DNA of 64,000 bases, taken from assembly GCF_018350175.1 (NCBI RefSeq), contig NC_058368.1, positions 14,510,001 to 14,574,000 on the forward strand, given 5' to 3'. The notes beneath the pieces were generated by a model, which was not told the origin of the DNA, searched no databases, and saw nothing but the letters and a program-made list of their open reading frames with translations. The DNA is from Felis catus (taxonomy: Eukaryota). Position 1 is the stretch's first letter. Every line of letters begins with the position of its first letter. Below are positions 1-64,000 of the stretch, piece after piece. Position numbers and translations under genes: made by a program.

Positions 1-165
1 TCTCGATTTCAGCTCGGGTCATGATCTCACGGTTCGTGACTTCAAACCCTACGTTGGGCTCAGTGCTGCTGGTGCAGAGCCTGCTTGGGGTTCTCTCTGT
101 CTCTCCCTTTCTTTCTGTCCCTTCCCTGCGTTCTCTCTCTCTTAAAGAAACTTAAAAAAAATTTA
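1..165 (+). mobile_element. SINEC (carnivore tRNA-derived SINE), cut by the window edge
   Basis: gtcatgatctcacggttcgtga...gagcctgcttggg, CT-rich segment, A-rich tail. Confidence 0.85.
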
Positions 166-1029
166 AAGAAATATTTTACTTTTAATATATTTTATTTTAG
201 AAAACTGTTGCTCATGTGGTAGACCTATGTTTAAAAGTACTCTTTATATATATTATCTGCAATCTGGTCTCCCCCTTTGAGGGAATATCATGTATTTTGT
301 AATTTGTAGATATGATTTCTGACACTTTTCAACCTATAAATTGGTACTTCCGGATACATGGGGTTATTTCATGCACCTCCTTGAATAACAGATTATTTCT
401 TCAGTTTGTATTTTGAATGTGAAGGATTTATACTTCTATGATGCATTATATTTCTAAAATCTATACTTATTTTTAGAATTGGCCATCCATTTCCATACTA
501 CTCTTACATACTTGAATGCTGCCAGTAATGTCAGTGTAAGGATACGGGATCCACAAATTCAACCCTAGAAACTGCTACATATCAGTAGCTCTCAGTCACA
601 GCATTCCACAATACACTTGTGGAGCCCAGAACTGTGCCTGACGCAAAGTAGTTGCTCAGTAAATATTTGCTGGGTGAATGATTGAATCATATAGGAGTAA
701 TAATGTCAATGATTTCAATATGTGGTCTGTTATGTCCAAACTAGTTAAACTGAACGAATCCTCCATTCAGGCGAATAAAGTAGCCAAAAATTGTTGGACC
801 AGATTTTTCTCTTGTTCACACGATCGCACCCAACCGATTAAACAGAACCTTTCATGTGGGTGCTAATAATGAATACCATATTGGAAAGAGTGTGACTTAG
901 AGTTTAATAATTTCCTGCTCTTGAACCTGGGCTCTGCTGTTTACTAGCCTCATTGCCCTGGGTAAATGAGTATCTATGGTCTTCCCATTTCTCACCTGTG
1001 AAATGTGGAGACATACTTTATAAGTGTTT

Positions 1030-1775
1030 TTTTTTTAATCATTATCATAAAATGCATTTGCTTTCAGTGTACCATTGAATGATTTTTAGTAGATTTACAG
1101 AGTGGTGTGACCATCCCCACAATCTAATTTTAGAACATCTCCATCATCCCAGAAAGATCCTGTGACTATTTTCAGTCACTCTCTATACCCACCTCCAGCC
1201 CTAGGCAACCATTAATCTGTTTTCTATCTCCACAAGTTTGCCTTTTCTGGACATGTTATATAAATGGAACTGATTAATACGTGTTCTTTTGTGTTTGACT
1301 TCTTTCACCTGGCATAGTTTTTGAGATCAATCCATGTTGCAGCCCGTGTCAGTACTTGGCTCTTTTTCATAACGGCACTCCATGTTTTGTTGATCTACTC
1401 ATCAGTTGAACATTTGGGTTGTTTCCACTTTGGGGCTGTTGTAAGTAATGCCGCTCTGAACACTCCTGTATCAGTCTCTATGTGGACACACGTTTTCATT
1501 GCTTTGGGATGTATACCTAGAGTAGGGTTGTTGAGTCATGGTAAATTTATGTCTAACTTCTAAGAAATTACCTATTTTGCAAAGGGTCTGTACCATTTTA
1601 GGTTCCCACTAACAACAGATGCCTGTTTCAATCCTTCCACATCTTCACCAACACTTGTTATCGCCTGTTTTTTATTATAACCATTCTAGTAGATGTGAAA
1701 TAAAATCTCATTATGGTTTAATTTCCATTTTTCTAGTGACTAACGATGTTGACTGTCTTTTCATGTGCTTTTTAG
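1030..1775 (-). mobile_element. Old L1M (L1MB-like) 3' end fragment
   Basis: Antisense L1M 3' motifs, e.g. ttttagaacatctccatcatccc, gggttgtttccactttggggct, ccacatcttcaccaacacttg. Confidence 0.8.
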
Positions 1776-2086
1776 ATGCTGAAACATCTTACATGTATTT
1801 TAATAAAACATTAAGTAGTGACTCATTACAGATACAACCTTTGTGCTCCTCATTAGTGAAATGCCTACAGAATTAATAATTTTATTAATGATATGCCTAA
1901 CTGAAAAAAGAAAAGGCATCTGTGCTTCTAAAAGCAAATCCTCAAGGTAGCATCATACACAGAATGTCTTCAATACAGGGAAAGAGAATTATTATGGATA
2001 CGAAACCATCAGGTAATTAGTATTGATATAAACTGGATAAGACCGTACACTCTTGACTAACTTTGCATAAAAATCATGAGGCTTCT

Positions 2087-2289
2087 GGGGCGCCTGGGTG
2101 GCTCAGTCGGTTAAGTGTCCGACTTCGGCTCAGGTCATGGTCTCACAGTTCATGAGTTCAAGCCCCACATCGGGCTGACAGCTTAGAGCCTGGAGCCTGC
2201 TTCCAATTCTGTGTCTCCCTCTCTCTCTGCTCCTCCCCCGCTCATGCTCTGTTTCTCTCATTCCTTCAAAAATAAAGAAAAACATTTTG
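2087..2289 (+). mobile_element. SINEC_Fc-type SINE with TSD
   Basis: ggggcgcctgggtggctcagtcggttaag head; TSD AAAAATCAYGAGGCTTC at 2069-2085 and 2290-2306. Confidence 0.95.
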
Positions 2290-4133
2290 AAAAATCACGA
2301 GGCTTCATTCATCTAATATGATGGGTAGTAATATAATCCAACTGAATAAACATTCCAGATAAAATAAGTTTCTAGATTTTTATGGTGAAAACTTTTTTGC
2401 AGACTTGTTTTTTCTAAATTTGATCACTCCTTCGCTCCCTATCCTCTTATACAAAAGAAGAAACTTCTTCTCTCTATTATGAGTACCCATTGTTATTGTA
2501 TGAAGGATATACTTCTATATTCTTTTTATATTTTCTTCTGTAAATTGTGAGCTATCAGCACACTTTCCTTTATAGCCATACCAATTCAAATGTGTTGTTT
2601 AAAATCTCCAGTCTGCAAAACCAGTTAATCAAATGTATCAAAGCCTCATGATCAATGAGTCAGTCAAATGCTAATTGAGGCCCTGGAGGAAATGTATACT
2701 TTGTAGCTTTGGTAGAGTGACTGTATCTTCTGCCTCAGGTTTTATTGGTCATTGTTTGATCACTTCCAGTGTAGAAATGTACCAAAACATGAAATGACAA
2801 AATTCTGCCTTTAGTACAGTGGAATGTACCAGTTTGCACCCCTCCCTACAGCTAGCTCTACGGCTAGTAGCCTACGACATTCTCCTGACTTCTCTGGTGT
2901 AGCTGCTTACATGTTTTTCTCTACTGTCCTCACTCTAAGACTTACTGCTCACAAGTGCTGCAAATCGGGATGTACATACCCTAACCTTAGTCACCTTACC
3001 CTGTAGCCCAGTGATGGTCCTGAGTCATCCCAATAGGAAGGTTGACCAAGATGCAATAATGGCAGTGATAGTCCTTATACCCTGTGCCCTTTTTGAGTGT
3101 TTATTCTTTGTCGGATACTTGCTAGAGCTTCAAATACATTATTCTTTTAATCCTCAAAAAGTCTTTTAGGAATTATCTTGGAACCCAGAGAGGTAAATGA
3201 CCTTGCCCAGATATCACCTACTTATCAAAGTGGCCGTGTTACTATCCACAGTGCTCAGGATAAAATGATGATTTAAGGAGCTGTGGAAAGGGAGAAGGGA
3301 AAGAAACATGTCTTCTAACAAGAATCAGTACCTTGGGGTCAGTGGAAGAAAAGAAAGAAATGAGTGAGCATTGAACCAAAACCAGCAGGATGTTCTGGCC
3401 CCAACAGCCATGTAGATCTGACTTTCTGAGATCTCATTTCTACCTCTTTCTCCCCCAGCCCTTACCCTGTGAGGCTCCCTTTCCAGCGGGCGAGACCTCT
3501 GCTTAGAGTGCAGCAGTTGTGAGCGGAAGAAGACTCTTTAACTCTGCAGATGGAGGAAATGTAAACTTTAGAGGCACACACAGGATTTTAGAGCTGGAAC
3601 AGATCTGTATTTCAATAAGGAGACGAAGACCCGGGAAGGCTACATGACTCACCCAAGTGCTTTTTCTACTTACCATACCTAGCATTGCAGATTGGAACTC
3701 TGAATGTCGTGTCTCCTGGACCCACTGATAGTCTCTGAAATGTCAGCTGTATATTTAATTAAATACGGCTTTATAGATCGACTTGACAACCAAAGCAGAT
3801 TAGACTAATACTGTTTCCCCTGCAATATCTATTCCAAACACCACCTTATAAAGGAACTTTGGAATAGAGCTTATTTGTTATTTGCAAACTAATTATATCT
3901 ATGCATGGAAGATTGCCAAACACCTAATTTTGACTGAGACTTAAAATTGAGTTTTAATTTAATTATTTAATTGAATTGTTCATGTGATCACCACATAAGA
4001 TTTTTTAAAAAGTCTCTTTTCCTGAGAAATACCTGATTCTCACCAAATGGTTTCGTGTATCATTTGGATCTTAAGAGAGTTGGGATTATTCATCAAAGAG
4101 AATTAGGATTTTTCATTGAAAGATACAGCCTGA

Positions 4134-4253
4134 GGGGCACCTGAGTGCCTCAGTGGGTTAAGCGTCCAGCTCTTCATTTTGGCTCAGGTCATGATCTCAT
4201 GGTTTGTGAGTTTGAGCTCTGAGTCCGGCTCTGCAGTTCAGAGCCTGCTTAGG

Positions 4254-4295
<42 letters not shown>

Positions 4296-4525
4296 CCTCC
4301 CCACCTCCACCACTCACACGCACACATGCTCTATCTCTCTCTCTCAAGAATAAATATACATTTTTTTGAAAACTTAAAAAAAAGAAAGATACAGCTTAGA
4401 GCGCCTGGGTGGCTCAGTCGGTTAAGCGGCCGACTTCGGCTCACGTCATGATCTTGCGGTTTGTGAGTTCGAGCCCTGCATTGGGCTCTGTGCTGACAGC
4501 TCAGAGCCTGGAGCCTATTTCAGAT

Positions 4526-4569
<44 letters not shown>

Positions 4570-4637
4570 TCCCCCATTCATGCTCTGTCTCTCTCTGTCT
4601 CAAAAATAAATAAACGTTAAAAAAAATTTTTTAAAAA
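4134..4637 (+). mobile_element. Two tandem SINEC copies (4134-4383 and ~4398-4637)
   Basis: Two heads, two (CT)n tracts and tails; the target motif GAAAGATACAGCYT occurs three times. Confidence 0.95.
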
Positions 4638-6023
4638 GAAAGATACAGCTTGAGAAATGATTGTAACATTATAAAGACAAGTTAAAGTCTAAAATAGATT
4701 TTCCCTCTTACTTCAAGAAAAAGCAAAATTTATAAGTATAAATTTTGAGTAATAAATTATTTTATATTTATAATTGCTCAGAGTACTTCTGTTGAATATA
4801 AATAAATAAACTACAAGAAACATTTTAATCCTGATACTAAACTTACCAGTTGCTATAATGAATTACCTGACTTCTGTTTACATACCTGTTATATCTTGTC
4901 TTTCTATCAGCTCAAGTGCTGCTGAACAAACTTTCAGACAAAATACAGTGCTTCTTTAAAATAAATCTCACTATTTACTATCAATGTAAATACGTTGATA
5001 TTTACGTTGAGAAATACGTGTGTTTATCAAGCCACAAGAATGTCATCAAGCCAAGTTCATACAACATACTAGGAACTATAAAGATTGCATATAATGTGGT
5101 GAATTAACTGTCCCTCAAAGATGTACTCACGTATTCAAAACAATTAAGTTTCATAACTGACTAAAATATGAGGGATAAATACTTGTGCATTTCTGAAAAT
5201 GTCGTAAAACATTTTCAGAAATGCATAGTAATTTTTGCAGTTCTTTTTTCGTTGAGGTATAGTTGACATATAACATATTACTGTTTATATGTATTATATA
5301 TTACATTTTTATTATAACAACAAGTTCCAACTTGTTTTTGTGAAGAAGTGAAAGAAGCAAGCACTGGGGTTTTTCTGTATTCTAAGCCAAATCCCTGTTA
5401 TCTTGTAGCCATTAATGAGTCAGGTAAGACTTTTGAACTAAATCTTTACTCCATGGAGTGAAAGGCTTTACCCCAAATCCCGCATATTTGGGGAAATCCA
5501 ACTGCCCCTGTCTTGGTTCCGTGCAGCACCAGAATGCAGGGTCAGGTTCAATCAACCGTGTGTAGGAAGTGCCTGCTAGCACAGAACAGGTGGCTTGGGA
5601 AGTGTTTATTCTTCCTGTTGTCTTTCCCTGGGTTTCCCTAGAAGAGACCCTGAAGAATAGGAAGGGAAAGCTACCATGGCGTCACCTAGGCTCTGCATCC
5701 ACAGCCGCCACTCTTGGTCGCATCAGAATTGGAGCTAACGGGCAGCCGGAGAGAGCCGCCTCTTAGAAGAACAGTCCTAGACATCAGAGCGAGCAAAGGA
5801 CGTCTTTTGAACAGTAGCGTGTGTCTGCTCTCCTCCCTCAGTGTCTCCTGCGCTGCTTTCCTTCAGCTTGCAGTTTTTCTTCACAGTATCCTGTTCTTAG
5901 CTGACTCTGCTCCAGCTTCTGGTCCGTTTCCCCATCGTACTGCTGGGAAATGATCGCACTGATGTCATTCAGAAACAATGCCAGGCATCTGTGTTAACAG
6001 TAGGAAATGTAATCAATCATGTG

Positions 6024-6063
<40 letters not shown>

Positions 6064-7819
6064 TGAAGGAATAGTTATTGGATGAATATTTCCCTAATAT
6101 ACAAAGCCTGAGTTATAACAGAAAATATAGAAGGGTTTAAATTTCCCACAAATTCCACGAACACAGCCCTCATTCTTTTATATTGTTTTGTAACGTTAAA
6201 AGTTTCTGACTTTGTACCAGCTGGGTAGCTCATGTAGGATTTAGTTCTTATGAAATAGGTTTAGAGAAAATGTGCTCCAGTATATTTATAATTTGGGCTG
6301 GGATTATCTTCAGTTATTTGAAGGAGTTCTTTGTCATAAGCCTACAGTATAAAATGAAAATGTCATATATCCCAAAGAAATGACATTCAGGGTGGTAAAA
6401 AAAAAAACGTTCATTTCTTCGTGAGGATTAGTATTCTGTACCCATGAGCACATCCTCCTCCTTCTTTCAAGATGTCATTCAGGAATTCAAGGCAAAGAAG
6501 GCAAAAGTAATATTATAAAAAGGAATGACATCATTGACCATAAATCAGTTTTTATTCTCTCACAGCAGCAATTGAAAAGGTATTTGATGTATTTGTAGAA
6601 GTTTTTATGTGTAGAAATTTTTAGATAGGCATCTAAATTTTAATTTTTTAAAAGTGAAATGGTACTTTAAGTTTTAAGGATGTATTTTGTTTTAGTTAAT
6701 TGGTGTGCTAGTTATGGGAGATAACATATATAATTAATTAGAGTTGTTTATACCTTGTAAATATAGTGACAAGGATTGTGTTTTACCAAACTGTGAAATT
6801 CAAATTTTGGCCTCATTGGAAAAGCTGGAAAAGCAATATAGACACTTTGAGTAGATATTTCAATAAATTCTGAATGCATTGAGTTCATACGTCAAGAATT
6901 GGTTTAATTTACCCACACCCAGCTAGGCTGATTACAACTCACTCATGAAACATTAATAAAGCACTGTGTTCAGTTCTAACATGATTATAATCTGACCTCT
7001 CCACAAAGGACAGAAATAGAAAGTATCTCTGATAACATTACCCTAATGCTGGGTTCATCAATCATAATCTGCCCTTTTTTTAAATTTGTTTTAGAAAAAG
7101 GCCTTTCACGGATGTGCACTGATAATCTCATCCAGCCCTCAACCCACAGGTCCCTGGTGCTCCCAGACCACATGTAGAACGTTCTCAGTCTGAGCAGCAG
7201 TGCGATGTGCACTGAGGCAGAGAAAGAGAACTGAATGTCGTTTCACTTTTGCTGTATTACCTCCTTTATAAGATCTCCATGTTTTAAAGAAAAAAGTCTC
7301 TTTTTGATAGGTAACAGTTTGCATTTGGGTATATTTTTATGCTAAGAAAAAACGCCCTGTTCAAAAAAGAATTTGTAGTAAATGAGAATTTTTGGAGGTG
7401 TTTTGCAGCAACTCAGAATACTGAGCTAGATGTCATGTGTTTGCGTGCACACTCTGGCCCCTGCTAGCTGTGACACCTTGGACAAATAAGTCACCCTTAA
7501 TCTCTTGGAGTTTCAGTGTCTTTCAATCTATAACTGGGGATCTGCCTATTCCATAAACCTTCACAGAGAGCCAGCTCTGAGTAAGGCATTATGGAAAACA
7601 CAAAGAAGCATTGAACAGGGACCCTACTCAAAAGAAAGCTAAATTAGAGAAATTCTTTCTTTATCCCAGTCATTGAGGTCCTGTTACACAGTTCATACTT
7701 CTCTAGGCTCTGGAAACACTATCATGAGCAACACAGTGAGTGGCCTTCAGGAGCTCCCACTCTAGTTAGGAGAACAGACAAGTAAACGTACAGTCACAGC
7801 AAACGCTGATAGAGGCTAT

Positions 7820-8760
7820 CATCCATTCATTCAACAGATATGAGTGTTCCAGATGCTGTTTTATGTGGTTGGGGTATACCAGTGAAACAGACAAAGATCC
7901 CTGCCCTCATACACCTTACTATTGATCGAAGGCAGACAGACAACAAAATAGTAAATAAATAAGTAAAATATGTAGTATGTGAGAAAGTAATCAATAGTAT
8001 GGAAAAAAGATGCAGTGGAAGGTAAAGGGATCAGGAATACACAGATTGGTGGTCAGGATCCCCTCAGTGAGATTTGCATTAAGACTGGAAGGAGGTGAGG
8101 GAGTGGATCAAGTGACTGTCTTGGGGAAAGACCATTGCAGGCAGAAGGACCATCTGGAGCAAAGGCCCTGTGGCAGGGATGTGCTTCCCTCGGAAACCAA
8201 GGAGCCAGGGGGGAGTGAGCAGGAAGGGGGCACCTAGTACAAGACTGAGCAGTACCGAGGTCAGATCACAGAAGGCTTTGAAGGCCAGCGTAAGCACTTT
8301 GAGTTTTCACTCTGAGTGAAATGGAAAGCCATCACAGTGCTTTGGAGCAGAAGAGTGCCACAATCTTACTTACATTTTGAAAGGATTGTTCTGGCTGCAG
8401 TGTTGGGAGTGAACTGTTGAGGCACAGGGTAGAATCAGGCGTATCTGTTAGCAAGTGTTGTGAGAGATGATGGTGGCTTGGACCAGGGTGGTACCAGTGA
8501 AGGTAGTAAGAAATTAATCAATTCTGGGTGGGGTTTTTTTAGTGGTTTTGGTTTTAATTTTTAATTTTCATTTTAGAGAGAGAGAGAGAACGTGAGTGGG
8601 GGAGAGGGGAGGAGGGATAGAGACAAAGAATGTTAAGCAGGCTCCACACTGAGCTTGGGCTCCAATCCCACAACCTTGGGATCATGACCTGAGCTGAAAT
8701 CAACCGACCAAGCCACCCAGGCACCCCAATTCTGGGTGTATTTTAAAGTTGGAGCCAGCA
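7820..8760 (-). mobile_element. L2 fragment interrupted by an antisense SINEC (8531-8727)
   Basis: cattcattcaaca... is the reverse complement of the L2 3' end; the SINE has TSD AATTCTGGGTG at 8520-8530 and 8728-8738. Confidence 0.75.
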
Positions 8761-9129
8761 GTCTCTTTCTGCAACTTTCTGGCTGTGACCATTTTCCCTA
8801 AGATTTCTCTAGGCTTACAGAGGCAAGTAAATGGTAGGGGGGACAGGCCCTGTAAATGTAGAATGGTGATGGATAGAGCAGCAGAAATGGGATAGGGTAG
8901 AACATTTAGTGCCTTTTGTCAGCTTAGAGTTTGAGCAGAAATTTGAGCAGCAGGAAAAGCCCAAGTTGACATGTTTATCTCCCACTACATTGTGATATTT
9001 TTGAGGGCGTGGAATGCTTGTTCATCTGTATATCCTCCAAGGCTAGGCTTGGCTTTCTAACATAGGGTAGAGGGTCAGTAATTTGGGGCTGGAGAGAGAT
9101 TATTTTCCCATTGTTTATTTGCATTTCAA

Positions 9130-9626
9130 TGAGATATACCCCTAGAGATCAAGGCTTTTGTCTTGTTTACCATAGTATCTCTGGGGCCTAGAATAACTGC
9201 CTGGCACATAATAGATGCTCGATATTGAATGGATGATGGATGAATGAATGAATGAATGAATGGCTGTTACCTCTGTTTGAAAACCTCTTCCCCCAAATGT
9301 CTTTATAGTTCACTTCCTCACTGTGGTCCTTAATTATCACAAACTCAAGGAAACCTTCTCTGATCACCTCCTCCAAAATAGCAATCCCCTCCTCATCCAT
9401 GCATACTCCTTAACTTTCTTTCCTACCTTTCTCTTTTCTTTAGCACTTACTACCTTCTGACGTACTGTGTGTCTTACTAATAATTGGGGGGGTGTCAATC
9501 TCCTCCCGCTACAGCGTGAACACTGCAGAACAGTATTTTCTTTTATCTACTGCTGTAATCCTAAAATCTATAATATTGTCAGCGCATAGCAGATGGTCAG
9601 TCAATAGTTACTGAATGAATGAATGA
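9130..9626 (+). mobile_element. Two tandem L2 3'-end fragments
   Basis: ...cctggcacataatagatgctc...tgaatgaatgaa ending near 9262, and a second similar end near 9626. Confidence 0.7.
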
Positions 9627-11642
9627 GCTTCTTTCCCACCCCTGACATTTTTTCCTTCTTGTTACCAACACTTCTTTCTCATTGCTTAATTAATTATCCA
9701 ATAATATTTATCAAATACTTTTAATGTTAGGTGGGGTGCTATGGCAAATGGAAAAGAAGCATTAGATATGATCCCTATCTTCGAAATGCTTATATTCTAA
9801 TATATACAGTATTGCAAGTTTGAAACAAGTGCTAATTGGTAATGACCCCATTTGTTTGTATAGCACTTTCCAATTTATATGCAAATTGATTTTCACAAGT
9901 AAATGTGTATACATAATCTTACTGCATTAAACAGGAGGGTACAGGTTTCAAGTGTCATAGAAATTCATAGAAGAATTCATAGAGTGTGAGCTGGAGAACT
10001 CAGGAAACAAACGTTGCACTTGAGTAAGAAGGATGGCTAAGACCTCAAAAAGAAGCAGGAGGTTGAAATGCTTTCATCTTGAGGAGAAAGGAGCCACAGA
10101 GGCTCAAAGGTTGTACCAGCTGCTGTGTGCCCCGGGGGTGTGAATTGTCTGTGCTTCTTGGAGCCAGGAATCCTATCAGCAAGTCCCGAGAAGTCATGGT
10201 GGACGGTGGGATCATGATTTGAGAGACCTTAGTGGCCAGGTAAAGTTTACCCTACCATGTTTTTGCTGGGAGGAACCGTGGAAAATTTGAGATAGAGGAT
10301 GACCATAGGAACATGATGGTTTCAGAAGTCTATGTCCCCAGCAGGGTGCAAGACAGGTTAGAAGAGAGAAACAGGTTGAGGACTATTGACAGTCGCCCAT
10401 GTGGAGAGCAGTGAGAGCTAAGACCAGGGTGGGGCGAGGGGGAAGGGAAAAGAATTCTCTGTATTTATACATCCAGTGAGCAATCACATAATAGGATAAT
10501 TTAAGTTCCCTGCAGAAGATGTAGCGCTGTGATTCCTGATTGCTTAACTATATGCAACTCTCTTTAAGAATTTTTTCAAAATCAGAAGCAGATTTTTGAG
10601 GTAATAAGAGAAGGGGCTTGGAAGTATTCTTGCTCTTATCTAGAAGAGGAGATGGAAATTCAATATTCTTAAATAAAAGAATTCAGGAGAAATAAATATT
10701 CTTTCCTGAGAGTTCATTCCAGCAGCCTAGTTTCCTTTTTCATAAGTTTCAGAGACACTTTATCCTAAACCTGCTGGAGAAAGAATCCTCTAGCATCTAA
10801 TACCCATGGGACAACATGGAAATGGGAATTAGGTAACTATTATCCATCAAAGAGATATCCCTCTACGGTGTAAATCTCACTCCTTATTTCCTTCCTCCCA
10901 GATCCCCAGGGCAGAATTATGGATTGGGAATTGGTTTATCTAGGCTTAAAGCAATTGCTTCTGCTTTTAGATATGCAAGTAGAGGGTAAAGCAAGCTATT
11001 AAGACCATTATAACCCTAATAGCTTGGTAATCAAATGTTTCTGTATATTTTTCCATTGTAAGTATTTGCAACAAAATCTTGTTTCAGAGTCCAAAATGGG
11101 CTTGTGCAAGAAAACATAGTTCTGTAAAGAACAAATAAGCAGAGAGCACGTATTTAATAACAGACCGATACTCTTTAGAGTACAGTTAAGTCTCAGTGTC
11201 AGACTTCAGCTTTAGATAGGTCTTTATGCTTTCATTATGGGCTATCAAAAATTTGATTCTTAGGTATGTATTTGATTTAGAGTTGGCTTTTAGATGTTCT
11301 AACTGGATTTTCTCTTCTCTTTGCACAGTGACCAGCAAGACAAGGTATAAGACAATATATAAGACAGATGTTTAAGACAGACGGTGTATGCAGTGTATAA
11401 TGTATAACACTATCTGTTGAATCTGCTACCTTATTGTTTCTTTGCTATTTAATCTTGTAATGCCCCTCCCCCCAAAAAACCTGAGACAAAATTATTTAAA
11501 CAATTAATTTTCCATTGATTCACTCTGCTGCCTCTCCAGCATATAAAATAGGATAGGCTAAATAACTATAGACTTTAATTGAATTAAAGAGTGTTAGAAA
11601 ATTTTTAAATTAAAAAAAAACATATAAAGATTGTTAGAAACA

Positions 11643-11848
11643 GGGGCACCTGGGTTGCTTAGTCGGTTAAGCATCCGACTTCAGCTCAGGTCATAATCTC
11701 ACAGTTCATAGGTTTGAGCCCCGCGTCGGGCTCTGTGCTAACAGCTCAGAACCTGGGGCCTGCTTCATATTCTGTGTCTCCCTCTCTCTCTGCCCGTCTT
11801 CTGCTCTCTCTCTCAAAAATGAATAAACATTTAAAAATTTTAAAAAAA
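11643..11848 (+). mobile_element. SINEC_Fc-type SINE
   Basis: Head ggggcacctggg; degenerate TSD aaagRttgttagaaRca. Confidence 0.92.
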
Positions 11849-11899
11849 GGTTGTTAGAAGCAAATATTGACATAATAATTTTTTTGAGATGGAACAAAT

Positions 11900-13075
11900 A
11901 TTGAGAAAAATGTATAAAATATTAAAATTAGCACCAAAAGAACTAAGACTTAAAAGTCTTTAAAAAATTTAAATGGTAAAATCTTCCCATCCCCAAATTA
12001 TCCAAGGCCATATTATTTTACGGGTAAATTCTACCAGATTTTCAAGAGATAATAGAGTCATTTCTTAGTAAGTTGTTGCAGAAAACATGGCCATCCATGA
12101 GGCTAGTGTGATCTTGACTCTAAAAGTAGCTAAAGGGAGAAAAAAGAATAAATAAATAGGGCCATTTCATGTATGGATATAAATACAAAAATTCTAAGTC
12201 AAGTATTATCTAACAACCCAACAATTATGTATATAAAATGTGTGAGTGTATATATGTGTGTCAGATCAAAACTAATCCTTCAAGATTAGGAAAAAGACAG
12301 AGATGCTCCATATCACCACTGTTATTGAATGTAGTCCTCAAGGGTGAGAACAATTCTATAAGAAGAAATAAAGAAGTTTTAGGTATATGGGGCACCTAGG
12401 TTGCTCAGTCAGTTAAGCATCTGACTTTGGCTTAGGTCATGATCTCATAGTTCTTGAGTTTGAGCCCCACATCTGGTGAGCTCCAGCCCTGCATCAGGTG
12501 AGCCCCACTTCTCTCTCTCCCTCTCCCTCCCTCTGTGCCCCTTGCTCACTTGCATCCTCTCTCTCTCTCTCAAAAAAAAAAAGTTATAGGTATAACTAAT
12601 TACCACAAGCAAAATCAACTTATAGAAATCAATGGCATTTTCTTTACATCATCAGTAACCAACTGTGAAATATAATTTTAGAAATGTTATCATTGCATCA
12701 AAACTTATAGACTATCTGAGAATTCCCACACCCTTTATGGAGAAAGTATTAATTTTTAACTCTAATAAAATACATAGAAAATAATCTGTATAGGTAAAGA
12801 GACATTCTGGGACCTTGGATGGGAAAACCTAGTATCAATTTTCCAAATTACTGCACAAATTTATTGGACTCCCAATCACAATTATTTTGATGTATCCATG
12901 TGCACTTATTCTAAAAGTTACAGGGAAGAATAAAGGTCCAGAAATAGCTGCATTGATTCTGAGAAAGAAAAAGAAATCTACCAAATACAAAGATATCTGA
13001 GAAATAAAGATAATTAAAATAAATAAAGGTAACAATAGAAATAAAAAGAATGGGACAAGCCGGAGACTCACACAT

Positions 13076-13109
<34 letters not shown>

Positions 13110-13209
13110 AGGAGAAGAAGAAGAAGAAGAAGAAGAAGAAGAAGAAGAAGAAGAAAGGAAGGAAGGATAAAAAAGAGGGAAGAAGGAAAAAGGGAGGACA
13201 GAAAGCAGA

Positions 13210-13271
<62 letters not shown>

Positions 13272-14707
13272 CCTTGCAACCCTTTTATTGGTTGTAATCA
13301 CTTGGCTGCTGATTGTATTGCTTTTTCTAGGTAGATTATCATATATGTAAACACTAGCAGTTTTACATCTTTGTTTCAAATATACACACACTAAAGATGA
13401 CACTACAGACCACTGAGGAAAGGTGTGTTTGTTTAATGGATGGTATTGGAAAAACTGACGTACTATAAAAACAAAAATAGTACTGGATCCCTATTTAATA
13501 CCACATATGAATGAAAGTAGACTCGAGGTGGATTAAAGATCAATATGTTAAAAGTAAATCCATAAATATAAAGATAATACGTCAAAATTATAGAAAGTTA
13601 TCTTTGTAACTTCAAATCAAAATCCCAAGAGCATAAAAATAAAGAGAAAGAAGTATTTGATTATCTCAAAATTAGGAATTTCTGTTCAACAAAGAACAAT
13701 ATGGATAAAGTTCATAGACACATGACATTTGGGGGAATTCATGTGCAGTGTTTAAAACCAACAAAGAGGGGCGCCTGGGTGGCGCAGTCGGTTAAGCATC
13801 CGACTTCAGCCAGGTCACGATCTCGCGGTCCGTGAGTTCAAGCCCCGCGTCAGGCTCTGGGCTGATGGTTCAGAGCCTGGAGCCTGTTTCCGATTCCGTG
13901 TCTCCCTCTCTCTCTGCCCCTCCCCCGTTCATGCTCTGTCTCTCTCTGTCCCAAAAATAAAATAAACATTGAAAAAAAAATAAAAAAAAACCAACAAGGA
14001 ACTATTATCCTAAATATATCAAGACCTTTTGCAAAGTAACGACATAAAGATAGGAACCTCCATAAAAAGAAGAGCAAAGGGTGTGAACAAGAAATTTACG
14101 GAAGAGGAAACCCAAAAGGCCAACAAGTGTATTAAAAAGATGTCAAGTTCCTTAGTAATCAGAGGAATACAAATTAAAACAATGAGATATTGATTGTTTC
14201 GTATCTATTACACTGGCTAAATTAGAAACCTGTATAATATCAAGAGCCAATGGGGATGTGGACATATAGAACCCTTCATGCACCACTGGAGGATGTGGAG
14301 CTGGGCAGCCATTCTGAAGAGCACCTGCAGACTAATGGCTGCTGAGTCATGGGGTTTATACACATCCACTGTGGTGACACAGCAGTCCTACTCCAGATTA
14401 TGAGTCCCAAAGAAATTCTTACAAAGATCCAAAAGGAGATGCAAAAGTGGACATTTATCACAGCATCGTATCATGAGGACTTAGAGGCAGTCTAATGCTC
14501 ATTGCTGGGGGGAGTTCTATGCAGCCATTAGAATCAGTAGACTACCGGGGCACTTGTGTGGCTCAGTTGGTGAAGTGCCCAACTCTTGATTTTAGTTCAG
14601 GTCACAATCTCAATGTTCATGAGTTCAAGTTCCACTTCAGGCTGACAGTATAGAACCTGCGTGGGATTCTCTCTCTCTCTCCCACTCTCTCTGCCCCTCC
14701 CCTCCTT

Positions 14708-14756
<49 letters not shown>

Positions 14757-15050
14757 ATAAATAAACTTAAAAAAATGTTTAAAAAAAAAGAAACAATGGA
14801 CTACCTATACATACAGTGACATAATCTTAAAAATCAATGCTAACTGGAAAAAAAGTAAGAAACTACATGAAATCTATAACCCTATATCATTTTTATGAAT
14901 CAAAAATGCATACACAAATAATGAGTAATGTTTTATAAAAACACATGCAAACAAAAGGAGAGACTTCAAACACATTACAGATGTTGCCTCTGGTGGAGGA
15001 GAGAAATGAAAGTACTGGATAGAGATAAAAGAGAACAAATAGATTTTTAA
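11900..15050 (+). mobile_element. Decayed L1M (ORF2 to 3' end) carrying SINE insertions at ~12389-12583, 13768-13986 and ~14547-14790
   Basis: Degenerate ORF2 motifs (ggtaaattctaccagattttcaag ~GEFYQTFK; caagattaggaaaaagacagagatgctccatatcaccactgttattgaatg ~RT RQGCPLSPLLFN), followed by L1 3'-like sequence. Confidence 0.75.
13079..13271 (+). repeat. Compound polypurine microsatellite (GA)n-(GAA)n-...-(GAAA)n
   Basis: Directly visible; about 190 nt, almost purely purine. Confidence 0.97.
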
Positions 15051-16523
15051 AATTCAAATTAGTGAAAAATAATCATTCCTTCCACCTCTCGTATCTGCAT
15101 TAGGCATTTTATTCAATAATTGCTTTACTCCACAGAATAATAGTGAATTTCATCAATCCTTTCCAAATATGTTGTTAAGATTTATTTGAAATTGTTGCTG
15201 ATTAACTGATTATGTGATGATGTTGGTAGAATCTTCCTTTAAATAATCTATCTGATTTCAGTATTATTTTGAACTCCTGTGAATACATTTGGACAATAGC
15301 TACTCCATAACTTTTTGTCTTTCATCCTTTTCATTTATTGTACCAGGCACTAATTAGACTGACTTTTTTCTTAACTAACTAGTTATACTGCACTTACAAA
15401 ATCATTTGTGGACATTGACCAAACCAACATTTATGACATAACCAATATAAAATTTTAACCAACCTCGTTCTTCTATTTTAGTCTCCTTCCCTGTGCTCTA
15501 GCCTGAACTATTATATCAAGACCACTACGATAGAGAATACAAAAATCCTGTTCAATTTCAGTACAGAAATTACCCTTTAATAAAGCCTAATTGTTTATAT
15601 TTCTGAATGAGAAACATGCACAATAATTGGTTTAAGTAAAATATCAAAACTTTTGAGAGAAATAAGTCAAGAAGAAGTTGAGGGAAATAAAATTAGTAGT
15701 AAAATGTGATCACAGGAAAAGTTGAAAAGTATCATTCAGATATTTTATAGATTAAAAAAATGAAGTATAATTATCAGAAGGCTAATTTAAGAAATCATTT
15801 ATTAATTAAGTGAATCCAAATTGGTGTCAACACGTTGGAAATCAGGGTCATGAAGCCAGAGAATGACTTCATTCACATATTTAGTTACAGCTGTAATTTA
15901 GAAAATTGTGTAATATGGCTGCACTTAGTTGAAATTTAAGAAGCTAGTTCTACAGCTTTTGTTCATGTTGCTGAAATCAGTGTGCTCTTAAAATCAATAA
16001 GAAATTGATGACAGGTGACTGCAGTAGGTGAGAGGCATAGTGAGCCATACAGTGATTGTCACTGCTCATATCACAGGTGTGAACAGAACTCCATGTCTAC
16101 ATGGCCCGATACTTCCAGAAAGCTTATGATGGTTTCTTGGGGAATGACAAGGCCTTCTTTTTTTTCTGACCCTTTACGGAAGCTTAGTATGGTCATTGGT
16201 TGTCATTAATTTGCATTCATTTCCTACTAGCTAGCAAACGTCTAAAATCGCCCAAGGATTTCTACCCTGTATAAAAGCAAGGATTCATTTGTAGCAGCAG
16301 GAAGATGTCCCCTTTTCGTAGGGTTAGAGGTAAATTTGAGGACTTCAGGCAGGAAAATAAGTGTGTATCAATGCATTTCTAATAAAATTGTTCAGTTTTG
16401 AACTAATGCTTAAAAATTAGAAATGAAATTATTGTAAAATTAGAACAGGTACTTCAAATTATTTTTGTTTTAAACATGAATGTGGCTTTTTTAAGAAATC
16501 TACTTAATATTAAAAATTGTATC

Positions 16524-16735
16524 GGGGCGCCTGGGTGGCGCAGTCGGTTAAGCGTCCGACTTCAGCCAGGTCACGATCTCGCGGTCCGTGAGTTCGAGCC
16601 CCGCGTCAGGCTCTGGGCCGATGGCTCGGAGCCTGGAGCCTGTTTCCGATTCTGTGTCTCCCTCTCTCTCTGCCCCTCCCCCGTTCATGCTCTGTCTCTC
16701 TCTGTCCCAAAAATAAATAAAAAACGTTGAAAAAA
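16524..16735 (+). mobile_element. Young SINEC_Fc with perfect 18-bp TSD
   Basis: TSD AATATTAAAAATTGTATC at 16506-16523 and 16736-16753; CpGs intact. Confidence 0.97.
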
Positions 16736-16891
16736 AATATTAAAAATTGTATCATATACATAGCTGGAGCCACAAGAAAGTTAAGCATTTTAGAAAGGGA
16801 AAATTTTCACTCAGGTCTGTGTTTTATTGGAGGTTGTACGTTACCATTTCTAGGAATAGGATGTGTAATACATATAGATAAAATAGGGTAA

Positions 16892-17281
<390 letters not shown>

Positions 17282-18559
17282 TAAATTCCAGAGTTTTTAC
17301 AAATGTAGGAAAATGAATATTATATGTCAAAACCAAGTAATGAGACCATCATGTTCTTCTTTTTTGAATTGTAGACATATATAATGCACTTCAATATCCC
17401 TGTTTTGCTTGTTTTATTTTAGCATCTTCATTAAAATGCTTAATGCCCAGTGTGTGTTATTAATAAAACCTAGTGGGACATTTGAATATGAATAGTTCAC
17501 ATTAAAATAATCTGCCAGTATATATTTTCTTAAAAAAGCAAACTTGCAGACTTCTACACAGAATGCTCAAAAAATGCATTGATAAAATAGATGAGGGTAT
17601 ATATAGTATTTTATTCCAGAATATTCACCAAAATGCATCAATGAAATAGATGAGGGTATAGTATTTTATCCATGTAGGTTCTTACCCTGAAAGTTTATAG
17701 CTAACAGTTGGGAATTGTGTGTGCGTAAGTATTTTTAGTGAAAATATTCCTGGAAAATATTATTTAAATCACTTCTGCACTGCACGAAATGACTTCAGAT
17801 AGGTGAAGGAGTAAAGAAGCAACAGCTGCTGGGTGAGCATCACTGCCAAGGAAGCCATGCCCCAGCCTCCATTCTGCCCGGTAGCTGCCATCTGCTGTGT
17901 GCAAAACAAGCAATCATGGAATGCTTGTTGTATTTTTTACTTTTAGTCTTAGAGGTGGAAAACTTGTAGACTTGGGAAATAAAGCCCTACAAGAAAAATT
18001 TGCATCCACAAAGTTACTTCTTATATACCCCTACAAAAGCAAAATGATTCCATTTGTATGGCTTCAAGCAGAGAAAAGAAAAGGGAAGAGGCTCACAATG
18101 AGTGCTCATTGGACCCTTAGGGCTGAATATTCAGAGAACACATTGTAAGCACGTTATTAGGTGCAGTGTTACATCGTGTTGTATGTGCAAGGAAACGGAT
18201 TATTGCCTGAAGCTGGAGGAAGGGAATAGAGACAGAGAATGAATGAATGAGAGAGAAGTCAGATAGTATGAAATTCATCAGTGAAAGAAGGGATTTTCTC
18301 TGCAAACCATTACACTCTCCTGATTTAGTATCCCCTGTACAAACTGTAATCAGATTATTTTGTAGAAGATATTCTCAATTATTCTGTTCACAATATGCCT
18401 TTGTTTAACACATGTCCAGTTCTGTAAACGCATTACAGATTGTATTCCCCTTTTAGACCCAATATGTATAGGATCAGAAAAAAAAGAAAACACTTGGAAT
18501 AGCTTATTGTTTTATTCCAAGACCAGCTCCAAGTTGCTTTTTGACTTTTAAATATCATC

Positions 18560-18770
18560 TGGGATGCCTGGGTGGCTCAGTCGGTTGAGCGTCTGACTTC
18601 TGCTCAGGTCAGGATCTCGTGGTCTGTGAGTTTGAGCCCCGCCACGGGCTCTGCGCTGACAGCTCAGAGCCTGGAGCCTGTTTCAGATTCTGTGTCTCCC
18701 TCGCTTTCTGCCCCTCCCCCACTCATGCTCTGTCTCTCCTCTCTCTCTCTCTCTCTCTCTGTCAAAAATT
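18560..18770 (+). mobile_element. SINEC_Fc-type SINE
   Basis: Typical head and body; flanked by tttaaatatcat on both sides. Confidence 0.92.
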
Positions 18771-20394
18771 TTAAATATCATAAACCATTTTGCTCCTGAA
18801 TATTACAGGAGCAAATTACACATTTTTATTACACATTTTTATCCATTATAAAGTTCTATCCTTGTAAAGAAAGTTGCAAGTTAATCCTCTTGGGCAAAAT
18901 ATAATATTTTAATCATATTGTACATAATGAAAGTACAAGACCGCATTACCATTGACAGAATAATACCAGACTTTTTTATATTCAAATGAGAGTAAATAAA
19001 GAGATAAATGGGAATAAAGAGAAAATGGAATTCGAATGGAGACTTTCTTTACATGGATATAGTGTTTATTATTTGAATTCTATAAAAATACTTGTTTCTA
19101 TAAGATATCACACCATTGCTGTGGACAGTGGAGGGGAAACACTATGCATAGGCCTTAATTATCAAGTTATAAGACTTCCTAATGAAACATTACATGAAAA
19201 TGTGTAATTTTTTAAAAATTTTGGTTGGTTGGGAATGGTTCAGCCATGATGTTTGCTTATTAGATAGACTGTCTGAACAGTATGCTTCTGCTCCTGGTTC
19301 TGTCCTAGTGAGGCAGACTGCCGAGCACTAGGGGACCAGAATTCAGGACTCTTTCCTTCTGGCAGTCTCAGTCTGAGCGCCTAATTGCTGAGCACCAAGG
19401 TTCCACTAGAGAAACTCCCAGACTCATTCTGTGATAGAGATGTTCTCCCACCCCGGCTCCTCACCTGCCTCCCTGACCCAAACACACTGATGTCAGTTCT
19501 CAGGATACTTGCTAAGGGAGCACATGCTTGGAACACAACGACCTTCCCTCCCCCAGCCAGCGTAGGCCCAAGCACCCACCAGCAGAGAGTAACATTTGCT
19601 CTGACCCTGAGGACCTGTGTCAACTCAAGACTGCTTAGGAAGATACTTTATTTCCTTAAGATCACTAGAGGCTGCTTATAATGGTGTAGCCATAGCAGAC
19701 TGAATGATATCAAGGGATAGTAGCTAACTGTCCTTCTCCCTACTCCCCATCCTTATCTCATCTACCCTACAGAACTAACATATTCCCCCCAAAAGTTCTG
19801 CACTAATATTTAAGAACCTGCAACAGATGGGAACCCACCTAAAATCTGTGAGCTATCTAATGTCAACCAAGTCATCTAGCTCCCTCCACCTCAATTGCTG
19901 TCTCTGTAAACACGACGTATGTTTGCCAGCCCAAAAAGCACTTAAGATCTACTGTCGCACAATACAACTCTGCAGATAAGTGGAATGAAGTGCAGTATAT
20001 TTGTTGCTTGGTAGCCATCTATACCCCCTTACATATACATTTCCCTCTGGGAGGCATCTTTTATGAAAACATCAATGTTGAGATCCCAGAGGTCTGGGCT
20101 ATGGCACCATGACTTAAGAAAGTTGATACCTACCTAAACAGTGGGACACAAACTCTTGAAAAAAAGACGTGTTCAAAATATTAACCCTCTTATTGACCTT
20201 AGTGAATTTCTTTTACTTGATAATGTTTGTCTTTGTATTTTTAAAATACTAAGATCATTACATTTCACGTAGATAAAACCAAAGGAAGACTATAGTTATA
20301 CTAAACTGCAACTAGCCTAAAGAAGATGAATTTTTTGATGCTTAAACACTTATTTAAAAAAATAAATATTTACTGTATGAATATCTGTATATGT

Positions 20395-20495
20395 CATATA
20401 CATATATATACGTATATATATACATGTATATATGTATATATATATGTATATATATATATATACATGTATATATATGTATATATATATATACACAT
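20395..20495. repeat. (TA)n/(TATG)n microsatellite
   Basis: Directly visible. Confidence 0.9.
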
Positions 20496-21159
20496 AATAC
20501 ATATCCCACAACCTGCCATATCCCACAGTCTGCCTATAACTTTGAGCTTTGAGGTCAGTGCTAAAATTTGAGAAATGGCTTAAGGTTATTGATTCATTCT
20601 TCCTTGACAGGTGAAATCATGAAGCAGCACTAACCACAGCAATTATGGCATTAAAATGTCAAGAAATTAGAGGTCAGAATAACAGATAATTTTCTTCTCT
20701 ATGTCAGATTTAAAATTGACATTCTTTGACAGCTTAGGATCTTTGCCTGAGAAAAATATGACAGCTTAACTTATTTTATACTTGTAAAGCAGTAACTGAT
20801 AATAAACTTTATCATGACAGCCTCTGGGCAGAAACATGACAGAACAGTTCTGGTACAAAGCTCTTCTTAATATGTAAACACCAGATCTGTTGGATATTAG
20901 ATATTATTTAAATTGTCTTAAGTCTTGGCTTACATCATAATCTTCTAGACACATTATTTCATAGATGAGCTCAAGTGACTATTTGAGCAGTAATTTTAAG
21001 CATGGTAATGAATATTCTTTCTTACTACTTTCACATGTGAATAAAAATTATGTGGTTTGCTTCATATTTTTACTTGCCAAATGATGGCTGAGAGCCTTTA
21101 TCCTATGACCTGCTTAGGAAATAGAATATTCTAGTTAATAATTTCTGGTCCGGTGGTGT

Positions 21160-21328
21160 TCTAACTCCTTTCTACTCAAATGTAGTTCATAGACCAACAG
21201 TATCACCATCACCTGGGCACTTGTGAGAACTTTAGACTCAGGCCTTCCCAAACTACTAAGTCAGAACATGTATTTTAGGAGGCCCCCAGTGATTTGTCTG
21301 AGACATTAAAGTTTAAGAAGCACTGTCT
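21160..21328. mobile_element. MER5-like hAT-Charlie MITE relic
   Basis: catcacctggg...cttgtgagaa...attaaagtttaagaagcactg pattern typical of MER5. Confidence 0.6.
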
Positions 21329-21492
21329 ACTAAAGGTGTGTAAGAAGATCTGGAAAGCTCCTCAACCCCTACAAAAGTAAAGAGAATGATATGATGAACC
21401 CTCATGTACCTATCACTCAGTTTCAGATTTTTAACTCTAATTTCTTCTATATCCCTAGCCCTTCAGCTATTTTTAAGTATACCTGCCATATC

Positions 21493-21686
21493 TGGGCACC
21501 TGGGTGGCTCAGTTAGTTCATGATTTCGGCTCAGGTCATGATCTCATGGTTCTTGAGTTCAAGCTTCCACGGCAGGCTCTGTGCTGACAGCATGGAGCCT
21601 GCTTGGGATGCTCTGTCTCCCTCTCTCTCTGCCCCTCCCCCACTCATGCTCGCTTCCCCCCCCCTTCTCAAAAACAAATAAACTTC
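21493..21686 (+). mobile_element. SINEC with TSD
   Basis: TSD aagtaYacctgccatatc on both sides. Confidence 0.92.
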
Positions 21687-23342
21687 AAGTACACCTGCCA
21701 TATCCATCTAACCCCATCTAACTACTTATCCACTGTCTCATTCCCCATCCCATGGGCATCTTAGGATATCCAGGGAGAAGGTTCAAGCAAATTTATTTTG
21801 AAGAAAAAAAAATCTTTGCAGGCATTTCATATGCATTCCCAGTTGAAACCATTAATCTAGCCTAACATTCTCACTAAATAATTTTTCCAAGGACATCCAT
21901 CCATGTAGTATCAGAGCCAGATTTAGAACCAGGTGAGGTCTCCTGATTCTCAGGTCAGAGTTGCTTTATACCCACTACTTTGTAGGAATTTTAAAATAAC
22001 AATATTTACTAATACTTACTAGTTTTAGGGATGATACTCTTCTTACTTTCAAAATGATTCTTCAAAATAAGGAACCCCTAATGTGTATTCCCATTTCACT
22101 AATTTAACCTCTAAGGTTTTTCTTTCTATTTTGTTTATGCTTTCGAATTTCTTGAAAGTCTCAACTCAGTGAAAGTTCCCGGAACTACAGGGGATATTTT
22201 GCGATGGCTTTAAGAAATCATTCTCAGCCATTTTGTTCATTGTTTATTCTAACCACTTCTCAGAAAAACATAAGTTTTATCTGTATTTAAGAGTTCCAAA
22301 GGCACAAGAGGATCATGCCATAGTCAATAGCTGGTTAGTAGAGAATACAAATCAAATGCCACAATTTTTTTTACCGTACTCATGAGTGAAGATCATTTCA
22401 TTCTGAAATTGTTTCTAAAACTGATCACCCTTACAATCATGGATATAATTACTCAAGCCTGTCTGCCTCAGAGTATGATTATATAGTACGTAGTAGGCAA
22501 TAAAAAATGATAGAAAGGTGTAAACCAGATGATAGATTTTATCACAGTCCATCATTACAATTTGAGTGACATTAAGTGAGTCACTTTTGTATGCCTTGGT
22601 TTTCCCACCTATAAAATGATAACAGAAATGGTACCTAACTCATAGATCTGGATTTGAGGACCATATGAGAAAAGATGTAGGGAAATACTTTGTAAACCAT
22701 AAAGGACTACACAAACATTGGTTAGTGTTACCTAAAAGCGTAATTAAATGAAGTATCTTGGAAGAACTTTTGGTTTAGTAATTCACTTCTCTATATCATT
22801 GTATGTACTGTCGACACTGCCAAACTGAAAAGTGACTTAAATGATTTCTCTTCGACAGTGAGAGGTATACACACAAGCCTCTCATAAAAGGCTGTTTTGC
22901 TGGCCAACTATTAGAACATACAGGTCAATCTTTATTTATTTATTTATGTATTTATTTATGTATTTATCCATATATACACATCTATCTATTTATGCAGGAA
23001 ATATTAAATATTAAATTTTAATATTACCAGTCATCATAAAAGTGTGATATTTTTAGTCTATTTTTTTTGTTACTAATCTTTCTTGGTCTTCTATTAAGTT
23101 TTCTTCGTTTATCTCTTTCTTTGATCTGGTAGGGATAACAAAGCATTCCTTTGGATCTACTATAATGAGAATATGCCCAAAGGAAGTAGAATAGATCCCT
23201 TCAGTTTTTACTTTATCTTCTTGCTGAAACATTCCTACTACTACAGAAAACTGACATGATAAGGCTGTCACGAACCAACGAGACAGACATGTCTTTAACC
23301 AAAACAGCTACAGTGTTGGCTTTCCTAGAAAATGAACTCATA

Positions 23343-23555
23343 GGGGCGCCTGGGTGGCTCAGTCGGTTGAGCGTCCGACTTCGACTCAGGTCATGATCTC
23401 ACGGGTCCGTGAGTTCGAGCCCCACGTCGGGCTCTGTGCTGACAGCTCAGAGCCTGGAGCCTGTTTCACATTCTGTGTCTCCCTCTCTCTCTGCCCCTCG
23501 CCTGTTCATGCTCTGTCTCAAAAATAAATAAACATTAAAAAAATTAAAAAAAAAA
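23343..23555 (+). mobile_element. SINEC_Fc with perfect TSD
   Basis: TSD AGAAAATGAACTCATA at 23327-23342 and 23556-23571. Confidence 0.96.
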
Positions 23556-25489
23556 AGAAAATGAACTCATAAAATTTATAAGGAAGAAATTAACCCACTT
23601 TCCATCCTGATAATGTAAATGAAGGTATTTGTAGTGACAACACTGATGGCCTTGTGGGCATTGCTTATTCTTTCTGTGAATTTGTTATCCCTTGTCTTTT
23701 CCTTCCCCCATTTCTGATTCCTTTTTTCTATCTGACAAGGGATAGCAACACGCCCCTAGTGGATCGCTTGAGTGGGTTGTAGCCTGATGTTGTCCATTTA
23801 CAAGGGCCACGATGCCTAATTGTCTTCATATGGGGGATGATCAGGGTTTTTCTCCTGGGAATTTATTCTGAGACATGATTGCAAGAAATGATCAACAAAA
23901 TGGCTGATAAAGATTTCTTAAAACCATCTTAATTTTCCCCCTATAATTACTGGAGGTTTTACTGACTTATAAAAATGTTAGCAAATTCAAAACCCAAATT
24001 AAAATAGAAATAAAATAAAATAAAATAAAATAAATAGAAAGAAAACCCCTACATTTTAAATTATGGGAGTGGAGATGCACATTAGGTATTCATTTGGGGA
24101 GCAAGAAGAATATTATGATCTTAAAACTAGTAAGTAAGAGTATACATTCAAATGTGCCTGCTTATGTGTCCTCATCCACAGTAATAAGGCTTGCATTGCA
24201 AAGATTCAATGAATAAAGTTCCTATGTAGAAATTAGTATCAAGAAAATTAATGACACACATTTAATTTTGATTAGTGAATAAATCTTTAATTTAGGTTTA
24301 TCTTTTCTCCTTGTAATTACTGCAGTCCTTAGCTAGTCCATGGTCATCAATCGTCCACTAGAGAAGCATAAATAATGCAGCTAGTCAAAGTGGGATATGT
24401 GTCATTTATGTGAGGTGTGCTTTTTCTCATCTTTGTGTTATTTTTATTGTGTAGTGTTGAGAAGTGCTAATTATTGATTTTCAGAAATTAACAGCAAGTG
24501 CTTTCACAAGCATCTAAAGTCATGTTTTACACCAGGAAGAAGGGTGAAAATTGCAGCCTGCTGTTTGCACTAGAAATAGCTGGAAGGGATTTCCTTATCT
24601 TCTATTAACATAGATTTCAGTTATATTACACAGTTGGTACCTTAGCATAAATTAACAGTTATTCAAAACATATTGCATGCTTCAATTTGTGGAAGTAGAT
24701 ATTACTCAATCTAAATACCTAAGCATTTCAGTTAGATGTTTAGAACTCATTTTTAAAGGTTTTAAACATATTGATAATGAGCCTACTTATAGCCATTTGA
24801 AATCTCAGTATAGTATATCTAAATTACTGTTTCCCATTTATGTCAGTATCAAAGAAGAGCACTTTGTTCTGCCAAATACACACAATACTATTTTTAATTT
24901 GAATTTAACCTAATAAAAGTGTATGGTTTCATTTTGTAATGTTTATACCACCACCTGGTGAACCTTTGTCTTGATGTCATTCTACTTCCAAGCAAATCTT
25001 TTCAGCTTTTATTACTTTTATTATTATTTTCTTTCCATGATCAGACACTCCAAGTGAACTTATTTTGTCTGGTGGGGGAAGGTCATCACCTGTACTTCTA
25101 CTGCTGTCTTGTTCCTCCTCCTCCCCCTCCCCTAACTTCTGCTTCCTGAATTGCCCAGCATAGAGTTGCTTTATATAAATTTATTCAACCAGGGAAAATT
25201 TGGCAGGTACATTGTACTGATTCCTCTCATATGTCACTGAGCATTTCTGCGTTGAGTCCTTTACTTAATTACTATTTAATGATCAACCCAAAAGTGAACA
25301 CAGAACCAAAAACCTGGAAGAATCCTTAAGACATCATCTGGTAAAACTCTTGCTTCTAGGTAGATCAATCAGTAACTTATCCAGAAAAGAGTGTTTTCAT
25401 TCTCTTCCTGAGGATTAATGAGTATAGATTGCCAAGAGACTCAATGGCATTCCCCCAAAAGCTTATGATAGTATTTATCCCCAAAGTAT

Positions 25490-25553
25490 TTTTTAAATAT
25501 TTATGTTTATTTATTTTTGAGAGACAGAGATAGAATGCGAGCAGAGGAGGGGC

Positions 25554-25590
<37 letters not shown>

Positions 25591-25721
25591 CAGACCTGAA
25601 GCAGGCTCCAGGCTCTGAGCTGTTAGCACAGAGCCCGGTGCTGGGCTCGAACTCATGAACAGTGAGATCATGACCTGAGCCAAAGCTGGGCGCTTAACTG
25701 ACTGAGCCACCCAGGCACCCC
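25490..25721 (-). mobile_element. SINEC_Fc-type SINE, antisense
   Basis: tttatttattttttgagaga...gagccacccaggcacccc. Confidence 0.93.
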
Positions 25722-25904
25722 TATCCAAAATATTTTAAATCCTCAATGAAAATGCCTCTTGCTTGGATGTAATCATATTTTGGTTAGTCTCACCCAGGAA
25801 TGAAGCAAACAGTAGCCAGGATTTCCCTTATATAATATACCTGAATATCAGTTCTATTTGTATCCATCACAGTGCGTCACCCTCTCAAGGAATAATGAAG
25901 GCTC

Positions 25905-27390
25905 CAAAAAAGATACACAAATGACCAAAAAGCACATGGAAAGATTCTTTTTTTCTTTTTAATGTTTATTTATTTTTGAGAGAGAAGAGAGACAGAATGC
26001 AAGCGGGGCAGGGGCAGAGAGAGAGGGAGACACAGAATCCAAAGCAGGCTCCAGCTGCCAGCACAGAGCCCGACCCAGAGCTTGAACTCACAAACCATGA
26101 GATCATGACCTCAGCCAAAGTCGGATGCTTAACCGACTGAGCCAACCAGGCGCTCCACCCTGGAAAGATCCTTCACATCACTCATCATTAGGGAAATGCA
26201 GATCAAAACCTCAGTGACATACTACCTCATACACGTTAGGTTGGCTAGTATCAAACAATGCAAGAAACATAAAATAGCAAGTGTTGGAGCAGACATGGAG
26301 AAATTGGAACCCTGGGGCACCTGGGTGGCTCAGTCAGTTCAGTGTCCAACTCTTGACTTCAGCTCAGATCATGATCTCATGGTTCCTGGGATCAAGGCCC
26401 ATGTCGGGCTGTGTGCTGACACTGCAGGATTCTCTGTCTCCCTCTCTCTCTGCCCCTCCCCACTCATGCGCTTTCTCTCTCAAAATAAATAAACACTTAC
26501 AAAAAATAAATTGAGGGGCACCTGGGTGGCTCAGTAGGTTAAGCATCCGACTTCGGCTCAAGTCATGATCTCACCATTTATGAGTTCCAACCCCGTGTCC
26601 TGCTCTGTGCTGACAGCTCAGAGCCTGGAGCCTGCTTCTGCTTCTGGGTCTCCCTCTCTCTCTGCCCCTCCCCTTCTTATGCTCGCTCTCTCTGTCTCAA
26701 AAATAAATAAACATTAATTTTTTTTAAATAAATAAAAACCCTTATGCACTATTGTGGGATTGTAAAATGGTGCAGCCTCTCTGGAAAACAGTATGGAAGT
26801 TCCTCAAAATTTAAAAATAGAGCTACTGTATGATCTAGCGATTTCATTTCTGGGTATATACCCAAAAGACCTAAGAGCAAGATTTTGAAGAAATATTTGC
26901 ACACCCATGTTCATAGCAGCATTATTCACAGTAGTCAAAGGGTGGAAGCAGCCCAAGTGTCCATCAGCAGATTCACGAACCCATAAAACTGTGGTGTGGA
27001 CACACAGTGGAGTATCACTCAGCCTTAAAAAGGAAGGAACTTCTTACACAGGCTTCAACAAAGATGAACCTTGAGGATGTTATGCTAAGTGAAATACGCC
27101 AGTCACATGACAAATACTATATGATTCCACTTATATGAAGTACCTAGAAGAGTCAAAATCAAAGAGACAGAAAGTGAAAGAGTGGTTTCTGGGGGCTGGC
27201 GGGGAGGAGCAAATGGGGAGTTGTTAATGGGTACAGTGTCTCAGTTCTGAAAGATCCAAAGAGTTGTAGGGACTGGTTGTACAGCAATACGAATGTATAC
27301 AACACTACTGAAGTGTGTACTTTGAAAATTGTTAAGATGGCAAGGTTTCTGTTATATATATTTTATCACAATTTAAAAGAAATTTAAAGG
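25905..27390 (+). mobile_element. L1M (L1MA/MB-like) 3' fragment with three SINE insertions (25950-26156 -, ~26314-26514 +, ~26515-26735 +)
   Basis: gggaaatgcagatcaaaacc, ggtgcagcctctctggaaaacagtatgg, catgttcatagcagcattattcacag, tatgattccacttatatgaagtacctag. Confidence 0.88.
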
Positions 27391-27399
27391 GATAATGGA

Positions 27400-27790
27400 G
27401 AGAGGTTGATAGTATCCTATTTACAAAACTATGGGCAGGACAAAGCAGATGAACAAGGGGGAAGTGAAGCATGCAGGGGTAACATCTAGGGGCCACCCTG
27501 GGGCCTGAGCATACACAGGGAGGGAGCCGTTACCACAACGTGCCAAGAGAGGTAACCCTGGGAAAGCGGTGGCCCCACAGGAGCTATGGCCTTTGGAAGA
27601 AGAATGTGACCCAACCACTGGCAAACTGGGACCTGGCAAGGGAGACCCACACAGTGAGTTTTACACCTCCCTATCTCCTGTCCTGAGTTCTCATTGGCCG
27701 AAAAGAGTGGAAAGTAGAGAGCAAGAGAGTACCCCGGATGCAGTCTCTGGAGGCCCGTCTCTGGGGGCAAGGAAGACGGTCCAGCTAACT
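27400..27790 (-). mobile_element. Probable ancient LTR relic (MaLR/ERVL class)
   Basis: GC-richer block with a cattggcc...agagagcaagagag motif resembling old LTRs; family uncertain. Confidence 0.4.
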
Positions 27791-29499
27791 TTCGTGTTTC
27801 CCCTGAGTTAGTCACTGCTCTAGGCAAGTTTCTTTAAGGCATCCAGGGTAGAACGGCCACTACCTGCCACATTGAAATGCATGTACTTCTCCTACCTGAG
27901 TTGACCTATACTTATTTCTAAATATAAAAATTGAGTGAGCTTTGCCACCAATGGCACGGACCTAATTTGAAGACAAACTATTCTGGAAAGAACGTTTTCT
28001 ATCCCAAGGACATCGTGCTTGCTTTTCACGTTCACTGTTCTGGTTCATTTGTTAAGTCACATATGTAATATCATCCTCATGATTCATCAATCCAAGGAGG
28101 AAATAGGAATCAGCAGGAGGATGATTCTCCTCTTCATTGTTTTTACGTTTATACTCAAAGAAGAAAACCAAGCACTGAGGCAGGTAAATGAACAAATCAG
28201 AATCCACTCCCTCAATATTGTCTGACATAGTCTGATAGTTAAAGCAAATGTAGTTCTTTTTTACTTGAGTTACTAGGTATTTGCTTAAATATTCTAATAA
28301 TTTTGCTTGCATAGACTTAACTTAATGCAGTTTATTGTTGAAACAAAAAGAAACATGTTTGTTCTTTTCTTGTGTAGTCTCTGTGAAAAACTAGAAGCGG
28401 TTGAATATAAAATAGCATTTTAATTTTTTATATAGTTTAATGTTTGTAAAGCAAGAAATAATAAAGTGCAGATATTATTTTCTTGATTTATTTTGCTTCT
28501 GTTTTTCTAGCATTAAAAAGTAATGCTTTATATGATCTTGTTTTATTATAACAATAAACCAGAAGCAAAAGCATATCAGTTAAAATACAGTCTGCCATTA
28601 AGTAATCTTTTCTTTTATCATTTCAGATTTCTCAAAATCCTGGGTTTTTTTTCCCTAATTGGTATCTAATTAGTAGAATTGGAGATAGAACAGAAAGATG
28701 ATATAAATCACATATATATTTTTAATTGTATGTCAAAGTTGTATTTTCTGGTTAAAAAAAAGAATATCTACTTTCAAGCATTCAAGTAAAATCTTGCTAA
28801 GTACAAGCTATAAAGCGAGATGAACACAATCCTAAGGAAATTTTTGGAAAATCCTCTTCTGTGTTCCCAAGGAAGCACTTCTGCTGTTTTTTCCTTGAAT
28901 TTTCTGAAAATTGTCAATAATTGACTGGTAATTTGAACATAGTCTGATATTTGCATTGTGGGTAGCACAACCTGTAGCACTTTATAAAGTGCTTACTTTT
29001 CTGGAAAAGTTTAAAAGATTGCACAGACCAAGCAAAATGAATGAAATAGGTCATTTGACAGCCTCCCTTATTAGCTTCCTCACACTCTCTCTCATGGCAC
29101 TTAGACCTTATGACACTTCATCAGAAAGACAGTATTAAATTACATTTACAAAAAAGACTAGAAGTTGTAAAGATTCTACAGGAGAAAAATGTATTGGGTT
29201 AAATGTACCTGCATTGTGGAAAAGACAAGATTAATCAAAGTTTTTATCTACTGGGTACCAGAAGAGGTGAATGCTAGATACTAGTAAACCCAAGGAGGGA
29301 GAGAAAGCATGCTTATTCACCTAAATAGTAATTTCTTTCTTTTAGAATATTTTGAATTTATCAGTCATTTGAATATCAATCTGAACTATAACTTATGTGT
29401 CACTGTATTTTCTTTTACCTTGGCTATGAAATCTTTCCTATTAACAGGCATACATATAATACACATAAACCACAGCATTTCACTTCCTCTTCTAAGGAT

Positions 29500-30075
29500 T
29501 TATTTTTTGTTAAGTTTATTTATTTTGAGAGAGAGAGAGAGCTCACTTGCTCTCACGGCAGCAAGGGAGGGGCAGAGAGACAGGGAAAGAGAGAGAGTCC
29601 CAAGCAGGCTCCACACTGTCATCGCAGAATCCAATGCGGGACTTGAACTCATGTGCTGTGAGATACGTGTCAAGAATCAGACACATGGAGTGCCTGCGTG
29701 GTTCAGTTGGTTAAGCATCTGACTTCAGCTCAGATTATGATCTCACGGTTCATGGGTTCGAGCCCCATGTTGGACTCTGTGCTGACAGCTCAGAGCCTGG
29801 AGCCCGCTTCGGATTCTGTGTCTCCCTCTCTCTCTGCCACGCCCCTGGAAGTGGAATGCTCTGTCTCTCTCTCTCTCAAATAAATAAACATTAAAAAAAA
29901 TTTTTTTAAAGGCAGTGGGGAGGGTGCCTGGATGGCTCAATTGGTTCAGCGTCAGGCTCTTGATTTTGGCTCATATCATGATTTCCCAGTTCCTGGGATC
30001 ATGCCCCTCATCCTGCTCTGTACGGACAGTATGGAGCCTGCTTGGGATTCTGTCCTCCTCTCTTTGCCCCTCCCC

Positions 30076-30130
<55 letters not shown>

Positions 30131-30150
30131 AAAAATAAACTTTTTTGTAA
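29500..30150. mobile_element. SINE cluster: antisense copy lacking its head (~29500-29686), then two sense copies (~29687-29905, ~29920-30140)
   Basis: SINEC motifs in both orientations. Confidence 0.88.
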
Positions 30151-31000
30151 AGGCAGACACAAAAATAGGTGCCATATGATTCTATTTATAAGAAGTTCAA
30201 CAAAAGAAAAAATAATCGATGATAATTTTGATGGTGTAATTTAATTATCATCAAAATAGTGATTAGCCTGGCAGAGGATGAGGAGTGGGAAAAATTTACT
30301 GTGGAGGGGGAAGAGGGCAGTATCATCACATACGTATATTCCCACGTAGATACTACCCAGATCAAGATGTGGAAATTTCCAGTTCGGTGCCAAAGCCCTG
30401 TGTCTTGATTTGGGTGGCGTTATAAGAGAGAAAACACACACACAGTTAATTAAAGTGGATGCACATAAGCAGCTGTAGTTAAGATACCACATTCAGCAAG
30501 TACAGAGGCCCATGAAGGTAAAGGCAGATCAATATTTTCATGTTATCCCACCGAAGAGTTGCCCTCAGATAAATACATGGTCTTCCATATTCGTAAAATA
30601 CCAAAGATTTTGTCAGTCACATTTGTTTTGAAAAATTCACTGTTCTAAGCCTGTTGCTTGTGATAAGTTTGTATGAAATACATAAGACTTACCTCACTGT
30701 ATTACATGTAAAAAGTTATGATAACTTATTGATTCTGAGATGCGTGTCATTGTCATATCTCAACACTCCAAACTGCAGTGTGTTTTACAATCAACAGTGT
30801 ATCACAGTTTAATTGGCAACATCTTTTTACTTCTTAATAGTGTATAAATTAACGATGCTTCTAATAATGGAGAACATCTTAGCTTCGATTAAGTTAGGTT
30901 GGCAGGCCTATTTCCCGAGTGTTACTCTTGCCATACACATTGTAAAAATCATGAGCTCACAAATACATTAGTTCATTCTTTCTTCGTGGAAATTGCAATG

Positions 31001-31454
31001 CAACGGTCTCCCCTTATCCACTGTTTCACCTTCCACTGCTTCAGTTACCCTCAGTCAGCCATGGTCTCGAAGCAGTGATTCTGACTTAGCGTCAGAAGGT
31101 CAGCAGCGGTGACCTTAGATCACAGTGCCTACTTGATTAGCTCACTTCATCTCATCAGACAGGCATTGTACCATCTCTCATTGTCATCTTAAGAAGAAAG
31201 GTGAGTCCAGTGCAATGAGGTATTTTGAAAGAGAGACCACATTCATGTAACTTTTATTACAGTATATTATCACTGCTCTATTTTATCAGGGGTTATTGGT
31301 GTTAAATCTCTCACTGTGCGTAATTTATTAATTTAACATAGGTATGTAGGTATAGGATAAAACAGAGCATATGTAGGGTTCAGTACTATCCACAGTTTCA
31401 GGCATTCTTTGGGGTCTTGGACCACATATCCCAAGGATGAGGGCAGGACTACAG
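31001..31454 (+). mobile_element. MER44/Tigger7-like non-autonomous DNA transposon
   Basis: Degenerate terminal inverted repeats caacggtctccccttatcc / ggatgagggcaggactacag followed by TA; internal gggttcagtactatccacagtttcaggca. Confidence 0.8.
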
Positions 31455-33163
31455 TAGATGTATAAAGCAATAGATTCCTTCTAATACAAATTAACGTTTT
31501 GGTAGTAGATTTTAAAAGGATTAACAAATGCCGAGGTCTGTAGAAGTCAGACAGGGACTAAACTAGTGAAGCAGGCCAGGAGGTAATGATACATGCTGGG
31601 GTCCTGCGAGTGGTGGGCATTACAAAAGGGCCCCGGTGGCTTAGCACCAGACAAGTGTGGCTGTGCGAGAATGCTGATGAACCAGCTCTTCTGGTTTTTT
31701 TGAGAGAAGCCAAAAAATCCAATTTGTTGTATGAAATTTCCTGACCTGTAAATGTTGGCTCAGATGGAAACCATGCCCGTAGGCTGATTCTAGCCCAAGG
31801 ATACAGGCACATGACATCTGGCTGAATGTAAGCTCCTATGTCATCCTGGCTAGAATGTAACCTCTACAAGAGCAGGAATCTCTGTTTTGTTTGATGAGTA
31901 TCACAGATGTCTAAAATGATACCCAGTACACAGTAGGTGCTCAAGAAGTGTATGTTTTATGAATAAATGAAACTAGGTAGCATTATGTCTCTTCAACCCA
32001 CGCAGAACAATGCATAGAAAAATGAAAATGTGCTGAATTTTTTCAAATGCAGTTTCTGATTTTCCTTTTTTGCTGTTGACTCACCAATTCCTACCTAACA
32101 CTCAGACCTCAGCTCATGTCCTTTTTTGAAAGCCCCTTTCCTGACAGCCCTCCTCTCCCTGCCCCTTCCTCCACCCTGGGTCTGATGTAGTCATCACTCC
32201 TGGGCTCCCTCGCACTTGGTGCTGGCCTCCACCGTGCTCCTGCCACCTCCTGTGTGCCCTGATTACTACTCATCTTATGTCCCCATAGGCTGAAAGCTTC
32301 TTGAGGGCAGGCTGGCCTCTGATTTTTTATCCCTCAGCATAGAGTAACCATTTAACAACGTTTGTTAACTTCATTGTTTTGGTGGTATTGAATTGTAAAA
32401 GGAAAGAACTCTGATGTTTCCTCCATTACTATGCTTTTCCTTTTCCGAGCTTTCAGTTCTGCACAAATGTCCCCCCGCTGCCCCACTGCTAGACTCAGCA
32501 GATGTTTTTGGACTCTGTTAGGACCAAGTCACAGCCCTGACCTGCAAAGGTTAACAGTCTGAGCAAAGAGAACTCTGTAAAGCACTGTGCGTTGAATTTC
32601 ATGATAAAGGAAAAAACAGTGCTATGAGAATATGGAGGGCATTCATTATGATTTAGGGATTCTGGAAAGAATTTAGAACCCTGCCTAAGGTTTACATGGA
32701 GGGGAGGCATTTTCTCATACATCAGGGAGTAGTTCTCAGAACAACCACTCAGTTGCTGTGCTTCCCAGATTACAGAATGGTATGTGTACATGTCCGGGCA
32801 CCCTCCCAAGAGGGCACACTCCCTCTTGACAGAAAGAAGACATTGATGACTTTCCAAAAGTGGGGGAAGGACAGAAAACATATGACGGGGGAACAGGTGA
32901 AGAAAACCAGTAGGTGCTCACTTCCCATTCAAACATGTTGGTAATGACAAGAAATAGAACTCAGAGGAGGCAGTGTGCTTTTTCAAGGTCAGAAAGACCT
33001 ATATGTTTTCAAATCAGAGAGTAAGGAATTATGAGGGTTACAGACAGGATTACAAGATAGCTAAAAGGTAAATGCTGGAATAAGAACTTTTAGGTCATGA
33101 AGGCATGGGAGTTACAAGGGAGGGGGATTGCATTTAGTATAAAAAAATAAATAAATAAATGTT

Positions 33164-33327
33164 AGGCACCTGGGTGGTTTAGTTGGTTAAGCATCTGACT
33201 TCACCTCAGGTCATGATCTCATGGTCCGTGGGTTCAAGCCCCAAGTCAGGCTGTGTGCTGACAGCTCAGAGCCTGGAGCCTGCTTCAGATTCTGTGTCTC
33301 CCTCTCTCGCTGCCCCTCCCCCGCTCA

Positions 33328-33377
<50 letters not shown>

Positions 33378-33631
33378 AGTAAATAAACGTTAAAACAGAA
33401 AATAAGTGTTGGGGCACCTGAGTGGCTCAGTTCGTTAGGTGACCAACTTCGGCTCAGATCATGGTCTCGAAGTTTGTGAGTTCAAGCCCCATGTCAGGGT
33501 GTGCTGACCGCTCAGAGCCTGGGGCCTGTTTCAGATTCTGTGTCACCCTTTCTCTCTGCCCCTCCCCTGCTCGTGCTCTGTCTCTCTCGCTCTCAAAAAT
33601 AAAATAAACATTAAGCAAAATTTTTTTAATA
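33164..33631 (+). mobile_element. Two tandem SINEC copies (33164-33399, 33411-33631)
   Basis: Two heads and tails; target motif AAATAARTGTT occurs three times. Confidence 0.93.
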
Positions 33632-35695
33632 AAATAAATGTTAAATTTAGGAAATAGACTGTCTTAATGAGAGGGTAAGATCACAATATTAGGTTGATCA
33701 CAGCCTAATATTTACCCTGATGCCATTTGAGAGTCATTTAGAATACATATGTGTATGTACTCTGACTGAGTCCAAAAAGAATCAGAGGTGGGCCCCCTGA
33801 AGAGAACTGTACAGATTTCTGGAAATTAAGTGAGTTTCACAAGATTCTCTATTATTGTTTAATACTTCCCTTTCAGAAACAAAATTAAAGTCAAGCAAAG
33901 CATGTTTGTGGATTTAGTCCTTCCGCGACTATTTAAAGGCTATGTACTAATTATAGGCACTGACCAAGAGACTAAACTGTGTTTAATTTTACCCCTGTCT
34001 CCCCACCCCCACCCCAGTCCTCTTTCTGGAGGAGTAAAAACACAAGCCATAGTTATCTATTGTTAGAGCAACTTTGGCTGTTCTTGATACATAAAGCTAG
34101 GGTATTGGAAATTTTCTAACCAGGGCAGCTTTAACAATAAAATTGCTGCTTTTTTTTTTCTTTCAAGTAATTCTCAAGAGTTTATTGTTCATGATGTGAA
34201 CCTAGCCAGAAATGGTCTCTTCCCTCTTTTATAATCATAAATCTTGCACTGGGGAGATAAAGTGTGATGGTATCTTTGTGAGTGCGATTTACTTAAATAG
34301 TCACACTTTGTGTATGAGTGGACACCATGCAAACAAATGGATACATTAAAATTGGACAGCACTTAAAGAGATTTAATAATTCATCCTATTGCCTCTGCAA
34401 ATAAAAGAACCAAAGCCCCGTTTATGCAATTGCTAAAATATGGCAGATAATGATGCATTCATGTTTAATATTACTAATAAATTTGAAAATTCACATTTTT
34501 ATTGATAAACATTTTCTTGAAATGCAGTCTAGGCAGACAGATTGTTAAATTTAAGTACTTTATAAATGAGATTTGTAGATAGTGATGCGATTAGTGGCAG
34601 TCCTGTGTCGAGAGCTATCTACAACCTTACCTGCACTCCTAAGCACTCAGCAATGAGTTTCGTATTTCACTTTTATGTGCAACCAAATTGCACACAATTT
34701 TAGGGGAAAAATTAGCATGGTAACAGAGTAATGATCATTGTAAATATTGTGCTTCTCCTTGTTGACTTAAATTACATGCTAACAGTATTTTGGAAAAATA
34801 TTTCTGTTAGTCTAGCTTAGTATATTGAATTTTTTTGCCAGTGGAATTTATATATAGAAGAAATACATAAATGTCCTATAAGATTATGTCTTTGAAATAC
34901 ACACCAAAAAGAAAAAAGGCATGTTATATAGTCCACACAGTTTGAGATCCAAAATTATTTTTATTCATTGGAAGCCATAAAATCTCATTAATTTTTCTAT
35001 CTGCATAGGCTTTAATAAAATATTGTGTAGCTCAAGATGCCCAAAGAATTATTTCCTCTTTGGGTTAGTTATCTCCAAAATTTCAAAAAATTTTTGAGAG
35101 AAATATATCCATACCTTATAAGACACTACATAATATTTCAGCATTTCATCTTAAAATAGCATAGCATGTCAAGATATATTTTTCGTAGTGAAAATTTGTC
35201 CATACAGAAGTCATAGTGATTGCCCCTCTGTATTGACTGGAAAATATGATTTTCTGAATTTTATTTTGTATCATTGGTGGACTTTATGTATCATTCTTTT
35301 TTCCCAAGATTCCAGAAGCTTATTTCATTAGAGATCCCCATACGTTCCTTCTTACCAAGGACTTTATTAAGGTATACATGCTGTATTCAGTGTTAAAAGT
35401 GTTCTTTGGTCTTCGCTGCATGCATGCACTCACAGGTTTAACATTTCCACATTTAACCCCAGCTTCTAAATAAGAATAGTGACTTGGTTAACGGAAGCAT
35501 GTTTGGAAGGAGAAGCAAAGCTTGTCTACAAAATACTAACACTTGGATGATTCTGCACCCCGAGAGAAGAGCGCCTGGTGAATTTTCTGGACTTCTTTCA
35601 TGGCTGACTTGGGATACACTTGCATTGTCAGAGAGTGTGTTGACCTCTCTGGTTGATGCATATTGATTGTGACAGTCACTCTCCTTCCCCTGCAG

Positions 35696-35785
35696 GCCAT
35701 GGAGGCACAGATACAGAACTTTGGACAGACGCCATCTCAGTTGCTTATTGAGCCACATCCACCTCGGAGCTCAGCCATGCACCTG
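35696..35785 (+). CDS. NBEA: Neurobeachin coding exon (end of BEACH): [30 protein letters not shown]
   Basis: ctgcag|GCC ... CTG|gtaaga; 90 nt, phase 0/0; BEACH C-terminal motif FGQTPxQL..PHPxR. Confidence 0.97.
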
Positions 35786-36214
35786 GTAAGACGTAGCAGC
35801 TTGCTGAAAGTTTTCCGCTTTCTTTGTACCTGGGTACAGGTCAAATAAAACAGTGATTTTAGCAGCATTTTTAAAGGCTTCTCAAAATATTGGTCAACTC
35901 TGCAGGCTTCAGTATGTGCTGATGCCCTATGGAGCAACAGAAGGGAGTGCAATTCTTACCTTTAAGTTCTGCAACGCTAGCCTAATTTGGGATTCACAAA
36001 AACAGCCCTCTTCTCTGACTCTACGTGCCTCTGCATAAACTCATTCATACGCATACAGGCACCAAAATTAGATTTGATTTACAAAGTAGGATGAAAATGT
36101 AATATAAACACAATATGATATTGCCCAATTTAATCTTTTGGGACAAGGTGGAGTAGGGGGGAGGTAGTTCGTTTTAAGAAAAGGAAAGACACATAAAGGT
36201 AATTTGTAGTCACT

Positions 36215-36460
36215 GCAGAGAGATAGTGGAGTTAAGAACAAGGGCTCCAGAGCCACTTGGGTCAAACGCCGGTTCTGCCTCTGGCTGGGGAATGACTTGG
36301 GCAAGGTATTCAACCTCCCTGTTGATGTTTCAGCATCCGTTACGTGAAAGTAAAAATACCATTTGCCCTCAGAATGTCATGACTTCACACTGGAAAGCAC
36401 TTAGACCAGCACCTGGAGTACAATACATTCTCAATAAATGTTAGCTGGTGTCATCATCGT
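36215..36460 (+). mobile_element. MIR
   Basis: gggtcaaacgccggttctgcc...tgacttgggcaaggtattcaacct...aagcacttagaccagcacctgg...ctcaataaatgttagct. Confidence 0.75.
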
Positions 36461-36650
36461 CATTAGCTACTCATATTAAAACTTTTATTCCAGTTTTACA
36501 AGGGAAAAGGGAACATTCTTTTCATTCTAATCTGAATTTTCAAGGCTCCCTTTTCATAACAAGACAGCCCTTTTTCAGTTTACTAGCAAAGTGTATTACA
36601 TTTCCCTCTTTAGTTTGAAAATGGTAATTTTTTTTCTGAGAAACTTCTTT

Positions 36651-36871
36651 TTTTAATTTTTTTAATGTTTACTTTTTATTTTTGAGAGAGACAGAGAGAC
36701 AAAGTGCAAGAAGGGGAGGGACAGGGAGAGAGGGAGACACAGAATCCAAAGCAGGCTCCAGGCTCTTAGCTGTGAGCACAGAGCCCCAATGCAGGTCTCA
36801 AACTCACAAACCACAAGATCATGACCAGAGCTGAAGTTGAACGCTTAAACGACTGAGCCACCCAGGTGCCC
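36651..36871 (-). mobile_element. SINEC_Fc-type SINE, antisense, with TSD
   Basis: TSD CTGAGAAACTTCTTT at 36636-36650 and 36872-36886. Confidence 0.95.
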
Positions 36872-38379
36872 CTGAGAAACTTCTTTAGAAGGAACTTATT
36901 TTTTAAACTGTGGCTTTTTACTATTATTTTTTAAACTGAAGTGAAAAATGCTTGAAGGAAAAAAAGGTGTTTGCAGAATGAATTAAAGTTCATCTGTTTC
37001 TCTAGGTAATTATCAAGGCAGCAAGTATCCTAATTTTGGGGTAAAGAGCTCTGAAATATGGTTCATAAATATGTGCAAACAAATTTATAAGCTGTTCAGA
37101 CCTTTAGTTTATTTTATCAGTTACTTAACACATTTGTATTGAGTTCCTTCTGTGTGTCAGGCATGACACTAAGCATTGGCAATACAGAGGTGACCGCATA
37201 TTCTAGACCTTCAAGGAATCGATAGTCAAACTCCTAGTGAAACACGTAAATAAATGTGTTTGTGTGAAACCATGTTTTTTCTCTCTCCAATGGCTCAGTT
37301 TCAGCACCCTTGAGTAGTCACTAATGAACTCTTCGGATTGAAATTGGTCCTTGTGTGTGTGAGAAAGCAGAAAGGTGGTCACCAAGCACGCTGTTCCATA
37401 CAAACACGCAGTCCCAGTGTAGACTTGGGGATGTGGCCTTGGAGCCTCAAGCCTTGAAACGAAGCATTTTTAATAAACTGTCCAAGAGAATATCTCTAAC
37501 ACTTTATTGTATGAAATGCTTTGGCAGGAGAGTTTTATTCCCATGTTAGTTGTCTCTGTTTAATAATAATAATAAAAATACTTATCCTGGAGAAATGCCC
37601 AGTCAGGATTCATTGCTTTCCTGGGGAACATTGTTAGAGACTAAATTGGCATGGAACTGTTCATAAAGGAAACGTAGGCCTCGCAAGTTCGTGGAGCAGA
37701 CGATTCATATGTGTAGAAAACAATTACAAAACATTTATGAAAGTTAAATCGTGGTTATTTCCAGCATCCCTATTTTGTGTTTTTGATGCAGTAATGTGTT
37801 GCAGTGTTTTATAGTGCTGAAACAGTAGGACGTTATAACGTCTACTTTCTATCAAGTCACATGCTAGAGTTTGAAAACGCAGATTAAGAGAAGAAAGGGG
37901 GCAGCCCTCAAGGAAGCACCCAGTCTAGAAGGGGAAAGGGGGTGTTGACTGTACCCAGTCAGTACTGCCCCAGCAGAGATGTGTACAGACCTCTGACAGG
38001 GAAGGCTCTTCGCTTTTAATGATTTAGGTTGGAGCCAGGAGCCCAGATCAACCAGGTAAAAAATGCAAGTACCGACCAGTTCACTTTATCGTTCATGGAG
38101 ACGTTGTCAGTAACCAATTTTTCCACCAAACTGATGTTTTCGTGACGCCGACCAATTTATTCTACATCACACGACAGATCTGTAAGCGAACTTCTCACAC
38201 CGCGGTCGGGCGATACTTAAATTGAGACTGGCCGTTAATGCTTCGATGTCCCCTGCCAGCGACCACACCGAGTCCTTGCCCTTCTCCCTGCGCCGTCCCC
38301 AGAGGATGCAAGTTCGCCTTGCTTTGCTCCCTGCTCGTGCTGGCCTTGTCTGTGCTTACCTCCATCTCCCCAGAGCTCT

Positions 38380-38436
38380 CACTAACCATGTCATCCCTTT
38401 TGTCTCCTTCTGCCCTCTTCCCTTTCTATTCAACAG
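38380..38436 (+). promoter_or_regulatory. Branch point CACTAAC plus long polypyrimidine tract and AG-exclusion zone
   Basis: Near-consensus CACTAAC at 38380-38386, then about 50 nt pyrimidine-rich with no AG until 38435. Confidence 0.65.
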
Positions 38437-38629
38437 TGTTTCCTTCCACAGAGTCCACTCATGTTTAAAGATCAGATGCAACAGGATGTGATCATGGTGC
38501 TGAAGTTCCCGTCCAATTCTCCGGTGACCCACGTGGCAGCCAACACCTTGCCCCACCTGACCATCCCTGCGGTGGTGACCGTGACCTGCAGCCGACTGTT
38601 TGCAGTGAATCGATGGCATAACACAGTAG
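38437..38629 (+). CDS. NBEA: Neurobeachin coding exon: (CFLPQ)SPLMFKDQMQQDVIMVLKFPSNSPVTHVAANTLPHLTIPAVVTVTCSRLFAVNRWHNTV; alternative acceptor at 38452
   Basis: caacag|TGT (38437) or ccacag|AGT (38452) acceptor; GTAG|gtaagc donor; 193 or 178 nt, phase 0/1. Confidence 0.95.
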
Positions 38630-40254
38630 GTAAGCAGGCATCTAAGCAGGTGACTTACGGAAGGTGTCTTACGAGCTGCAGTTAAGTTAAGGTAAGGTAA
38701 GTGTGCTGAGGGCTGCCTAATATGCCAGATCGTCTACAAAAAGCAGGAGAGCAAATAATTGCCAAACCTGACGAAGTGAGTCTCGTGTGTCTTACTCACT
38801 ACTGCTATATGTTAGGGCCTCGCCTCACAGAATGCTTGGCTACTGGTTAAGTAGTCAATAAATATTTGATGAATTAAAGCAGTTCTACAAATAATTCAGG
38901 TCCTCCCACCCTCCTGTACCTCAGCCCTGCAAACAAACAAACAAACAAAAACACTTTTATCCCATATTAAATGAAAGTGAGTTTGAATCTGGATTTCCTA
39001 GATGCTGGTTTCGAAATCTTTTTCTTCCACCTAATTTATTTAGCAAATATTTGGCCACTGTGTGTCACATAGTCACGAGCACTGGGAGGACAGCAGTGAA
39101 CAAGACAGACCCCACTTTCCTCCTTGGGTGGAATTGAGAGTCTTTGAGAAAAGACTACATCTAAATTGTTCAGTGATTTCCCACGTGGTTTCTTTAAGCG
39201 CATTCCTGAAAGTTCCGGCTAGTACATCTTGAAGTGATATAATTCTGGTGTCAAAATTAGACGTATTAATACTTACCTAACCAGGACAGAAATGGATGTG
39301 ACCAAATGATTTATTTGGCCAAATTCACCCCTTAAGGTCTCCCTGGAAGCCTATCTCCAGGGCTAAATGGATGAGTCCATGGTGAATTAACCTGACATTT
39401 CCTCTTCTACTGACTTCTGTATTCCTCTGAAAAATGGTATCATTTATATCATAACTTAATCTTCTAAGAGGCTCTAAATGCACTTATTTTATATTTATTG
39501 GTGATACTCTCAACATGAAGCATAACTACTTCCATTTGATCAGAAATATGCAACAAACATCTTAAGAAAAAAATATAACTATTATCCACGGTAGTCTTAG
39601 CCTTTAGAAATGTTTTGCACTGAGAAAAAAAACTATAAAGGATTCATTTTTTCGCTAGCATTGTTCAAAAGTATTATATATGTTATATAATCACATGTAA
39701 AAAATTATGACTAATGAACTCAATCAAGCCCTAAATACTAATCCTCTAAAAGTGGCTTTTCCTGAGCTTAAGGTCTTAGGTGTGTGTCATTTCTACTTAC
39801 CTTCAACTGACTTGTCATAAATTGAGTGAAGCTGGGAGCCCCATCTCCCCCTCTGCCCTGGCCTAGGTGAGCCCGGCCACGCTCACACCCACCACTACGT
39901 GCAGGCACAGCCTTTCTTAGATTTCAGGCTCCTTGGTTGCCCGGAAATCTTAGCTCTCTGACGGGTTCAAGAAATGTTATGATCTTCTATTTTGTGCTGT
40001 TTTTTCATGTTGTTAGAATGAGAACAAGACTCTTTTCAGCTTTCCACGTCTCCGTGGAAACCAGGAGTCCCTGTTGTGATGATTTCTTTTGAGAGTATCT
40101 ACAAAGATGTGTAGTATGACAGTCATTCTTACAACAATTTGCCAAATAACTTCTAAACCATACTTTTCCACAATCATCATGAAACACTGCATCTTAGGAA
40201 ATTCCCCCTTTCCGAGAATTTTATGGTAGTTTTCTCCTTCTGTTTAAACTTTAG

Positions 40255-40326
40255 GCCTCAGAGGAGCTCCAGGATACTCCTTGGACCAAGCACATCATCT
40301 TCCTATTGAAATGGACCCCTTAATCG
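40255..40326 (+). CDS. NBEA: Neurobeachin coding exon: (G)LRGAPGYSLDQAHHLPIEMDPLI
   Basis: ctttag|GC ... ATCG|gtacgc; 72 nt, phase 1/1, in frame with both neighbours. Absent from the ORF track. Confidence 0.93.
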
Positions 40327-40669
40327 GTACGCTAACCACAAAAATACATTTTCGTGAATGCTGGCTGTGCACAGATTCCTGTGCACTTACTACAAAAGAC
40401 AGTCGAATGGCAATTTTTCTGCCATAAAATTGATGTGCAAATAACATGAAATTACCATCAAGGGGCTGTGTAAATCATATGCCATCTAACAACTTTTTGG
40501 TATTTACAACAATTATTTGTGGCATTTTCTTGATATTTTAGGAGGTTGTTTAAGTTGGTTCTAAACAAGGCAAATCATTCCGAACTGTCCTTTCTTTCTG
40601 CCTAAACTATTCTTTGACAACTTTATATTATTTGAAATAGGTAAGGCCTCAAAAAAAATTATTAAAGCG

Positions 40670-41157
40670 GGGGGCACCTGGGTGGCTCAGTCGGTTAAGC
40701 GTGCGACTTTGGCTCAGGTCATGATCTCACGGTTTGTGAGTTCGAGCCCCGCGTCAGGCTCTGTGCTGACAGCTCAGAGCCTGGAGTCTGCCTCGGATTC
40801 TGTGTCCCTCTCTCGCCATGCCCCTCACTCATGCTCTGTCTCTCTCTCTCTCCCTCTCTCAAGAATAAATAAAACATTTAAAAAATTTTAAAAATAAAAA
40901 AATTATCGAAGGAAACTAATATGAAGGACATCTTTTCTAAAAATCTCCATTCAAGGGGCGCCTGGGTGGCGCAGTCAGTTAAGCGTCCGACTTCAGCCAG
41001 GTCACGATCTCGCGGTCCGTGAGTTCGAGCCCCGCGTCAGGCTCTGGGCTGATGGCTCAGAGCCTGGAGCCTGTTTCCGATTCTGTGTCTCCCTCTCTCT
41101 CTGCCCCTCCCCCGTTCATGCTCTGTCTCTCTCTGTCCCAAAAATAAATAAACGTTG
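40670..41157 (+). mobile_element. Two SINEC copies (~40670-40900; young copy 40955-41157)
   Basis: The second copy has perfect TSD AAAATCTCCATTCAA at 40940-40954 and 41158-41172. Confidence 0.95.
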
Positions 41158-42538
41158 AAAATCTCCATTCAACAGGGCCAACTTTTTTAAATTAAATATT
41201 TCATATGAATTGCAAACTATGAGCTGTAACTCTTTGCAACAGATAATGGAAGTATTTTAAAATCACAGACACATTTATTAGCACGGGATCCTGAGCAAGC
41301 CCCTTAATTTTTCTAGGCCTCAGTTTCCTATCTGCAAGATGGCTGATCATGATGTTTGTTCTGCCTTTCTCATGGGATCATATAGAGAACTAAATTAGAA
41401 AAAAGTTGAAAATGGTATGAAATATTATAAATCCATATACAAGTTTTGGAATTCTTTTCTTAGATTAATTCACCCTTCATCTCTGAACCCAGAAATAAAT
41501 TAAAAGGTGGCCAGTTCAGTTAGTTACTTATACCCCTACACAAAATAGCATTTACATGTCTATGGGAAATTATAAGGTTTAGGACTAGGAATATTTTTAG
41601 AGTCTAGTCCAACTATTCCTTTGTCCGAGAGACTTCAACAATGTCACATACAGCTAGAAGGTAATCATGGAAAAATTAGCAACTCTGTTCTAATTAATCA
41701 AGACCAATTATGCAGTTTTCAAGTGACTCAGAACCTTTGATTTTCTTTTCCTTTCCTACCTTTTTGTTGTTGTTGTTCCATTTTGGGGGGCTTACCTCCC
41801 TAGTCGTTATTATTGTACCGTTAGAGGGAATCCACAAAGAGTGGCACTTCAGTCTAATTGGCGTTAGAGAATGCGGGTGATCTCCTACGTCTGCATCTTC
41901 TGTTTAAGAATTCAGCCCAGGGATTTCGCCTGAAAGGACAGAGCAGAGCACGGGACAGGCTGGCATGCAGACAGGCACTGGGGAAATCAGACGGTGTCTC
42001 CGAGTTCCTGACTTTATTCAGATTCAGTCCCAGCGCTATCCCCTGATTCTCTGCCTGTCTCTTTCCTCCCCAATCCTTCTCCCATGTTTTTTATTCCTCT
42101 CCTCCCCTGCCAGCCCATTCTGGAAAGGCCTTCTGTTTGTTGACAATCCAGGTCTTCAAGGCTGCTGACCTAAAGCTCCCTGTGGGGCTGCCCACATAAC
42201 AACATCCCATGCTCAAACCCTTCCCCCTTTTCTTTCTCCACATGAGTTGTAAATGCCATCAGAAAATGACAGATTGGGGCAAATATTAAGACTTTTTTTT
42301 TTCCTTACATACCATACTTCACATAATGTTCATTCCTCCTTTATTGTGGAACTTGTTGGACACTAATGAACTTGTGCATAGTGAACATGGATACAATTAA
42401 ATGCTTTCAAATATTTTTTACTTTATTTTAAATTCATTATCTGAATTCTTCATATTGTTGTTATTTATTGGTGGAGAAAGAACTTAAATTTCTGACAACT
42501 TTTAAATATGTGATATGGTTCATAAATAGCCACTGCTG

Positions 42539-42580
<42 letters not shown>

Positions 42581-42736
42581 TATGTTCCTCATGGGGAAAT
42601 GTTAAAAATCTTAATAATCTTATAGCCTCAAAAACCCATTTCTAGATAAATGAAGCATAAAAATATTCCTCCTGTAAGTGTTTGATGAAACTCTTGTGGA
42701 GTCCTTCTTTAAATTCTCTTTTCCATTTATGTTTAG

Positions 42737-42892
42737 CCAATAACTCTGGTGTGAACAAACGGCAGATCACAGACCTTGTTGACCAGAGTATACAAATCAA
42801 TGCACATTGTTTTGTGGTCACAGCAGATAATCGCTATATTCTTATCTGTGGATTCTGGGATAAGAGCTTCAGAGTTTACTCTACAGAAACAG
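42737..42892 (+). CDS. NBEA: Neurobeachin coding exon: (A)NNSGVNKRQITDLVDQSIQINAHCFVVTADNRYILICGFWDKSFRVYSTET
   Basis: gtttag|CC ... ACAG|gtaagc; 156 nt, phase 1/1; WD-like GFWDKSFRVY. Confidence 0.96.
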
Positions 42893-43399
42893 GTAAGCTT
42901 AACTATAAAATACCTTATTCCCTTCCAAATGCCTATTGTTCTATAAAATAAAATCATACTTAATAATGTAGGCATTTTCATCTTGAGTGCCAAGATCCAA
43001 ATTAAATGTTCACATTATAAGTAACTAGTTATAATGCCATCCATTCCAAACCTCAGCTTGAGTCCTGATTTCATAGGACAAATAGGACTATTGTCCCTTT
43101 CCCAAATCAAATCCAGTAAAAGACCTTAAACCTCCCTCCCCTTAGTCTGACCCAAACCCTGGGGACTAAAAATCACAGTTGTGTTGTTTTAGAAGTCATT
43201 TCCTTAAAAATCTCAAGTAACATTCTTGTATTGTTTTTCAGAAGAAATTCAAGAAAGCATCTGCAGCTAAATTTGAATTAGCTCCTAAATGTTCACGTTT
43301 ACAGATTCCCTTTTCACAAATCTAGTAAAATAAAGTTAAGCTCATTACCATTTAAAGGAAAACAGCAAATGAATTAAACCCACCCTTTCTGTGTTTCAG

Positions 43400-43570
43400 G
43401 GAAATTAACTCAGATTGTGTTTGGCCACTGGGACGTGGTCACGTGCTTGGCCAGGTCGGAGTCATACATAGGCGGGGACTGCTACATTGTTTCTGGGTCT
43501 CGAGATGCTACCCTACTTCTCTGGTACTGGAGTGGGCGACACCATATCATAGGGGACAACCCGAACAGCA
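43400..43570 (+). CDS. NBEA: Neurobeachin coding exon (WD40): (G)KLTQIVFGHWDVVTCLARSESYIGGDCYIVSGSRDATLLLWYWSGRHHIIGDNPNS
   Basis: tttcag|GG ... AGCA|gtgagt; 171 nt, phase 1/1; canonical WD40 GH...SGSxDxT...W. Confidence 0.97.
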
Positions 43571-44409
43571 GTGAGTATTTGTCTAGAAGCGTCCCCTCAG
43601 ACAATACATTTATTTAAACATACTTTGCCTTTTTTATTTTTCTAACAGCTTTTCCTGGGGTTGTGAGACTTTTAAAAAAGGAGAGCTTTACATAGCAAAA
43701 ATGTTTGTTAGAATGTCACTATGTTCGAAGTACAAACAAGGGCAACCACTGTAACCTTCCACCTGGGAAAAGTCCCAGGTCCCCTCACATTGACCCTCTC
43801 TTTGGCAGCCCATCCCCAATCTCCCAATGTCTTTATCCTTCAGAAATCTCTTTCAGTGTCACCTGGTCCATTAAACGTCTTATAACTGCTCTCAACTGAA
43901 TATACTCTCTCCCTTCTCTGAATTTCCTCAGAGTGCCTCAGTGAGGACACTTCTTACTTTCTACCACATAGTTGAGTAAATATCTCTGTTTATTCATTTA
44001 ACAATGATTGAGTACTCCCTTCAGATTAGGCATTGGGAAGGCAAAAACTGAAGGAGACAATTTCTTTGTGATGGTTCCTGAGTATTCTTTATTCACCAGC
44101 GCTCCCTAAAATATCCCATAGGAAAAGAATGGGGGGGGGGGACTCCAGAGTAAAATAATTTTAGAAAACTCTGCATATACTCTTATTCTCTAGGTAAGTT
44201 CTGAAAGTCTTACACAAATAAATCTGTCGAAATTTGTTTAACCCATTCTGCTCCTGGCAGAATAGTTATTATTCTTTGGAACTGCTGTTCTGAGGAAACA
44301 CTGAAATGGACTATGAGTCTCTCTCTTTCCATTCTCAGTCTCTGGTTCCTGGCAAAGTGACACACATAATGGTTTTTTCAATAAGTATTGTTAAATGGAG
44401 AACTAGATA

Positions 44410-44491
44410 TTGAAGGAAGATGGCGGCTTAGGAGGACGCTGGGCCCACCCACCTCGTCCTGCTGATGACTTAGATTCCACCCACATCTGCC
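44410..44491 (+). mobile_element. 82-nt fragment resembling the extreme 5' end (5'UTR start) of a carnivore/felid L1, flanked by 18-bp direct repeats
   Basis: ggaagatggcggcttaggaggacgctggg...cgtcctgctgatgacttagattccacccacatctgcc matches my recollection of the felid L1 5' terminus; direct repeats at 44392-44409 and 44492-44509. Confidence 0.7.
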
Positions 44492-45659
44492 TAAGTGGAG
44501 AACTAGATAAGAGATTGCGTAGAAATAGTCACTGTTTTTAATTACCAAGGTTTCAATAGTTTCAATGCAAATATTTCCTATAAAATAGAGAATGGTTTCT
44601 GGAAAGCGCTGATGATGTCTGGTGCTTAAACCGGGGCGATTCTAATTGTAATTCATACATTGGTCACAGCTTAAAGAATACTCCGAAACCAACTGAAACA
44701 TGAGTTTGGGTCATATGTACAACAAGACAGAGATAAGAATTTTCCGGGGATGCTGTGTACCTGCCACTGAAATATTGTAAGAGCAGATGAGAAGTGCACG
44801 AGATGCTGTGTTCCAGCCACGTGGCTGGAGCCTAGCTGAGGATGAAGGCCCAGTTGTATAATCTGTCCACCTTGCCAGTCCCACCCACCCCCGACTCTTA
44901 CACATTTTGACAGGAATGTTGCAAAAATAGAAAATGGCTTTTCATTGCTAGGAGCCAAGGCCCTATCATAGTAGAGAAGAAAATAGGGAAATATATAGAA
45001 ATGTATACATATGAATGAAGATAGTGGGAGATGAACTAGAGGACCAAATGTTACATGGGGTTTTATTCGTGCTGCCCACAGCTGGAGCTGAAGAACAGTA
45101 GATGAAGAAACTCAAGGGCACCATGGAATCATGTTTCTTAGCATAGGTACCAAATAAGAGAGAGTGTGTGCGTCTTACGTATCAGCCTCTGCTCTAAGTT
45201 GTGAACTAAGATGTGATGCTGGTTTGAGGGAAAAAACACAGCGTTGCTTGCTTTCCAACCAGCTCAAATAATTAGCTACCATGTCTACATTATAACAAAT
45301 ATACTCTAAATACTAAAAAATTAACCTCCTTATTTATTCTTTTCTATAATATCCCTTAAAAAAACAGAAACTTCATTTTTAGCAGAATTCTAGTGTATGT
45401 GCATGTGTGTATATGTGCGTATAAGACATTTGATCTACCGTTGGTGGCTTTCTTATTCTCAAGCATTGTATGTTATCACACGTATTCTATCCGAATTTAT
45501 TTTTTCATATTTACACATCTCCTTTATTTTCATAGTAGCGTAGCATTCATTAGAAAAGTTGAATTAAGTAGCAGGCCCGTGTAGTAGCTTCCATCTGTAT
45601 TGATAAAAATTGTAAGTTTTTAAATTAAAAAAATATTTTTAAGAAACGAAATAGTGCTT

Positions 45660-45870
45660 TTTATTTTAAGTTTACTTTGAGAGAGAGCACAGGCACGCGC
45701 AAGTGGGGTAGAAGCAGAGAGAGGAGGGAAATAGAGAAAGAATCCTAAGCACGCTCAGTGCTGTCGGTGCAGAGACTGATACGAGACTCCATCCACGAAC
45801 TGCGAGATCGTGACCTGAGCTGAAGTCAAGGGTCAGATGCTTAACCAGATGAGCCACCCAGGTGCCCCCC
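45660..45870 (-). mobile_element. SINEC, antisense
   Basis: ...gagccacccaggtgcccc terminus; tagtgYttt flanks. Confidence 0.9.
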
Positions 45871-48800
45871 GAGTAGTGTTTTAAATTTCTTTCAATAAAT
45901 CTTCAAAATGAAGCTCAGAAATGATGAAAATGATATTTCCAAAAAGAGGATTTATTTCTTAAAAGCTCCCAGCTGGTAGCCAAGAGAAGATATTTTGTAT
46001 ATTGTACTGCTATGAGGTAAAGAGTTTTAATGTTAAATTATAGTAATTATCTGTGTTAGCTACTTTATATTATTTTCTAATGATCTTTTAAGCCAAAAGA
46101 TAATTAACAATTGCTGTAGCTTTGGTCCATCAGTTACCAAGAAAAATTAAATATAGTAATATTTATACTGTTTAAATTTCCTTACAATGGGAGCTCTCTA
46201 AATGAAAATATTTATATTAATCCTTAAGAACAAAACTCTGAACATTGTATTTGTTAAGATGCAGCATTTTATTTAAGCTTTCAATAAAGACAAGATTATC
46301 CTTAAGGAATTAAGAATATTATCAAAGCATACTATTTATTATTGCCTCCATTTATAAGAATTTATTTTTGATCAAAACTATTGTCATCATTATGAACATA
46401 AACCACTTCCTAAAACCCACTGTGTCAAAACTTGCTTGGACATTTAATATGGACATATATCATAAGGCTTTATTTCATCCATCATCCTTAATATAAGGTG
46501 AAAAATTGCTCTTCTAGAATAAACAGCATGATCACCTGAAGTGTTAAATCAAGCAACAAGCATGTACTGAGTGCCTCCTGGGTGCTAGTCCTGCCTTAGC
46601 AGCTGAGAATGCCGGGTAGTCAAAGTCTCTGACCTGTGGTTTACAAAAACCTATATTGTACTAATCTCCAAACTCCTTTTTCTGCTTGAACGTACTAAAC
46701 ACATAGAGTATTTATTACACGGATCATAAATTGCCATCAGATAATAATGTTTGGTCTTGTACTATGAAACGTTTAGTCTTCCACCTGGGGGACAAATTGA
46801 AAATTATGTAAAAACTAGTATCAGCTTCTTACCCTATGAATAATTGTAATAGTAAAAAAAGATTAATAATTGGTCATATTTTGTACTTGATTGACTTGAC
46901 CGATTTATGACTTTGCCTAATCTGTTGAAACAGCCAACTTAGCAGCACATATATGCATGACTAGAGAGACCACATATATCGGTCCAGCCACTGTTTGTAA
47001 AGGCAGCCTCTGCACACACTGAACTGACGGTCACATCAGGGATCAGCCATGGGTGTTGACATAAACATAGTCCTTGCCATCAGAAAACTCACAGCACGAG
47101 AGGAAAGGATTTTTTGCTTCTGTCCCAGTTTAATCTATTCTAGCCACCAATTCACACAGGTCAGAGAACCAGGCCGTATGTGTTTTCTATCTTATAATGC
47201 ATTGCTACTCAAGACGAAAAAGCTCGTTATGTCTAAATTCATATTAAAGTGTGTGACACAATGCCCTTCGGTTTTGAGGGTTGTATATATTAACCTAGAC
47301 TTGAAGGGGGAAGTCCTAGTGTGAAACATAATATCCCAGTAGCTGTTAGAATCCCGGGATTGGTCGTGGTAAGGACATTGAATTGCTTTGTATGTCAGAG
47401 GCCGAATCAGATGTATATTCAGCACAACATAAAATGATAGGATCCATTTACTCACTTTCTCAAGATTAATTCAAGTGGCTCTCTAATATATTTATGTCTC
47501 TTTCGCATTGTCTTTATTCTTTTTTAATGGGTGGCTCTGTTGCTACCAGAGAAAATATTTCTAATGTTTGTGGATTTCTTAGGTAAGTGCAGAAAGAGTT
47601 TTATGGTTTCATTGTGTCAAATATATTATCGTGACTAATTCAGACGTCTCAGAAATAGTCTTTTCCTAATTATTTTCATAGTTTTAATGAATTTTCCACA
47701 AAGACCATGAAAATTTGTACACAGATTATTACAAAGAGTTTCAGACCATAAAAGAAATAGGCAGATGCTGTGTAACATAGGTTACAGTTGAATTATGGTT
47801 GTTTTATTAATATATTTTATAATACTGATATCTAGTGTTATTCTTGCAAACTTGTGACTTTGAACATAGAAAATTTTCTTGGAGATTTGAATAGGTCCCT
47901 GACTAGATAACGAATCGCAGAGATGTGAGGGACAGATGCTTTCATCTGAAACACTCTTTTGCACAAATTCTGAAACTAATTTGGAAGTGATAAAAATTAA
48001 TTTGCGCACTTTAATTGGAAGCAGCCTACTGCATGAAAGAAAGGAGAGCAGAGCAGGCAATTTGTGCTAAAAGCTGATTGAATTTTTTGTCAGGTAGGTA
48101 TCTTGGACTTGGCCGCTTATCCTCCCGAGCCCCTCTTTGCAATATATTACAACCCATCTCTGACTGGTGTTCTTTAAAAGGATCAATGCTATTCCTGTTG
48201 AATCCCTGGAGCCCAAAATTTCATTGATCTTGGGACTTGACATTTCTCATTACGTGCCGTAGCTTCCAACAAGATAGTCACAAGAGGGGCAAGTCAACAT
48301 TGTTGTCTCTTCAACAGACACTTAAAATACACTGGGACCTCAGCTCTAAATCCAATTTGCTTTCAAATTGTGTGGTTTTAGTGTTTATACCACATATGAG
48401 GTGCTCTGTAGAGAGTTTGCCGATACATACATATGATGTTTTTAAAAATCATAGCAGTAGGAAACTTTGGAAGAGAATTTACTGCTCATCTTTTCAAATC
48501 CCATCTACAAATATTCATTGAGTAATATACATAAGACGTTAGTATGCCTTTTCAATTTCACTTTTTAAAAACAAGTCTTTTAGCTCATATATAAGCAATA
48601 TGCAGACTGAAACGAGAAGCCCTTTGAAAAGGAGACTCCAGCTGTGCACACATCCCTTCCCTGGGCTCCCATTGTGTGAGCTTCAGCTCTGGACACTGAC
48701 CCTCCTGCCAGCCACAACCTGTCACTAAACATCTGCCAAATCGTATCCCTCTCTTTGTTTGCATCCAGCCTTCTTTGAATATGGCTACCCTGGTGCCCAG

Positions 48801-49112
48801 CTCCATGACCACCACTAACCAGTGGTATTGTACCAGGCGAAAGCGTGCCCAAAGAACGGTCCAGAGATGTTTAACATCTGTGTATCTTTGCCACACTTCT
48901 CAGAGCAAGGGACCTTATCTAGGGCTTATTAAATGTATTAGAGGCAAGAGTTATATGTGAACAATCTCTAACTCCTAGGACTTTCAAAACTGATGTCCAT
49001 AGTGTAACTTCCTTTTCTCAGCCTCCTATCCCCTTAGCCTACCATTGGGACACTTTGTAGGGTTTGTGACTAAGAAGGGGACTGACTTGCCACTTGCTCT
49101 CTGCCTTGTCTC

Positions 49113-49294
49113 GCCTCCCCTCCCCTCCCCTCCCCTCCCCTCCCCTCCCCTTCCCTCCCCTTCCTCTCCTCTCCTCTCCTCTCCTCTCCTCTCCTCTCCT
49201 CTCCTCTCCCCTCCTTTCCTTTCCTTTCCTTTCCTTTCCTGGAATTGAGGCTGTGAGGCTCTTTGGCTTGGGTCAAAAGCAATGTATATTTAAA

Positions 49295-49327
<33 letters not shown>
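49113..49327. repeat. Polypyrimidine pentamer array (CCCCT)n-(CTCCT)n-(CTTTC)n, then (CA)n at ~49297-49327
   Basis: Directly visible. Confidence 0.95.
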
Positions 49328-49328
<1 letters not shown>

Positions 49329-51074
49329 GAGTAACTAATACGATCTCTTGGTCAGAGAGCTTCAGATCTGCACCAGGAGGCAGTGGGGGTGTCTCTGGGC
49401 ATTATGCAAAGCTCTACTCCCTTGGATTATACTGTTGACTATTTGGGGAAGGTAATGGCAGGATACTAATGTGCCTTGACCTGGATACAGGGTCAGGACT
49501 TAAAGGGAAGAGATTTGCCCTGCCACAGCAGGGCTCAGAAGTGGTCTGTGTCATCTCTGCAGGACAAGAAGAAGAACTTTGAATGAATGAATAAACAGGC
49601 GCATATCTATCTTCTATTTTTCAGTGAATATGTAATAAAATGAAACCATATCATGGGATGTTTTCCATCCCAGGTGATGTTTTTTATGTGGGTCACCCTT
49701 TGGCCTGTGGAAAATGTGGGCCCAGCCATTTTTGGTACTTGGGCCAGACCTCTGCAAGGGGCTGCGAGGACACACTCTCCATAAGGGACTCCTCATGGGC
49801 ACAGTTCTCTGAGCGATCCTGACAATTGCCTAACAATTTTTTTGAATAAACCTTGAAATCAGGTAGTGATTAAAATGCCTCTTCTGGGGTTTCACGTCTA
49901 TTTCACGTAGGCATAAACATGAACGAAAATACCTTTTGCCATGACCTAACGAAGGTTGTAGATAAAATCAGGTCATACATCATCAAGACGTTCGCCTTCT
50001 GACTCCAGTAGAACCGTGCTGAGGATCATAGATTGTAGAAACTCTGCTGTTTTTGTTTAGCTCTTGATTCAGAAGGACCAAAGCTTCCCCCTGCATACTA
50101 GTCGCCCCACAAATAAGGCTTAAAATAATAAGAACCATGAGTATCTTTGCTTTGATCATTTCTCTAAAAGCAGAGACCATCTCACTGAAAAAGTTCTCGT
50201 CAGTTCCATGTGAATAACAGCATCTAATAACTTTGTACTGTTTTCATCATCCATTTTGGAAAATATTGAAATGGCTTTTGCTAAATAATGAGATGGAATC
50301 TGTTTATAATAAGCTTTTTGTATTTGGACTTTCCAAATACTTGTCTATAAGCAATGTCAAAGTCGGCATGTTTGTTCTTTATGATCCACGGCAATTCCGT
50401 CACACAAGAGCTCTTCTGTTTGAGGAAATGCTGGGGGATGAGGGCGATGGTGTTGTGGTCCTGGGATGGGGGGGGCTCACCTGCGCCTTCCCCCTCCCTG
50501 TGCACAGGCCCTTTCACCCCCAGCTACATCCATCAATTGTGATGTGACAGTGACAGAATATTCCCAAGATTTTGAATGATTGTTGGGGTGTGTGACATCT
50601 GTCCCTGGCAGTGAAATGTCCCTGGCAGGAAAATATGCTTTTTCCCCCTGATGCAGGTTTCTCAATTCAAAACCCCCTGCATAATATTTTGTTTACTTTT
50701 CTCTGTTTTAAATCGGGAAATAATGCTTTCAGAGGCCCTAAACAATATCCCCTGATAGTTCTGTTCCACACTTTATTCAAATGATCTGGGGAGATTGTCA
50801 CGAAAAAAAATTTTTTTAACTTTCTAAATCAGTTGCAAACTTTTGAAAACCTTATTTCCTAATAGATAATATATTATATACATAAAGAATAGTTTTATAC
50901 ATGTTTTTCAATTCCCTGCAAGAGAAGTAGGTTGCTTTTTACTTTTTTCTGTAGCATATAAGGGAAAAGTTTAGAAAATTCTTTATGTAAATTTTATTAA
51001 GCATATAATTTCAGGATTTTTCATTTGACCAGTCTCTCGCGAGATAAAATAATCACTTAGAAAAATTAAGGGTA

Positions 51075-51288
51075 GGGTCACCTGGGTGGCTCAGTCGGTC
51101 CAACTTCTCGTTCTTGATTTCAGCTCAGGTCATGATCCCAGGGTCATGGGGTCGAACTCCACTTCAGACTCCACGCTAAGTGTGGAGTCTGCTTAGGACT
51201 CTCTCTCTCTCCCTCTCTCTGCCCCTTCTTCCCCACTCGCACACATGCATGTGCACTGTCTCCAAATAAATAAACCTTAAAAAAGAAA
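51075..51288 (+). mobile_element. SINEC with TSD
   Basis: TSD agaaaaattaagggt on both sides. Confidence 0.92.
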
Positions 51289-52061
51289 AGAAAAATTAAG
51301 GGTGATATTACACAGAAAGTGTTACTTCTCATTTTACCAAGGAACTCAGGGCCTCTTTGAAGCATAATTTTATAAATATGTTTCAGACAAATCTGGGACT
51401 GCTGGCAAATATAAATCGACACTTTGCCAATTTGAAACACGTTATAGCAATGTACATAAACTTAGAATAAGATGACATGCTCTCTGGGGCTACCATCCCC
51501 CTCCTCCCATACTCCATCAGAGAGATGCCTCAAAAGCAAAATGGAAACTGATGGATCGGAGAAAGCTCACATGAAACTGAGCAGTTCCTGCAGAGACAGA
51601 AGATGAGTAGGTCTGAAGGAGGAGGCATTGGCAAACCAGAGGGAAGAGCGTTGTGTGTCTTGCAGGGTAAGGTGTCTTAGTTACGCTCTCTCCTCCCAGA
51701 ATTTTCCCAGACCTATTGTTGCCTTCCCTCTGGCCGCAGTGGGGCGTAGAATTGGACAACCAGTGTGGCTGCTCAGTGCCGCGGGCCACATCAGTGCCAA
51801 AGAAGGGGCTTTCAGGAGGCAGGCACGATTCCCAGGCCTTGAACATTCACTTCCCCCATCCTGCCCCCTCCACAATGAGGGCCAGGCATGGCAGCCCAGG
51901 AGACAACTCTCAGAGCAGTGTCAACCCCAAAGCACAGGGTGGCTCTCTAAGAGACAAGAATTGGGTGGTAGGGGCGGGGGGCACGCCATCCAGAATAGGA
52001 TTTACAGAGAAAAACAGGCCAGTATGCAAGGAACTCAAGCACCATTTAAAAGAAGATCACA

Positions 52062-52290
52062 GGGGCACCTGGGTGGCTCAGTGGGTTGAGCATCCGACTT
52101 CGGCTTAGCTCATGATCTCACGGTTTGTGGGTTCGAGCCCCACATCGGGCTCTGTGCTCAGAGCCTGGAGCCTGCTTCAGATTCTGTGTCTCCCTCTCTC
52201 TCTGCCCTTCCCTCACTCATGCTATGTCTCTCTCTGCCTCTTAAAAGTGAATAAACGTTTAAAAAAATGTTTTAGTAAAAAATAAAATAA
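52062..52290 (+). mobile_element. SINEC_Fc-type SINE
   Basis: Typical head, body and tail. Confidence 0.92.
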
Positions 52291-52898
52291 AAAATCACAA
52301 ACTCAATAACCGGGTGAGGCAGAATGAACAGAAGAGAAAAATAAATGGAACTTTTAAGATACAACTTTTAAAATAAACAGTCTAAAAGAGAGGACCAAAC
52401 TTACTAGTAATGTTCTATATTTCTTAAGCTAGGAGGTGACTACAAATGAATGTATTTCATTCTTTTAATTTCATGTGTGTGCTATAAATATTTATATGTA
52501 ATTGATTTCTTTGAATTATTTATTTCTAAAAACAAAGGAAGATCAGGACACTTTGTGGGAGCTACCAACTTGAAAAGAATTTGTGACCCTGGGAAAAAAA
52601 AATTAATTAATCTACAGAAATGTTTATCAAACTTGACTGTTACACTGATCCCTTTTAAAGAGAACAAAATTGTTATTAACACCAAAAAACAAAAACAGAA
52701 TGAAACGAAAATAACCTCTGGCTTTGAGAAATGTGTTCTAGGACCCCACAAACGAGTCTGAGAAACATTGACTTAATCAATTAGTTCATCTTAAGTTTTA
52801 AAACATATGTAAATTTTAAATTGCCACAGCATAGATGTTAGACAGCAAAAAAGAGATCTCATCTTTATAACTGATGAAAAAATATTCTTAGAGTATCA

Positions 52899-53024
52899 GT
52901 GTGCCTGGGTGACTCAGTCGGTTAAGCATCTGACTCTAGATTTTGGCTCAGGTCACTATCTCACATTCCCTGGGTTCAAGCCTCGTGTTGGGCTCCACAC
53001 TGACAGTGCAGAGCCTGCTCAGGA

Positions 53025-53071
<47 letters not shown>

Positions 53072-53100
53072 AATAAATAAATAAATTTTAAACAAATAAA
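52899..53100 (+). mobile_element. SINEC
   Basis: gtgcctgggtgactcagtcggttaagc head, (CT)n, AATA tail. Confidence 0.9.
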
Positions 53101-54369
53101 CGTGTGTGTGTGTGTATCGTCAAATTATAAACCTGAAATTTAAAATTTTTCATAGAACTTTATACTCCCAAGAAAATATCCACAGACCTCAGGGTACAGG
53201 GACCCTAGTTTGAGAAACACCAAGAATTCTGGAAGAGTTGCAGTTACACGACCGAGTTCAACGTGCCTTTTCAAGGAGAAAAAGTAATGGTCAATAATAC
53301 TGATAGCTTAAGATGAAATATACATAAAAAGTATAAAAAAATAATAATAATATAATAAACTCTTTGCTAAGATGATACTGTAGAATAAACTAAACAACAC
53401 AGCCAGCTAAACCAATGTCAGACAATAGGAGTCAGCTAGAACTGTTTAAAAATTAAGACAGAAAGAAATGGGCAACGTAACACATTAATAAGTGTGATGT
53501 TAATGAAAAATGGAAATACTGGGGTGTTACAAGGCATTGCTAAATATTTGTTGAATCTGATTCAGTGGTTCAAGTCCAAATTGTATTGTTACTAAGTATT
53601 TCGCATCCTGCTTTCTGATCGCCCCACCTTCAGCAGAATTTCACTTCGGTGAATCGTTTAGGCCTTCACATATGCCCAAGGCGACCAGCACTGGCTTTCT
53701 TTTCCCATCCACCAAACAGAACCACTCAGAGCCCTACCCATTCACCTTCCACAGTGCCTCTGTGACTTTCTGTTGTTTCCTTTTCCTTCACATGTCTGCA
53801 CCCAAGACTGTAGAGACCCCTCATTTCTGTCCCAAACTGGCTTCTCCAATCGGTTTGCCCCCATACGACAATGTTGGGCATAATGCCCTCTCAACTTTGC
53901 TGACCCTTCTCACACAGTCTTTGTGCAGGTTACTCACCAGATAGTCTGATATTCTCTTCCTAAGGAGATCTTTTGATCCCTTTTGTACTCTGCGAACACA
54001 ATCTGTTCTTCCCCACACTTGGCATTGTCGAGTGCCTCCACTGGAAAGCCTGGGAAAGGCCAGGGTTGTTTGATGAGTTGTCAAGAGTTTCGGGGCATGC
54101 CTTATGCCTCCTCTTTATACTCCCAGCTCCTAGTCTCCTTAGAGAATGCCTTTCACCTAAAAGTCATCCACTTAATGTTTGTGAAAGCACTTAGCAGTGA
54201 AAATGCTTATGGCACGTAATCCAGTTGGACTTTTAGCTAGGTTTGACTTTATTAAGTCAAGTGGAAACTTAAGATGATCATCTCTTTTTTTTTCTTTACT
54301 ACTTACCTCTCACCTCAGAATCAAAGCGTGTCAACCTGTTTTGTTGGAGATTTTAGGGGAAATTTTTAA

Positions 54370-54610
54370 ATGGGTAAAGGCATGGGTTTCAAAATTAGAC
54401 AGCTCCAACACTTACTAGCTGTATGAACTTGTGCAGATTGAATAACCTTGCAGAGCCTTAGGTTTCTAGCCATAAAATAAGTATAATAAGCGTACCTACC
54501 TCCTATGAATATTGCCATCACCAAATGAGATAATGCATATAAATACCTTGGCAGCCTTGGTGTGTTTCCTAACAATAGGAATAAAAGAAAAGCTGTCACC
54601 ACTGTCATAA
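54370..54610 (+). mobile_element. MIR relic
   Basis: acttactagctgtatgaacttgtgcagatt...gagccttaggtttct...tacctacctcctatg...aaatgagataatgcat. Confidence 0.65.
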
Positions 54611-54857
54611 TGTTGTAAGCACATCGCATTTGTTAACTTATTTAGGCATCTGAACAACCCATGTAGTAGTTTTACAGAAGTAGTAGGTTACAGATGAGGA
54701 GGCAGTAGAGAGGTTAAGCAACCAGCTCATGGTTACACAGCTAGCAAATGCCCATAATAGATGTTCACGGTTATTATTGTAAATGTTTGACGTAGCGGCG
54801 TAGCTCTTCGTTTCCGCCATTGGTCTGTAGTAACCCACTGCTCCTGTTTCCTTGCAG

Positions 54858-54959
54858 GCGACTATCCTGCCCCAAGAGCTGTCCTCACAGGCCATGACCA
54901 TGAAGTTGTCTGTGTTTCTGTCTGTGCAGAGCTTGGACTTGTTATCAGTGGTGCTAAAG
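54858..54959 (+). CDS. NBEA: Neurobeachin coding exon (WD40): (S)DYPAPRAVLTGHDHEVVCVSVCAELGLVISGAK
   Basis: ttgcag|GC ... AAAG|gtcaga; 102 nt, phase 1/1; LTGHD WD40 start. Absent from the ORF track. Confidence 0.95.
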
Positions 54960-56876
54960 GTCAGAAGGCGTTTCTTTTGTTTTAAGTCTTTAAAAACTAC
55001 TATTTTCTCAAGTTAACCATGATTTGTGATTTATTTCCTTTAGGAAATAGACATTGCCCCGTATAGACAATGTAATCCCTAGGTTCATTGCAACTATTTT
55101 GTTTTATTATAAATACTTACTAGTACTAATATCAAATATATATGAAATTTTATGTAGTATTGTGTGGTCACCAGCACTCTAGCCAGAACCCTGGTAAATT
55201 CAACTGCAACACATCCCTATGATGCAGCCATTAAAAATAACCTATAAAAGATGGGGGAAGATATTCATGATGCCGTGGGGGCCCTGAGGGAAGTCAGGTT
55301 GCTTACCAGACATGGCCTTGGACCCCCCTCCCTCCAGAAGCCCCTTCCTTCATCAGGCCCGGGACTGTGTTGAGGTTGATGGGAAAGGAAACATGATTAC
55401 TTGGAGTTTTTGACTTTTGGTGAAAGAAGCGTTGTTTCAAGAAAAGTTAGGAAACCTGGATTCTAATTCTGGATCAGACACCAATTCACTGTGAGAGGCT
55501 CTGAGGCAGGAAGGAGCCTAACGCTCAGGAAAAACTTCAAGACAACCAGAGGGGCTGAGTGGATGCTGTCTCAGCGGAGTTAGAGAGAAGGCTGGCAGGC
55601 CGGGGACCAGTGGCACGAGAACTTGCGATGTTCCTTTTATTTTGAGTGTAGTGGGAACTCACTGGAGATTTTTAAGCAAGGTTGATCGTATTTGGTTTTC
55701 AGGAGCTTATCCTGGCTGCTTTGTGGAGAATAGATGTAATGTCTGAAGGTAGCGACAGTATTTTTCACTTTTGTATGTAAGAGTAAATAACCCTATGGAC
55801 ACGTAGGATATTTTCAATAAATGTCTTTTTAACTAAAAAATAAGTAACGATAAGTGTAAGATTATCCTATCCTGTAAAGTGAAAGGAAAGAAAAGGAAAA
55901 GGAAAATACAGACACATGGTAGGTATAGAAGAAAACATTAATTTTGTACAGGGGATGGGTGATATTAGAGATGATTGCTGTTTTCTTTTTCTTTCTAATT
56001 TTCTGTCTTTTCTATCATGCACATCTATTTAGTCAAAATTTAGGTATAGCTTTACAATGCCACTTGTTCAATAAAATTCCCACCTACTGGAGTCAGTTGA
56101 AAAATATAATTCGTTAGCTGTCTTTATGAGTTTTTTTTTTTTTTGATTGGGAGACAGGTAATACCAAGCTATATTAACCAGTTATTTTTATGAACTTGAC
56201 TAGTGAAAGTTTTATCTTATCAACACAATTTCTACCAGGAGGAAGGAAAAAAAATTGGAGCAAAATAAGTCAGCCCCCATACTATTTTTATTCTCTCACT
56301 TCACTATTCACATTTAAAGACAAAACGTGTTTTTACACCCTGAATCACTTGTTTTACAGTCTGAATCACTTGATTAATTATCTTAACTTTGCCTTTTACA
56401 TTTTATGTATGAATTGTAGAAAAGGTGAAACTCATTATGATAGGAACATATTTATGTGGTATAATGTTAAAGTTTTGATGAAACTAAAGAAAATTAGCAG
56501 TTGTGTGGATAATTCTAAACTTTGAAGAAACATTTCTAAAATCGCATGAAGAGAAAACTTTGGGACATACAGTATTTTAATCTCACATTATCTATGGACT
56601 GTATCCTTTTTTAAGAATATTATCTCACGTAGAAAAAGACCAAGTATTTCCCTAGATGAAAAGTTGAGAAGGTCAGCTCAGAAGACACAGCTCCCTGGGT
56701 TTGTTCTGTTTAAATATAACATCAGTGCCTGGCTCCCGCCAGCGTACCTCTTTTCTTTTCTGCCTCCTTCCACAAATCTGAGTGTATGTACCCAGGTAGG
56801 GTCAGTGTGTTTGTAAGAACCCATAGGTGACTAGTCATTATGAATGACTCTGGCCGTTGATATCCTCCTTCTGCAG

Positions 56877-57073
56877 AGGGTCCTTGCCTTGTCCACACCA
56901 TCACTGGAGATTTGTTGCGAGCCCTTGAAGGACCAGAGAACTGCTTGTTCCCGCGCTTGATTTCCGTCTCGAGTGAAGGCCACTGTATCATATACTATGA
57001 ACGAGGACGATTCAGCAATTTCAGCATTAATGGGAAACTTTTGGCTCAGATGGAGATCAATGATTCAACACGG
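56877..57073 (+). CDS. NBEA: Neurobeachin coding exon (WD40): (E)GPCLVHTITGDLLRALEGPENCLFPRLISVSSEGHCIIYYERGRFSNFSINGKLLAQMEINDSTR
   Basis: ctgcag|AG ... CGG|gtaggt; 197 nt, phase 1/0. Confidence 0.96.
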
Positions 57074-57853
57074 GTAGGTCTGCATGTTCGGTGCTAAACA
57101 GGGACTGAAGCCCAGGGATTGAAGATCGACTATCTCACATTAAGTGATCCATAATACAGTTTCTCTGGTATCCAGATAAAGAAATGTGTGGTGGTTTTAA
57201 AAGCAGGTAAATTCATGTAGATTGATGCTTTGAACAAACCCAAAGTTCATTTAGTCCCAAGTAGGTAACTCTGTGAATTTGATTTTAGAGATGACAGCTT
57301 TCGTTTGATGAGGGTCAGACCCTTAAGGAGATTTTTCTTCAGCTCTTTTATAAGCAGCGCTACACCCCCTGACATTAAAAGTGAGTTTATTGTCAAAGAA
57401 TCTTATCTTCAGAACCCTAGACCAAAAGTACATGTACCAGATTACCCTTCGCTCATAAGTGAATTGTAACTGTTGGTTTATCATTATTAAAAGCTGTTTT
57501 GAAATGATGCCTCTGCCATTTGTTCTGAAAGTCTTGACATTGTTGATATTCAGACTTAACAGAACATCATGTTACTTAATTCTCAAGTTCTTCCCGGATT
57601 AGATTGATAATATTCTCTTTGGGACGTCTGTTATTTTGTAACCTTAATTGGTTTTAATAAGATCCTTTGTTTATGTAAGAACTCTGATGAATTCCACATT
57701 GGAAATTTCGTAGACTGCACTTGAGAAAACTTGGACAAATGGCTAAAAGTAGAAAATAATTATGAGGGAACTGAATAGAGTGCTTTTCAGTAATGACCAT
57801 TGACCATCTGGGAAAATCTGAGAGAAATGGCTGCTTTTCTGCCTTTTCTGAAG

Positions 57854-58005
57854 GCCATTCTCCTGAGTAGCGATGGCCAGAACCTGGTGACCGGAGGGGA
57901 CAATGGTGTGGTGGAGGTCTGGCAGGCCTGTGACTTCAAGCAGCTGTACATTTACCCTGGATGTGATGCTGGCATTAGAGCAATGGACTTATCCCATGAC
58001 CAGAG
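57854..58005 (+). CDS. NBEA: Neurobeachin coding exon (WD40): AILLSSDGQNLVTGGDNGVVEVWQACDFKQLYIYPGCDAGIRAMDLSHDQ(R)
   Basis: ctgaag|GCC (AAG acceptor) ... CAGAG|gtgagc; 152 nt, phase 0/2. Confidence 0.96.
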
Positions 58006-58467
58006 GTGAGCCACATGAAGGAGAAATGTAATCACTTGAGAACTGTCCTTGAAAGTCCTGTACCTTCTACCAAGGGTGAAATGTGCTGTGAATAAGTCTC
58101 CAGCATCCAGATGGAAGAAAGGCTAGCACAGAAAAGGGTAAATTGAGGAGGGTAGTAAATGCTCTAGGAAAGGATTCTGGTAAGATGAGAACAGAGGAAG
58201 AGAATAAGGCAGGGGGAAGAAAGGAAGGAATGGGTCAGAGGGAGAACAGGCACATCAGACACTGCCCAAAACAGAACTGTTCCCACTAACGTCCCTGCTC
58301 GAAGATCCTCACTTAGCCTCAGGGTCCACAGGCTTCCCTTCTGGAAAGCGGAGACACGTGTGTTTCAGCAGAGGTGCGTTTCAGCTCGAGTCATACTTGT
58401 AGCTAGCAGTTCCCAGCAGAAGGCTCGGTGTAGACCAGAGCTGGCCTGTTTTAAAAAGATACAAAAC

Positions 58468-58848
58468 AGGGCACCTGTCAGTTAGGCATCCGTCTCTTCA
58501 TTTCGGCTCATGAATTCACACTGAGCACAGAGTCTGCTCGGGAATCTCTCTCCCCCTCTCTCTGCCCTCCCCTATTCATGAACTTGGGTGCTCTCTCTCT
58601 CAAAATAAATAAACATTTAAAAAAGAATGACAGGGGCACCTGGGTGGCTCAATCAGTTAAATATCTGACTCCGGCTCAGGTCATGATCTCACAGCTCGTG
58701 AGTTGGAGCCCTGCGTCGGGCTCTGTGCTGACAGCTCAGAGCCTGGAACCTGCTTTGGGTTCTGTGTCTCCCTCTCTCTCTGCCCCTCCCCCACTCGCAC
58801 TCTGTCTCTGTCTCTCTCAAGAATAAATAAACATTAAAAAAAAAAAAA
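58468..58848 (+). mobile_element. Two tandem SINEC copies (internally deleted ~58468-58625; ~58633-58848)
   Basis: SINEC motifs; the second copy sits in the A-tail of the first. Confidence 0.9.
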
Positions 58849-60045
58849 GAATTGGTATGGGAATTAATTAATTTAATTTTCCATGGCTCCTCAGTTGGCA
58901 ACAGGATTTTACTGTTTCCTAAAATTCACCTCGGGGTTTATTATAAAGTGAAAAGAATATTTGGAATATCGTACATTTAAAAATTTTTAAACTCGATAAT
59001 CTTAATGTGGTATGTAATTTCTCTCTTATTTTTGCTGTATATTTAACAGAAATAAGAAAAGCTTACTAGCCAAAATTTTCAACCATCTGTGTATTCTTTA
59101 TAAAAATATTGTTTTCAAAATGTTATAAATATTAAAGCATATATAACACGTTTAACAAAGCATCACACAATCTAGTAAAATGGTACTGACATCATCAGGA
59201 AAAGCAACGCAATTTGATTCAGTTTGGGGAAGGGATATTTGATCTGCAGAAAGCAAAATTAAGCAGGCGATTATTACAGTATTCCAAAATGCTGTCGTCC
59301 ATACTCATGAGTAAATGGGAATGCTTTATTGTGTGATTATGTGTATATACATGAGTGTTTCTAAAGTTTTTGAAATAAGGTACTTGAAATTGTGTTAAGT
59401 AGTTTAAGTGTTCTCCCTGGCGTCCTTAGTTGTTCATGTATTCGTGTAGCAAACATCTGCTACTACCGTCATCGACTGAGCACTACCAGATAATCATAAT
59501 TGTATATGAGGGAAGCGGGGACAACCCAACAGAAGAGGGAAGGGATCAACTTTTCCTGAGGGTGGGGGGGCAGGAAAGGCTTTATTCAGTGGGCACCGGG
59601 AGAGGGGGTGGATGGGAGCACCTGCAAGGTCACAGTAGTGCCAGGGGGCTCCAAAGAGGAGTGAAGAAAGATACTAACAAAGTTTCTATTTTAATTTCAT
59701 CCCTAATTTCAATTCTGTTTGCCTTTTATAATGTCCCTGGAAAGTTAGAACAGCAACACGTGCATGTAAGCCACGTACACACATTGAAGATGCACACCCA
59801 GAGCGTTTATCTGATGAACTGTCCGATCAAAAGCTAAGCAGTTCAGGTCTGGCAGTTCAGGTGTGAGCAGGAGAGATTCAGCTTCTCTCCTTCTCTCAGG
59901 TGAACCAAGAATAAGTTGTAACCCTCTCTCAATGAGCACAAAACCAAGACTTGGTGAACTTAGAGACCATGATACCATCTACCGTAAAGCAGCAACCACA
60001 TCAGTGATTTCGTATCGGTCTTAACCACCATCTCTGCTTTTCCAG

Positions 60046-60136
60046 GACTCTGATCACTGGCATGGCTTCTGGTAGCATCGTAGCTTTTAATATAGATTTT
60101 AACCGGTGGCATTATGAGCATCAGAACAGATACTGA
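60046..60136 (+). CDS. NBEA: Neurobeachin last coding exon: [29 protein letters not shown]
   Basis: ttccag|G acceptor, phase 2; TGA at 60134-60136. The C-terminus matches NBEA as I recall it, not the paralog LRBA. Confidence 0.96.
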
Positions 60137-61890
60137 AGACAAATGAAGAACCAAAAGCCAAGTTAAAGCTGAGAGCACAAGTGCTGCATGGAAAGGCAAT
60201 ATCTCTGGTGGGAAAAAAACTCGTCTACATCGACCTCCGTTTGTACATTCCATCACACCCAGCAATAGCTGTACATTGTAGTCAGCAGCCATTTTACTTT
60301 GTGTGTTTTTTCACGACTGAACACCAGCTGCTACCAAGCAAGCTTATATCATGTAAATTATATGAATTAGGAGATGTTTTGGTAATTATTTCATATCTTG
60401 TTGTTTATTGAGAAAAGGTAGTAGGACGCTTCACAAGAGACTTTTGACAATTCTGAGGAACCTTGTGTCCAGTTGTTACAAAGTTTAAGCTTTGAACCTA
60501 ACCTGCATCCCATTTCCAGCCTCTTTTCAAGCTGAGAAAAAAAAAAAAACACGTTTGATACTTTGTACATCAGATGCATCTTATTTAAAGGGATACTTTT
60601 GTAAAAGTAAAACCTTGTATAAAGAACAAAATGTTTCTTAATTTTATTGTGGAGTTACAACTTGCATGTTCTTTAATCCTGATGTCTCGATGGAACAGGT
60701 GCATTCAGACTATGAAACAGAAAGATCCGTCCAAGGACACAGCTTGTACGAAAGGGTTGAATTTGGGCTCAAACAGTAATTTTTGACATTTTCACCAAAA
60801 TATGGTTTGCACTTTTTAATCTAAATTCATCCCTTCTAAGTGAAATTTGCTCATAAAGCATTTGGATACTAAGCCATTATTTGCCATTTTTGCTACTTTA
60901 GACACAGAAAATTCAGCCCTACCCTTCATAATTTGAAGACACAGCAGAAAGGGGGCTTAGGGATGAGGTCTTGGTTTTTCTTGTATAAATAGAAGTCACG
61001 CCCATTAGTTCCATAGTAATGACTTCCCAACTCCTGGACATCTCTTCCAGACTCATCCTGCTGGCTTAGCGTGTGTACATTAGGGGAGGAGAATCTGATG
61101 CTAACTATTTTTGGATTTTTTTTTCTCTTTGGTTCTCGAATAGCTTAGTTTCTTTAATAACAAGCCAGACTTTATTATAACAATAACTGAGGCTATTCTT
61201 TTAGGTTCTTGTGAAATTCTCACCTAAAGCCACATTCTTAGCCTAAGGCACTTCATCTTTTATGATATAAGATGATGGGTGTCAAATGATTTTCCATACA
61301 TTGTACTGATCAAGTTATACACCCAGGGGTATATACACTTTATTCATGTTTCTTCTTTGTATATTTGGTGACTGTATCGTCATAGATGTACATATTGTGT
61401 CGGTAGGGCTATGAGGCATGTTACAGGAATGTGATTTTCTCAGAATTTACACTCACTTGCAGTCATTTATTTAAAAAGATAACACAAGATAATGGGTTCT
61501 TTGTATTGGCACTTTGCACCAGAAACATATCATTATTTATTGATGTGATTACTTATTTGTCATCCACCTTGTATTAGTAAGTTTTAGCACTGAATTCCTT
61601 CTTCATTGTTGTTTGTATTTATGAGATTCTGAAATTCTGGGGAATCAGCGTAATGATTAAGTTATTCATCACCAGGCTGTAAGCAATATCTTGAGTTTGT
61701 AGCTTAGAATTGGGAGGATACTGAACATCTGGAAGACAAGTTCATTTCATCTTGAGATCATGGTGAAATATTTTGGATATATAAATTCCTTAAGCTATTG
61801 TAACCATGTTTTATTGCAAAGATGTAAAATATGCCAGATGTGTGTGAGTTGGAAATCAAAAAAAAGAAAAATAAAATATGCAAAGAATTC
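60137..61890 (+). other. NBEA: NBEA 3'UTR
   Basis: AU-rich stretch with no recognisable interspersed repeats, from the stop codon to just past the AATAAA; the 3' end is approximate. Confidence 0.8.
61870..61875 (+). terminator. Polyadenylation signal AATAAA
   Basis: AATAAA with TGTA elements upstream (61798, 61823) and a GT/T-rich patch (ttgtttc) about 20 nt downstream. Confidence 0.75.
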
Positions 61891-64000
61891 ACCGATTGTT
61901 TCACATTTCATTGGACCCTTCCCCAACACGCATTCATTATGTTGTCATACAAGTTTAAGAAATCAACATCACCTCTTATAAAGGCCCGTGGCATCTAAAA
62001 ACATGAAATAGGGTCCTAATGAGGTTCCGTAATTTGCTGATACACGAGCTGCTCTGCTTGACCATCTGGCAGGGATTTGGGGCAACGGTGACCAGAGGGA
62101 AACGGCCCTGTTGTTTTCTTCCACATAATCCACTTTTTGGGTTAGTCTGTGTTTTATTTAAAGGGAACTAAACGCAGGTGGTGGTGAAGAATATAACTGC
62201 TCATCACATGAATGTTATCGAATGAGGCTGTTTTTGTTTGAACCGTGTGTTCTAGAATTTATCATGCCACGCCTGCATGCCACGGGCAGGGGACGAGCAA
62301 CCTGGAGGAGGGGTGCAGCTGCCAGGCGGGCAGGCGGCAGGGGTGATGCTCCGGGGACCCGGTCACTCCACGCCGTTGCGGCACAGGCAACAGGCCCAGG
62401 GCGTGACGGGACTGCACGTAAGCCTCCGTCTACGTGCTCGAGACCAAAAGGACAACCAACAGCCACCCGAGAGAGACTTGCTCCTGTCACTCTCCACTCT
62501 GTCCCCAAGCCAGACATCTGTCAGCCACCGTAAGCCCAGCCGGCTCGCTCAACCAGCCTCCTGGCAGCCCATCGGTCGTTCAGTCAGGCTGGCTACCCAC
62601 GCTCTTTAAACCAACTCCCCACTTCCAGAACCATCATCCGAACTATCACCAGACCCCTGTATCCGGGTCTCCAGCCAGACCCTCCCGCCACACTTGGCCT
62701 TGCTCCTAGAGGGTCTGGTGCACCACCACCCAGTCATCCCGCGGCCGAGCACCTTGCAGTGGTTCTCTTTAAACTCTGATGGGCGAAAACTTGCCTGGGG
62801 AACTTGTGCTCTTAGAGAGCTTACTCTAGGCCCCATCCCCGCCAAGTGATTCCGGCACAGGTCATCTGGGGCACATTTTCAACAACACCGATGTGAGGGC
62901 TGAAATCCAAACCCAGCAGAGCATGAAAGTCCTTCAGGAGGGAAACATTCTCATTATCCCTCCCTCAGGGGAACCCACCTATTTACAAGCCCCTGAGAAC
63001 TTCCCTGTGCCTTGGTCCCTAGTGTCCTCCCTGCCCAGAGAGCACCCCTCTGCCTGCACTATGTGCTTGAACTCCTTGTTGCAGATTGACCTAAACCAAT
63101 CTGGTCACGAGCCATCTTTCTGGCCTGTGAAGGTAGTATCCAAACCCCACGTGCACAATATATTATCAGGAAAACAACTTTCAGGACCAATATCTTCCAC
63201 GTGTAGAGATACCTTTTCAGCGAGCACATTTTAGCAGGCAGGCAAGTAAAAGACCCATCAGAATTATTCTGTGAGCTTGGTGAATTCCAGTGCCTTTCTA
63301 GATGATCTGACAACCATTTGACATAGAAAGTATACTGAAAACAGACACCGGCATTCTGTATAGGAGCAGGATCCTATCAGCCTTGTGATGGCTTCAGAAT
63401 GTGCCAATCCAATCATTTAGGTATCAGCCTCAGGCACCCGCATAAGAGTATAAAGACCTCAGTGCATTCTTACACCCTGGTTATGGAGAGGCAGGAAAGG
63501 TCTCTAAAATACTGCAGCCAGTGCATAACTGGACTCACATGTATTCAATACCACTACTTTCATCAATGAGAGACCCTTTGTAATATCCCTTATGCTAATT
63601 CAGAAGGCAATACTATCCCCCACTGAAAAGTCATTCTTAACATTCACTATCCTAACTTAAAAAAAAAAAAAAAAAAAAAAAAAGCTTCTGGTTCCTTTTG
63701 GAATAAGGAAGCTGGAGCTCTGGGCCCTGACTTACATTGAGTCTGGAATGTAAATCTCTGATCTGGACTCTAAAGCTCTGATCAGAGTAACTGACCGCCC
63801 CTCAGAATGCAGTACGAATAAGCACATACTATCCCGATGTCTCTAATGCATATTTTGAAGTAACTTACGGCATCATAACACTTGTACTTATTGTTACAGG
63901 TTCAGCCCAAGTGCTCCCTCCTCTCTGAGGCCCTCCCCACCTGCTGAGTTAGCTTGCCCACACCTGGTATGTCCCTGTCCCAGTGCTGAGTAGTAATATT

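Follow-up and report, generated by a model that had tools for sequence, protein, structure and literature searches.

How does the head of an L1 element come to stand, without body or tail, in an intron of NBEA? Target-primed reverse transcription (TPRT) normally starts at the L1 RNA's poly(A) tail, and short L1 copies keep their 3′ end and lose the 5′ end. In the Felis catus DNA analysed here (the window, a stretch of 64,000 nucleotides numbered from its first letter), a preliminary description had noticed a piece with the opposite polarity between two direct repeats, and had proposed either internal priming of L1 RNA or microhomology-mediated deletion of a full-length L1. These two mechanisms proved to be the right pair to weigh, and we favour internal priming. 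The features on which the argument draws are the following.

43571..54857, + strand: NBEA intron between two WD40-region exons; bounds approximate, the downstream exon being a presumed one
44392..44409, + strand: left target-site duplication (TSD), 18 nt, whose start is an L1-endonuclease-type site
44410..44414, + strand: five bases unmatched by the family in read coverage, either extra nucleotides or a diverged L1 start
44415..44491, + strand: family 5′-terminal piece (about nt 12–88), read as L1 5′ UTR from the read alignment
44417..44427, + strand: YY1-type motif of the L1 start, from the sequence and the published L1 start consensus (PMC5381506)
44492..44509, + strand: right target-site duplication, 17/18 identical to the left copy, with no A-tail before the repeat and crossed by a read contig of run X15
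44492..44496, + strand: 3′ junction microhomology, from 1,700 and 1,905 reads at an agreement of 0.9

To judge from its exons, the host gene on the + strand is NBEA. Neurobeachin 1mi1 was matched by the exon at ~17.0 kb with an E-value of 1e-32, against 2e-30 for LRBA, and this match bears out the earlier placement of the insert inside NBEA. The neurobeachin beta-propeller model gave matches at the exons at ~42.7 and 43.4 kb, with Pfam scores below the curated cut-off. A GT splice donor stands at 43571, and the exon starting near 54858 is presumably the next NBEA exon downstream of the insert, which thus lies ~0.82 kb into an intron of ~11.3 kb, among the WD40 exons and on the same strand as NBEA. 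The NBEA stop codon is found at 60135–60137; about 2 kb beyond it, a GC-rich stretch was observed at 62000–62600 (GC 0.497 in the 2-kb bin).

All 157 words sampled from 43700–45200 (a fraction of 1.00) were found in 20 of the 24 listed runs (10 studies, single organism), 14 of these 20 runs being flagged as a possible source of the assembly DNA. A contig of the unflagged run X15 spans 44461–44900 and crosses the right junction with 0 differences. On these two counts an assembly artefact was ruled out; read contigs demonstrate the presence of the insert, not its fixation.

The two repeats are identical at 17 of 18 positions at a spacing of 100 nt, and the match extends in neither direction. Between them lie 82 nt without an A-tail, with three CpG and a GC content of 0.585, compared with 0.38 and 0.41 in the 500 nt on either side. 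The coordinates and identity of the repeats, their spacing, the tailless GC-rich insert and the YY1 core at 44417–44427 all agree with the preliminary description. First-order Markov simulations of the window yielded no qualifying pair, defined as two 18-mers with at most one mismatch 30–500 nt apart, in 10 of 10 cases, while the real window contains 75, almost all of them microsatellites, SINE copies or SINE TSDs. By a crude search, 19 of the 25 SINE heads in the window carry TSD-like repeats of 10–20 nt, many starting (T)AAA, and the duplication around the insert resembles these SINE TSDs in length and start. A second copy of the insert was not found within the window. A diverged 100-nt tandem duplication was ruled out, since the insert has no upstream match and matches a dispersed family. 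Separately, through its mismatch at 44495 the right repeat acquires a GT (44495–44496) that reads in the NBEA direction, with surroundings that suit a splice donor poorly.

The insert was identified from reads aligned at 80% likeness to 44000–44900 in four of the 24 listed runs, two of which are raw reads of ~1.94 Gb each. In the two raw-read runs the depth at 44465–44495 was 1,950 and 2,152, against 0–1 in the flanks; nearly all reads fitted only in part (2,404 of 2,406 and 2,616 of 2,618), and the family match spans 44415–44494 only. With a source genome size that we take to be ~2.45 Gb, the read depth gives a rough copy number of ~2,500. Upstream of the match the loose read ends are A-rich, then G-rich, and agree at just 0.44–0.53. 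Such varied flanks meeting one start indicate that the insert is the 5′ terminus of a dispersed family, and the same conclusion follows from X15 contigs of 2.5–4.8 kb, which end within the family piece and diverge upstream into unrelated flanks. Past 44494, the 1,700 and 1,905 reads share one continuation with a median loose length of 60–64 nt, visible for 30 letters past the break.

We take this family to be a probable felid L1, on reads that cover 30 letters past the break. One of two read-derived family starts fits, by eye, the published L1 start, a G-run followed by YY1; in the available part of that source, almost all mammalian L1s begin in this way, in a comparison that included dog and panda and did not include cat (PMC5381506). 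A mammalian L1, with the insert as the head of its 5′ UTR, is the reading that fits this likeness. The preliminary description had called the insert the first ~80 nt of felid L1, which holds for the 5′ terminus of a high-copy, L1-like family and needs correction in extent: the piece really covers about nt 12–91, lacks ~11–13 nt of the read-derived family start and has five unmatched bases ahead of it. Similarly, a family piece does fill the space between the repeats, its match starting at 44415 and not at 44410.

Measured against the letters most frequent among the reads, the copy departs from the family at 44445 (98% of reads), 44467 (95%), 44486 (~76%) and 44482 (~64%), and probably also at 44428, and it has 2–4 extra bases at 44446–44455. 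The total of 4–5 substitutions and one short indel indicates that the insertion is not recent. We also observed at least two different family 5′ starts upstream of the YY1 core, together with length variants at 44446–44455; a variant present in ~9% of reads is one CACC shorter than the copy in the window. The start and length variants point to several L1 subfamilies behind these reads.

Other sources of the insert were considered. An 18-nt insert motif had 0 matches in viral contigs and 0 in GTDB genomes, and its three matches in metagenome contigs were rejected as chance, nothing being common beyond those 18 nt. Rfam returned nothing at the insert site, its sole matches in the window being two tRNA-like ones at SINE positions, and a small-RNA retrocopy was rejected on this ground.

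At the 5′ side, family coverage falls away before the left repeat is reached: 20–37 family reads extend to 44413–44414, against ~1,200–1,300 at 44424. In the available part of Kojima 2010, 5′ extranucleotides are described as frequent on YY1-bearing L1 insertions (PMC2912911). Searched for without mismatch, the 10-nt YY1 core turns up a single time in the window. When one mismatch was allowed, three matches were obtained against 1.9 expected, so the YY1 motif by itself is not beyond chance.

At the 3′ junction, family reads match through TAA at 44492–44494 and then continue with A and T, where the right repeat has G at 44495; the next 5 nt of the family coincide with the 5 nt that open the left repeat. 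The L1 continuation TAAAT, which the preliminary description had given as identical to the repeat start, is thus displayed by the reads from 44492 on. Complementarity at the break amounts to 5 nt with the left copy; with the right copy, 3 matching nt are followed by a mismatch and one further matching nt. If the G at 44495 was the original target base, the perfect match shrinks to 3 nt. This microhomology is located exactly at the first base of the duplication, the position at which the TPRT primer ends. The chance of a given 5-mer at a fixed place is ~0.002 for the intron composition; since A-richness is inherent in endonuclease sites, this figure makes the case look stronger than it is. The start of the left repeat is marked by TT/AAAT (44391–44396), or by GT/TAAAT when the T at 44392 is taken as part of it. 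TT/AAAT is near the L1 endonuclease target TT/AAAA, as given in the available part of PMC9237045, and is oriented as expected for a sense L1.

In our reading, the insert is probably a one-off, tailless L1 retrocopy that arose by internal priming through a microhomology of 4–5 nt. L1 ORF2p would have nicked the bottom strand at TT/AAAT, to judge from the site, and the freed 3′ end would have paired by 4–5 nt with an A-rich stretch ~90 nt into the L1 RNA, not with the poly(A) tail. Reverse transcription would have spanned just ~80 nt, to near the 5′ end of the RNA. Following the TPRT model, the top strand would have been cut ~17–18 nt away and fill-in would have produced the duplication. The five unmatched 5′ bases may be extra nucleotides or may reflect a source transcript starting slightly upstream, and the piece would since have drifted by ~5–6% plus an indel. 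Internal priming at an A-rich stretch was reportedly described for L1 and Alu by Srikanta in 2009. Noll 2015 (PMC5322556) proposes a model of internal priming in which target and RNA are complementary and the target is of the TT/WAAAA type, and internal priming is described for L1 in the available part of a review (PMC4859970). Among the reads of four runs, two of them at ~onefold depth, no empty-site joint was found; a single run of another organism had 0 reads aligned to 44000–44900, which proves nothing either way.

The same final sequence would be obtained if a full-length L1 had inserted normally with an 18-nt TSD and had later been deleted internally to its head. Near-full-length L1 starts are common in the genome, in the thousands, and in dogs internal deletions of existing L1s are common enough to be named as a false-positive source in the available part of PMC12458276. 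However, such a deletion requires that the right breakpoint fall on the first TSD base, leaving no tail base and the whole TSD. End-joining should not favour this position above any other A-rich 5-mer; for priming, by contrast, the position is obligatory. Moreover, the site shows no trace of L1 3′ sequence or tail, and precise TSD-to-TSD removals, a related although not identical event, are called extremely rare in the available part of PMC5402677. We consider this deletion unlikely.

A different template might also account for the break: a short L1 RNA already ending near nt 90, by premature termination or cleavage, and primed at its own 3′ end. The length of the insert is that of promoter-proximal RNA, with the break placed at a predicted hairpin's 3′ foot. 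When the insert was folded without the downstream sequence of the family, the break fell just past the base of a long hairpin, a position that would suit internal priming as well; with a z of −1.27 and 21 of 200 shuffles as good, the hairpin is not significant. One locus cannot separate such a template from internal priming, but Noll 2015 looked, in the case of 5S and U2, for RNAs truncated in this way and for intermediates carrying an oligo(A) tail; neither turned up, and internal priming was preferred (PMC5322556). Altogether we hold a short-RNA template to be distinctly improbable.

A broader reading would make the insert one of many L1 head stubs of ~80 nt with YY1 that end at the same base, a SINE-like class marking a recurring priming or termination point in the A-rich stretch at the foot of the first hairpin of this L1 5′ UTR; this appears rather doubtful. 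Past the break, one tenth of the loose-end letters disagree with the shared family continuation. There is likewise only a small chance that such stubs are templated by short promoter-proximal L1 RNAs, scattering YY1 sites, and it seems improbable that the NBEA stub can initiate a sense transcript across the last WD40 exons. Many copies sharing this end base would reveal that the L1 5′ UTR has a favoured place for priming or termination.

Endonuclease-independent capture, in which a staggered double-strand break was mended with L1 RNA or DNA and its stagger gave the duplication, is very unlikely. According to PMC5402677, which cites Srikanta 2009, insertions by internal priming are possible at staggered breaks that lack an endonuclease site, and the five unmatched 5′ bases could be filler; but the site is near TT/AAAA, in the orientation for a sense L1, and the duplication has the length typical of TPRT. 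Finally, the absence of any insertion, with an assembly error or with repeats that by chance surround old unique or non-L1 sequence, is largely refuted and next to impossible: the YY1 motif alone is within chance and no ORF of the family appeared in the reads, but no comparable repeat pair arose in any of the 10 simulations, only 5 nt separate the left repeat from the start of the family match, which runs up to the right repeat, and 20 runs contain every sampled word of 43700–45200.

Read as an internally primed copy, the insert invites comparison with the tailless retropseudogenes of Noll 2015, for which Schmitz et al. 2004 is said to be a further source. These retropseudogenes share with it a 3′ truncation, no A-tail, a TSD (8–35 nt) and an RNA-complementary target (PMC5322556). 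The thresholds used there are a 3′ truncation of at least 10 nt without oligo(A), a TSD at least 70% identical, and an element of at least 30 nt that is more than 69% like its source. Here the family continues past the break and there is no tail, the TSD is 18 nt at 94%, and the element is ~80 nt, with reads at 80% likeness or more; at the break, target and source RNA are complementary. The target consensus of Noll, TT/WAAAAWW, is matched partially by TT/AAATG or GT/TAAATG. That class also has its break in single-stranded source RNA, and here the break falls just 3′ of the hairpin base in the non-significant fold. Their ‘perfect’ filter for 5′-complete copies admits at most 5 nt missing, and the NBEA copy falls outside it because ~11–13 nt of the read-derived start are absent.

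The L1s of Noll are human, whereas the present one is non-human and felid-like. With relaxed screening, 90 human L1s were 5′-full and 3′-truncated, against 708 full-length ones, and 5,593 human tailless L1s were truncated at both the 5′ and 3′ ends (PMC5322556), so that the broad tailless class still applies here. The part of their Table S2 available holds at least 21 L1/HAL1 rows, of 55 to 2,614 nt. Among the 21 rows matched, five are below 100 nt (55–81 nt), all old L1M/HAL1, and the shortest L1PA/L1HS is 215 nt (PMC5322556). The insertions of L1 and Alu in Srikanta 2009, as cited in PMC4859970 and PMC5402677, reportedly also involve A-rich internal priming that leaves a 3′-truncated, TSD-flanked copy; unlike in those cases, priming here would have occurred in the first 100 nt of the 5′ UTR, at an endonuclease-looking site, and left the head only. 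The full-length L1s in the available part of Kojima 2010 (PMC2912911) have in common with the insert a YY1 motif, a few unmatched bases ahead of it and a TSD of typical length (peak at 14–16 nt), but they keep body and tail, unlike the NBEA stub. A literature search, with most subscription journals outside it, brought up neither this locus nor any tailless L1 head from felids, and nothing useful on felid L1 5′ UTRs. The class is already catalogued by Noll 2015, and the NBEA stub is a real but ordinary by-product of L1 copying.

On the best reading, internal priming, the locus would be a clean textbook demonstration that L1 need not use the tail when it copies its own RNA, and its presence or absence might serve as a marker in carnivore phylogeny. 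Its importance would grow only with many copies ending at this base, or if the stub had promoter or YY1-binding activity in NBEA. The term ‘minimal L1 promoter’, given to the insert in the preliminary description, is only a label for a putative activity. Expressed L1 loci in human cells require open chromatin, low methylation and, as a rule, contact with an enhancer, according to PMC8887483. An 80-nt diverged stub is most likely silent, and most likely neutral today.

Four further places in the window deserve mention. The SINE heads at 4134 and 4398 (4134–4650) have overlapping, near-identical flanking repeats ~250 nt apart and are apparently tandem SINEs at one target site. At 17582–17658, 18-nt direct repeats (17/18) lie 59 nt apart around an AT-rich stretch of ~41 nt; this may be a further very short insert between TSDs, or else a duplication of local origin. 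A short frame at 26133–26310 is interrupted by a SINE and has no Pfam match; to us it resembles the C terminus of an ORF2 from an old L1. The Rfam tRNA matches at 18566–18650 and 23348–23433 coincide with SINE heads, and are tRNA-derived carnivore SINEs, not tRNA genes.
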